Part shown: positions 1 through 64,000 of the stretch, piece after piece
How positions within the stretch are numbered: position 1 is the first letter of the stretch
Layout of the letters: each line of letters starts with the position of its first letter
From: Lophium mytilinum
Taxonomy: Eukaryota
Assembly: GCA_010093605.1 (NCBI GenBank)
Contig: MU004195.1
Coordinates: forward strand, 62,001-126,000
Direction of reading: 5' to 3'
DNA length: 64,000 nucleotides
Notes under the pieces: model-generated
Told to the model about the DNA's origin: nothing
Databases searched by the model: none
The model's input: only the letters and a program-made list of their open reading frames with translations
Made by a program: the position numbers and the translations under genes

Positions 1-202
1 TATATTAAATATTTTATAAGTAAATTTATCTAGTTCTAGTATAGCTTAGTAGTTAGTATAGTGCTTCTATAGATTAAATTCTTAATATAATAAGCTTAAG
101 AAGCTTACATTGCAAGAATTTAATCTACGGAAGTACGGGGAGAAGGGGGTTAGTAGTACTCTTTTTATAGTTTAATTCCTAGCTAAACCGCTATCTTTTT
201 AC

Positions 203-493
203 TTAAATATTTATTAATCCTTACGCGCTTTTTATAGGTTAATAGCGTGCATGCGGGCTAATAGCGCGCTTAATTATAGCTAGATTACATTAGTAGATTT
301 AAGAGATTCGCGTACTAAAGAAAGTATAATAGCTAGAGGCGCGGACTATTTTTATGCTCTAGGCCTATATACCTTATTTAAACCGCGAATCTCTTAAATC
401 TACTAATGCAATCTAGCTATAATTAGGCACGCTGTCTACCTGTATTTACGCTGTTAACCTGTAAAAAGCATATAAGGATTAATAAATATTTAA
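203..493. repeat. ~110-bp imperfect inverted repeat (arms 203-312 and 384-493, 71-nt spacer)
   Basis: ttaaatatttattaatcctta...tagtagatttaagagattcgcg is the reverse complement of cgcgaatctcttaaatctacta...taaggattaataaatatttaa; mismatches are mostly transitions. Confidence 0.88.
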
Positions 494-959
494 TTAAGTT
501 GTTACCCTTAAGTAGATTTATAGTAAGGCTGCGCAGCCCTTCTATAGACTTTCTATTTCCTTATAATATACTCTTAGTAGCTACCGCCGGAGGACGTAGA
601 ATAGCTAATATTAGATAGATTAGAACGCGCTTTTAGATAGAATAAGATAGAATATATTATAATTAATTAGCTATAACTCCAGGTGGTAAATATATAGTAT
701 ATATATTAAAACTAGTATTTACGGCTAAAATATTAAAAAACCAGCCCCTTAACTCTAGCCCCTCTCGGGCGCCCTCTATTTACTTAGCGCATCTACTCTA
801 TAATCCTAAACTGCTATAACTCCTTTAAAAAGCGTTATATCTAGATTCTAAGATAATAGGGTTATTACTTAAGCTGCCGGCTATAATACTAGAAGATAGA
901 AAGCTATTATAAGGCGTAATAGTTAAATTAATAGGGTTATCTAGAGTATTTAAATAGCC

Positions 960-2800
960 GCCTAAATTTAATTCTTCTACTCTTTTTATATTATAGGCCA
1001 GGAGCCTCTTAATAAGCTATTACTTTCTAATAGCTATGCTAGGTAGGTTCCTCTTTTTATATAGTTTTAATAGAGTATTCTTTATAGCGCCCTTATATTA
1101 GCTCTAATTATATAGTATATTATCTCTATCTATAAATTTAAGCTTGTTATTATTAATATTAAGCTCCTATTTAATATATAGAGGTACCTCTAGCATATTC
1201 CTCTACCTAGAAAGGTTAAATTCTCTATAGGTAAACATTTTAATATAAATTTTATAGTCCTTACTACTATTAGCTAGTAGTAAGAGGCCTATATTCTTAA
1301 AGGCCTTAATTATAAGCTTAGGCCTAGCTATAAGCTTCTTCTACGCCTCTATAACTACTATAGTAGTAAGAATTCTCTTATTATATAGAACGTTATTCTT
1401 AGTATCCTCTTCTACCTTAATCTTCTTATTAATTCTATTATTAACTTCCTCTATAATCTACTTCTTAAAGGGCTTATTAATAGCCGTATTAAGGGGCTAT
1501 AGATAGTCTATGCAGCCTCCAGGAATTATTAATATAAACACCCGATTTTCTATAAGGAGATTTTTAATAGCCTTAGTCTTATAGAACGCCGCAGCATTAA
1601 GTAAAAAAAGAGACTCTAGCGGCTGCTTATTAGCGTTCTAATTAGCTAGAATATATACTCTCTTTATTTAATTATAGAATAGCGCCTTATTATTATAGGC
1701 GGTCTTATTAATATGCACTTCTACCCCTTTTATATATAAATCTTACTTATTTTTTAATATAGTTCTACCCTCTTTTAATAACCCCTTAAATATAAGTATA
1801 GAGTTATACCTAGCTACTCCATCTATATATATATAGAGGATTAGGGTGGCTTAGCGCTTATTATTACCTAACTTAACTACCTTAGAGGTAACCTTAACGG
1901 AGCCTATAAAGTTATAAGTATAGTAATTAACCTACTTAAAAGGAATAGAAGTTTTATCTATATTTATAATTCTTAAAAAATAAAACTATTACCTATATAT
2001 CTAGTAATCGGCGGCATTAATTTAGGCTAGTAGCCGGTCTATTATAGTGCTTTAGAAGGTGGCTAGTATATAAATTAGTTAAGTAATTTTCTAGTTAAAA
2101 AGCAACTAAGAAAGCACTTCTATCTATAGTAATTAGGGGGGTTTTAATACCTTCTTAGTTACTACCCTAAGAGAGATTCTAGAGCGTAATAGAAACTCTT
2201 AAAACTACCCCTAAGAGAAGGTCTAGGCGTACTAATTAGCTACTATAAGGGCTGGATATAGCTCCTTAAATATAGCCTTAGAATACCGTTAAAACTAATA
2301 TACTTAAACTTATAGCTTTCTTTCTCTTTTTTTAATAAATCTAGTATATAGTTATTATTCTAGATTATCCTATTTACTAAGCTAGATAGACCTAGCTACT
2401 ATATAGCTACTGCGTAGAGTACTAAAAAGGGCCTTTATTTATTTCTTCTAGAAGCCTATAGTACTAAGAGAAACCTTTTAAAAAGTAGCTACTTTATTAC
2501 CTATAGAAGGATAGTAGTTAGCTTCTAGCTACTATAGAAGTAAGCCCGGCTTAATATAGCCCCGCTTACCGGGCTATACTTCTATATAGTAGTAGTACTA
2601 CTAGGTAAGAATTTCTAGCTTTTTCCGTGTGCTAAAGGACCTTCTAGCCTTTTTAATAGGCTAAGTTTATTTAATAGAATAGTTCTTAATTAACTTTCTT
2701 TTAGGCCCTTTTAAAGGAGTTTCTAACTTATATAGGCGGATATAAGACCTTCTAGTAATAGTATTAGAATTAAGCTCTTTAAGAGGCATAGCGGCGAGAA
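960..2800 (-). pseudogene. RIP-inactivated pogo/Fot1-family (Tc1-mariner superfamily, DDE_1) transposase relic; ends approximate
   Basis: Minus-strand translation gives TFS*G*F (~2203-2222; FSxGW of CENP-B HTH), IINIDKTSIPF (1938-1970; NMDET), LFLLNAAAFYKT (~1575-1612; LDxxxxH) and IIPGGCIDYL*PLNTAINKPFK (1464-1529; LQPLD..NKPFK), with D>N, E>K and Q>stop changes typical of RIP. Confidence 0.85.
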
Positions 2801-3744
2801 GATATAGTAAAAATTAAGTAAATTAAAAGGAAATTAGTAGAGTTAAGTTATAAGAAATAGAAAAGGGGTTTATTATTATTTATATATCTATATACTAGTA
2901 GTATATTCCTCTAAAAGTAAATTTAATACTAAGGCTTTATAACTTAAAATAACTCTAAAATTAATAATTTTAAGTATAATTAATAGGAAATTATAAGCTT
3001 TACAACTCTTATTATATATATAATAGGAAAATACAACGTTTTAATAGTAAGGATGTTAGTGCTTATAGCAGCTGTAAAGAGATTCGGCTGCGATTTGATG
3101 CAATTATACTGCCACCGCCTTCCTCGCTTAGTAGCGCTGCCAAGCCTGGCGTTTGTATAATCTCAGTCAATACGGTAATCAAGGTACCATGTAGCTATCT
3201 ATATTGCTGATGCCTTTCCACGTCTTAGTTAGTTCAACTCCAATAAACCTTGTTAGCATCACAACTATTTCCATCGGACTTCAGACCCCGTCCCTAAAGA
3301 GGACAATAGCCGTAGGCTATTAATGGTACGGTTAGTCAGCGCGAGGATTCTGCACCTACAAGGGTTTTAGCAAGTCGGCCCCCACACACAGCGAGGCTAT
3401 GAACTTGTCTGCAGAACACCATGGATTTCTGCAACGTCATACCCCGTGGAGGCTGCCTCCTTCTGAGATACGAACAGCTTCATTGTGACACGAAGCGGAA
3501 ATCGACGCAGCGGCCAACGCTCGCCCCAGAGCGCAGCACGAGTTCGGCCAACGATAACCTCGAATGCCATTGGAGGATCTCTGATGACGACGGAAACGAG
3601 TCCGGAGGTTGCATGAACGACGAAGCATTTGCTCCATGCGGTCTATACGGTCATCTGCATAGCAGACATACTCTCCAGCCTATTGATGTGCCGAGACAGC
3701 TTTCTCCTGAACCGTACAGCGCGTAAGCTACCACGGCCAGTACC

Positions 3745-6700
3745 ATGGATCCCATAACGGCGGTTGGCTTAGCGTCAAGCGTTGTCCAGCTTGCAGATGC
3801 TGCATTCAAGATTGTCAAACTGCTGGACACCATCGTAGAAGGAGGCAAAGACCGACGGAAACTCTGCGATGAGTTCACGTTGCTGTGGATGACGCTCCGC
3901 AACCTGGAAATCCAATTCGCCCCGCTATCAGCAGACCAGAATGGACAATGGCTGAAGCCAATCGAATCGCTGGCCGCCCCTGGTGGCATTTTTGAGCAAA
4001 CCAGCGCAGCTATAAGCGATGTCTGGGGCCGACTAACGACAGCGAGCGACTCACGTCGGGCCAAATTGATACAAGCTATGAGATGGCCCTACGACCAAGA
4101 ACAAGTGGAAAAGATAGTCGCCCGAGTCGAACGTTTGAAGTCATCGCTGAGTATTGTTCTGAATCAGGCTCAAATTGCTCAAACCTACGAGATGCAAGAA
4201 GGGATATCGGAGATGGTCAGGAAGACGACTGATAGCGAGTTCAAGGAGATCCTCGACTGGCTATCTCCATTGAACTTTCGTCAGAAGCAAGAAAGTACGG
4301 TTGGCTCCCCTGGAACCGGAGGCTGGCTCTTCCAGGGTGCACAATTTCGTCGATGGGCTTTTGGCAAAGATCCTTGGTTGTGGTGCTATGGAGACCCCGG
4401 GGCAGGTAGGTCTGGCCGTCCCAAGGTTACGATTCTTGGTCTGACCGTTCCTAGGAAAAACTGTCATTGCATCGATGGCTGTAGATCATCTCAGAAAGCG
4501 CCATGAAGACAAGAACGCGATTGTCTTGATTGCGTTTTGTAGTTTCGACAACCCGACTACACAGTTCATAGAGCCACTCATTGCCAGCTTACTAAAGCAA
4601 GTTTTCCAATCCCGCGATTCTATTTCCAAACAGCTTCTTGAGCTCTATCAGAAGCACCGAAAAGACAGTACAAGTCCGACGCTATCTCAGCTGGTAGACG
4701 TCCTCGATGACGCCATCAGCCAGTACGACAAAGTTTTCATCATATTAGATGCCTTGGATGAACTCAGCGATGATGCGAAACGAGGACGACTTCTCGAGAC
4801 TTTTAGGAAATTTGAAAAATTCAAGGCCGCGAAAGGCAGTTATCCCCAGGTTATGGTGACTTCACGAAATCTAGACAGCATTGCTACCCGATTTGGAGAT
4901 ACCGCTGGCAGAATATCTTGCGATGGCTGCGGATGCAAGAGTCTCGAGGTCTATCATCACTGCGACGATTGTGAAGATTGGGATATCTGCGAAGATTGCC
5001 TTCAGAAGGGCATCGGATGCGGAAATATCGGGCACACGCTAACGAAGCAGTTCAGCAGCATTAACATAGAGATATCTGCCCACCCAGAGGACGTCAAAAG
5101 CTACGTGAACGAGAGGATTGAGATGGAGCCAGATCTCGCGCAATTTGTCAAAAAGACTCCGGGGCTCCGAGAGCGCATTTTGAAGACGGTCATTGCAAAA
5201 GCCAAAAAGATGTACGTCCGAGCATTATCTTGACCTACATAAAGCGATCAACCAAGCTAACTCACATAGGTTTCTTCTCGCAATGTTTCACATGAACGCT
5301 CTGGCTGATTGTGTTGATAAGAGAGACCTAGAAGAAGCACTGAAAAACCTGCCGAAAGAGATCAGCGGCATCTACGACCAAGCAATGACACGAATCGAGA
5401 AATTGACGCCAAACCGGCAAAGAGCGGTCAAGAAACTCTTCATGTGGGTGACCTACGCTGAGAGACCATTGAAGGTTGTCGAACTAGAACATGCGACCGC
5501 GATATCTCGCGGTGTAAGAGATATTCAGCGAGACCATATCCTCTCAGCAAAGGCACTCATGTCTCTCAGTGCCGGCATTGTTCACATTGACGAAGGCGGG
5601 AACGTAAGGCTTGTGCATGAAACTGCCGAAGGCTATTTCAAAGACCGGCGGGAAACGCTGTTCCCAGATGGAGAGGTTCAAATCGCGGAATGTTGCATTG
5701 CGTACCTCCAGCTGGATTCTTTCGAGGAAGGACCCTGCCAAGGGCCGGACGAATCAAATCTATATGAAGAGCGTTTGTTGCATCATCCTTTCCTCGGATA
5801 CGCCGCTCTGCATTGGGGCCACCATGCACGGAAATGCGATTCAGACCTTGTAACTCCGCAGGCTCTCATGTTTCTACGGAATAAACAATACCTGGCCTCT
5901 GCGGTCCAAGCTCTCTGGTACACAGATACCTGGTCCAGTGAGAGCTGGGACGTACTAGCGGGCGTCACTCCGCTTCACATTGCGTCCTTCTTCGGAGTTA
6001 ATAAGATCGTTACTCAACTGATCACCGAGGGTGCTGAAATCGATGCGCGAGACTCTCTAGGGACGACACCACTTGTCTATGCCGCCTCTAAAGCACGTCT
6101 AGATGTCGTCGAGACTCTTCTCTCTTCAGGTGCCTCTGCCAATACTGTTTGCTCCCGGGGATCGACGCCTTTGCTTAGAGCAACATCAGCAGGCCATGAA
6201 GATATTGTGCGCCGATTGCTCAAAGAAACGGATATAGCAATAAATCAGCTTTATGCCTCCCGGTCTAACAGGTCCGCTCTTATGATCACTGTATCGAATG
6301 GATTCGACAAAATCATGCGACTACTTCTTGAACGCTCTGATATCGATATAAATCTGGATACAGATAAGCCTGCAGGATGGTCGGCTATACACTTTGCAGT
6401 GGATGGACGAAATAACGCAGCCCTTGACATGCTAGTCAATGATCCCCGAACAAACATCAATGCCATGGACCGGGCATGGTATACACCTTTGGAATATGCA
6501 GCTTCTGAAGGCTTCATTCCGGAACTGCGGCTACTTCTCGATCACAATGCAGATCCTAACACACAAGACGATCAGGGAGGCCGGCCTATCCAGCGAGCCA
6601 TCGACTATGGTGAAACAGAGGCAGTCAAGTTGCTTCTCGACTACAATGTGGAGTGGGACTTTCGAGATATATTTGAGCGCACGATCATTCACGCAGCAGC

Positions 6701-7964
6701 TTGTAACAACCAATTCAGGACACTGCGCGTGATTCTTGAGAGGTGCAAAGGCCTTGATATCAACGCTCAAGGGTCGAGATCAGGAGAAACGGCACTCCAC
6801 GATGCCGCTCGTTCAGGTTTTATTAGGACTGTTCAGGTCCTCCTCGAGTTCGGGGCTCTTACCACGATCGAAAACCATGCGGGTCGAACACCTGTGAAAT
6901 CTGCGAAAGATGCTGGGAAAGACGCAGTCCTGGAATTGCTGCAAGTAGCTCGGAAGAAGGAAGAGGCCGAGGGTCGCATTCGCCCAGTCCACAAAGCCGA
7001 CACCTTCTCGGTAAGCAGCGAGCTACCCCTATGGATGGCGGTCCAAAAACACACCAGCGACGAACTTCGCGAACGCATCGCTCGCACCTCAGTTGCCGAG
7101 ATGGACCAGATCAGCCCAGACTCCGGCGACACAGCGTTGCATCTTGCCGTCCTAAAAGACCGGCCAGACGTGGTGGGGATGCTCCTCGATGCCGGCGCTG
7201 ACCCCAACATCCTCGACACGTTCGATCGCACTGCGCTCATTCTCGCGTGCCAAAACGGGGATATTGCGGCGGTCCGCCGTCTCGTTGACCATGGCGCCGA
7301 CCTCAACATCGCCATATTCCGCGAGCAGCCCGCATGGGAGATCGCGTTTACTTCTAACTACGCCAGTATCACGACGTACCTCCAAGCGCAGCCGTCCTGT
7401 GAGATTAAGTCGAATACTAGCACGTTGTTCATTTGTCTAGCGTGGGCTGCGTATGCGGGCAATCTAGAGGCGGCGAGGCGGCTTATTGAGGCAGGCGCGC
7501 CGGTGCATTTGAAGAGCTCGGAGGGCAAGACAGCAAGCCAGATCGCGAAGGACTACGGACATGAGGAAATGGAGCGATATCTTGTTGAGGAGGCGGCTAA
7601 GCAAAGATCGATGCCATCGCCACCGATCGTTCCCCCGCCGCCGGTTGTTCAGCCGCAGTCTGTCGTGCAAAAGGTGGACGTGAAGGTTGAACCGAAGGCC
7701 GCGCTGGATGTGGAAGCCGAGACATTACCACAAGTCAAAATGGACATACTTTCTGAGAAGAAATCCGTGGACGAGATTTCAACAGTCGACCATTTTTCAG
7801 AAGGTGCAAAACAAAGCGGTGGAGGCGGAGGTCTCGAAACTGTGCAACCGATAGCTCAAAGACGGAGTGAGCACACGAACACGGACCTTGCGAATAACCC
7901 TATCTTTTTGGGCATACTGGGGTTGGTCCTCCTGGCGACTTTGTGTAAAGTTTGGCTTGGATGA
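3745..7964 (+). CDS. Fungal NLR: N-terminal HeLo-like/SesA-like helical domain, NACHT (with inserted ZZ-type Zn finger), winged helix, ankyrin repeats, Pro-rich linker, hydrophobic C-terminus; ~1370 aa
   Basis: Exons 3745-4405, 4455-5211, 5270-7964 splice in frame. Splicing restores P-loop GDPGAGKT and KMFLLA. Walker B ILDALDE, VTSR, HPFLGYAALHWGHH and many TPLHxA/TALHxA ankyrin starts are present; the MDPITAVGLASSVVQL start is typical of fungal NLR N-termini. Confidence 0.92.
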
Positions 7965-9053
7965 TGAGTTTCATTTTGTCGCGGCGCTCGTCTTTCAGCG
8001 CTCTCGGGTTCATCTGGTCCGATGTATTTAAGTAGATATCCAGCATATTCAGAACTTGTATAACTCGTGCATTCAGTTTCATTGTCGGAGACGGTGACGG
8101 GCTTCAGAGCAAACTGCTGCCACGAGTGGTCGACTTTAGTCATCGCTTGGGGTTGCTCAATAGGTCAATAAGAATACAAATACGATGTAACAGTTGCGAA
8201 AGTAGAGATTAGACTACAGTTTGACTGGCGAACTCGCTGAGCTGGGACACTCCTCACTTACATATCCATATGTGTGAACCCATGGCGTCTGAAAGTTATG
8301 TAAAGATTGACTCACTAGACACTGGACTACCTCTCAACTGACTAGCTCTATACTACCTGGACTACCCCTAACAGCGATATCAAGTGAGGAAAAACAAGGC
8401 TAGAGAGGCGAAGTATTGCTCTGCCGGCGCAAACTATGTGGATTCCAAGTTTTTGGGCGTTATGTACACTTCACCAGGGAGGGAAACCAACACTCGTTAC
8501 CCGGCTACTGGTTATAAAGGTCTGCTCGATCGCATCGTAAAGTCTTTCATGAAACTGAGCTGCAATAGAGCAAGGTAGAGCAGCGCGAGCATCGAAGGAG
8601 CTGCTCTTGTGTGTCGCAGAGCTAGCATCGGGGAGTGTAGCAGAGGCGCATGTTTTCCGAGCAGTTCCAGGTGTAGCTCAAGCCTTTCAGACAATGGTGT
8701 TGAGCGAGCGATAAGGGAGCCTGCACAATGGGAGATACATTCAGATACCTAGATACTTACTATCACATGTCTTAGGGACATAGAGGTGGATGCAGTGGAT
8801 TGAGACTACGTTTTAGCTGACCGGCAAATCACATGCTAGCTGAGTCATCGCTCACTGTGGTATCGCGCGAGTAAAGGTACATCCATCCAGATCATTCACG
8901 TTTGTTCTTACTTGGGCTGAATGGGTTGTGTTTTGGGTACCTAAATAGACCGCATCATGGGCAGTCTAGACTAGGATGAAGATCTCAAACTGTGAGATCT
9001 AAAGAAAGAAAAAAGTTTACAAGAATCAGCTCCCGCTGTTGCTTCCACCGTTC

Positions 9054-9998
9054 CTAGAGAATGAAACGACCTATCGTAGACATTGGGAGCTGTAGCTCCC
9101 TGAGCAGCGCCATAATGTGCTGCATCACCTCATGATACTTCAACTCGTGCAGCCTAGCTCCCAAAACCCTCATCTCCGGGCTTACTTCCTGGCCAACCTG
9201 GAGCTGAAGCAAGCACTGATTAGCTAGCTCTTCGATCGGACCCAGCGCCGTGAAGCAGCTCTCGACCATAGCAATCTGCACGCGCGCCGCTGGTGGAAAC
9301 ATGGCGACGATGTCAGAGTATTTGTCGTTGGTGGTCGGACGGCCGGGGCGATGTTGAACTGGGTTCGAGTTGGTGAATTCTTGGCGGCAGATAGGGCATT
9401 TGCTCGCGTTCTCGGCCCCAGAGTTGATCCAGGTGTCCAAGCAGTCCCGCCCTAGTGTATGCTGGCAATAGGTCTTGACGGCGGGCTCCGCGCCGTCGTC
9501 GGCAAGTGGCTCATGGCAGATAGAGCAGCAAAAGCAACCGAGTGAGTGGTGAACACTGCACTCACGGGCATCCGGACCCAAACTTGAGACATTCACCGCC
9601 TGGCTGCTAGTCTCCACGGTGATGGGGGCTTTGAAGGGCTGGGCGTATGCTTGGGTCAAGTTGTGCTTCCAGGTGAAGATAGCGACCGCCAAGCCGACAA
9701 CTTCGTTGAAGAACTCGTCCCAGCCGTCGCTCGTTTCTTCTCGCGTGAGATCGAGCATGAAGCGGTATTGCTCGGGGAGCTGGGCTCGCAGGTATTCGGT
9801 CGTGTAGATGGATTTAGCGATGGAGTACCGCGAGTGCTTGTAGCCTTGCTGCGAGTCGGGTTGCCATTCGGTGCGCGGCACGTCGCGTGTTAAGTGAAGG
9901 ATTTTGGTGCCAATGAAGCGGATTGCGATAGCGAAAGGGTCGGGTCCCGCGAATAGAGCTTCGATAAAGCGCTCGGAGTCCGGTTCTGCGATCGACAT
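9054..9998 (-). CDS. RING-finger protein (C3HGC3/San1-type), putative E3 ubiquitin ligase, 314 aa, intronless
   Basis: CSICHEP...CQHTLGRDCLDTW...CPICR. Confidence 0.8.
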   Translation of the reverse strand: MSIAEPDSERFIEALFAGPDPFAIAIRFIGTKILHLTRDVPRTEWQPDSQQGYKHSRYSIAKSIYTTEYLRAQLPEQYRFMLDLTREETSDGWDEFFNEVVGLAVAIFTWKHNLTQAYAQPFKAPITVETSSQAVNVSSLGPDARECSVHHSLGCFCCSICHEPLADDGAEPAVKTYCQHTLGRDCLDTWINSGAENASKCPICRQEFTNSNPVQHRPGRPTTNDKYSDIVAMFPPAARVQIAMVESCFTALGPIEELANQCLLQLQVGQEVSPEMRVLGARLHELKYHEVMQHIMALLRELQLPMSTIGRFIL

Positions 9999-10901
9999 AA
10001 TGAATGCTTGGTGGTAGCTTGTTGCGATTGTTCTGGTGTGATGGATTTGCTGTGGTGGTTTTAGTGGGGCTTTGAGAAGGTCTGTTTCGGCGAAGGTGGA
10101 AGAATGATTCTTAGGACTGGTAACCAGCGGCGGTGACGAAAAAACGGAGACATTACCTGCCTGTTATATGTACCGCTAATACCCGCGCGACGTGAATCCA
10201 CCCTGGGGGTGGATCTAAGATGTGTTGGTTTACTCGCCATAATGATTGTCGACATGTAACGATATTGTGCAATATAGACTTGGAGAGAGGATGAAAGAAA
10301 CACGTTCGCCATTGTGCAGAAGTAACTTGCACGCGCATGGTTCTTGCAAGATCGTACCAGGCCATAGGTTCCTGCGCACGGGGATACTACTGGGCTGGAC
10401 TTAGGTACTCTTGCCCGTTTGACCACTGCAAGGAGTAGCCCAGCAATGAGGCTCGAACAGTCAAAGATTAGCTTAGATTCCCGCTTTGTGTAATATGATA
10501 TCGCGCCTGGCTTTTGGTTGACCCATGGGGGCACTCCAAGCAGTCGCAAACCAGTGTGCAGCGACTAATCTGAACACACAGATATCGCACTACTTGAGTG
10601 CGACATTTGGAAGCTAGACACCACTGTAAGGAGGACCCCTGTTGGAAAATGTTGAGTCGGTTATCATATTGCCTAACTCCCACTGGATCGACTGAGAAGA
10701 AGCGCATTGAAGATCGAAAAGCCTACAGGGGTACCCCAGGCAGTGGCAGAAAACTAGTACTATGCATAACTTCACATCAAGAATATACTACCGGTTTCGC
10801 GATATAAGTCATCGGGGTCCATCTGAACACCACAACGAAATTCAATATAACAAACGCTTACGTATGCCTTTCGCTAATTCCAAAAGCTAGAGCATCTTTG
10901 C

Positions 10902-13398
10902 TCACATCAATTCAACCCGCTGCGGTTCCAAAAGAGTGGAATTTTGCACCGCGACACCATTTTGTTGCTCTTGCCTTTGTAACATCGCGTGATACTGAGC
11001 CCGAATGTTAGTCTAGTTCCTATGAAGCCCAAGTAATCAGGAAGAAATGGGAAAGAACGTACCTGAAACCCGAAATTCAAACAAAGCGCCACCACTAACC
11101 CGATACACACAATAATGGGGCCAACCTGGTTATCAAAATCTTTTGGACTCCTCTCCTTGATCATCTTCGCCCTGATCATATAAATCGCCCATCCCCATAT
11201 GAGCGTAAACACAGCGACAAGCGTATACACGACCGCCAGGGCTCTAGCGACGTTGTTCGATGGTCCAGCCGCGTTAAAAAGGCCCAAGGACAGAGAAGCG
11301 AGCAGGACACCTACATGCTGCCACTTTATGAACGTGCGCTGGTTCGCTAGCCACACTTTAGCCTCGACACGAACAGGACCTTGGTCTTTGATCCAGGAGG
11401 TTGGGTTTGAGACGCCTGGGGGTAGTCGGGCGTTAGGTGTCTGGTGAGCACGAGCGTATTTAGAGGAGGAGAAAGACGGAAGGAAGGAACGAAGACCGCT
11501 CGATTTAGTGAGGCCAGCACTAGGCATTTGCGAGTCTTCGTCGTCTGAGCCCTCTTCTGGAACGTCTTCTTTGGCAGCGGGGCTGGTGGCATAAGGGAGA
11601 GAAGAGCGCCCGGCGGAGATCCGGTCTTTGAGGGACTTGCCGCCAGCGCCCGCAGGCGAGCCAACGGGGGAGCTGATAGAGGGCCTATAGCTGCCGCTTG
11701 GTCTTGTGCCGAACAGCGACCCGACGGCAAACTCCTCTTCAGCCATTTTGGCTTTTCGGTCTTGTTCTTGTTCGAAAGCCTGCTGGGGTTCCTGGCGAAT
11801 ATCGGAGTCAACGTCAGAGCGCCAGAAAGGGAAGCTGTTGATGTTGTCTTCAAAGAGCATAGCGACACCGTGGACGAATTTCGAGAAGCGCGGCGCTCCT
11901 TTCACAAGATGCGAATCCATGAGATCGTCGACCCATTCGTACTTCTTGTAGCCTTTCACTTTGATTTCGAGGAGAGCAAAAGGGAAGCGATTGATCTCGC
12001 CTTTGCGAATTCCGCTGAAAGGGTATTCCATGGATGCATCGTCAATGTCTTTGCGATGCCAGTCCTCAGGGTCCCGGCAGGGACGCTCGGTGTCGATTGC
12101 GTCTTCCCGGATGAGAGCCAGATCGGTATCTAGTGAAATCCTGACTCTGTCATCACCAGGTATCTGGAAGGCAGTTCGAGTGTAGTTTGCCCTCAGCACA
12201 GGCTGAAGCTGGTTTTCCTTAATGAAGGCTTGTATATCATCGACGGCTTTCTGGAAATTGTCCGCGCTCTCGCTAGACTCTCCTTCCCGGTTCTGGATCT
12301 TTTGGACACTCTTTTCCATTTTGTATTTTCCTTCGATGAACTGCTCAATGTATTTCTCCTTGATAGGGAAGCGTTGCTCCTCGCTGCTGTCCCCGTCGGT
12401 GATTGTCTTCTTCTCGAACAAGATATCTGGTTTATCTGCGAGCTGTCCATACCAGCGCAGACGAAGGGAAGCGGCGTCAGGCGCCTGGTTGACCTTGTCC
12501 GTGTATAGTTTGAAGCTAGGGTTATCGAAATATACGGAGGTGAGGGTTGGATCGCGCTGGGAGCCTTCAGCAACTTTTGAGGTTTGAGGGTTGTATACCA
12601 GGACGGGCAAGCGACGAAGGATGACTGTTTTGACTTCAAGAAGGTTTTCAGGATGGACCCAGACTATAGACTCATCAGCACGGTGACTCTGGTAGTGTAA
12701 TGAAAATTCGACTTACATTTGTGTGATGTGAAGCTCTCCCCGCCCGTATGGCTCTCAGCGAAGGATAGTGATTCCTTAGTCTTCCCGTCCAGACTCTGCC
12801 GCACAAACGAGTACATAGCCGACAGCCTATACAACAACGGCGAATAGTCCTCCTTGTTGAACGGTAGTTCTGCAATCCGGGTGTCAAGGAACGCCCTGAG
12901 CTTGTACGCCTCTCCGCGTTTCCGATCATGTTTCTTGGTGGCCTTATATAACGCCGTATAGTTGATGCGACAGTATTTCTCGAGCTCATTGACTTCTCTC
13001 GTAATCTTATCCAGCTCCTCCAACACCTCTTTCAGTATCTTCTCCCTCTCCTCCGAGGCCACCTCCGGCTTCTTATCCGCACCATTGGCCTCTCCTTCAT
13101 CACCAGCATCTTTTTTTAGACCAATCGCTATTGGGTCCAGCTTCGATTCGCATGCTGTCGTCCGATCCCGTAGCTTCTGATAAGTGTCCGCTTGGAACGC
13201 GTGCACCTTCTCCAGCTGCACGTTCAGCAGTTCGTCCACGAACGCGCTCTCATCGTCAGCTGTCCATTGGTCGTCATCATCTTCAACCGATGACCCGCCA
13301 TCACTCTCCTTCAGCAGCTTCTTCAGCTTGTCATAGTCGACGTACTTGTCCTTCCATGGCGCGTAGGTGGTCTTGCGAAGGGTGGTGCCGAAGCGCAT
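10902..13398 (-). CDS. VTC2: Vacuolar transporter chaperone complex subunit, Vtc2/Vtc3-type (SPX + VTC + 3-TM DUF202)
   Basis: Exons 13398-12717, 12663-11063, 10994-10902. SPX start MRFGTTL..PWKDKYVDYDKLKKLLKE; HKFWVHPENLLEVK; LRLRWYGQLADKPDILFEKK; RFSKFVHG. VEAKVWLANQRTF is Vtc2/3-like rather than the Vtc4 VEPKVYFA. Confidence 0.88.
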
Positions 13399-13822
13399 GC
13401 TATGCGGTAAGGATGGTAATCGCGAAGTGGGAGGAGCTGCAAGACGCTGGTCAATTGGTGATAGCAATGGTGTTTGGCAGAGTCTATCGAGCTGTGGAGG
13501 AGAGCTGTGAATTGTGCCAGGGAAGAAGCTTGGGAGGCGGGGAGTTCGCGGTAGCCAATAGCAGGACGGCCGAGACCCCCGTGCGTGGGGGTTCTTCCTT
13601 CGGATCTCCAACCACCTCGGAATTCTGGCACCACAGTCTATATTACAACCTCGATTCAGGTTTCACGCATAGCAGGTACGATAGTTATTGGCCAGTCATT
13701 CATAACCTATTATCCTTGAGGGCTGAGTGCTCTGCAAATACGTAGGGAATTGAATGAATGTCAGATTGAGGGTTTGGGGTATTTTTCAACCTCGATTTCA
13801 TGAACACCCATCGTTCAGTTTC

Positions 13823-15895
13823 TCACCACACTACCTGCCAAACTGTCGCACTGAATCCCACAATTTGAGAGAAAGCCTGATCTCTCTGGTCCAAATTCAT
13901 CAAAACCCACTCCTTGCCTGCCTTGCTAACCAGCCGCAAGTCCTTCCCAGAATCGTTCTTCACCGTGGGCATGTTCTTTGTCACAAGGCGATCCAACTTC
14001 TCAAGATTGCTGATCTGATCGTAGGGAAGGTGCCAGTGTACTCTGTGCCCGACGTTTGAGACGAAGCGAACAGAAGAGGCACTTATGATCAGATGACCTG
14101 TGCTGTCATCGTGATGAGCAGTATAGAAGCCGTAATCATGCAAGTCTTCCGGGCCTGAAGCCACTTTGGTCGACAGGGCGGCTGGTGAAGGCGTAGCTTG
14201 CTCTGCGTAGTGAGCACCTTCGGCTTGGATATATTTGATGGTCCATTCGGCTATTGGGGGAGACATGAACACTATGCACTGTGAATCTTTGAGAACGACT
14301 AAGTTTGGACTTACCATGCGTAGGAACGTTCCAGAATAATCGCTTTGACGGCGACACTAGGAGTCGATATTCCGGGAAATTGGTGGCAACGGGAAAGAGA
14401 CCGAAGAACATGACGCCTGCACCCAAGGTCGCGGATTTGGCCAACAGCCAAACAGGCGCAAGGGTAGTGATGAGGATCGCAATGACGAGTATTGAAAGCG
14501 TGGCCATCGTCCGGCTAGGTACTGTCCACTCGTAGAAGCTAGGAACACATGAGTCTCGCTGTTAATCGTACTGATGGCGGATGGAATACAGACTTGCGCA
14601 TACTCTCAAAGAAACCAGCTAAGTCAGCTAATTGAATCATCAGCCAACTGCCTGAACCTTCAAGAAGATCATTCGCCCATTTCTCATCTCCTTTCTTCTC
14701 GATGAACTCGGTAAGTGAGAGGGCTGTCCTGTTCACGTCTTCCCTATGCTTAATGTCTTCGCGAAGGTTCTCCAGGGTGTTACGATTGACACGCCGCTCT
14801 ACGACGAAATATAGAATAGCGGTGAGCTGATCTTACGTCAGTTTCTATCAATTGAATGTAACAACCTAGGGAGGAATTACGACGCCAGGGAGTATCAGGT
14901 TCAAATACCACAGTGTGAGGTAGATCAACAGATACTTGGCTGTTTCCGCGCGGCTCTCCCAGCGGTAGACTCGTCGGGTTGTCATGATGAACTCCTGGAA
15001 CGGTGAAGAGGCAACTATCAGGCGCTCGATGTTTGGCAAGATGGTCTCTTTGGACGGCGTGGGCGGATCAGAAGCGAAGCCAATATACTGACCTCCATAC
15101 TGTTGAGCATAGAAGATCAAAAGCTGCGGCATATTAGCAGAAGTCTTCGATAACGTTACCATTGATGATGATGCTTGCATGCTGTCCGTAGGCCTTCCAA
15201 TCCATTACGATATCTCCTTCGGTGTTCTTTGTCTCAAACTGTGCTCTAGACTTCCTCGTAAAGGTATCTCGTGGCATCACCCTGACTTTCGTAACATGTC
15301 GATCGAGCGTCCATCGAACAAATGTGCTTTGTCGTTCTTTCATCAACTTGGAGAGATCCTGGATAGCAAGTAACTTTTCTTCATCCGTCTTCGCACGCTT
15401 GATCACGGTATGAGCATTGACAAGATCGACCTCCTTGCCGTGAGCGATCTCTTTCGCAGCGATATTCGCGGCGAGTTCGTGATTGCCCTGTCCAGAAACT
15501 TTGGACTTCACCGTGTCGACTGGGTTAGTGACAAAGTCTTTCAGCGTACGTTTCTCTGGCATCGGCAGTTTGTCTACAAGCCGCGAGTCGGACTTCTCGT
15601 TGCTGGTATCTGCGAGGACCGGCGATTCAGAGCTAGGATTGTCAGAGCTTTCGCTGATGTGGAACGTTTTCCTAAGCTTTGCCGCAGCCTCATGTTTGCG
15701 CTCTTTGATCGAATTGAGGAGGTGATTGGATGATGATCGTGTAGAAGCAGCTTCGGTGTCCTGGCTAGGCGGGTTGCCGCTCCTTGGCGTATGTCCTCCG
15801 GGAAGCTGGATCTGTCCGTTATGATCGATGACGGACCGATCAAGCCCTATCTCGAATTCGTCGAATGGGACAAGCTCCTCCCGTGGAGCCTGCAT
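13823..15895 (-). CDS. Conserved fungal membrane protein with two hydrophobic hairpin segments and a C-terminal PH/GRAM-like region (multi-exon)
   Basis: ORFs 15134-15895, 14866-15180, 14539-14736, 14136-14507 and 13823-14317 are separated by intron-like GT..AG gaps; hydrophobic segments YLLIYLTLWYLNLILPG and LSILVIAILITTLAPVWLL; C-terminal beta-rich GHLIIS..VRF..LPYDQISNLEK. Confidence 0.7.
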
Positions 15896-16218
15896 GTTGC
15901 CTGACTGAACCTGCGCTAGTGGTTCAGGTTGTATCGCTCGCTTGCTGGTTGAAATAGTGAGAAGGATGAAAGCTGTGTTCGAGTTAGGAATAAAGTTTCG
16001 AGGTCGTAGTTGTGAGAGGGATCGCTATACTGAGAAGCACTTTGATCAGGTGGTTGCATTTTGCCTGACGTAGAAGGGTCCTTCCACCGTCATGTCATAC
16101 CGCATATAGCCTAGCGCGCAACCACATAAGTCTAAATCCAGTCCAATTTCGAACTTCAAAATCTAAAGTATTAAATAAAATCGTTATGGCTTTCTAGGTC
16201 ATTCTCGTCCCTTAATAT

Positions 16219-18711
16219 CTACGACACCTTGATCACACTCCATTCTCCCTTCAGATGCTCCAGCCCCTTCACCTCACCATCCTTCCCTACAACCAAAACT
16301 CCAATTTCCTTTCCCTCCTTGTCCACCAAGGTAGTCTTGCTCCCCTCTTGAACCCCATACAACCTCACCTCTCCGCCGCCACCTAGCCAATCATATCCAA
16401 ACCCGCCCTCTCCCTCTTCCTTCCCAAGCACTAACACTGTTCCTTCCCTCACAAACAATGGCAGCGTCAAGAATCCATGCTGCTCCTTCCTCCACCCCGA
16501 CCCCTGAAGCACTTCGCCGCTCCAATAGTTCGTCCACCGCCCCTCCGGCAGGTAGAACTGCACATCACCCTCTTCCGTAAACACAGGCGCCGCCAGAATC
16601 TGTGAGCCAACCATAAACTCCCTATCACACTGCCACGCCGTTGGGTCATCCGGGAACTCGAGCGCTACAGCCCTTAAACTGATTGGCCACCCATTCGCCC
16701 AGCTTTCAACCGCTTGTGCGTAGAGATACGGCATCAAGCGACGTTTGAGTTGGACCCAGGATCTCAGCACCGCGGTCGCGTTCTCGGGTTCTTGGGAGTC
16801 GTCATCGATGAACCAGGGCACGCGGTAGGAGTTTGAACCGTGCAGTCGGCTGTGCGAGCAGAGAAGGCCGAAAGCGACCCAGCGCTTGTAGAGCCAGGGT
16901 GGTGGGGAGCCCTCGAAGCCGCCGATGTCGCAGGACCAGGACGCGAAGGAGGCGAGGCCAAGGGAAAGGCCGGCACGAACGGATTCGGCGAGGGCCGGGG
17001 CTGTGGATTCAGAGTCACCGCCCCAGCACTGCAAGAGTTAGTAGGGAGAATAAAAACGAAGAGGATTTATATGGAAGAGGTGGACGTACTAAAGGGAATC
17101 GTTGGGTGCCAGCGCATGCTGTTCTTGCGAAGAGAACAGCCTCTCTCTTACCATACCGTCGTTGAAGAGTTTCGTATACAGCCTTGTTGTAGATGAATGC
17201 ATACCAGTTATGCATACGCTCATTGTCAACAGTCTCGTCGAACCACTTTACGCCCTTTGTGGGTATGCGCTCTCCGAAATCAGTCTTGATGCAGTCCACA
17301 CCGATATCACATAGCTTCTCGATGCATGACTCGTACCAGGACACTGCAGCAGGATTCGTGAAGTCCACGAGGCCCATGCCGGTTTGCCACAGGTCCCACT
17401 GCCAGACATCCCCGTTTGTGCGGCGGACGAGGTAGCCTTTCTCTGCGGCATACTGGAAGACCGGAGATGCTTGGCCGACATACGGGTTCGTCCAGACACT
17501 GATTTTGTTGACCAGTCCCGCTTCTTTTAGTCTCTTGATCTGGCCGGCTGGGTCAGGGAACTGTTCGGTGTCAAAGACGAAGTCGCACCAATGGAAAGCC
17601 CGAAGCCAAAAACAGTCGAAATGGAAGACCTCGACCGGAATGGCACGCTCTTGCATTTGGGTAAGGAAGTTTGATACGGTGGCTTCGGAGTAAGATGTTG
17701 TGAAGGAGGTGGATAGCCAAAGACCGAAGGACCAGGCTGGAACAGCTGGTGGAAGGCCTGTTAGGCGGGCGTACTTTGAAAGTATTGTTTTTGGGTCAGG
17801 CCCATAGATGATATACCTAGCATGAGTTAATGATGGTCTCAAGCGATTTCAAAGCTGATTGGAGTCTTGGATTGACACTCACCACTTCAACCTTTGCGCT
17901 TCGACAGCCATTTGTACTCGAGAGCACCTCTCACTCCCGATCTCCAGGTCGACTTTGCCAGGAGTGTCTACGAAGATACCGTAACCCGCCGAACTCAGCC
18001 AGAAGCTTACATTCTTATACGCTTGATCCGAACTCGTTCCGCCGTCTTCATTCCAAACCTCAATGTTTTGACCAACACGATTCCAAGCTCCGAATCGCTC
18101 TCCGAGACCATGGATACTTTCGCCCACTCCAAGCTGGGTTTGTGTGAAGATGTAATGTGCAATCCCATTGCTGCCCAGTTCACTGACTTGCTTTGGATTG
18201 CTCACTGCAGGACTGTATGCCAGACCAACGCTCCTGTTCAGCAGCGAGGTCACTTCAGCTCCGGTTATTGAGTCGTGGAATCGGATGTCGAAGGCATGCG
18301 GGTCTGGGCCTACGGTCGCGCTGAGACTCCCACTCGTGATAGTTGTACCAACAGCCTCAGTCTTGCTGATGTTCGCAGAGTTTTCTGGTTTGCCGTCGGG
18401 GTATAAATCAAAGTTCGGACCAACTCTTTTGGCACCTGCGAAGTGCGTGACTTCGAGGGAAATGACGCCGTCGAATTGAGCTTCAATCTCGACATTTAGA
18501 GTTGCTAGATTCAATGTGTCGCCACGGGAAAAAATGCGGCGGGTGGGACAGAGTAGATTTAGAGCCTTTCCATCAGGCCTTGGAGTCACTGTGTAGATGT
18601 CTTCGGCGTATTGGACTGTCTTGTCTTGGGCAACGAGCCACATGCCTGGCGGAGGAATTAGTTGGCTACATGAAGGTCTGAGAAGAGTGACGAACCATCG
18701 CGGAATTTCAT
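16219..18711 (-). CDS. Glycoside hydrolase family 31 alpha-xylosidase (YicI-like, no signal peptide)
   Basis: Micro-exon MKFRDG at 18711 then GMWL; GLGERFG, WNEDGGTSSDQAYKN, WSFGLWLSTSFTTSY, HFDCFW, nucleophile KTDFGERIP, acid/base WSCDIGGFEG, SHSRLHG; introns near 18695, 17880 and 17090. Confidence 0.93.
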
Positions 18712-18910
18712 GGCGGCGGTAGCTTTCAGGCTTCGTGTAAAAGCTGGGTGGCTGATTGCAGATTACTGGAGAAGTTCGTGGTCTTAATAGTATTGATCAT
18801 GCGCGAGGGCCTCTCAATGGGATGATTGAAAAGTTTGGCAGCCGACGACGTCCGATGTGGTCGCAGTGCTACCTACAACAAACACCCCACCACATCCCAC
18901 CAATATTTCA

Positions 18911-18917
18911 TTTAGCC
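18911..18917 (-). promoter_or_regulatory. XlnR/Xyr1-type site GGCTAAA upstream of the alpha-xylosidase
   Basis: tttagcc 200 nt upstream of the ATG; GGCTAG at ~19093; CreA-type SYGGRG (ccccac) at ~18886. Confidence 0.45.
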
Positions 18918-19357
18918 TAAATGCACGTACCCGCGTTGGAGGAACCATTCGTGTCGCGACGCACGTCAGCAGGTGATGCCGGCACACCGGGGGCCGTGAT
19001 GCATGACCTCGCTTGGCGGGAGATCTTTGGCCGAACGCAGGTTTCTCCGTGGTGGCGTGTTTTTCCTCCCTCTCGAAGAAGGGATACTAAAAGGCTAGAT
19101 TTCACGCTCGGAAGAAAGCTGAAAAGGCGGATGATTTACTGAATTTATTCCGGAGATAGGACTCCGGGTTAGAACCGGCAGCAGCTCATTACCAGAATAT
19201 CCGCGCTCGTGAAAACAGTCATGAATAATGTAATACATGGCTCTTCAAAGACCGATGTAAACTATTCCGATATCTTTGTTGATATTGCAGTGAAGAGCAT
19301 GATGAATCTTAGCAACATATAGATATATAAGATTCGAGGTTTAGTAGACTGCCAATT

Positions 19358-22096
19358 TCAGACAGGCTGCTCCGTTGCTGAAGGTGGAACAGTGGTATCG
19401 TGTTCCTTGTCGAAGGAGTATGGTTGTGGAAGAGGAATCGCTTTTGATCTGGTAGAATCGGATGACAATGACGAAGTTGTAAAGGAGCTATTCGTTGTAA
19501 ATGAAGACGTAGTAGATGAGTCGAATGCGGCAGCCGAAGATGTGATTGAAGAATTGAGCCCAGTGACCGACGATGCCAAACTGCGAATAGAATCAAGGCC
19601 AGTATTACTTCGCTTCAAGGATATAGAGTCGTCAATACCTGGAGTTAATGCAAGGTCTGCGACTGGATATTGATAACAGATTCTGCAAAACGTGGCCGTG
19701 GACATGTTTTGTGTCTCGTAGAATGCCTTCATAGTATTGCTAGTTGTTGTTGCTGAAGGTCGCGCATGGCCATTAAAGTTGAGCATAGGCTTGATGAAAG
19801 CTTCGAATAGTTTGCACGCCCAAGCAGGTAAATGGTCGTTGTCAACAGAGAACCACGCATCAACTAGATCTAAAGTGGCGTGATAGGCATGCGTCGGTCT
19901 TTCGAGTTCTTCGTCCATTCGATAGCGAAAGTCGTGGTACTCCTTCAAACTCCTGCCGCAAAGCACATTGACGATCTCGGTCAAAACGCAGCCTAGGGAG
20001 AACACATCCGCAGATGTATTTCTACGCTCCCACGCGATGACTTCCGGTGCACTATACATTCGAGTGTGGCCATACGCTGGCCCTTCCGTAGAGGCTGCAT
20101 TCTCTTCCAAGAACGCACGGCTTGACCCAAAGTCCGAATATACAATCCGCGTCCCTTGAACCAGAATGTTTTTCGTTTTGATATCTTTGTGACGAACCCC
20201 GTGGCCATGCATGAATGCTAATGTTGTGGCCAGACATAATATCCATTTTTCAAGGAGCGGCGAGAGCTTTGAGGTCGCGGTTGTACCGTCTTGCTGATCC
20301 AACCAAGTCTCTAGGTCTGCCTGCGCCAGCGGCTCCAGAACGATAGAATACTGCTGCTTCTCTTGGTACGTACAGTAGATACTGACAATATGCGGATGGC
20401 GCATAGATTTGATGACAGCGATTTCGTTCTCTATCATTTCGCGGAGTTGCCGCTCACTACTGCGGCGTAAAAACATGGACTTCCTTGCGTATTGGTTGCC
20501 GTATAATTCAACGCTCTCAACTTCGGCGAATGCACCTCTACCAATTCTGTCTATACGGACGAAGGGTGCTGGCTTTACGATCTGGGTACCGGGTAGTGTT
20601 CCAAACTCGAAATGAGTCAGACCATGTTGTGCAAGTCTCTTTTGAAAAGCGCTCGTGACAGCAACTCGCCCGTCATTGTGAGCTTGAAGCAACGTCTCAG
20701 CCCCAAAGAATACATGTTGGGAGAATTCTTGGGCCTTGGACTCGTGACCTTGAATATGGGAGAGATAAATAGCAGTATCCATGTCGCACAAAAGCATCAT
20801 TGTTTTGTTCATCGTGAAAGTGTCTTGAACCACCCTCTCCATTCGCAACGCAGCTTGATCAGGACGACCAAGTCTGGCTTCGCAGGCGGCAATCGCTCTT
20901 TCAAGACGTAAAGTCCTCTTAGCTTGATATTCAACCGAGGTATCTCTTGTTCGGTGCAATCGGGGATCGGCAAGCAACGCAGCAATGATATTCTCTGCTA
21001 AAGAAAAGATTTCTAGATCGGCCCAGCTTAGGAAGTCCGTTATAGTCCATAATTCCATGTGCTCGTACGCAATTGACTGCAGGGTGTTGTAGGTAATACA
21101 GTGACGGAAAAGACTGAGAGAGTCCCGCTGGGGCTGTGAAAGCGTGCATTGTTGGAGAATATGGTAGCTTTCCAACGTGTGTGGGTGCTCCCTGCCTAAC
21201 CGATAGCAACGGCCTAAACAAGCCTCTAGAAGTAGGACTGAAGCGGCTTGCTCCTTGCCAATGGAAAGTAAATGTGCACCATAAGTGTGGAAGACCCTGA
21301 GTGTGGTGTAATGCCAGTTTCCTAGAGTTATAGAGCTTAGAACCAGGGCATGGCAGAACTGATAACTAGCTTCCTCAAGCTTCCCCATCCCAGCGTACGC
21401 GCGAGCTCGATTGAGCACGATGCTTGTGGATAAGATGTGCGGAAGATTGGTTCCAAAACGGATATCGAGGGTTTCGAGTACTGTTGAAGCATCTTGGAAA
21501 CGACCACTTATGTTGAGTATTAGGCTCAAAGTATCCAATGTGAACGGCAAGTAATCCCTGGGTTGAAGTCCAGCTTGGAAGTTTTGAGGGACGTCGTTTT
21601 CGCTCATAGTTTGGAGAAGGCTATGGCATAATTCTTCGGCATGTCCCAGGAGCCGCTCGTTGTCAGCTAGAAACCGGGCAAAGTCACTAGCGATCCGGAC
21701 GCGGAGAAGATTCTTTGGAGATAGTGTTCGGCTCGTGATCATAGCGGCCTTGTAAGCTTGTTCAGAATTTTCATAGTGACCCAGGCTTTGGTAGACACGT
21801 GCGAGAAGGTGCCAATCCGTGAAATCATCACTAAGGAGCTGAGGGGAGGCTTGCTTCTTCATTCGTAGGATTTCCACTAGGGATTTGCGTACTCTGTTTA
21901 ACTCGGCAGTCACGTGCTCTGCATCTTTCAGATAGTCCGTAGTCAGGGAAGCACGTTGCTCGATCTCAAGCAAAGCGAGGGCATCATGATGAGTGTTCGC
22001 TCGATCGATTGCCCTTTGCTCTTCCTCGGAAACTTCGGTCTGGCGAGATAGCCATTGGATGGACTCCTCGTGGAGTGAACGAAGCCTCGAAAGCAT
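19358..22096 (-). CDS. TPR-repeat + Ser/Thr protein kinase, ~912 aa, intronless
   Basis: N-terminal helical repeats (LARVYQSLGHYENSE, LGNWHYTTL, LGREHPHTL); kinase motifs IGRGAFAEV, YARK, HKDIKTKNIL, DFG, YSAPE, DVFSLG; Ser/Thr-rich tail. First ATG at 22096. Confidence 0.88.
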   Translation of the reverse strand: MLSRLRSLHEESIQWLSRQTEVSEEEQRAIDRANTHHDALALLEIEQRASLTTDYLKDAEHVTAELNRVRKSLVEILRMKKQASPQLLSDDFTDWHLLARVYQSLGHYENSEQAYKAAMITSRTLSPKNLLRVRIASDFARFLADNERLLGHAEELCHSLLQTMSENDVPQNFQAGLQPRDYLPFTLDTLSLILNISGRFQDASTVLETLDIRFGTNLPHILSTSIVLNRARAYAGMGKLEEASYQFCHALVLSSITLGNWHYTTLRVFHTYGAHLLSIGKEQAASVLLLEACLGRCYRLGREHPHTLESYHILQQCTLSQPQRDSLSLFRHCITYNTLQSIAYEHMELWTITDFLSWADLEIFSLAENIIAALLADPRLHRTRDTSVEYQAKRTLRLERAIAACEARLGRPDQAALRMERVVQDTFTMNKTMMLLCDMDTAIYLSHIQGHESKAQEFSQHVFFGAETLLQAHNDGRVAVTSAFQKRLAQHGLTHFEFGTLPGTQIVKPAPFVRIDRIGRGAFAEVESVELYGNQYARKSMFLRRSSERQLREMIENEIAVIKSMRHPHIVSIYCTYQEKQQYSIVLEPLAQADLETWLDQQDGTTATSKLSPLLEKWILCLATTLAFMHGHGVRHKDIKTKNILVQGTRIVYSDFGSSRAFLEENAASTEGPAYGHTRMYSAPEVIAWERRNTSADVFSLGCVLTEIVNVLCGRSLKEYHDFRYRMDEELERPTHAYHATLDLVDAWFSVDNDHLPAWACKLFEAFIKPMLNFNGHARPSATTTSNTMKAFYETQNMSTATFCRICYQYPVADLALTPGIDDSISLKRSNTGLDSIRSLASSVTGLNSSITSSAAAFDSSTTSSFTTNSSFTTSSLSSDSTRSKAIPLPQPYSFDKEHDTTVPPSATEQPV

Positions 22097-22512
22097 CACA
22101 CCGCGTCGCTGGGGATAAACATGGTATCGCTGGATGCCTTGAGAAATGGAGCCTCAGAGATCGTCCTATATGCTAGAGCATGAGGCTGGGTGCTGATGCC
22201 TTAGTATTAACAAGCGTTCATGGCCGGGGCACTAAGATGCATTTACACACCTTCTCTAACAAACTGCACAATCCCGTACATGAACTGATGCTTTCGTCGC
22301 AGCTGAAGCCGCATCAACAGAATATTTAGAGTGGCGATTCACATGGATCTCAGCTGAAACTCTACGAAGTACGGATTGCGCAGTGGGGCGTTACGGCGTA
22401 CCGTTCGTATAGAATAACAAGCTCCAATGCAGTATAGTATGCCGTACTACCTCTTCTCGAAACAGAACGTCGCTTCAATTCTCAAAGCATCACGACAATT
22501 GTTCGCCCTGCC

Positions 22513-25004
22513 ATGACCAACGAAGCTCCGGACCCGCGGTCCTTCAATACGTGGGAAGATGCATTCCAATTTCCTGTCCCCGTCATCCGCAAGCTGGAGC
22601 TGCAGCTCCGCGCCAACGCCAATGAGAACCGCGAGAAGCTCCGGACTTTGGTGGGGTATGTTCAAGTCGACATGTAAACACAATGACCCATTGCTAACAG
22701 ATTCCTATAGAGCGAGTTATCGCGACCTCCTCGGTACGGCGGAGCGAATAGTTGAAATGGAAGAGCACATGCAACAGGTCGAGACAACTCTTGGGAAAGT
22801 TGGACAGAAGTGCAACTCGCGCGCTGTGGATCGCATTGCAAACAATTACTCAAGATTGGATAGACAATGGAGGGCTCGCGGTTGGTCTCTCCGCTATAAA
22901 CACGATCTAAGAGGGCTGGTGGAGTTGACACGAATACACAGACCAGGACAGATACGCCTTCGCGTCACAAATGGCCGTTCTCCAAAGCTGTCCGAATGTA
23001 ATGACTCGGTTATTGAAGAAGAAGGGCTCGTCCCTACTCATTGCCAAAATCCTTGTCATGTCCCGATTGCTACACAAATCTCTCTCCCAATCGACGAATA
23101 AACCTCCATACGTGGACCAGATTCGAGATCAACTAGCATCCTTGCGCGGACGGCTATTACGTCGAATCGACAAGCAACTGTCGAGCCCCGCGGCTGATAT
23201 CTCTATACTTGTTGAAAATATGTGCGCATTCGCTCTAGCCACAAGTTCCACCCCGACAGATGTTTTACGGCATTTCCACGGCGTCCGAAAGGATGCTATT
23301 GCCGATTCATTCGAGCATGAAGAAAATGTTCAAGGTTTTATCTTGAAGGCATTGAAACTCTGCGTGAAAACGCTACAGGACACTCAGGCCATCTTCCCGC
23401 GGCGACTGGCAGATTCGTTGGCAAAGCTCAAATTACAGCCGCTCATGCGCGACCCTGAGATTAGGAACATAACCGAACTCAACCTAGATATCCATGAGCG
23501 GTGGCTATCGGATGAGGCCCGGAACTATACTCCCTGGCCGCGTCATGATGAACTTCAAAGAGCTGAGGCGGAAAAATTACTCAAAACTTGGGCCAAGGAC
23601 GCAATATCAGTATTTTTGAAAAACACGAAGACAGCTCTTTCACGTGTGGAAGACCTCAGAGCAGTAGCGGCGCTGAGGAAAGAGCTCTTTGAAACGTGGC
23701 TGGCCTCAGGCAATAGGGTACCTGGGCTAAAGTCTTCGGCCGTGCTCGATGACCTACGAGATGTGATAAACGCGCAATTGAGCACAATAGTAAGCAAACG
23801 AGCTGGAGAACTTAAAAGGGTATCTTCCGCTATCGCAACAATACTGGAGCGATGGCCTGTTGACGAGACCAATACGAACACAAGCCTTTGGAACACGACA
23901 ACGTCCTCGTTGGACATTGGCGCGGGTGCCGAAACATTCAAGAACGGCATCCTAACTAGAACCCATGGCAGAACGGAGCTCGTCCAACGAGTGGTAGCTG
24001 CCTATGAAACCTGGACCGGTCAGGTATTGGAAGTCAGAAGTATCCTCAAAGAGATGATAGACGTCCGGTGGGACAACGATCTCGGGGATGATTCTGCTGA
24101 CTCCGACGATGAGTTTGGCCTTGACTCAAAGCAAGGCATTTTGAGCGAAGATGACCCTCGTAAGATTGACGAAGCGATGCAAGAGGCATTGTCAAAAGCG
24201 ATGTCTGAATTACAAAAACGCGTGGAAGGCCTGATTACTGAACTGGCGGCTGATGCGCAAGTCGATGCGATGACGCAGGCCATATTCCTGGTTCGAGTTC
24301 TTCGAGAAATTACGGACCGTCATTCGCGGCTAGCCCTTCGAAGTCGTGGTAAAGATTCGGACTTTCGTCCGTTCAGCTCCAGCTTGATCGAACCATTGCA
24401 TTTGATCGTCACAAACAACGTACTGAAATCTCCCCTCAGCACGTACAAAAGTAGACTCGACAAGTCGGCTTCTTCAAAGGTTACCCGAGGCCGGATACTA
24501 TGGGAGGGGAACCCACAGCTGCCTGTGCAACCATCGCCGAGTACGTTCAGGTTCCTACACGACCTCAATCAAGAAATGGGGCGATATGGAGGCGACCTTT
24601 GGGCGCCGGGTGCTGTTCGAACCATTAAACGCGTCGGTAGTAAGAAGTTATGTGAAGTACTGAAAACTTCGGTTGATATGGTCACCTCTCGGCCAGTCTC
24701 TTCGCCTAGGGAAGAGACGACCACACCCACGCCCGACGAAAATGGGGTTGCAGTAGAGAACGTCGTGTACGCAGACACCGATGTGAAGAAGGACAAAGCC
24801 GTGCAGTTGCTCTTTGATATTCTCTATCTACAGCGCTGCGTTGGGTTATCTGATCACAGCATTCCTACGCAGGCGAATTTTGAACCGCTGCTGGACACGT
24901 TGTCGACTGCAGCGAGTCTTGATTCAGTCGCACGGGAGAAACTTGCGAAGAGCGCAACCGATTATCGGAAGAGAACTTATCTGCTCTTTGCGCTGCTATC
25001 GTAG
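22513..25004 (+). CDS. COG1: Conserved oligomeric Golgi complex subunit 1 (Vps51/Vps67 N-terminal domain)
   Basis: MTNEAPDP..WEDAFQFPVP..EKLRTLVG/ASYRDLLGTAERI (Vps51 domain) across an intron at ~22657; second intron ~22881-22941; C-terminal LWEGNPQLPVQPSP, QLLFD, YRKRTYLLFALL. Confidence 0.85.
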
Positions 25005-25205
25005 AAAAATGAGACTTCATATTAGGTTTCCTATCTTGTCTTGGTTTGCCTTGCTTGCGTGCTTTGGTGGAGTATTGCAAACTCTTCAAATGAATATTGA
25101 GCACCAGCAACCCAACATAACGAGCAGCTCCTGACACCGCCTCATCGCCGCATTTCCGAAGCACGTTTTCCCCGTTTCGTGCAGGGTTTAAAAAAAATTC
25201 AAGAT

Positions 25206-25304
25206 GTCCGGCGCCGAGGATCGAACTCGGGACTCCCACGCCCATTCCAGCTCGGCCTAGGGCCTTGCCCGGGGGGGTATTATAACCAACTAAACTACAC
25301 CGGA
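25206..25304 (-). tRNA. Atypical intron-containing tRNA-like gene, apparent anticodon GGG (Pro), C33; possibly a pseudo-tRNA
   Basis: TCCGGTG/CGCCGGA acceptor stem fully paired, A-box TAGTTTAGTTGG, T-arm CCGAG-TTCGATC-CTCGG, 26-nt intron after position 37, T-run terminator at ~25190-25197; one anticodon-stem mismatch. Confidence 0.7.
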
Positions 25305-25785
25305 TTGACTGAGAGTGGAATTAAATAGTAAGAAGAAGTGATTGCAGAGAGACTTCACAAGCAGCCACGAGTTCTTTCGTGAATGAGTTTTATATCAAAG
25401 GAGTTCAGACGCCTATCTTCCTCTTGTCTACGGAATTTGTGGCCAACCAAAATACCTTTCCACTCTATTTTAAAAGTCATACGCAGGTGCACATGGACGA
25501 ACACTTCATCTGCTTTACGCAACACCACAAAGCCAGCCCAGATGCTGTTCCAGGGCCAGGAACAAGCACTCCGACGATATGCTACCCCTCCGATTCTAAT
25601 ATGAAAGAAAATACCCTCGATGTCCGGGTCTCTTAGGCTAGCTTTAGCCATCCTTCGCAGAATTATATCTGCTCTAATAGCACTGACCAGTAGAAAAGGA
25701 ATGTATTCCGACAAAGATATATCTCCATGCCCTGGGATACAATATTACAATACCATTTGCAAGCCAAAAAAGCAATGCTGGATAT

Positions 25786-25866
25786 GTCCGGCGCCACGAA
25801 TCGAACTTGGGTCTCCCCAGTAACTCATGATAAAGGCAGGGAATTCTACCACTAGACTACACTAGT
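25786..25866 (-). tRNA. Degenerate tRNA-like gene, same 3' body as its neighbour, apparent anticodon TTT, C33; likely pseudogene
   Basis: ACTAGTG TA GTCTAGTGGTAGAAT T CCCTG CC TTT A [10-nt intron] C TGGGG AGAC CCAAG TTCGATT CGTGG CGCCGGA C; acceptor stem partly unpaired; T6 terminator ~15-20 nt downstream. Confidence 0.6.
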
Positions 25867-26087
25867 TCAAAGACGACATGAAATAGAAATGGTAAGAGTA
25901 GCACAGTTCAAGGAAGTAAAAAAAAGTCTGTGAAATTACGATCAATAATAATCAGTGTGCGATACGCGGCGTTACGGCACAGCACCGCTCGCTTTGGCAT
26001 TCAGTTCATTACTACACTTCAACACTACGACCGTTTAGATTACATCTATTGCTCCATCTCTTGACCAATTTATTCTCCTTTGTATCT

Positions 26088-27756
26088 TCAAGCAACCACA
26101 TCCGTCTCTTCTTTTCTCTGCACACCCCGCTCCGTATCCTCTGACTTCTCTGGCACAGCCACTTGCTTCCCTTCCAAATTCTCCGGCAGCGCCCCATTCG
26201 CCCTCTCGCCAAACAGCAGATCAATCTCCTCGAGGCTCAGCCTCGTAGTCTCCTTGAAGAAGAAGAAGATCGTCGGGAACGTGACGCAGACGTTAAAAGC
26301 AGCAAAGACGAAATAAAACTTCCACTTGATAGCGCCCAGCCCCCTCGGACTAACTTGACTCCAAATAGTGGAGACAAGCCAGTTTCCGATACCGGTCGCG
26401 AAAGCGGACCCGCGCCCACGGATCTGGAATGGCATGATCTCGCTGGCGTAGACCCAGGAAATGGGGCCGAATGAGAAGCTGAAGATGGTGGTGACGCAGA
26501 AGAGGAAGAAGACGCCGGCGATGGAGAGGCTGTTTCTGCGCGCTCCTGTGGCGTGCTCGACTTGAGAACCGATGACTGCTTCGCAAACGAGAGCGATGGT
26601 GATGAGAACGGTTCCGATGAGGAGAGGTCGGCGACGACCCACGCGGTCGAGAAGCGTGGTGATGAAGATAAAGTTGCCGATTGGGCCGACGCAGTTGTAG
26701 ATGCCGGTGACGAGAAGGCTACGACCGCCTGTTATTCCGAGGTTCTCGTACATGACTGTTTGGTAGTAGCCGATGACGTTGATTCTACGGAGGTGTTAGT
26801 GGAAAGCTGGGGGAGAGTGGTGCGAGGGAGAGCGTACCCAGTCATTTGAGTGAAGACTTGGACGAGCACCGCATGCGTTAGTCGTACCCGCCAGGGCCTG
26901 ACTTTGAACATGATCAGCCAACCCGGCGCGGTGAGAGCTTTCTCAGCATCGATGGTGAGCTTGATTTCGTTGTATTCGGATTGAATCCAGTCGTCGTTGT
27001 GCCCGTCGTAGTGAAGTTTCCTTAGTACACGCATGGCTTCGTCGCCGCGATCTTTCTCCATCAACCACCTGGGAGATTCGGGCAAGAAGAAAAGACCTAG
27101 GACAAGGAGAACGCCGGGAATGGCCTGAAAGCCAAGAGGGAATCGCCACGAGAAAGCGCTGGTCTTGGGGACTTTGGACGAGCCGTAGCCGACCCAGGTG
27201 GACACGATGAAACCGACACCAATCATCTGTTGTGTAATACCGACGATGAGACCTATAGGTCGTTAGTGTGGTTCCAGCCCGCCAGGATGATTTGTAGTAC
27301 CTCTAGTCTTTGGATGAGCACATTCGGATTGATACACAGGAACTGACATGGACATCAATCCGACAGCCCAGCCTGCGAAGATTCTGCCGACTAAGATCAT
27401 TCCAAGATTGCGAGCACCGCACTGAAGACAGGCTCCAATAACGTTGATAGCAGCTCCTATCTGCACCGTCCGTCTTCTTCCTAACCGATCCATCGTAAAC
27501 CCTCCCCTGGTATCGTCAGCTCCAAGAACTTCGCGAGGTAGGCAATATATATTACTCACATCAACGACCCGAACACCGCACCACCACTAAACGTCGAATT
27601 TATTGCCCCGATAATATCAGAATTTGGGTTTGTGTTGAAGAACCACAGAAAATGTGGCGATTGGATGACATCTGTCATGACACCAGAGTCATATCCGAAG
27701 AGGAATGCCCCGGTGCCTGCAAATATGGCTAGGAGGATATTGAATGCTAGCCCCAT
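26088..27756 (-). CDS. MFS sugar porter (4 exons)
   Basis: FLFGYDSG, DRLGRR, PVYQSE..PKTRG, PESPRWL, DRVGRR, GPISWVYASE, KETTRLSLEEID. Confidence 0.93.
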
Positions 27757-28020
27757 AATTGATAGCTCTTGTGGTCAATGAGACTTGAAAGATGAGTGGA
27801 GAAAGCTCCTGCACCGAGGAAACGGGCCTAGATATAGCCCTGAGCACACCGCCCCAGAAAAGCTTTCTCGAGCCGCGGAACATCACGCTGCCTACCGGGC
27901 GCCCGGCACGACTCTTCCATTCCATCTCTCACGAGCCGGGTCTCGCGAGAAGCGAGGAGGAGGTTGTGACCATGTCATGCCATGATTGGAGAACCCCGGC
28001 GTACACTAGGCCGCAGCTCA

Positions 28021-28497
28021 GGCTAAAGTCGAGTCAGACCTGGGGAAGCGTTACGGGATGCGGCAGGGCAGACCTGGAAAACGGTTAATGGGAATGTGGG
28101 GTGAGGAGGTCCCGGATTTGTTTTGTCGCGAGATGTTTGCAAAGTGATCGGCGAAGGGGTTGGAGCGGAGACAGGGGAATCCTATTTCCAGCAATCAGAG
28201 GAGGTGTGAGATGCTTGGCACCCAACTTCAATTCTCTCTTCAATGACACTTCATCCAAAACCTTCCTGAATATTTCGAAAAGTGTGGATTTTGCATCTTG
28301 CAACAAAGTGGGAAGATTCATGAAAACGTGAGAAAATGGGATGCAATCACGCGCTCTTGAGCGATTTACAGCAGGCCCTCCTCGTACGTCCGGTGGCCTA
28401 GTCTAGATGTGAGGCCACGAGCTCACGATGCAGAACTAGAGCGCGGGGCCGGGAGCATGGCCTATTCTTGGACTGAAGATTAACGTTGCCGGCTAAA
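28021..28497 (+). promoter_or_regulatory. Two XlnR-type GGCTAAA sites (28021-28027, 28491-28497) plus CreA-type SYGGRG sites in the sugar-porter promoter
   Basis: ggctaaa twice, the second as CGGCTAAA; ctgggg ~28040, gtgggg ~28096, ccccag ~27852. Confidence 0.45.
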
Positions 28498-28728
28498 TCT
28501 GCTACAGGCACGATTTTGAAAGCGTCCATTTCGCTTATATTGCCCCTATTGGACAAACATTTTATGGCATGATTCCCGTGCTAGGCCAATGGACGTGTAA
28601 GGGTCCTGTATCACGAGAAAAGAAAAAGCTTCGACACACGTTACCTACTACCGGGTTCTCGGATAATGTCGTTATTCACGCTATTGCTCTTCAAGATTAC
28701 ACTTTTCTAGCCGAGGTGTCCTCGTGCA

Positions 28729-29145
28729 CCCCCCGAGGAATTTGAAAATCTAAAGGTGATATCCAGTTTCAAGTATTGTAGATTCGACTGCCATTTGAAT
28801 ACTAGCTCCTTAGCAGCCAAGATACCCCCTACAGTGGTGTCAAGTGAGCAATATTGAAGCTAATTAGTGACAGATCTGTGTGCACAGATTCATAGCTTGG
28901 TACTGTATAGTGACAGGCCATGAGTCTGTGCACACTACTTCGGCTCTGCTTGGGGCATCCCCCAAGGACTTCGATGATCCAAAGGCGATGCCGAGTTTCA
29001 AGCAGTGCAGATTAGACTGCCTCTTGACTAATGAGCTCATTAAAAGCTAGGTTACCCCTATAGTGGTGTCTAGTGAGCAACACTGAAGCCAAGCAGTGCC
29101 AAATCTGTGTGCTTATACGTATGGCCTATCACCGTGCAACACGGC
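28729..29145. repeat. Degenerate tandem duplication, period ~229 bp
   Basis: cccc.agga.tt.ga..atc.aaagg.gat..agtttcaag...agtggtgtc.agtgagcaa.a.tgaagc...atctgtgtgc occurs at ~28729-28915 and ~28958-29145. Confidence 0.8.
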
Positions 29146-29245
29146 GACACGATAGAGTTATGCAGCCCTATCATTGATTCAATCATGGAAGAATCGATCA
29201 ATGAATTATGCAACCTATTCCATGCTAAACTTGTCGGCTAGCTCC

Positions 29246-30418
29246 TCAAATATCCACCCAACGCAATTGAACATACTGAACCAAACCCATGCACATCAGC
29301 CCCAGGAGCCACATACTAATAGCCATAAGCCCCCTTCCCCAGTCTCTCAAAGCCCCATCCACCCACCTCACCACATTACCGAAGCCCAGCGCCAGAACCA
29401 ACGACGCAACCGCTACAAACGAAGTAAAGAGACTCTCATACACCCTCAATCGCCTCAGAGCCCAGCCCTCCAGATCCCGCGCCACCATTCCCTCCTGAAT
29501 CTGCCTCAACCCCTGTATGATCTCCCCAATCTCTCTCATCTCCCTCAAACGTTCATTCGCATGGTCCACCTGCTGTCGCTGCTGTCCCAGAACCTCTTGC
29601 TCCCGAGCGAGTTCCTGCTCTCTCCTCTGCCTCTCCACGTCCTCGTCCATCAGGCGTCGCAGTCGCTGTCGTTCTCTAGCCGCTCGCTCCCGAACTCCGT
29701 CAAACCCGTCCTCTACCCTCTGCCTCACCGGTTCCGCCTCCCTCAGATCTCCAATCTCTTGTCGTTGTGCTTGCACCTCCTGCTCCTGATCCCCTCCCTG
29801 CTCCACCCCTACCCTCTCCTCCTCCGCATCCATCGCCTCTCGCAATACCAGCAGCTGATCCAACAGTCCGCGAACCCGCCTCTGCGCCCCCTCGTCCGCA
29901 CCACCAGGGCGCTGCAACCGCTGCTCCATCCGCAGCTCCGCGACGTCCGCATCAAGCCCTTCCCGCAAACGCTGCTGATTGACACCCAGCTCCAACAACT
30001 CCCGCAACTCCTCCATATTCCGCGGCGGCCACTGCACACGCGGCCGTACCACCACCCCCTCCCCGGCAAGCGCCGGAGCCCGGCGAGGGTTCGCGTTCCC
30101 CTCAGGTGCGAATAGCACGACGCGGCAGAACATGCAGCGGTTCGGGCGCGCGGGGGTGTCGAGCCAGCGCCGGAGGCAGGGCTCGCCGAAGATGTGGTTG
30201 CAGGGGAGGATGCGGACGGCGTTGTGGGGGATGGGGTGTTGCTGGAGGAGGGCTTCGGGGGGTGGGATGGCGGCGGCGGGGTCGGGGGTGTATTCTTCGT
30301 GGCAGATGGGGCAGGTGGGCCCGCGGAAGGGGTCGGTTGGGAGGGAGGGTTGGAGCATGTGGGCGAGGAAGTGGGTTTTGGAGGGGAGGGCGGGGGGTGG
30401 GATGAGTGGGGCGGCCAT
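29246..30418 (-). CDS. RING-finger (C3HGC3) + coiled coil + two C-terminal TM helices; putative membrane-anchored E3 ligase, ~390 aa
   Basis: CPICHEEY...CNHIFGEPCLRRW...CMFCR; E/R/Q-rich coil; FVAVASLVLALGFG and LMAISMWLLGLMCMGLVQY. Start taken as MAAPLIPP (30418); the longer ORF start is less likely. Confidence 0.82.
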   Translation of the reverse strand: MAAPLIPPPALPSKTHFLAHMLQPSLPTDPFRGPTCPICHEEYTPDPAAAIPPPEALLQQHPIPHNAVRILPCNHIFGEPCLRRWLDTPARPNRCMFCRVVLFAPEGNANPRRAPALAGEGVVVRPRVQWPPRNMEELRELLELGVNQQRLREGLDADVAELRMEQRLQRPGGADEGAQRRVRGLLDQLLVLREAMDAEEERVGVEQGGDQEQEVQAQRQEIGDLREAEPVRQRVEDGFDGVRERAARERQRLRRLMDEDVERQRREQELAREQEVLGQQRQQVDHANERLREMREIGEIIQGLRQIQEGMVARDLEGWALRRLRVYESLFTSFVAVASLVLALGFGNVVRWVDGALRDWGRGLMAISMWLLGLMCMGLVQYVQLRWVDI

Positions 30419-31061
30419 TTGGGGTTGTAGGGGTGCTTTGTGGGACTGGGGGGTGCGGTTGATGATGGAAGTTCTGGGGGTGGTAGGGGTTGAGGCGTGG
30501 GCTTTTGTAGGTAGGGCTTTCTGTGGGCATGTGAAGTCTGCGGTAGACGACGAAAGCTGTGGAGAAGATGAGGCTCTGAGGTATGAGAGATTATGAAGGC
30601 GGAAATGTTGTTGATGTAGATGTGAAGAAGAGACACTAATGCTGCTGGATTCGGGAATGACGTGTCCATACTGATGTTGGCGTGCCTTATCTTCACGGTG
30701 GTGAGCATAAAATGTACTCGCGGAACCATGAAAGATGATGGCAGCCATCAGTAGGGCGTAGCGTTCACGTGGCTCTATCAAGAGTGAAGGCGCAAAAGCC
30801 GTTTGTGGTTGGAAAAAGACTACCTCCTGAAGTAACCGAAAAAGACTGCCCCCCAAGTGCCTTGCTCTATTGCATCTAGAACCATTGAGACTTGACACTC
30901 TTTATGACACTCCTTGGCCTAAACCTATTTGCGAGCAAGCGTCGGCGCCGATACCTCGATACAGGAGGGACATGTTGCTCGCCGCAATGGTCGTGTGATT
31001 TCCGAGAGCAACTCGAAGAGGAAAGGAAATCCGGGTGCCGATGAAGCGCAAGTGTTCGATA

Positions 31062-32240
31062 TCACTGTCGGAGCCAATGAATAGAGAACTGTACTACCTG
31101 TTGAATCAACATATCCTTCCAGCCACTAACACCATCTGTAAATCCGGGATCCGGCAGTGGAAACTGCCACGATTTGAGAAAACTCTTCTCCCAGCCCGTA
31201 CAAAAATAAAGAATGGTCCACAGTGAAGAGTATTTGTCCGCAAGGATGGTGAGTAGGACAATGACCACGTAGGCTGTGTGTTCATGCGGCTGAACGGCGA
31301 AATAATTATAGGTAGCACTGCCAGTATAGAACAGTTCATATAGGCGGTAGACCACATTCGCAACGTGATAGATGAGCTCAAATGACAAGCTTTTTAGGAG
31401 AGTCGCGATGCTCCAGCCGTGCAAAACAGCCTGAGATCTCCCGAGAGCAGAGACGATCAACGGGAGATGGAAAGTGGCTCCGTTTATGAAGAACTTGAGG
31501 CTGAAGAGGAGTTCTATTTGGCCGTAACTGTGTCGCTGGGCGATTCCCGTGAAGAAGTTCAGTGCCTCTGTGGCGGCGAAGAAAGGTGACACTGTCCAGA
31601 GGTACGCGTGGATTATCGCGTGGATTATATACCAAGCCCAACACGGAACCCAGAATAGAACATGGTGGTGAGTCCATGTGTAAGCACTATTGAATCGGCG
31701 ATACATGTTGTCCAGAAGGGTCCACGGCCACAGGAAAATACGAGCGGAATAGAGCCAGTTGAGAAAATCTCTCACAAGGAGTCTGATGAGCTGAAGGACA
31801 GTTGGCCTGAAAAGGCGCCTTGTGCACAGGGGCCACTGGAAAAACATGGGAAGGTTGTTCATCATCATTCGCAAGCAAGTGTCCCCATAAACATGGCCAC
31901 ACGGGATTTTCACGGCAATATGAACTCCACCGCCGGGGACGGCAGCAGGTTGGTTGTCGACGTAGTCGTCCCGAAGAATACTACAATCGGGTCCTCGCAT
32001 TGGGTCATTAAGGCCGGCGCGAACGATGTAGTTGTTGTTGACGTTCAGGAACTGTGCCTTGGTGGGGAGAGACCACCAGGGATTAAGGATTGCCAGATAC
32101 TGCGCCACGGTGGTAAGAGGCGTCCATCGATTGGCAGTTGCCACGATCCAGCCAGATAACCTAAACAACGGGTCAGCACGTTCAATTGTACTAACACCAA
32201 ATCGCTCTCATCAATGACTGTGGGCGTACCGTCGAAACAT
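31062..32240 (-). CDS. Degenerate RING (HxxG type) + multi-TM protein; possibly a decaying paralogue
   Basis: Micro-exon ATG TTT CGA CG (32240), intron, then the 32160-31062 ORF. CSIL..CGHVYGDTCL..WPLC has two Cys ligands replaced; C-terminal half is hydrophobic. Confidence 0.6.
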
Positions 32241-32396
32241 CCTCTAAACCGATGGACTACAGAAGAAATCTCAACTGAACGTCGATAGCTGCACAGCTCT
32301 TCGCCGGCTCCAAGAAGCGTATGTGGAGAAAGTACGGATGTTGAGCGTGACTAAGACAGATGAAAGCAGTGAAGCTAAAGCGATAGACCTTCACGG

Positions 32397-32473
32397 GATG
32401 AGTGATGAGTGATGAACGATGGACGATGAGAGATGAATGCGGATTGATGAGTGATGAGCGATAGAGCGATGAG
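32397..32473 (+). repeat. Imperfect heptamer repeat (GATGAGT/GATGAGC-like)
   Basis: gatgagtgatgagtgatgaacgatggacgatgagagatga...gatgagtgatgagcgatagagcgatgag. Confidence 0.6.
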
Positions 32474-33090
32474 TTGTTTTGGTTTGTCTCTGGCTTTCAT
32501 GAAAGACGGAAGAACAACGGCCAGCGGCGCTCCTTCTCTGCCTTTCTCTCGGGCCATACCACCACATCGAGGTAGTTGCGGTCGCAGAATCGAAGCAACG
32601 AGCCATTCTTATAAAGCAGGAACGAGTACAAGGTCTAGAATTGCGTTAGGAGGTTCTTCGGGGAGTTTCAACTGACGAGATAAGTCGATACTTACGAATA
32701 CAGCGGTGCAGCGTAAGTTCATCGCAGTTACTTTTAGCTACTGACTAGCAACGTGAGGTTAGTCCGACAACGTTAGGCTGGTAAGAAGTTCGCTGAGATG
32801 CTTTCAACGGTTCAATAGTTCAGAAACATGCATAGGTGACCAGGACTAACGAAGTCATCCGCTTCGAAACGTTCTGATCGGACGCAATATTCCCTGTTTC
32901 CAATGTCTTTTACCACACAAGGAGCTGGTTGAATACCAGCCATCTAGTACCAATCTCAATGAACCTGGAAGGTCCATGCAAGAAATAACGAACCTTATCA
33001 GTCACGAAAACTTACAGAGTCAACTACATGCAGTTTCGATTGGTAGACACGACATGCTCCCTCACAATCCCTTCTTCTACCCCCGCAGGT

Positions 33091-34458
33091 CTAAAACCCC
33101 TCGAGTGGATACTCCGTACTCTCAATCCTCTCCGGATACTTCACTCCCCCCTGCCGCCTCACCTCATCCATTGTCTCCATAATCACGATACTCTCTTCCC
33201 ACCCAAGCCCCTCGCTCTCCTTCTTCCCGTCTCTCAGACACCTTGCGCACTCATCTGCTTCCCAGAACATGCCGCGCCCTGGGATCTCATGCGTGACAAT
33301 TTCTTGCTTAAATGTTGCCGGAGACCCTGGCGTCGTAGAGGAGGCTGGAATCAAGGTGTATGTGGTTGGTCGGAAGGACAAGCCCGTGACTTGGATCTCG
33401 CCGAGGGTGCCCTGGATACGGATGGGAGCGCCAGCGGTGCCTTGGTAGTCGGGGTCGTGGGAGACCTGCAGGCGTGAGAATCGCGAAGGGATTGAGTGGA
33501 GGCGGACTTACGCGGATGTTCGTTGTAGCTATCCCGTGCGTGTTGTTTGGTGGGAAGGTCAGTATGATAGACGTCATCTCATCGCACCCTGTCTTCTCGT
33601 ACTTCGTCATCGACGACGCGACGATGGGGGCTTGGCGTTGACTCGGCGGTTGGAGGTGGTAGATAAATTGGAAGACCCAGGTCAGACTGTAGATACCCAC
33701 TGTCCATCGATGCTGTCAGCAACCCGCAGAAAAGAGAGAGATGCAAAGGGTAATGAGGTTGATCCCTCACAGTCCAATAACACGCCCCCCGCCAGGTCCA
33801 TGTTTACCATCCTATGCTCCGGCCCAAACTCCTTCTCGACATCTTTCTTGTAGCTAAGATCTGCAAACACCCTCTTGACGTCCCCAATCGTGCCCTTTTG
33901 GACGATCGACTGTAGTTCCTTCACCAGCGGGAAATATCTCGTCCACACTGCCTCCATGAGGAACACCCCCTTTTCTTTCGCAATCTGCACAAGTATCTTC
34001 GCTTGCGCTGCGTTCGTTGTAAATGCTTTCTCACACAAGACGTTCTTCCCGGCTTCAAGACATAGGCGCGCATTCTGATAGTGGTGAGAATGCGGAGTTG
34101 CGATGTAGATGATGTCGATATCCGGGTCTGTGACAAGCTCTTTGTAGGACGCGTAAGCTTTTGCAGTAGAGGGAACACCGCATTCTTGGAGAAATTTTGC
34201 GGCACGGTCGGAGGATGTGGAAGAAGCAGCGGCGACGACGGAGTGGCGGATGTCGGTTGCGTTGCGGGTTGCTGGGTCGATGAGGAGGTCTTTGGTGAAG
34301 GCTGTAGGGGTCAGAGCTGAGTAAAAAGAAAGATGGTCCTTGTATTACTCTGAGCTATCCCTCCCGTTGCTACTTGATGTCAGTGAAGGGATTGAGCTGT
34401 TGTAGTGGTGTGATATACCTAGTATTCCCCACCGTATGGTGTAAAGATTTGAGACCAT
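33091..34458 (-). CDS. Gfo/Idh/MocA oxidoreductase (dimeric dihydrodiol / NADP D-xylose dehydrogenase-like), multi-exon
   Basis: Spliced MVSNLYTIRWGIL/ATGGIAQ/TFTKDLLIDP; IYIATPHSHH, VLCEKAFT, FLMEAVWTRYFP, LAGGVLLD/LGIYSLTW, GMFWEADE. Confidence 0.9.
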
Positions 34459-35076
34459 TATTGTTGTCGTTTCGACTCTTTAGACAACCAACGGTTGCTC
34501 ACGCTGGACAATGGGGAGGTATGAACCAATCTGCTCGTGTACCTAGGGAGGACCTGAGACAGCGCCAGGTTCTATATCAAAGATTGATGGGCACCATGGA
34601 TAGCGGGGGTGGATAAATGCCCCGCATAAGCAACTACCCCGCCGATGATCATGTCGGCTGCGCAAGGAATACATTCCTCCAACTTTGGTTAACAAAATGG
34701 TCCCGAAATGGCCTTGAAATGTAATTTGCTGGGAATTCATTGGACGAGATTCAGTAAAGGGGCCTTGGCTCGACATTCGGTTGCTCGATATCAAGCTAGA
34801 GAACTGAGTGACGTGAAGTGTGACGAAAGACAGCGCGTTCAAGAGCGATGAAAGGGGGTATAAGATGGTTTGAAGCGCGTGGATCATATCCATTGGTGTA
34901 TATACAAATTCAAATAGTGGTAGGGGGTCACATGTGACCCAGAATGCAACCTACCCATCCTGATGCCAACCTTTTCCAATCGTACACCGTCGTATCACTG
35001 ACATTTTAGTCTCTTGGCAGTCCCTAGATCTAAAGGTAGATTAGGTTTCTACTGAAAGTAGACTATGGGGAAGCCT

Positions 35077-36216
35077 CTACGCCCTCTTCAGAGCTATCTT
35101 CCTTCTAGCGGTGACTGTCATCCCGTACAGAGCATCCTTGAATGCAAAGAGAAAGGCGGCAGTGATGACACTCTGCGTCACCTTGGGGCCGATACCTGGG
35201 ACAAAGTTAGATCGAGACCATATACTCTACGCGTACAATACTTACCTCCGTATAGGCCCGCCCAGCCCTCTTCCCTGATGATTCTCCGGAAGGTTGACAT
35301 CATATCCTCCTTCGGTCCATCTCTCCCTGCGACGTGCATCCTGCTCTTCACTGTGATGTACGGATAGGTAATGCTTGTAGCCATCAGCTTCCCAAAAGCA
35401 CCAAGGTAGAACGCGTCGGTCGGTGTGACTCTCCTTCTCTTCTCCAAAGTATTCTTGAGCTGCTCAAAGACGGTATATTGTAGGATTGGGTTGATGACCA
35501 GCACCAACGCAGGCATAACACCCGCGAAGAGTCGCATTGGCCCCTCGTCCCGGATTATTGATAGGAGAGTGCCGATTGTCGAAGGGGCTTTCGCAGGCTT
35601 CGCACCAGGTAGGACCTGTTCGTCAGATTGCGACTTCCGCGCCGTCATGCGCGTATTCACAACCCAGATGGGATTCGTGAACATGACAGTCAAGCTACCA
35701 GCGATAGCTCCCGCGAAAATGGATTCTACCGTGGTGAGCTTCTTCGAAGCGCGTCCGGCCTTTATAGCGGCCTTTTCGAAGAAGGCCCGGGTCCATTCGT
35801 ACCCTACATTCCATCAGTATTGACCACGGCTCCCATTTCTTCTCCACTGACAGTAATAGTATACGAAGTTGGTAACGCTGATGCCGAACAACGCTGACTC
35901 GAGCCCGGCGTATAGGCCAACTAGGCCCTCTCTCTTGATGATGCGCCGAGCAGCATCGAGGGTTGACGATTGGGCGCGTTTTGATTCGACTTGCGCGCGC
36001 GTTGATAGAGTGATGAGAGGGTAGCTGGAGATATTTTCAGCAAAGTCCCGGGCTTGCGACCAAGTATTCGTACGTCAGGGCCATCGAGAATAGACCTCCG
36101 CCAGCACCAGCAAGGGCATGGGCGACGTTGTCACTCTGCTGGGCGGTAGCACTAGTAGGAGCGGCTTGAGTGGACTCTGCGAGCTTCTCGGCGGCGGTTT
36201 TGGAGGCTTCCGACAT
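35077..36216 (-). CDS. PMP47: Peroxisomal mitochondrial-carrier-family protein (PMP47/PMP34-like)
   Basis: DNVAHALAGAGGG..LT/YPLITLSTRAQ, TNPIWVVNTRM, LVINPILQYT.FEQLK, TYPYITVKSRMH, GIGPKVTQSVITAAFLF; three Px[DE]xx[KR]-derived carrier repeats. Confidence 0.88.
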
Positions 36217-36878
36217 GGTGGAGATGATCGCTGTGTGACGATGTTTGTCCAAAGGAGGGGTGTTGGTGTGAGGGAAGCAGGAGTGGCGCGTTGATCTAGA
36301 AAAAGAAAAGCCGAGTGCCGTAGTAGCTTGAGGGTTCGTGCGATCACAAGAAAGGAGAGGAAGGAAGGGCGCAATATGAGGAATGTAGAATTAGCTTGTG
36401 ATTCTCAACGTCACCGGACTGAGATGCGAGGCGCGACGAAGCAGAACGCCTTGGGCCGAGGTATCTCGAAAAGGTCACGTGAAGGAGAGCAAATCGCCGG
36501 AAATCGTGACCCTTTCTCATCAGTCTCCTTTGTTCTCGACTAATCAGCAAATACTGTTGGAGAGTCACGCTTCTGGTATACACGCCGAAATGCGGAGATT
36601 GAAACAAGGCAAGATGCCCCGGACTGCTCCCTTACCTCTGGGGAGCTTGCTTCTGCTAGCATGGCACTTCTAGGTAGTGCGATGTTTGCCAGTGAGGATG
36701 TCCGAAGGTCTCGTAAATGTATATTTGCTGATCGCTAAGGTCACATGGAGATTGGAATGTCTCCTGTTATGCTTTCTTTTGCCCCCCTTGTTGCCCTGTT
36801 TCACTCTTCTCCTATTCTCCACCTAGCATCCACAGTTTGTTGCCTTCCCTTGTTTCTTGCTTCCGTCTGAAATTGCAG

Positions 36879-37522
36879 TCATGCAACTACAGAGTTGATG
36901 TACTTTGTCAACTCTTGATCACCCCAGGTTCGGATGCCCTCCTTGATCACTTTCTTCACAGTCCATTGCATGAGGTACCCTAAGGGTCCCTTCCACGAAT
37001 CCCAAGACCTGTATTCACACCAGCCAGGCGGATCAGAAAGCTCTGCGACTTGCTGAACGCGTTCGACGAGCAGGAGTGAGGCTGAGACAGGCAGTATTGC
37101 TCTCCAGGCAAGTATACGGGCCTGGTGGTCTATTATAATGATTTCGACGCGATTCTCTTCAGGTGCTTTGCCTGGTTTGGTAGTCTGTGACCTATCTTAG
37201 CCACTTTCGTCTCCGCCGGTGCCACATTGGCCGAACTCACAACGAGCGTCCCCACGGATCCTACTTTCAAGGGATAGCCCTGAAAGTCCACTTTCAAACT
37301 GCTACTCCACTTGTGGTAGCTAGGAAAGTCGACCACTTTACTCCAGACCTCGTCGGCCGGGGCGTGGAACCTGGCGCTGTATCCGGCAGTTCCGACGGCC
37401 TCTTTCTGGGATATATTGGGAGTGGGCAGCACTTCGGTTCGTTTGTCGGGGGTGATCTGGATGATAGCAGCAAGAAGTGCTCCAATGGCTACCAGAGCGG
37501 CGAGAAGGGCACGCGAGGGCAT
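36879..37522 (-). CDS. SRPBCC/START-like (polyketide cyclase 2 type) protein with N-terminal signal anchor
   Basis: MPSRALLAALVAIGALLAAIIQI; HAPADEVWSKVVDFPSYHKW; intron 37240-37185; exon 2 ..ILAWR..ERVQ..CEYRSWDSWKGPLGY..SVVA*. Confidence 0.75.
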
Positions 37523-38639
37523 CCTGGAGATAGAAAGTCCGCGAAGACTCAATAACGACAGTATTTACAGCAAAATCATCACCTCTACACTCTAGAATGC
37601 CTAGCAACTCTACGCCGTCGAAGCTTCTTCTGACGTGAACCTGCTTCTCAATAGCCAATAGTTCTTCCGGAAGACGGCCGACGTCATAAGCTAGATGGGT
37701 TAGGGTTCAGCAAAACAGCCGTGGACTGCGCGCCATCGTGGATACGAAGCTGCAGTAACTCGGCCGGGTCACACCTGTCAGGGCTGTCCAACCACACCGC
37801 CGTGACTATGATTGGTGAGTATTTAGAGAATAGCGATCGTGACTGGGCATGATTGGAATGACGGCTGTCGAAACACGACTACTGCCGGTTAGTCACGGCG
37901 TCTGAAGGGTTGCGAAATGGTAGCCGGAAGCCTTGCGGGCATTGGAATGGCGAAGCGCCTGCTCTACGTCTCCATTATTGTGAAGACGGCGGAGTGGAGT
38001 GCCGTCCTATTGTACGTCCGTGATGGACGTTGTTAGGCGTCCAGCCTCTCGGGATTGGCGAGTACCCGTAACCCGATGCCGTGGCCTGCGCAAAGGGTTT
38101 TGGCTAGATTGTTGAGTCTCGTGATGCATGATAGGGGAGATTTTCCCGAGCATCAGACAGACAGCCTCAGGCGAGCGAGGCGTCACGAGGGCGCGAGGGC
38201 TTGAGGGCTGAAACGGCGTGGGCCAATATTAGCCTCTTGGCCTGTTAGCCTGTGCCCTGCGTTCCATCAGGAGGCAAAATGCCCCCGATATAGCCACGAG
38301 ATCGCCCTGTTGCGCCGACTGTCCGCAAATTATCTTCATCAACCACCGTGTCCATCCTCAACCACGTCGACGCGACTCTCCGCCAGCGCCGCTCGCTGTC
38401 AGGCGCATAGTAAACGCCGGAGGGATTTGCAGGCCAGATATCCCATCGGGCGCGATCGACCCTGGGTTGTCCTACGCGCAGCGCACCCTCGGCGCGACGC
38501 CGTACCGTAGTTGCAGCATTCACTCCTCCTCTACATCCGCCCTGTGGCCCGACGACGTCTGCTGAGGAGCCCCGCCGCGCGGACTGCCTGACTTCCATGG
38601 CGTGCTGACTGAGGCGCATCTGCTTCGCGTCATATCCTC

Positions 38640-41600
38640 ATGGCCCTGCAGGTCGACTTCTCCACGGCGGGAGCAGAGTCGGACGCTCATCTCCATCTCG
38701 CGCCGCACGCCCACTACAACCACCAGGCAAGCAGCGGCAGTCCGGCCTTCGCCCCGTTTCGACATCCCGTTGCGCCGTCAATTGATCCCGGCCTCGATCA
38801 GAGCCAGAGCAGCGCCCGCAATGGCCACGCGCAGCTCGCTGCCCATCCCTCCGCTTCACCACATCTCCTTCAAGCAGACCATGCCTCCATCAACTCCTCA
38901 CACATGGCGCACCAGTACTATGGAGACCTCTCGCAACGCTCCCAGACCCCCTCGACCCCCTCCAATGCCTCGCCGCGCTTCTCTGCCCTCTCGCCCGCCC
39001 AGCAGAAGCAGATAGTCCCTGGCTTTGTGCCCAATGACCGCAGCGCCCCGTCGCGGGACGTGGCCGACGACACGATTGACGATGCCTACGCCGCCTTTAT
39101 ACTGTACTGTAATCCTAGTTTCCCTCCTTCGACAAATACGTCGGAGCTCACAAAAGCATTTCGGATACCCCCCAAGAGCGATGGCAAGAGCTTCAGCACC
39201 TGGTCGCTGTTTGAGCTGATACGGAAGTTGGACTTGAAGGAGATCAAGACATGGACCCAGCTGGCCCTGGAACTCGGTGTCGAACCTCCAGATATGGACA
39301 AGGGGCAGAGCACGCAGAAGGTACAGCAGTATTCTGTTCGGCTAAAGGTGAGATGAACTATTCATATGTGGTATTTAAGCCCCTTGGCTGTCAAAAGGGC
39401 TCTTCGTCGGTCTTTTGAGATTCCTCTTCCGGGCATGATGGGCACCTAGCCACCGGCCATGCCGAAGGGTATAGCTACCTACTCAGGGTCTGGCACTGTT
39501 ACAATGTGACGGCGTGGGGGAAACCTCTGCCCTATGGGGCCTAGATGTCCCCGGGCACCATGCTAGTTGGCCTATGTCTTCATCCTGCTCCTTTTATTCT
39601 ATCTGCCGGAGTGGAGGCTTACCACACCATGAAGAGATTTCACCTCCGTCCTTGGAAACTAGAGACAGTTGTTAAATTCTCATTCGCTGGTCGGAGCTCA
39701 TTCATCACTGTCTTGCATCAATTTCTTAGTTTGGGACATGGGCCGAGACTCAGACCTACACATCCCGAGTCATCCTACACCATCAATTCTATTTTCTTGC
39801 CTCTCCTTACTCTTGCATATCAGTCTGCCCTCAGTCAGCCACAGTATGATAACGTAACTTGACTGACATGCATTAGCGATGGATGCGTGCTATGCACATA
39901 GACGCTTTCTTCGAGTTCCTTCTCGGCAAGCAACATGTTTACTATATGCAAATACCCCCACCACATAATCCGTTCCCCCCAGACGGTCGTGATGCTGTCC
40001 CATTGGAAGAAGACCTAGCTATCCGTGCCCTGGACCCCAAGTTCCGACCCAAGCGTGGACGTCGGAAGACTGAGGACCCTGACGAAGAACTGGAAACTCC
40101 CGACCATGCCACACCACCTCGAAAAAGGCCTCAACTAGACACGTCCATCCCCTTTGGCAACCTCATTGGCCAACCACAGTCGGCGTATCCCGACAGCGCC
40201 CACCCTAATGATGACATGGATAGGTTTCTGAGCGCGCATGATCCTTGGACTGCAGCTTCAGCAATCACACCTGCCTCGGCCATGACTACTGCTTCTGCTC
40301 CAAGTAGGCTCAACCCGCATTCAAGGGGGTTGACACCATACACAGCTACGCCTATGTCGGCAGGTCAGCAACTTCGGTGGCGACTGAATACACAAGATAA
40401 CCCTTCGACTCCGCATCCTATGTCTGCCACAACACCACAGACAGCTCATCCTCCAGATTTCCCTTTCAACGAGCCTCAATCGGCCACCACTCCATCAAGC
40501 GCAAAATCTCGGTCACGGAGGAGACACGGTCCTGCTGTGTCTTCGGCATGGCCAAGTAACAGCACTTCAGCAAGTGGAAAGCTTCGCGGACGTCCTCCAA
40601 GCAATCGTTCTGTACGAGACGGGCCGTTTGTTACATTTCCAGCCAATCCCAACACGAAAGAAGCGCCGACCATCGACATGAATAGAAACACTGGCGGCTT
40701 GACACCAATCGTTGAGCGTGCTCACTCCGATCCACCTGAACATCACTTCCGCTTTCCCCCTGCTACCCCAGCTTCCGCAGTCTCCACACAGAGCATGCAG
40801 GAACAATCAACCAATCCCCAGGGCCGGCCGTCGCGACTCCAAGTCCAAGTTCCTCCGCATGTAGGCGGACCAGTGCGACTAGTAACTCCAACCTTGCTAG
40901 TCAATGGGGAACAAGACCCAACACCTTCCACAGGCCTCCCTCCATCCGCATTGAGCACCACCTCGCGTCGCGGCTCCGACAACTTCTTCGAAGACGACAA
41001 CGAAGACGACGTAGACCGATCCATGTTCCCGCCCTCCAGCACGCAAGCATCTCGCACATCCCAAGACATCCACCGCCAAGCACAACAGCAACACACATCA
41101 GCAGCTCAACCTGCCCAAACCCACTCTGACTCCCCAATCGCAAACCTCACCCACGAAACCCTCAACCGCGCCCTTGCCGCCGATCTGCTCCGCGCCCCGC
41201 TCACCGGTCGCCGCAAACGCCTCCGCGGCACAGAAGCTAAACACCTCGCCAACGCCATCCTGCAGAACCTCTACGCCTCCCACACGCCGGCCTCGACGTC
41301 CCACTCCTCGCGACCTATGTCGGACAATGCGCTCCGCTTCTCCATCGCTAGCAGCCTTGGGCTGTGCGCTCAAGCCGGCCTCGGCGCCGGCGGGCCGCAA
41401 GGGGGCGTTAAAAACGTCGTCGTGCAGCGCTTCCGCGTCGGCGGCGACGGGTACGACTCTCCCGTCGACGAGGAAGACGAGGAGGAGAGCCCGAGCGGGG
41501 GTAGAATTAGAGAGACGTGGGACGTGTTCTTCCAAGTCAATTTCGGGGCCATGAGCGGCGAGTTCAGCATCAAGAGTCTCGAGATTGAGATTACGGAGAC

Positions 41601-41760
41601 GGGGGTGGAGGGCGGGCAGGCGAGTGGCGGGGCGGAGCCGATGGATATTGAGGGGCGGGAGGATTGGAAGACGCGGTTTGAGGAGGCGCAGCGGAGGCTG
41701 GGCGAGGCGAGGGAGGAGGTGGGGAGGTTGAGGGATAAGGTGCTGGATGCTGTGTTGTGA
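38640..41760 (+). CDS. abp2: ARS-binding protein 2 (Abp2 family; AT-hook-like motifs)
   Basis: DAYAAFILYCNP, PPKSDGKSFSTW, KTWTQLALELGVEPP, QKVQQYSVRLK/RWMRAMHIDAFF across intron 39348-39876; RPKRGRR, KLRGRPP; C-terminal coiled coil. Confidence 0.9.
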
Positions 41761-42672
41761 TGTGATTTACACACACATTGGGCCGATTTTCAGTTCACAT
41801 TTATGCTCGATTGGTCGGGATTGGAGCAATCATTTTGCATTATGCTAGCTATAGGCCACGACAAGCGTGTTTTGAGTGGTATAACTACAGCGATGCGTGT
41901 GGGTTTCTTGTATCCTTGGGTTTTCTACAGCATTTGAGCGCGGGCAGGCGAGGTTGGGATTGCGCGAATTTTCCTTGAATATACCCGTTGGGACTGTATA
42001 CTCTGTAATTGGATATGATGGACGGGCATGAACACGGGGATATAAAAATGGGCCATTTTAGCTTTCTGCATTAATAAAACGCTGCGATGCATGCAGCTAA
42101 ACTTCTACGCACACCCAACCATCCCTTCCCTGCATTCGCAATTGGATGCAACAATACTCCCCGTGGCTAGCTATCTTCATCGAGACTCCGCGAAGCGATG
42201 AGGTCGTTTTAAGGTGTTGATCGTTACTCGATTGGGCGCACCCACATATATACTCCCCGAACCGCAATCCCTACACGCCCTCGGCGAACCACCCATCTCA
42301 GCGCGGCATTTACAGGGCCCTCAGATCCCGATGCCGTCGCCTGTGGGCCCCCCGCGTTTGGCAGCTCGCATTCGGAAAGCTTGGGTAGGCGTCGGGGAGG
42401 TCGGTGATCGCCACGCCGGAGTCCGAGGAGGGGGGTGCCTGCTATAAGGACGGCGGTTGCGTGCGTGTGTGACGACGCCTTTGGGCATTGCCTCGAAGAG
42501 GCGAGGGGAGGGGCGTAGGCGGAGGGGCGTTGATCCCGTATTCGGGTTCCTTCGAGGCCACCGTGAGTTGATGTCGAGGTTGTGAAAAGGCGGTGGGTTT
42601 TGGAGGGGTTTCCGGATTGGGAGACTTTTGGGGTCTTTAGAAAGGGTATATAGGAGGTGGGTCCGGCGGGTT

Positions 42673-43286
42673 CTATACAGATGGCGCTGCTACTGCTTCT
42701 TGGGACTCTGCGCGTGCGGTGGCGGGGGGAGATGGGACTTCAGTGTCTTTCTCCCATGGCTTCTTGCGGCGCGGTTGGGCGGCTGAGGTGCCTTGGCCTT
42801 CGAGGATGGTGTTGGGGATCTCTTTTATGCCGGGGATGGGCTGGCCTGTGGTGATGAGGTCGACGATGTGGGCGAAAGAGGTGGGGTAGGGCGCGGGCTC
42901 TGGGGCGGCTGAGGTTGTTGAGGGGGTAGTTGGGGGTTCCAGGACAACAGGTGCAGCTGTGGTGGGGGGAATTACGCCGTTTTCAATGGTGGGATTCGTA
43001 GCACGGTGAGCTTTGTAAGTGTCGAAGTCTATGATGGTGTTGAATTTCCTGGAGAAGGTTAGCTTTGTGAGTATTGGTGATTAGGGGTGAAGGGTACTCA
43101 CCTGGAGTAGTAAAAGCAACGAGCACGTAGTTCTAGCTCTATGGCTTGCTCAGGTGAGCTATTGCTGCCCAGAATGGCACTGAGGCCTGCTTGAAATTCC
43201 TGGTCATCATCCCATGGATAGCTGTCTACAGAGGCGTAGACATCACTTGTGTTTCCGGGCGTTGAAAGCACGGCAGAGGAACTCAT
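42673..43286 (-). CDS. PEX39: PEX39-like peroxisomal import factor (DUF5572/HTH_76-type, KPWE motif)
   Basis: Exon 1 YASVDSYPWDDDQEFQAGLSAIL..ARCFYYSR, intron 43101-43049, exon 2 (absent from ORF track) KFNTIIDFDTY..PYPTSFAHIVDLITTGQPIPGIKEIPNT..RRKKPWE..PSV*. Confidence 0.78.
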
Positions 43287-43627
43287 AATGTCTGATCTCA
43301 GATGAATAGGTACATGAATGAGTGAAACGACGTCTTTAAATAAAAAGCCGCACTGAAGATGGGCCTCGGACCACGGCGTGGATGTAGAGGTTGAGCTATG
43401 AGGGGGTTTGCACGTGCCCAGAGCAGAGGCTAAACTGCGGTCTTTTAGCGCCCCAGCCTTTCTTAACCTCCCACAAACTCGACAGCTCTGCTCTCTAACA
43501 CCAACACCAACACCAACCACCGCGCCTCACCGTCCCCGCCAGCCCGCCCCCTCTTCTCTGGCGCTCTTCTCATATGCTTCTCACCCCTCACTCTCTCTAG
43601 TCATCAATACAATCTCTTTCCTTCACA

Positions 43628-45810
43628 ATGTCTGAGTTCATCGGGTAAGTCGCACAAGCCTTACGTCTCCGACAGCTCCAGCTAATGAAGTCATTGCAGA
43701 TCGCGAATATCTCTCATCTCGAAGAGCGACATCAGGTCAGAACCATAAGCACGTCTATACTGCGCGCTTTTGCTCACCATTGCTACAGATATGTTGGCAC
43801 TCTTCACGAAATCAACTCGGAAAACTCAACCGTCGCACTCGAGAATGTCACCTCGTTTGGCACCGAAGGCCGTCGCATCGGGGACGAGGAAATCCCCGCC
43901 TCTGACAACGTCTACGAGTACATAGTATTCCGTGGCAGCGATGTGAAGGATCTCCGGATCGAGGAGCCGGCGAAAGAGACGAAGCCCCCACCGCCTCCTA
44001 CCATGCCCAATGACCCGGCCATCCTTGGAGTAAGTCTTTCTCATTCACTTTATCAAGCCCCATCTAGATGATTAAACATACCGGATGTAAATTCAGTATA
44101 CCACCGAGAGCGCAAAACCATGTGGATATTTCCGTTGCCTTCCTTCTGATACTAGACTCAAACCTCTTCTCACTTTTGACAACTGCATTGGCTGAGCTCT
44201 ACTAATATCAATGTCTAAAATAGGCCGCTCGACCACAACCTCCGCAAGGTCCGCCTCAGGGCCCTCCTCAGAACCAGGCGCCGCCTCCTCAACAGCAGCA
44301 ACAACAGCGACCGCCCCAGGGCTTTCCACCACCAGGACCACCAGGCCAATTCCCTCCAGGCTACCCACCGTACGGCCCGCCCTTCCAAAATCAGCGCTTC
44401 GGCCCACCAGGTGGGTTTCCTCCCGGTCCCGGTGGGTTCCCCGGATACCCAGGCGGCCCAGGTGGTCCAGGTGGCTATGGAGGTCCTCCGCCACCATGGT
44501 ATGGTCCTCCAGGTCAAGGCTTCCCGCACCAGCCTCCGGGTCCCGGACCGTTCTCCCCGCAACCACCCGTGCCGATTGGCCCTCCAGGCCAACACAATCA
44601 GCAACAGCCCCCTCTTCCTCCACAGGGTCCCAAAGGCGCGCAGGCTGCTCCAATCGGACCTTCTGCGAGCAAGGAGGAAAATCCAAATTTCCAGACGAAG
44701 GTTGCTGAGGCCGATGGTACTACGAAGGCACCGGAACCAAAATCTCTTGCAAAGCCTGCTTCACAGGCTACTCCGCCTGCACCGGCAGCTGCACCAAAGA
44801 AGGCCCCGACACCCCCGGTTGAATCGAAACCAGACGTTGCTGCAGCATTAGCACCCGCGCAGACGCTAGCTCCTCCTGCCCAACCGACTGCCACTGTCAA
44901 GACTACTCCCAGTGGACCCAAGTCCGGCCGTATCGTTCCAGCAGTACCAATCCCCAGCCCTCGTGTCGCAAAAGCCGCTGCTCACACCACTCCCACGACG
45001 CAAGCTCCTGCCGCTCAACCCAGCCAGGCCGCTATCAACGCTACGTCACAGTATCAGAATGCCACCCAGGCCGCTACCGCAGCCGTGGCGGCCGCAATGG
45101 CAAAACTAGGTCCAGCACCGGGCCAAAAGGGACCACCGGCTGTTGGCAGGCCTCAGGGTGATGCTATGGACAATTTGACGAAGCAGGTCAACGCAATGCG
45201 GACGGACGAGAGCATCCGGCATGGCCGACAGCAGGGCACTGGCGGTTACGCATCTGGCAATCGCGGTCCACGAGCTCCTCGAGGCGGAAGAGGTGGTCCT
45301 CCACATCAAGCGGCCAAGATCGAGATTCCAACCACCGACTATGATTTCGCCTCTGCCAACGCAAAGTTCAACAAGAAGGATCTTGCCAAAGAAGCCATAG
45401 CCTCCGGCTCGCCCATTGGTGGTGAGGTCGCATCTCCACCACCGGTCACTGAAGCTCCTACAAATGGCCACTCTACAACCAACGGCACAGCTGAGAAGGC
45501 TGCGGAGGTTGTCATCCCTGCTTCGACGTACGATAAGGGAAGCTCCTTCTTCGACAACATTTCTAGCGAATTGAAGGACAGAGAGGAGGCGATGGGGCGC
45601 AGACTCGGCGGGCAGGAGTTCAGGACTGAAGAGCGTAAGAGGAATCTTGAGACTTTCGGCCAGGGTAGCGTCGACAACTATCGTGGTGGGTACCGGGGAC
45701 GCGGCCGCGGGCGAGGATTCGGCCGTGGTCGAGGTGGATTCAGGGGACGTGGGGGGACTGGCGGAACTGGCGTGCCTAGAGGCAGGGGCCTGGGCGCCGA
45801 GGAGGCTTGA
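43628..45810 (+). CDS. SCD6: Scd6/Lsm14/Sum2 mRNA-decay and P-body protein
   Basis: Spliced MSEFIG/SRISLISKSDIR/YVGTLHEIN (LSm14 domain), YEYIVFRGSDVKDL, FDF (DYDFASANAKFNK), FFD (SSFFDNISSE), TFG (NLETFGQG), RGG tail; third intron 44030-44223. Confidence 0.93.
44063..44156 (+). ncRNA. Intronic box C/D snoRNA, snR52/U83-like (18S Am420 guide)
   Basis: Terminal stem TCTAG/CTAGA, C-box variant ATGATTA (44068), D box CTGA (44146-44149) preceded by GTTGCCTTCCTT, complementary to 18S AAGGAAGGCAGC; the D+5 rule selects the A equivalent to yeast A420. Confidence 0.8.
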
Positions 45811-46439
45811 ACGTGCTGAATTCAAATTTCTTACGGTCATCGGATTGAGGATTTGATATGCGAACGGAGTCTACCAATGCAAGCGTGGTACGGGCTTGCT
45901 TGCTTTCAGGGAATTTCTTTCGAGCGAAGCCAAGCGTTTTGCTATACTGATGGGTCAGATGACGGAGGGTCTCATGTCGTCTACTTTCTTTTACGGCACC
46001 TCGAGTGAGGGGAGTTTTCTCGGAGCGATGTCTTTCCTCGAAAGCGATGTCCTTTTTTCTTCCTTTGCTGTCTCTCTCTATGGAGTGGATATCGAAACTG
46101 GGCCGGACTGGGAATCTGTTTTCCATGGGTTTATCTTTTTCTTTTCCCGGCTTTACAAAAGAAAAACCATCGGATGGCTTTCATGGCTTGTTGGTTCTTT
46201 TGGGGGATTGTATTTGTATGTGTGAATGGATGGGGGGGTGGATCGGGGGTGGCAATTAGGGCAATGAAGGCGGTTGGAGGGAGAGACGAATGGGACCTGA
46301 ACTAGGATATGTATTCTACGATGATCGGAGAATCGAAAATGACTTGATGTGGGGATTAAAGATCTGTGTTGAGCTGGGTGATGTGAAGCTGTGGGTTGAG
46401 TTTTGGTGTGTATCGGGCCAAAGTGGGATGGATTGAGTA

Positions 46440-46910
46440 TTAACCCCTTTGTTTTTATACCTAAGAATAGCAAGTTATCTAATGCCGTTGCTAGCAGAAA
46501 TCGCTAATAATAAGCTAGAACCTCTTTAGCAGATACTCTAGAGCTTTACTAAGGTTAGGAGTATTCATATTTACTAGATCAAGTGTAGTAGGTCATCCTA
46601 TAATATAACATCTCTAACTTCATTTGTCATGCAGGTCCTGCGATCTCTAATCCCCCGCTTTAGAGAAAAGTCACAAATCCGAGACTTCTACTATATCGAC
46701 ATCCTCTAAGCCACTATCACATCCCTCTACATGCCCTACTTCATCAACTACCAGAAGGAACTCGCTATACTTATCGCGCACATCGTCCTCCTCAATAAAA
46801 ACATCCCTAAATCCATCATCACAAGCCTCCCTAGCATGCCGGACAAGACCTTTCGCGTCGATCGCAAGCTCAGCCAGCTGCGCGGCGCGAATCAGAACAC
46901 CACCCACCAG
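46440..46910 (+). pseudogene. RIP-like mutated patch with coding-like relic of unknown family
   Basis: TpA-rich 46440-46660, then a G-poor but codon-like stretch YYIDIL*ATITSLYMPYFINYQKELAILIAHIVLLNKNIPK, rich in I/N/K as expected from G>A changes of V/D/E. Confidence 0.45.
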
Positions 46911-47799
46911 CGCTCCATCGTGCTCCCTTCCTCTCCAGCGTCCGTGGCGTCAGTAACCATGAGCAAGGCCGCATTGAGCTCGCCAAACCTCGCAAGTCGG
47001 CCATCAAGGAGGAGTATATGGCGGTTGAGCAGACGCCGGCGATTGTGCGGGGGACCTCGCCGGGTCTTGTGGGGATTGCAGATATGTTCGATTGAGGTTG
47101 AAGTTGCTTATACCATCGAAAAGAAGAGTGGGGGCGAGATATGGCGCATCATTTGCTTCCTCTTCACGCGTCCGTAAAATGCATAGCGGGTGGATCATGG
47201 TCATGGCTTGGGCGAACGCTCTCGGTTCGAGCTGGGTGTACTTCTGGAAGGATCGGTCGGACATGTAAGCGTTTCCTCCCATTGTCATAAAGAAGCACTC
47301 GATTTCATTTGGCGGCGAATATGGGGTGTCTTGCGTGTCCGTCGGCAATCACTCGTTTCGGAGTTGGGCTCGCTATGCCAGGGCCGCTGGATTACGGCAG
47401 TGGATGTGTATAGTATGGAATGAAGCATTGAGGTAACATAAAACAATGCCGATGCTAATTTGACTATGCCCTAGGCCCAGGATCACGAACCGTGGCTTCT
47501 GCTAGAGGCATGGCACTGCGGGGGGTGCTTTGATCCCGCGTCTTTTGCGCTATCGGATTCGCAACGGCCAAAGATAATCATGGAAACTTGTTGAAATCTA
47601 GAAATTTTGCTAGCTATGTTGCAGACGCGATGTTTAGGTATGTACAACTGGTCGCAATTCAAAATTATCCACGCAACAAACCCGAAACAATGCTGAATTT
47701 CAAATTGACCGACAAATTTGCATAGCCTTCAATCCAACCACACTATACTCTTTCTCTCAAGCTGGAGCTTCTCAAACACTTCGCTCCACCAGTACCCGC

Positions 47800-48432
47800 T
47801 CAGACGGTAACGGTCCCGAAGACACCATTGTCGAAGCCGGTGCACTTCTGAGTACACTGTATGGCGGAACAAGCCTGCTCCCGTGGCGCATCGGTTTGGA
47901 CCGTTCCGACGAGGCCGTTATCAGCAGCGTTGTCGAGCCAGAGAATGGTTGCATCCGTCAGCACATTGCAGCAGCGGAACTGGTTGATATCATTCACTGC
48001 CTGCGTGACAATCTGCGTGTTGGTTGGGTTGGCGATGATGAGGTTGAGATTGTCGATGACGTGGACGCCAAAGATGTCCATGAGGTCCTCCGTGGCACAG
48101 TCGAAGGCAGCCGTCTCGATGGCCCGGGCGAACGCGTTGCTGGAGAGGGTTGCGAGCTGGCATGGTTCGTCTTGTGCGTTGGTTAGAGCGTTCTGGGCGG
48201 CGGTGGCCAGGTCCGTCGTTAAGCTGTTCGCCGCGACCCCGTCCAGGAAGGCGTTAACGTTGACGACGTCGCTGAACCATTGGGTGATGGAGGCTTCGAT
48301 CTGGGCTACGTCGGGGTTGTAGACGGTGGCGACTATGCAGGTACTTGGGGTCTGTCTGACGCTGTTGCGCGTTGGAGCGGCATATGCTGCGACAGTGAGG
48401 CTGAGGATTGCGGTGGTGGTGAATGACTTCAT
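47800..48432 (-). CDS. Small secreted cysteine-containing protein (effector-like), 210 aa
   Basis: Signal peptide MKSFTTTAILSLTVAAYA; 8 Cys including RCCN; intronless; TATA-like tatata upstream at ~48586-48593. Confidence 0.85.
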   Translation of the reverse strand: MKSFTTTAILSLTVAAYAAPTRNSVRQTPSTCIVATVYNPDVAQIEASITQWFSDVVNVNAFLDGVAANSLTTDLATAAQNALTNAQDEPCQLATLSSNAFARAIETAAFDCATEDLMDIFGVHVIDNLNLIIANPTNTQIVTQAVNDINQFRCCNVLTDATILWLDNAADNGLVGTVQTDAPREQACSAIQCTQKCTGFDNGVFGTVTV

Positions 48433-50239
48433 TTTGTGTGATCGAGAGGAGTCGTGTTGCTTGTATTATACGCCCAGAGGATATATTGACAGAAAAGAAA
48501 GCTGCTGTGTTGGTTCTTGTGAATGATATGGCTGTTGAGTGGCTGTAATGATAGATAGTGGAATCTCTGGGTGCAGTTCAACTGGTATATATATGTTCAT
48601 CTCTATGCGCACGGTATAGGCCCTTTCACCTAGAGTACGCAGTCCATTGTGGCTCTGCTTCTGTGAAATGCTATTTACAGATAAGGCAGGATGCACCTCC
48701 TAAGACAACGACGAACAGTCAAGACAGCAGCCAACTCAACTACGGCACGGCTAGTCCAGCATCTAGCATTAGAACAGCAAGCGAGCGGTGTACATGCGGA
48801 GGAGGACATCACTGCTAGGTCTTTAGGCCTGAAGGCCTAAAGGCCTCCCTTCTTATTCCTTGTAGTACATCCTGCAATCACTTCGTCACCATCTGTCCCG
48901 TGCCCGTGATATTCACCTAGAAGATATTTTGACCAACCAATCCTTTGGGATGAGATAAAATTACGTGTAAGGTAATATTCGGAGGACAATAAATTGTTCT
49001 CCCTGCGTAGGGGCAGTGCACGGATGGGTATATACATAAATGCGCTAAGAGGCGGCTCGGTAGAAGAGCTTCTATCCGATCACGTGACCATATACTGCCG
49101 AAGTGTAAACAGAATCTGCGCTAACAGGGGTCCACCCCATTAAACTTTCAAGAAAAGCATCGGCACCGAACTTAAGGCAATAATTTATAAGGAGTTAGCA
49201 ATACGTTGAGGTGTCTATGTCTGCTAGGTCTGCCTAAAAGGGAGTACAAGAGTCGAGTTATATGCGCAGTATTTTGGTGTTGACAGTAGGTCCTAAACAG
49301 GCGCGCTCGCTTCTCAATATCCTAGAGTTCTAATTGGCTAGTCGGGGTTCGGATTCTAATTATGCAGCGAGCCTCGCCCTTTGTACCGCCTAAATAGCTA
49401 CAGGGGATCGGCTTCTGTGAAATGCTATTTTCAGATTACGAGTAGGCTTCCCCGCATCTACTAATTATACTCCGTGAGCACTAAAGCTCACGACTCAAGG
49501 GTAGCTTGAAATGACCGGGGAGCAGTGAGTTATTGAGGGTATAGATGATGATCTGAATCTTGTGCCCTATAGTCTGCGTAGAATGCGACTCCAAGAGGTT
49601 GGCCGCTAGGAATGCCTTTGCCTATTTCGGACTAGATTATCGTCAGGAGCTGCACTCTGGACCTCCTCTTGCAGTTGTCTCCTCATCTACCACCCGATAC
49701 ACGTCTGCTTCAACGCAATGAATCAATTCATCCACGACAGACTGTGCAATATCATTTCGGCTCCGTAGCTGTTCGCTGGCTGACATGCGGATCCTCTTAC
49801 TAGGCTGTTTCCGGACAAAGCCGCCCCAAAACGCTTTCAAAGACGAAGGTCATCTGTTCCTCTCCTCTAGATAGCTAAAAATAACTCTATAGCATTGCCG
49901 ACGCTGGATCTACCTTGCATAAGTTTCACACTCCTACTCGTAGGACATACCTCAACTATACACGTCAAGGCGGCCAGCGACGCGCGCCCTCGACCAATCC
50001 CAATTCTACCCCGGCCGTTCCGGTCGTTCCGGTTCTTCCTGAGAATGATTCTCGCGTTACACGCTGCGTCCGGCAACATGCTTAGGAAGGCAAGAATAGC
50101 AAGTTGGAATTCAAGAGTACTGGAGCTCTTCGAAGCTCATCGAAGCACCCCCGGCAGTGTCACCAGCGCTCTGTACACGCACGCACGCAACCCCTTCGGC
50201 CAGTCTTTCAGATCTGACCGGCAGACACATATATTTGCC

Positions 50240-51763
50240 TCAAACCAAGACAATCTCTTTCCACACCGGCCCCGGCGCCAGCGACGTCTGAGCCGCTTTC
50301 TGGAAAATCTGGCCAGTTCCTCGCCTCTCGGCGTATGTACCTGCCGCGTCCCAGGTTATCAGCATCACCCAGTACATGTCCCATCTCGATTTGTCGGGAA
50401 CCATGCGATGTTCTATTGCTGAGCCCGCCATCGCGTCGCAGGCTTCTGATAAGACGATGAACTCGCATTCCCTTGCTTCTTTGATGAAGTTGTCGGCGAA
50501 ATGGACGGAACCACAGAAGTTTCCGGTGGCGTCGACGATGGTGCCGCGGGAGCAGACGTCCGGGCCGTGAGGTGAGGAGATGACTGCTGAGATCGAAAGG
50601 GTGAGCGAGCGGGTCCAGAACTGGATGATCCTGTCCTTGTCGAGATTAATTGGCGCGCTTTTGATCGGCAGTGTCGAAGATACGTCAATATCTGGACAGT
50701 GCTTGTTATCGAAACCCCTCTGCACTCCGTACGTAGCATGGGGTCTCGTAAACGGCACCTCCACCGTATCCTCATTCGATAGCACCTGCTTCAAACCTCC
50801 TTCTGGCGTGCGATAGTACCACCGGATCCACGTCCGCTCTGTCAGCCATTCGCGTCAGTCCTTGAGAAGCACTGATAGCATCCTGTTCTCGAACTTGACG
50901 GTCCCTATCCACCCAAGCCATGACCAGCTTGGGAGCTCTGGTCGCCGCTTTAACGTGTTAAACATCCCCGTGAAGAGCACAAAAAGGTCGAATGAGGAAG
51001 ACGGCATACTTTGCAGGAACGCGCACCCAAAGTCGCGCTGGATGAGGTTCTCCAGCCCGTACAGTGCGCGATGCCCGTCGGCTTGGAAGCTGAGCGTGCA
51101 TTTGGTGTAGTGGACGACTATGGCGTCGAAGAAAGCCAGTGTGGTGTAATTTTCGTCGAGGGCTGAGTAGAGGTGATCGGGCTCCCATGTGGTCTCCTCG
51201 GGGCGGAGCTCATTCGTGTCTTCTTCGCTCCACTGGGCGCGCAGGCAGCGGAAGAAAATGCTGCCGGTTGGTAAGAAGGTTAGAGTGCGTTGGGATAGGA
51301 GAAGTTCTTGGAAGCTGGGGGTCTCGTTTAGCTGACCTGGCAAAGTTGAGGTAGGGTTTGGAGAGGGTAGATACTCACGTCCATGCTCTGGCCCCGTGAT
51401 GCGAGATCTCGAGTATGCTGTCCATCCCCTTCAGAACTGTCATCTTTACACCCGGCACCACTTCCTCCACCGGCTGAACCAGAGTCCGCGATTGGAAGTT
51501 TACGCCGGGCAGACCTGCGTTCGCATCTTTCCTGCAGCTGCAATGAGAGTCAACACAGCAAGGCATAGGATCTTTAGATCTTCGTCATCACGCTGGCTTT
51601 CGTCAGCATCCAGGCATGAGTGTCACATCGCGAGTAGGTGTCCACTCACAAGATAGCCAAACACCATCGTCTTTAGCTCGACCGGGAGTCCCTCGAACGT
51701 CGGAGGTGGGCCACCCATAATGATGGCGACAGATTCTGGCGGGAGCGCGCCGGAGGGCGCCAT
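50240..51763 (-). pseudogene. Chimeric pseudogene: F-box-like N-terminus fused to the C-terminal part of a HET-domain protein
   Basis: LPVELKTMVFGYL/RDDEDLKILCL joined to AVLTLIAAAG-[frameshift]-DANAGLPGV..RAWT/FQELLLSQRTL..RRPELPSWSWLGW; in-frame TGA at 50855-50857; the ORF continues to 50240. Confidence 0.75.
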
Positions 51764-54700
51764 CTTAAGCAGTGAAGTGGATGGGTTGTGTGTGAATCGG
51801 CTTGGAGTGAAGAAGACGAGAGGCGTCAACAAACAACGACGCGAAAAACTCAATCCGGAGCGGGTTCGGAAAGGAAATAGTATCTGCCGAGACACAGTAA
51901 ACTGACTTCACTTCAGATGGAAAGATGGGGTGAAGCCCTCTGATGCAATTACGTCATCCGACTTCTATATCAAAATCTTACAACAGCTTATATGTCTGGC
52001 GCCATTCGACAAGATGCCATACAGGAAACTTGGAAAGAATCAATGACGTCTAGAAATCTCTATGAATCGAACAAGCAATAGTAAATGGAATCCTCGCGGC
52101 ATATGCACAGGATACTGCTATGGGAAGCCCACGAATGCTCAAGGAACTAGATACGCGGGGTGATGTTCTTCAGCTCAGCCGGAAGCCCAACGAGTATCAA
52201 TGGTGCCATTACGGTCGCTGCAGCGGAGAGGATGAAGGAGAGTTGGGAAAGAGTGAGATTGAAGTAAGCTCCAAGCTTGGCATCACGTGAGGAGGCAGCA
52301 TTTGAGGTGGTCCAGCGAATTTACTCATTGTTCATTTCGTTGATTTTACACTTCATGCAAAGCTTGAGAAAGAAAGTTGTGGCCACCCATGCAGCGATAA
52401 GGATGGATAATCAAGTACACGGGAAGGCCTGAGGTGCTGTTGCTGTCCATGGCCTGCTCATGAATGAGCCTCTGTGAATACATACGTCCGCATCCTTTGC
52501 TAGAATACCACGCCATAGAGACGATTGCGTCCAGCTTACCTTGCTTTCTCAAGAATGCGATCATCGCACTCCAGTGTCCCGAGGAATTTGAAGGTAGATG
52601 GGACTGACCTTTCTCTGGGCTGCGGCATTTTTCCTCTGTAGCGAATCTGTTAGACTGAGAGTCGTGGGTGTGTGCGTCCGAATACGCTCAATTTCTTTAC
52701 AAATGTAGACCTCCGACCTCACCGTGTCGACACGAGCACTGTTAGAGGTCGTTCAAATCCTGTCTCTCGTCTCCCTAACCAAGACATCGTCCTGTCAAGT
52801 CTCGGAGCAAGCCCGAGACCTCCAGCATGCGCAGAAGCCTTCGACGTTGCCATGATGGCACCCACAAGCCACAAGACTCAACACGGCATCGCCGCCCGCC
52901 TCCAGCCAAGTCAACGTGACAGCCCGTCACACCGCACACCCGCAGCGTGACACGGGCTCCTGGAATGCGGAGATGGTGCGTGTGGTCTTGTGGCAGACAT
53001 GCTGGAAGCCGGGTAAATGTTTCGAGTCGAGGTCGCACGGCAGACTCGGCTGAGACGTGGTGGGACGGATGTTTTCGGGCGGGTGGGTAGGCGGACGACG
53101 GCTGGGTGCAGCTGTTGTTTGATGAGATGGTTTGAGGTTAGGTGAGGTCAAGTGGGTGGGCGTTTGGCGGGAGTGTTTGGTAGGGAGGTCGGCGGTCCGT
53201 GTGATTGGGTGAGGTGGGAGGGCTGTCGGCGGCTACAGCAGATGGGCACCCGCTGAGCAGGTGGACCATCGTGATTCGGTTGGTGACAAGGCTTGGGCAC
53301 TCGTTTTGAGGTTGAGAAATGATCCAATCTCATGAGACTGTTTTGTAGTGAGAGTTCACGTCGCGTGAGTATCTAACAAAAGAAAACATGGAACGCCTGT
53401 GACATAAGGGCTGACTTAGTTGCCTACTGTGCATTACGAAGACCTATGATTTATCGTTTGGAGACGATTGGTATGTCTGGCTAAAGAATCTTTGAGAGAT
53501 CTTGGCAGGGTTTATGGAGTTGATGCGATCAAGGTTGGGACAAAAGCGAGTCTAGAATCTTTCCATACCTACCGACGTACCGAGTTTCGCAACAGCCCTA
53601 CTAGACTACTAGACCTCAAATTGGCAGTAGGAACGGAAGTGAAGCTTGATGTAGACTTCCCCTGCAGAACTAGAAGCACCGGTGCACGGCGCATCGCACA
53701 TTGCATGGACGGCTGCGGATGACAGCGGAACATACGCTAGACATGGAGAGTGCTGCGAATGGCCAACCGCGATGACTTTTTGCATGCAGCTTGAATGAAA
53801 CCGACTGCAGGACAGCAGCAGAGAGGTGGGGAGCCGCGATGCATTTTGTTGCAGAGCAACGTGGCTCGGACGGGTGGCCTTGTTTGCTTTGCGGAGTGAG
53901 ACATGCAGATGGCGCTGCGCGAGGAGCCTGACAATGTTTCAGCGGAGAAAACTCCTCACAAAAGATCGCCACCTCGAGTCGAGATGATGATCTTTGACTC
54001 TGGACTACGCGGCCACACGGCCGATGAGGGTGTCGAGTTTCACTAGGGATGCAGCTTGTCGGACGGCGGGAGCGATGGATCGACGGAGCGTTTTTGAAAA
54101 GGGCCAATTCAAAGCTGTGAAATGTCTCGTTTCAGCAATTTGGCAGTATAATTATCTTGAGCGCTTAATGACGACGTCTTTGTTGAGAGCGTGTGCAGAC
54201 AGGCACATGATGCTGCTTGACTGAGGGAAAGCACAGCGAATGAGGCTCGTAACAGACATGGAAACGAAACAGGGCTCCTGGTTGATTCAAACAGAACACC
54301 TGTGGGCGCGCTTCCGCAAAACATTGTTCCAACGAAGCATCTGGAGAGACTTGAGAGACAAGCATGCCGCAGGGTTGTCGCCCTGTGAGGCTCGTCGAAA
54401 CACAGACTCGGAATAGCGAGCAGCGACGATTCAGACAGCCGGGCCAGGCTCTCGGTCGCAGAATTGAGGGCAGCGAGGACTGCGGGGAGCGGTGATGAGA
54501 GTCTCGGTCGTCCAGGGAGGCGCGCAACTTCAACCCAGTCGGCTAGGTGCTGCGGGCTTGGCCGAACCGACGGTAAGGATTGGCGCAGCGTCGTGTGCCT
54601 GGCGGTGTGATTCCGAGATGAGCGGGCTAAGCGGGTGCTGTTGTTTCCCCTGACAGCATCCCGACGCCGATCTTTTCGCGCCCAATCACTAGCCGAGCCG

Positions 54701-55490
54701 GGGCCAGCTCACTCAGCGCAACCCCGGCTGGGCGTGCTTCAATCTCATGGTCAAACAGCGGCGGAGATTTCCTTCACGAGGCGCTTTCGAGGGGCCAAGT
54801 GGGTGCAAGGACGACCGCTCGCTGCGTACTTGCCGAGAAGGGATGAGACGATGCGATTGCGCGACAAGGAATTGTGCTGCTGCTGGAACAAAGGGCAGTA
54901 TCGTGTGCTTCTAGAGGACAACTCGAGCCGGAGCAGAGGGCGCCTGCCGTGGCAAGAGTAGAAACAACTCAGCAGTGCGGCCAACGTCATCAGCCAGCCG
55001 TGCCTGACCCGGGGGCCGGTCCCTCCTTCATCTAGCCGTGTTTCAAGATTCGCTTAACCTAAATCAGTTAGCGCGGCTGCCCCGTACTTTCCCACCCTCT
55101 ACAAAGGCACTGAACTCTCCCTTTCAGACATCCCTCACCACGTTCTTTGCTGATCTGTGATCTTCACGTAAAGCCTTGTCTTTACCCACGCTCTTTGTCT
55201 CCTTCTTTTTCAACCCACACTCCTTTGTACTACCGTGCGCCAGTCGTACTCAATCGTCAAGTAAACACACGTAAGTGCCGATGCTTGCCTCGTCGTCCTC
55301 GACCTCTTTATCCATCGGCCAATATAAGTTGTTCGCCATGCTTCAGGAGTCGGGTCGCAGCCTGTAGAGCATCAGTATTGACATTCGACAGTCTTTTGAA
55401 CCAACATCACCGGCGATTTGATATCCCGTACCTCGACAATCAAACTTTACCAAACAACCACACCAGACCAATCATACCAATCGATTTAAG

Positions 55491-56581
55491 ATGCGTTCCT
55501 CAATCATCTTCTCCGCCGCCTTCGCCGTCGGCGCCCTTGCCGGTCCCTTCAAGCGTGAAGACGGTGGCTATGTCGTCACCGAGGTCGACGTTGTTGAGAA
55601 GACTGTCACTGTCGTCGTCACTGCCACGGGTCCCCCTCCAGCCGTCACTGAGGCTGCCGTGACCTTCTCCCCGGTTGGCCACCACTACTCGCACTCGCAC
55701 TTCCACCACTACAGCAAGCCGGCCAGCTCTTCCGCTGCCGCAGTTGAGTCTTCCTCGGCACCAGCCTACACGCCCCCGGCCTCCTCTGCTCCCGCCTACA
55801 CTCCTCCCGCTTCTTCTGCTCCGGCCTACACGCCTCCAGCTTCTTCTTCTGCTCCTGCCTACACCCCTAAGCCATCCTCTACGCCAGCTCCTGTCTCCAG
55901 CGCTGTCTACTCGGTCCCCGCTCCCTCCAGCTCCGCTTCTTATGGTGGTGGTGTTGGCCCGGCTCACGTCACCGGAGATGCTGAGGCCGATCTGACTGAA
56001 GGCGAGGATTACCAGAACATGGTTGTTTTCCACCACAACATCAACCGTGCCAAACACGGCGCTGGCGTTCTGACTTGGGATGACGACCTCGCCGCGTCGG
56101 CTCTTAAGTGCGCGCAATGCAGTAACACGCCGTTCCAGCACTGCAAGTAAGTGATACCCGTGACTTTTGGTCTTGCTCATATGCTAATCGCGTTACAGTG
56201 CCGGGCAAAACATGGCTGGAAGTTCACCCATTGCTAACGTTTCTGCCGGCATCACCGAGGGTTGGGTCAATGGCGAAGCGCCTGCCTTTGCTGACTTCTA
56301 TGGCCAAGCGAACCCGACCCAAAACTTCGAGGCGTGGGGTCATTTCTCCCAAGTTGTCTGGAAGAAGGCTACGAAGGTTGGTTGCGGCACCGTCGACTGC
56401 CGCAACACTGTGGGCAATGGCATGTGGCAGACTGTCTGCAACTATGACACTGGTAAGCATTGACTTCTGAAAGCATGCGACGACCATGAGACTAATCTGA
56501 TCAACAGGCAATGTTGGAGGCGAATATGGTGACAACGTTGGAAAGCCCATCAGCGATGTTCTCGCCCACTGGACCGACTAG
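55491..56581 (+). CDS. Secreted CAP/SCP/PR-1-like (Pry-type) protein with Ser/Pro/Ala-rich linker
   Basis: Signal peptide, KR site, SSAPAYTPP repeats, HNINRAKHG..LTWD, GQNMA, GHFSQVVWK..VGCG, VCNY..GNVGGEY; introns ~56146-56198 and ~56453-56507; 5'UTR intron ~55271-55391. Confidence 0.92.
55749..55870 (+). repeat. Coding tandem repeat (S)SAPAYTPP(A) x4
   Basis: Four ~30-33 nt units containing gcctacac. Confidence 0.8.
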
Positions 56582-58135
56582 ACGCCTCATGATTATTGAC
56601 GGCACGTACACCTCGTCCGTGGTTCCTCTTCTCCGGCCTTGTCTTGCATCCTTGTTGAGCATCTTTGTGTGGACATGTCGGGCTTCGGGTCAGCAAAACA
56701 TTCGTGGTTCATGATTGGGGTTCATGTGGATTGATTTTCCGATGTTGTTTCAATATCCTGGCTGCTGTTAGCAGAGTCAGGCTTCTGTTCTCTGTTTATA
56801 CTTACAAAAGGCCTCTCGTTTAGGCTGGGATTGAAGATATTCTCTTCTACCCCTCATGCAATGCAACGATGTTAGCATCAAAGTCTCTCTTGCTTGATAA
56901 AAACTTAACAAGATGATAATGTCTTCTGTTCCCAATTGCCCAACCAACCGAAGAATTAGGAGAGTCGTCTCGTATTAGTTCTCTTGATTAAGCGACGGTA
57001 CATGTACGGCCGAGAGGAGTTAATCAGCCTGGGTAGTTTATTCTTGGTGCAGGGTGTTTGATAGTAACGGATAGAGATCAGACAGGTCCGAGTAGTTACG
57101 CGCAACCCGGCAGGAATGTAGACGGTGTCGGAGCGAAGGGGGATTAAACGACGTGGGCATCGACACGCTACATATCTTTTTCTCGCAGACCAGCTACCAC
57201 TCCGCGAATAAAGACATGAAGGGTGCGAATAAGAAAAACTGAAAGGGGCGCAAACGCTACAAAGGAGGATCAGGTGGGATGGGGACAGCACAGAAGAGGG
57301 TTGAATGAGACGCGCCCACACAAAGGAGGATGCATAAGATGCGCAGGCTTCCTCATTCCTGTCGGGCCACCACTTTATTAAAGAACGCAGAATGAAGCTT
57401 CGCCGCATTTCACGCCTCCCATAATGTACTCGCCCTCTGCTCTGCAAGCCCCGGCGTTGGTTTGAAGATCAAACTCTCAGACATTGGTTCGATCATACGT
57501 CGATACGCCGCGCTGGGTCCACCCGTTCCGCGGGTAGACTAACAAGCGCTCAGTCTCCACAACCTCCTCCTCTCCTCCTACCATAGCCTATGATGTTTTT
57601 AGCCCCCTCCATCGGCGAATTTCCGCTTCTGATGTACGGGTACATGTTAGACTAACCTTGCCATTTACAGTCTCCATGAGGCTCGAAATACCACATCCCT
57701 GCGTTCGCAGATGTCGGGGACTTCTTGAGGCGCAGCAGGGCAGCCGCCAGCGCATCTCACACTAATCAGATACTTAGCATCCTTGATCTGGATGAACAGC
57801 TCTTTTCGCCGGCAGTAGGAGGACTTGACCTTTCGAACAGACGACTCCCCTCAATACTAACGATGTGGTTCGACATGAGGTCGATGTTCTTTGCCGCATG
57901 ACTCCGAGATTAAAACGTTCGTCCAGCCATGAGGACTCTCGCCTCTCCCAGCGCTATGGGTTGACGCCCAACGATGTTTCAGACGGCGGTTATACAACAA
58001 CCAACATGCAGGTGTACTGTGCCGCATCCATTTTTGGATCCCCCTCTGAGCACTTGATCAGCGTTATGTTATTTGTACTCTTTCTGTTCCCTGGCTTTCC
58101 TATCAGCGCTTCATCTTCATGTTTCATTTCATACG

Positions 58136-60399
58136 ATGAACATCCTTTACCCTTCTTCCAATGGCAACTCAAGTCGTCTTTCTCAACGCAGCCTACCGCC
58201 ACTACCGCCATCATCCCAACGAGCATCGGTAGTGCTCACTGATAGTCCACTAGTGGCCCCTTCCGAAAAATATGTCGACATACCGAAATGGCCTAAAACA
58301 GCTCAGGGCATCAGGCATGGAGGCTTCTTTACAGTTTTCAGTTGCCTCGGCAATGTCCTCACCGTTGTTGTTGCTTGCGCATTTTTCGCATTCGGAGCCT
58401 TTGTACTGAGGCATGATCGAGTGCCAACGTCCGATGTTCCGCATTTAGGGCTGCTGCGAGATTCCGCCCGCTATGTGAGTATCCCTTGACTCCGAGCCTT
58501 TACCTTTGCCGCCTATCTCTTCTCTCCATCCAAGCCTATCTCCGTATGACTTGTGACAATGTTTTCAAATTGGTATTCATCTTGCCAATATAAGCCAACA
58601 TCGATGGGATAAGACCATCGGCTACTCTTTACTGTCTGGCACTTCCCGACACACTCGATTCCCTACGTTTTAGCTTTTGCACCCTATCATGATGCTGACA
58701 AAATTAGGGGCCCACCGTATTCCCAATATTTCTAGAGGCCATAGTTGGTCAGGCCGTACATGCGCTGGCTCTGTGGAGATTAGAGCATGGAGAACGAATG
58801 AAGATCCTCGACCAGCTTCTCGGGAGCACCTCGATTTTCGCCACTGTAGTAACGCAGCTCAAATATCGCAATATTGGGTTACTCGGTACCTTGCTGCTTC
58901 TACTCTGGTCGCTATCGCCAATTGGCGGACAAGCGTCCCTGCGAGTTCTCGACTTCGGTGTCACAACCAACATGTATCCGCAAAGCATGAAGTACTTGCG
59001 CATGGATTCGGAATATATGCCAAGCGAACCGTCAGCTGATGGAGAAATGGATGGTCAAACTGCTATATTCACTACCGAAGCTGTATATGGTTCATCGCTC
59101 CTAAGCCCTTGGGATGTCAAAAGCTCGCCCCTGGACACTTGGGGCAACGTCAAAATCCCAATGATTGAGCGGCTCTCGAATCTTACCAAAGACAGCGAGG
59201 GCTGGCAGCAAGTCGATAATGACAACGCAACCACGTTCTCGTCTCTCATTGGCATCCCCACAACGAGTCTCCCGTCAGATCGTAAGGCTTCTTTCAATAT
59301 GGAGACATCGTACTGGGTGTTGGATTGTCCTGTTCTGAAACTGTCCAATGACTCCACGACAGAACTTCCAGGTATGGACAGTGGTGGCGTCACTCCTCTT
59401 CCTGATTGGCAGGGTAAGAGAGCGATGAACTGGGGGATATCAAGTCCGTTAGATCAATTCAACACGACACTCGTTCAACCATTTCCACCAACAAACACCA
59501 CGGGAACGCCACTTCGCAGGATGTATTATTTAAGTATGGAAGAGAGTGACAACATACACTACCCTTTCCGTGGTGGTAATAGCTACGCTGAGTGCACCAT
59601 GAACACATCCTACGTTGAAGTCCGAGCCGCTTGTAATGGGAGGAACTGTACCGTCACGCATATGCGACCGTCTACGCAAGAGCATATAGATCCCGCTCTG
59701 ATCAATGGCCTTACAGGCGCGTATTCGAATTTCTTTTTCACCTACTTTGTAGAGGCAATTGCGGGAAGCTCGTATAAGCTCACCGCGGTCCAACGCTACT
59801 TCACGAATCCGGCCTCCCCTTTCGACAACGTGCATCCAAGTATCGCCCTCTACCAACTCGACAAGGAAGACTTTGCGACCAAGTTTGCGCAATTACTCAA
59901 TACGTTCTGGCTCGCCGGTATTGGCCTTGCCCAAATACCAGGCGGAATGCCTGAATCCCGTGCAGGCCTTCACAGCGGCACGAATACTAGCACGACTACC
60001 GCTACAGTCATTCAATCTACGCCTGTACTTGTGTGCAACAGAGGCTGGCTCGCAGCCCTGTTCGTCGCGACGGGTATGATGTGTTTGACAGGAGTCCTAG
60101 GCCTGGTACTTGAGTTCACACGCAAGACGCCGGACCTCGCCATCAACATCTCGAGCTTGGCAAGGGACAATCCATACATCCACTTACCTCCTGGTGGCTC
60201 GGCTCTCGACTCAGCTACTCGGGGACGACTCATGCAGAATGTCAGGATCAGATTTGGCGATGTGAAGTCTGAAGAGCAAGTTGGGCATATTGCTATGGCG
60301 TCTTGCGAAAAGGCGGAGGAGGAGGTGATAGGGAGCGGGTCGCCGCCGGAGATGAGGGTTGCGAGACTGAAGGGCGGGAAAGAGAGGCTGTATGCTTGA
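58136..60399 (+). CDS. Conserved fungal multi-pass membrane glycoprotein of unknown function
   Basis: Exon 1 58136-58474, intron to 58707, then GPTVFPIF..; LLLLWSLSPIGGQASLR, DTWGNVKIP, FAQLLNTFW, C-terminal TM and SSLARDNPY..RFGDV; several N-x-S/T sites. Confidence 0.8.
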
Positions 60400-60692
60400 T
60401 GGTGGAAAGGGCGCACGAAGGGGCTCGAGGGTCTCGATGCTTGTTTGAATGAAGATCTTCATGATGTGACGGCCATTTATAAAAAGTTCTATGATGTATT
60501 ACTATAATCTATTACTACTTCAAACAGTCTTTCAGTCTTCTTGACTATTAAGCATGGATCGCTGGAGGATCTCCGAGCCCACTTAAGGGTCGAGCCGACG
60601 CCAGCCTTATCGGCCCTGCATGTATGAAATATTGGAGGGGCACCAGACATCCCGCATTCTTCGTGTAGCCTCGCATCATCTACTCCTTTCTT

Positions 60693-63406
60693 ATGCGATT
60701 ACTTTCTCGCAACCTCACCTATCCTCGGATCCTCTTATTCCCTTTTCGACACCGTATCACCTGCCTCCCGACCGCGCTGCGACCCCACCAGCACGCATCA
60801 ACCCCGCCACGAGCCCCGCCAACGGTCCTCCGGAGGCCATACGCCACCACCTCTGCGCTCAAGATGAACGTCCAAGACCTTTCCGAGCCCGCGGGCTCCT
60901 CCGAGGGCCTCAACTTGGTCAACCGGCTTAGTGAGAGCAGAAGCCCGTACGTAAGTGCCGCTCCGGCGCAGCTCTTCCCAGACCGTCAGCTAAGCCGATA
61001 CAGGTGCGGAGCCACATGAACAACCCGGTCGCATGGCAGATGTGGGGAGCGGAAGCCATCGCGCTGGCGAAGAAGTCGAACAGGCTGCTGTTCGTCAGCA
61101 TTGGATACGCGGCATGTCATTGTATGGCCATCCCAACCCCGGTCGTTTTCGAGATTGCGAGGCTGCGAGCTTCCATGATGAGCCGAAGATGTCAGAGAGA
61201 AGATGGAATGCTGACGATGATGTGGTTTAGGGTGTCACGTAATGGAACGCGAGTCCTTCGAGAACCGCGACGTCGCCGCCCTCCTCAACGCCTCCTTCAT
61301 CCCTATCAAGCTCGACCGCGAAGAGCGACCTGATATCGACCGCATCTACATGAACTATGTGCAGGCAACGACTGGGTCTGGGGGCTGGCCTCTCAACGTC
61401 TTCCTCACGCCCGATTTGGAACCGATCTTCGGTGGGACGTACTGGCCCGGTCCAGGGTCTACTACTGTATTGAAAGATGGTATCGGGTTCGTGGGCATAC
61501 TGGAGAAGATCCGTGATGTGTGGAAGAACGAGCAGCAGCGGTGTCTGGAATCTGCGAAAGAGATTACGGCGCAGTTAAGGGAGTTTGCGCAGGAGGGCAC
61601 CATAAGTCGGCAAGGAGAGGCGGAGCCTGAGGGACTGGATCTGGAGCTGCTGGAGGAGGCATATGAGCATTGGGCTGCGAAGTTTGACCCTGCGCATTCT
61701 GGATTTGGGGGAGAGCCGAAGTTTCCGACGCCCGTCAATTTGGCTTTTCTGCTCAAGTTGGGCCAGTATCCGAGTGCGGTTGGGGATGTGGTCGGACAGA
61801 AGGACTGCGATAATGCGAAAGATATGGTGTTGAGTACTCTAAGGGCTATGACAAGAGGTGGGATTCATGATCAAGTTGGGAACGGGTTTGCGAGGTATTC
61901 TGTGACGAGAGATTGGAGTCTGCCTCACTTTGAGAAGATGTGAGTTCTGAACCAGCCTGAAGTGACCTCTACTAATAAGATATAAGGTTATACGACCAAG
62001 CACAACTCCTCTCCGTCTACCTAGATGCCTACCTAATAAGCAAGGACGCTGAACTCCTCGACGCCGTCTACGACATTGCAACTTACCTCACCTCGCCACC
62101 CATGCACTCCTCAACCGGCGGCTTCTTCTCCGCAGAAGACGCGGACTCTTTCTACCGGCCCAACGACAAGGAGAAGCGCGAAGGCGCCTTCTACGTCTGG
62201 ACACTCAAGGAATTCCAATCCATCCTCGGCGACCGCGACGCAGAAGTGCTGGCTAGGTACTACAACGTGCAGGAAAATGGCAACGTGGAACCGGAGCACG
62301 ATGCCCACGACGAACTCATTAACCAGAACGTTCTAGCTATCAGCAGCACACCGGAAGCCCTAGGAAAGGAGTTCGGCCTCTCGAACAAAGACGTCCTCAA
62401 GACTCTGAAAGATGGCCGGGAGAAACTCCGCGCACATCGCGAAATAGAGCGTCCGCGGCCGAGTCTGGATGATAAGATTGTCGTTGCGTGGAATGGCCTC
62501 GCGATCGCTGCGCTGGCGAGGACGAGTAATGTGATAGGGGGGTTCGATAAGGAGAGGTCGAGCAGGTATCTCAAGGCAGCGAAAGACGCAGCTGCATTCA
62601 TCAAGAAAGAGCTTTATAACGAGAAGGACGGGACTATGAAACGTGTGTACCGCGAGGGACCAGGCGATGCACCAGCTTTCGCAGACGACTACGCGTTCCT
62701 AATCAAGGGGCTTATCGAGCTATACGAAGCAACATTCGACGATGCGTATCTGGAGTGGGCGGATCGATTACAACGTATGTCTAACCCTTCAAATTTCCCT
62801 TCCTTCCCTACTTCTCAAGCTCCCAGGCTCCAAACGACCCTGAATCAACGTAACTAACGCATTCTAGAAACCCAAATCTCCCTCTTCTGGGACACGGCCC
62901 ACCTCGCCTTCTTCTCCACGGCCGCGCACCAAACCGACCTCATCCTCCGCCTCAAAGACGGCATGGACAGCGCCGAGCCCTCGACCAACGGCATCTCAGC
63001 CCAGAACCTCGACCGCCTCGCGCTGCTGCTCGACGACGAAACCTACTCCACCCGCGCGCGCCAGACGTGCGACGCGTTCGAGGCGGAAGTCATGCAGCAC
63101 CCGTTCCTCTTCGCGAGTCTGCTGGACTCGGTGGTGGTGGGGAGGCTGGGGCTGAAGAGCGTGGCGCTGACGGGAGAGGGTGAGAGGGTGGAGAGGTGGC
63201 TGCAGTCTTGGCGGGCGAAAGCCGGGGGTGTGGTGAGTAGAGTTGGGGGCGGAGCGAGGAGTGAGTGGTTGAGGAGAAGGAATAAGTTGGTGGGGAGTTT
63301 GGATGTGGGGAAGGAGAGTGTTATGGTGTGTGAGGGGGGGCGGTGTACGGAGGAGCTGGGGACGGGGATGGGGGAGGTGGAGAAGGCGTTGGGGGAGGTT
63401 AGGTAG
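60693..63406 (+). CDS. SPATA20/YyaL family (thioredoxin DsbH-like domain + six-hairpin glycosidase-like fold)
   Basis: NRLSESRSPY/VRSHMNNPVAW, SIGYAACH/WCHVMERESFE, DREERPDID, GGWPLNVFLTP, PKFP, GGIHD..GFARYS..PHFEKM/LYDQAQ, SAEDADS, DDKIVVAWNGL, DSAEPSTN; 4 introns. Confidence 0.92.
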
Positions 63407-64000
63407 GGTACGTTGGTAAACTAGGTTTAGGTGGCAGGATTTAATTGCTGGCGATTCTTTGTCGATACTTGGGTTTTGGGGAGTTAGTGGAAGACTATAG
63501 ATCTGAGCTTAGTGAGAGATGAGCACCTTTTTCAAACTTCAAACTTCCTTTGTCCGATTAGTGCCTGTTCAGAAATCTGTGCAACACTTTCTCGGCGCCG
63601 TCTGAGACGCTTAAGTGCCGCATCATAAACCTGGACGAGATCCAAATGTCCAGGGAGTGCGAATCTAAGCATCTCCAACCACTTCTAAACTAGCTTACGC
63701 AGCCGCCATCCGGAGTGCTTCAACAAATCATCAGTCTTCAGCAAAAGAGTCCAGAGCCCGACACAAAATTGAGCGCACAGAATTCTAGCCAGGCACTGTA
63801 TCAGCCGCTCAATCACGCCACGTAACATCCACTGCTACCATACCACGTGCATCACATGACCCTCCACCGGCCGCCGTTTCTCCGCTCCGACCATCTTCTC
63901 CCGAGTATAAAAAGCCAGTCCTGACAGTCCTGGACTTCTTTCCTCAGAGGTGGGAGGAGGGTTGGACATCAACATGCAAAGGCATTTGCTGCCATGTTGT

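Follow-up and report, generated by a model that had tools for sequence, protein, structure and literature searches.

The NLR gene considered here raises the question whether a ZZ-type zinc finger has been built into the ATPase core of a fungal NLR and, if so, what it may do there. The gene lies within the window, i.e. the 64,000-nucleotide stretch of Lophium mytilinum DNA that was analysed, and all positions refer to this stretch. To our knowledge, sensing by fungal NLRs is largely unexplained, and attention has so far focused on the C-terminal repeats. We conclude with high confidence that a transcribed ZZ domain of ~47 residues with two predicted zinc sites forms a ~52-residue insertion between TSR358 and the next core strand of a HeLo-like NACHT-ankyrin NLR with a hydrophobic tail, and that this insertion arose long ago, probably only once, and sets apart a large clade of Pezizomycotina NLRs.

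Structure of the gene and its protein

Behind a HeLo-like N-terminus, the protein carries a NACHT domain and a winged helix, followed by ankyrin repeats, and it ends in a hydrophobic tail. The features of the locus are as follows:

3745..7964 (+): NLR gene from start to stop codon, exons 3745-4405, 4455-5211 and 5270-7964, 1,370 aa
3760..4233 (+): HeLo-like N-terminal domain (PF17111, PigL_N / Helo_like_N), aa 6-163 (Pfam, E 1e-5)
4387..4462 (+): Walker A / P-loop GDPGAGKT, with intron 1 inside; G, K and T nearly invariant in alignment A3
4406..4454 (+): intron 1, 49 nt, GT..AG (contig junction 4403>4453, cut +2, in X3 and X4)
4736..4762 (+): Walker B FIILDALDE (alignment A1)
4859..4867 (+): sensor-1 T-S-R at the end of core strand beta-4 (alignment A1)
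4901..5056 (+): insertion relative to insert-less relatives, ~52 aa, exon-2 residues ~149-200; the flanks abut in the relatives
4913..5053 (+): ZZ-type zinc finger proper, I374-F420, ~47 residues (Pfam, p62 alignment, AF2, Foldseek, VIA)
5060..5077 (+): INIEIS, presumed to be beta-5, the last core strand in the nucleotide-binding domain
5212..5269 (+): intron 2, 58 nt, GT..AG, with a CTAAC branch-like site (junction 5211>5270 in the X3 contig)
5421..5639 (+): winged-helix domain (Pfam GPIID_WHD, E 4.6e-7, 30.6 bits at a cut-off of 27)
5973..7590 (+): ankyrin-repeat region, limits approximate (Ank_2 E 1.5e-115 in 12 stretches; other Ank models)
7902..7961 (+): C-terminal hydrophobic tail IFLGILGLVLLATLCKVWLG (mean Kyte-Doolittle 2.36 over 19 aa)

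The exon structure is documented by a contig of 4,713 nt from run X3, which is colinear with the window and identical to it over 4453-5211, the ZZ segment included, and from which exactly positions 4406-4454 and 5212-5269 are absent (contig alignment). Run X3 is classed as RNA by guess only, and the case for expression rests on the spliced contig. Because this contig lacks both introns and runs unbroken through the ZZ segment, the segment is exonic and transcribed. In silico joining of the three exons yields 4,113 nt with an intact reading frame, and intron 1 splits the Walker A motif (GDPGAG/KT). In the contigs of a related organism, 25 of the 35 listed differences from the window are located at third codon positions, including all four of those listed within 4798-4950. 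The long ORFs scanned outside the gene in the window (34 in number) contained no NLR or helper gene near the locus. These neighbouring ORFs represent housekeeping families together with two RING-finger genes.

The match of the N-terminus to PF17111 amounts to 25.5 bits, below the cut-off of 27.2, and covers profile positions 3-160 of 209; the same model is matched in 10 of the 69 clade members scanned, with a best E-value of 4.7e-11. This family has been termed HeLo-like and MLKL-related (PMC9815663). The nucleotide-binding domain scores 74.6 bits with NPHP3_N (PF24883; cut-off 24.8) on exon 2, and profile positions 1-33 match at the end of exon 1. NACHT (PF05729) is weak on the window protein (E 0.066), yet it is matched in 44 of the 69 members scanned. 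The NACHT/STAND motifs are all present, namely, GDPGAGKT for Walker A GxxxxGK[ST], FIILDALDE for Walker B hhhhD[AG]hDE, and the sensor-1 TSR. Within Walker B, D319 (exon-2 D98) is invariant and L321, D322 and E323 (L100, D101, E102) are conserved in at least 90% of the sequences of alignment A1; the sensor-1 arginine R358 (exon-2 R137) is likewise invariant, and T135 and S136, which follow the model strand 131-134, reach at least 90% (A1). Two nearly invariant residues, D433 and Y437 (exon-2 D212 and Y216; A1), are located 3' of INIEIS.

The best structural matches of the exon-2 model comprise TnsC (Z 9.4), ORC/Cdc6 (8.5-9.0), NRC2 (8.4), ZAR1 (8.2), Avs3 (7.5) and CED-4 (7.2). They are AAA+/STAND ATPases at middling Z, obtained with a model that lacks the exon 1-encoded strand beta-1 and in which INIEIS is not scored as a strand; no solved NACHT protein is present among the 50 structural matches listed. 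A search of the ESM Atlas with exon 2 returned generic NPHP3_N clusters at 0.90 only, and the ZZ part alone gave no usable match there. At the other end of the protein, the tail is a possible tail anchor candidate to judge from its hydrophobicity, and comparable tails are found in the relatives P0155, P0156, P0157, P0159 and P0161.

Fold, insertion site and age of the ZZ segment

Positions 4919-5035 (+), read in the exon-2 frame, encode the peptide CDGCGCKSLEVYHHCDDCEDWDICEDCLQKGIGCGNIGH, which corresponds to residues 376-414 (C376-H414) and is located between VMVTSR (R358) and INIEISAHPED. With Pfam ZZ (PF00569), whose gathering cut-off is 21.4 bits, exon 2 scores 21.8 bits and the isolated segment of 59-60 aa 23.5 bits (E 4.8e-5). 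In a phmmer comparison with PDB sequences, the ZZ domain of p62 ranks first (E 1.6e-4, ungapped over 38 residues), followed by those of HERC2, RSC8, BIG, Nbr1 and dystrobrevin. The AF2 model of exon 2 has a mean pLDDT of 95.2 with ~96 in the ZZ blocks, and the segment modelled alone still attains 84.1, so that a ZZ fold is predicted with high confidence. Every Foldseek match listed for the ZZ-only model is a ZZ domain; the best one, p62 5yp8, shows a TM of 0.76 and an rmsd of 1.8 A over 48 columns, and solved ZZ domains range from TM 0.64 to 0.79 with an rmsd of 1.2-2.6 A for most matches listed. With a domain of ~50 aa weak E-values are to be expected, and the best one is 2.7e-3, so that no match reaches 1e-3. 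VIA alignment of model residues 151-201 gives Z 7.1 for the Nbr1 ZZ (rmsd 1.3 A over 49 residues) and Z 6.2 for p62.

Eight Cys/His ligands occur in cross-braced order (C376, C379, C390, C393, C399, C402, C409, H414). By analogy with p62 we propose that C376, C379, C399 and C402 form site 1 and C390, C393, C409 and H414 form site 2. Of the 69 aligned members, 47 show the full pattern CCCCCCCH, and all possess C379 and C399. Binding of zinc by the domain is presumed. The preliminary description, which had read a ZZ-type finger at 4919..5035 and had named structure prediction and transcript data as checks, is thereby confirmed in substance: the segment is real, carries a predicted ZZ fold and is retained in the spliced contig, and only its limits need to be widened slightly, given that the folded domain extends over residues ~372-422, roughly positions 4907-5059 (VIA alignment).

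The position of the segment becomes apparent from relatives without it, whose matches to query residues 1-148 and 201-250 adjoin in the target. The linker at exon-2 residues 143-205 measures 63 aa here. Among the 67 relatives classed as lacking a Cys-rich insert, 63 have a linker of 9-13 aa, and in 57 it is precisely 11 aa long. Because of this difference in linker length, the insertion comprises ~52 aa. In short-linker relatives the distance from R358 to the IE motif is ~16 residues, within the 15-20 that had originally been claimed for related NACHTs. In the NACHT alignment A1 the insertion is located between the invariant R137 and the nearly invariant D212/Y216; it is thus borne out that the domain belongs to the conserved core of NACHT and is not terminal, as first described.

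Homologues were collected by exhaustive representative search; a word-indexed search with exon 2 had returned none. The insert is present at the same site in 68 of the 135 informative cluster representatives (50% identity); the proteins that bear it come from several classes of Pezizomycotina, among them lichen-forming, plant-associated and saprotrophic ascomycetes. In the tree of the nucleotide-binding domain, the insert-less NLRs are located across a well-supported branch (SH-aLRT 98). The state of the insert requires five changes on the tree compared with ~35-44 under shuffling, and monophyly of all insert-bearing proteins is not rejected (p-AU 0.681). Since the same site is occupied in half of the representatives, a single origin is not rejected and several classes are spanned, the insertion qualifies as an old clade-defining feature; judged from these sequences and their phylogeny, it represents a marker of ancient origin for a clade found across Pezizomycotina, and not a recent integrated decoy.

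Annotation conceals this distribution to a large extent. Pfam ZZ is detected at E<=0.01 in 11 of the 69 clade members scanned, the remaining 58 being too diverged, and ZZ is absent from all 32 precomputed annotations. The UniProt label of one Cryomyces relative reads 'ZZ-type domain-containing protein'. Surveys at the Pfam cut-off thus miss most members, and an internal ZZ domain can be wrongly listed in them as 'C-terminal'.

Acidic pocket and possible roles of the insert

The ungapped alignment with p62 equates D377, D395 and D397 with p62 D129, D147 and D149, each of which is needed for binding of an N-terminal arginine according to a study on p62 (PMC6197226). That study also reports a contribution of N132 and R139 to recognition of the Arg-Glu degron (PMC6197226). 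Both residues are replaced here, by G380 and Y387, so that the specificity would not be that of p62 if the domain binds an N-terminus. Among the eight closest full-length orthologues, D377 and D397 are each kept in seven and residue 395 is acidic in all eight; in the wider clade of 69 members, 36 have acidic residues at the equivalents of both D129 and D149, and 13 have them at all three positions. The solved ZZ domains among the matches listed are mostly complexes with N-terminal peptides (p62, BIG, PRT1, KCMF1, HERC2 and p300, according to the entry titles). Aspartate in this motif may be a general signature of ZZ domains, reflected in the Pfam consensus, rather than a mark of ligand binding.

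The retention of acidic pocket residues like those of p62 makes it plausible that the ZZ domain binds a ligand or acts as a sensor. The preliminary description had suggested an integrated sensor or decoy; the first part of this proposal remains plausible, and the notion of an individually integrated decoy is not supported in view of the many representatives that carry the insert. Our favoured reading, which we hold tentatively and at somewhat less than an even chance, is a ligand reader of the p62/NBR1 kind that is coupled to the NTPase switch. D377, D395 and D397 would make up an acidic pocket that accommodates a short peptide or the free N-terminus of a protein. With both ends of the module joined to the ATPase core, a ligand in the pocket would bias the switch from the closed (ADP) to the open (ATP) state, and switching together with oligomerisation would release the N-terminal killing domain. 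We infer both the binding of a ligand and the coupling between ZZ domain and switch; the retention of residues that grip a free N-terminus in other ZZ domains makes this a concrete hypothesis that is cheap to test.

A more specific version, which is clearly unlikely as a whole, would provide the clade with an N-recognin of its own. The ZZ domain would detect new N-termini that result from arginylation or from proteases that are foreign or deregulated, thereby driving nucleotide exchange, oligomerisation and a HeLo-like membrane attack at the membrane to which the tail would be anchored. If true, this would open a sensing route past the ankyrin repeats and represent a fungal counterpart of the protease sensing through N-degrons that is known from animal NLRP1.

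The ZZ domain may alternatively act as a structural or regulatory brace, i.e. a zinc-stabilised knob on the nucleotide-binding domain without an outside ligand, either by docking on the protein's own winged-helix or ankyrin part to hold the closed state or by forming a protomer contact in the oligomer. We regard this as possible, albeit rather unlikely. The old, clade-wide insertion is in agreement with such a role, and so is the pattern of conservation in the 69-member alignment, where the zinc ligands are the most strongly conserved ZZ positions and surface positions vary; moreover, about half of the clade lacks part of the p62-like pocket. The mean pairwise identity of the eight closest full-length orthologues is 0.48 for the ZZ domain, 0.53 for the nucleotide-binding domain and 0.49 for the ankyrin region, hence the ZZ rate resembles that of its surroundings, and a fast-evolving sensor surface, for which these eight proteins were examined, left no signal. 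However, the window protein's own orthologue group retains the acidic triad well, and in the insert-less relatives P0035 and P0084 a ZZ-like motif with the same arrangement of Cys and His follows the ankyrin repeats at the C-terminus. The latter is hard to square with a function tied to one spot of the nucleotide-binding domain and, as a sequence motif, seems to fit a portable binding module better than a mere core brace.

Very unlikely is an integrated decoy, in which the ZZ domain mimics a host ZZ under attack by an antagonist, e.g. that of the autophagy receptor NBR1, and triggers the NLR upon modification. Integrated decoys are typically lineage-restricted additions, whereas this insert is shared by 68 of the 135 informative representatives with a single origin not rejected, and Pfam no longer recognises its diverged ZZ in 58 of the 69 members scanned. 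The autophagy receptors p62 and Nbr1 indeed provide the nearest solved ZZ relatives, but by sequence fission-yeast Nbr1 (E 6.6e-3) is no closer than human p62, HERC2 and yeast RSC8, and the window is devoid of a helper or paired NLR among the ORFs scanned. Zinc fingers of fungal NLRs are discussed as possible integrated decoys in a recent survey (PMC12258605).

Highly improbable is a redox or zinc switch, in which oxidation or zinc shortage would free the zinc, unfold the insert and perturb the ATPase core of what would be an oxidative-stress NLR. The presence of seven or eight cysteines per 39 residues within a switch domain might hint at it, but ordinary structural zinc fingers share such a composition, and orthologues vary in having Cys or His as site-2 ligands, which speaks against a thiol switch that is tuned. 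The probability of an artefact, i.e. a segment that is spliced out, misannotated or a chance cysteine-rich run, is negligible, because its short length and a Pfam score near the cut-off were grounds for suspicion before checking only, and the spliced contig keeps the segment and drops both true introns, the differences to the related organism show a third-position bias, the motif recurs at the same site in 68 cluster representatives and the ZZ fold is confidently predicted. The possible reader of N-termini continues to be the reading that we prefer.

Comparison with known systems

The insert-less fungal NACHT-ankyrin NLRs (NPHP3_N/NACHT, GPIID_WHD and Ank, often with a HeLo-like N-terminus) exhibit the same architecture, share Walker A, the Walker B DALDE, the TSR and the D..Y motif and belong to the same phmmer neighbourhood. 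They differ in their linker of 9-13 instead of 63 residues and are placed on the other side of the branch with SH-aLRT 98. The layout with the internal ZZ domain is an old hallmark of the NLR clade that bears the insert.

Outside the NLRs, the closest equivalents are the ZZ domains of NBR1 and of p62/SQSTM1, the autophagic N-degron N-recognin, the latter being the best match by sequence and by Foldseek. The Cx2C...Cx2C...Cx2C spacing is the same as in p62 and the three aspartates are aligned, but the last two zinc ligands are C-x4-H instead of H-x2-H, and G and Y stand in the places of N132 and R139. The p62 ZZ is free-standing between PB1 and the TRAF6-binding region, whereas the domain described here is inserted in an ATPase core.

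The occurrence of ZZ domains in fungal NLRs as such is already known. In Sordariales, 17 of them have been counted in NLRs and placed C-terminally, and they are classed as non-canonical binding domains and discussed as possible decoys in that survey (PLoS Genet 2025, PMC12258605). These proteins, like the window protein, are fungal NLRs with treble-clef zinc fingers, and an insertion within the nucleotide-binding domain is not described in the part of the survey covered here (PMC12258605). Some of the 17 may nevertheless have the internal architecture, as a per-gene listing was not found in the supplements searched. The C-terminal form does exist, as documented by the relatives P0035 and P0084. 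Regarding the internal form, we found no description of a ZZ domain inside the nucleotide-binding domain of a fungal NLR in the literature searched. The architecture, about which it had been left open at the outset whether it was already common and described, is hence common in the databases, and its internal placement was not found described.

The plant NLRs with integrated domains, such as RGA5-HMA and RRS1-WRKY, likewise have an extra non-canonical binding domain built into the receptor. Their additions are mostly terminal or interdomain and lineage-specific, in contrast to the ZZ domain of the window protein, which is located within the core ATPase fold and occurs clade-wide. In this regard it is reminiscent of the clade-defining core inserts of AAA+/ASCE proteins, for example the pre-sensor-1 hairpin and the helix-2 insert, which make contact with substrates or partners and are likewise small structured elements in a loop of the P-loop core that are inherited clade-wide. 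These inserts are beta-hairpins or helices of proteins other than STAND/NACHT and not autonomous zinc fingers, whereas the insertion reported here places a recognisable ligand-binding domain within the ATPase switch of a large ascomycete clade.

Gene structure and transcription of the NLR

The window NLR reads as a single fungal gene with two short introns (3745-7964, +), and computational joining of its three exons yields 4,113 nt in frame and a protein of 1,370 aa. The Pfam searches underlying the domain entries below were run on the separate exons.

Features of the window NLR
3745-4405 (+), exon 1, ends in GDPGAG
Between exons 1 and 2 (+), intron 1, 49 nt, GT..AG
4455-5211 (+), exon 2, starts with KT, completing the Walker A motif begun in exon 1
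Between exons 2 and 3 (+), intron 2, 58 nt, with a CTAAC-like branch site
5270-7964 (+), exon 3, the reading continues KKM/FLLAMFHMNAL across the joint
N-terminus (+), HeLo-like N-terminal domain PF17111, Pfam E 1e-5, slightly below the cut-off
Exon 2 (+), NPHP3_N/NACHT, Pfam 74.6 bits
Window NLR (+), winged-helix domain GPIID_WHD, Pfam
Window NLR (+), long ankyrin array, Pfam Ank_2 E 1.5e-115

PMC9815663 describes PF17111 as a HeLo-like, MLKL-related domain of fungal NLRs. The C-terminal 20 residues (7902-7961, +) are strongly hydrophobic (mean hydropathy 2.36) and follow a proline-rich low-complexity region; similar tails end the orthologues P0155, P0156, P0157, P0159 and P0161 and are missing in P0002 and P0154. 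The stretch looks like a tail anchor, which would place the NLR on a membrane. Within the last ankyrin region, 42 nt (7408-7449) also match other, far deeper-covered contigs of the sequencing runs X1 and X3, the matches being loose at both ends, and look like a short repeat common to another locus. The convergent downstream neighbour of the gene is the first of two RING-finger ORFs (9057-10163 and 29249-30901, both -), and the remaining genes nearby belong to housekeeping families (VTC/SPX polyphosphate synthase, GH31 glucosidase, TPR-kinase, sugar transporter, mitochondrial carrier, Abp2). A second NLR was not found within the window.

The ZZ-type zinc finger of this protein (C376-H414; window 4919-5035) is encoded by exon-2 residues 155-193, and a check for splicing-out of the segment was negative. 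A 4,713-nt contig of X3, a run classified as RNA by software guess only (no run recorded as RNA matched the stretch), is identical to the window over 3700-8000, omits both predicted introns precisely (joints 4403>4453 and 5211>5270, GT..AG) and is colinear over 4453-5211, straight through the finger. Both introns are retained in a DNA contig of X1, and the intron-1 joint recurs in X4, a low-coverage run from a related organism. Third codon positions account for 25 of the 35 listed differences between X4 and the window, including all four listed within 4798-4950. The retention of the segment in the spliced contig and this third-position bias together indicate that it is coding.

An upstream ORF of 101 codons (3421-3726, +; ATG at 3421, stop at 3724-3726) lies in frame with the main ORF and terminates 18 nt ahead of its ATG at 3745. 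Since the X3 contig reaches 476 nt past position 3700, this ORF probably belongs to a 5' leader of about 520 nt. A missed N-terminal exon is ruled out, because residue 1 of the main ORF is also where the alignments with the orthologues begin.

The predicted ZZ fold and its position in the NACHT core

The Pfam ZZ family PF00569 matches exon 2 with 21.8 bits and the isolated piece of 59-60 aa with 23.5 bits (cut-off 21.4). Among all PDB sequences, the best matches of the finger are 13 ZZ constructs of p62/Sequestosome-1 (E 1.6e-4 to 1.3e-3), followed by the ZZ domains of HERC2, RSC8, BIG, fission-yeast Nbr1, dystrobrevin, CBP, PRT1, p300 and KCMF1. The ZZ fold proposed in the preliminary description, which a failed prediction would have called into question, was recovered by all structural approaches. 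The AlphaFold2 model of exon 2 (62 aligned sequences) has a mean pLDDT of 95.2, with about 96 in the finger blocks, and the 60-aa segment alone (69 sequences) reaches 84.1. Foldseek places p62 ZZ structures at the top for the exon-2 model, interspersed with AAA+ ATPases, and every match listed for the isolated segment is a ZZ domain (best p62 5yp8; TM 0.76, rmsd 1.8 A, 48 columns). No E-value is better than 2.7e-3, a weak level that is to be expected of only 50 residues. An exhaustive VIA-align search agrees: residues 151-201 of the exon-2 model align with the ZZ domains of Nbr1 (rmsd 1.3 A over 49, Z 7.1) and of p62 (Z 6.2), and the remainder of the model matched STAND/AAA+ cores (TnsC, ORC/Cdc6, NRC2, ZAR1, Avs3, CED-4; Z 7-9.4).

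The location of the finger within the NACHT core was likewise corroborated. In the 62-sequence alignment (exon-2 numbering), Walker B D98, L100, D101 and E102, the sensor-1 triplet T135-S136-R137 and the downstream D212 and Y216 are invariant or nearly so, and the finger sits between R137 and D212. Where relatives lack the finger, the segments of the target protein that match query residues 1-148 and 201-250 adjoin; in place of query residues 143-205 (63 aa), 57 proteins have 11 aa and 63 have 9-13 aa (MAFFT; best 150 of 4,467). On account of these adjoining flanks and short linkers, about 52 residues are inserted after the short helix behind the sensor-1 strand and ahead of INIEIS. This motif would be the last core strand; it is not called as a strand in the exon-2 model, probably since the adjacent beta-1 comes from exon 1. 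By the general topology of P-loop ASCE folds, the loop at the insertion site would face away from the nucleotide, so that the insert need not disturb catalysis.

Among 69 aligned members, C379 and C399 are invariant, and the other ligands are present in 68 (C393 and C402), 67 (C376), 65 (C390), 58 (H414) and 56 (C409); the complete eight-ligand pattern occurs in 47. The seventh ligand varies among the closest orthologues of the window NLR. The mean pairwise identity among these orthologues is 0.48 for the finger, 0.53 for the nucleotide-binding domain and 0.49 for the ankyrin region, hence the finger evolves about as fast as the two others.

Distribution and origin of the insertion

Out of 1.84 billion cluster representatives searched exhaustively with phmmer, 4,467 proteins matched at E<=1e-3, the best 150 of which were examined; the insertion site is covered in 135 of them and lacks coverage in 15. 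Scanning for the motif with a simple regular expression gave matches in 52 of these 150 proteins.

Occupancy of the insertion site (135 covered among the best 150 of 4,467 proteins)
Cys-rich insert of at least 40 aa with at least 5 Cys: 68
Insert of comparable length but just 4 Cys: 3 (P0088, P0114, P0144)
Linker of 31 aa: 1
Short linker of 9-13 aa: 63

In some members (P0034, P0047, P0059, P0043, P0044) the insert comprises 96-165 aa, with 60-110 extra residues ahead of the finger that are very acidic, serine-rich and probably disordered. Named insert-bearing members are Teloschistes, Pleopsidium, Stictis, Pycnora, Lobaria, Xanthocarpia and Gallowayella (Lecanoromycetes), Cryomyces, Parastagonospora nodorum and Boeremia exigua (Dothideomycetes), and Talaromyces stipitatus (Eurotiomycetes). 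All full-length orthologues (47-54% identity over aligned lengths of 1,250-1,391 columns) carry the finger at residues 366-368.

The trees are based on the nucleotide-binding domain after removal of the insert columns. In the 108-row tree, which leaves out rows with fewer than 100 residues left or 30 right of the site, the insert trait requires five changes versus a mean of 35 with shuffled labels (0 of 500 shuffles as low), and a branch with an SH-aLRT of 98 separates 41 insert-bearers and two others from 59 insert-less proteins and six insert-bearers. Loosening the right-flank cut-off to 15 residues gave 129 rows, 65 of them with the insert, and again five changes versus 43.5 under shuffling. 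A tree uniting all 65 insert-bearers has a likelihood 21.4 log units above that of the free quick search and is not rejected (p-AU 0.681). The five changes and this constrained tree make the data compatible with one ancient gain, or one loss, plus a few later losses, e.g. in P0092 and P0029. These two (P0092 with 254 aa) are located within well-supported insert-bearing groups, lack the finger and have linkers of 13 and 31 aa; they may have lost the finger secondarily or may be products of faulty gene calling on short contigs.

The ZZ and NACHT combination is already visible in public databases, where a Cryomyces relative bears the automatic UniProt name 'ZZ-type domain-containing protein'. Most relatives are named 'hypothetical' or 'ankyrin repeat protein', PF00569 is absent from the precomputed Pfam lists of all 32 full-length relatives, and at E<=0.01 Pfam recognises the finger in no more than 11 of 69 members scanned. 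PMC12258605 counts 57 Sordariales NLRs with zinc fingers, of which 17 are ZZ; our literature searches found no description of a ZZ inside the nucleotide-binding domain, a placement that some of these 17 may have.

Possible roles of the finger and comparison with p62

The finger was correctly observed, is real and is expressed: a ZZ-like domain that is transcribed, and that is predicted with confidence to fold, forms part of the NACHT core in an old clade of NLRs. Its function can be proposed only tentatively. We lean, with less than even confidence, towards a small domain that reads a free N-terminus or a short peptide, which would bind two zinc ions and might be coupled to the ADP/ATP switch, as suggested only by its position. 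The proposal draws on the nearest solved relatives, which according to their PDB entry titles are N-terminal peptide readers (p62, BIG, PRT1, KCMF1, HERC2, p300), on the retained acidic triad and on the C-terminal occurrence of the module in relatives. ZZ-like motifs of the same pattern are located behind the ankyrin repeats in the insert-less P0035 (Geoglossum; about residue 877, region about 867-925, Pfam ZZ 19.2 bits) and P0084 (Paramyrothecium; about residue 902, region about 895-950), and a similar Cys/His motif is found near the C-terminus of the insert-less P0182 (about residue 1389). Their placement suggests an independent function for the module, one that can operate from different positions.

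A somewhat less probable alternative is a brace or docking knob that binds no ligand and serves autoinhibition or oligomer contacts. A singular integrated decoy, one of the readings raised in the preliminary description, is improbable and was not borne out, given the clade-wide and ancient distribution of the insertion, which defines its clade (68/135 of the best 150 of 4,467). A redox or zinc switch is still harder to credit, and an artefact is scarcely conceivable.

The finger represents an under-annotated, clade-defining insertion, and its putative role as an N-terminus reader is testable. D377, D395 and D397 fall on p62 D129, D147 and D149 in an ungapped alignment; PMC6197226 states that these residues line the groove for N-terminal arginine and that each is needed for binding. 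The triad is well conserved in the eight-member orthologue group, D377 and D397 each in seven and an acidic residue at 395 in all eight, and less so across the 69 members of the wider clade, 36 of which have acidic residues at both outer positions and 13 at all three. The His-x-His that P0156 and P0157 have at the seventh ligand resembles p62. In the window finger, p62 N132 and R139 are replaced by G and Y.
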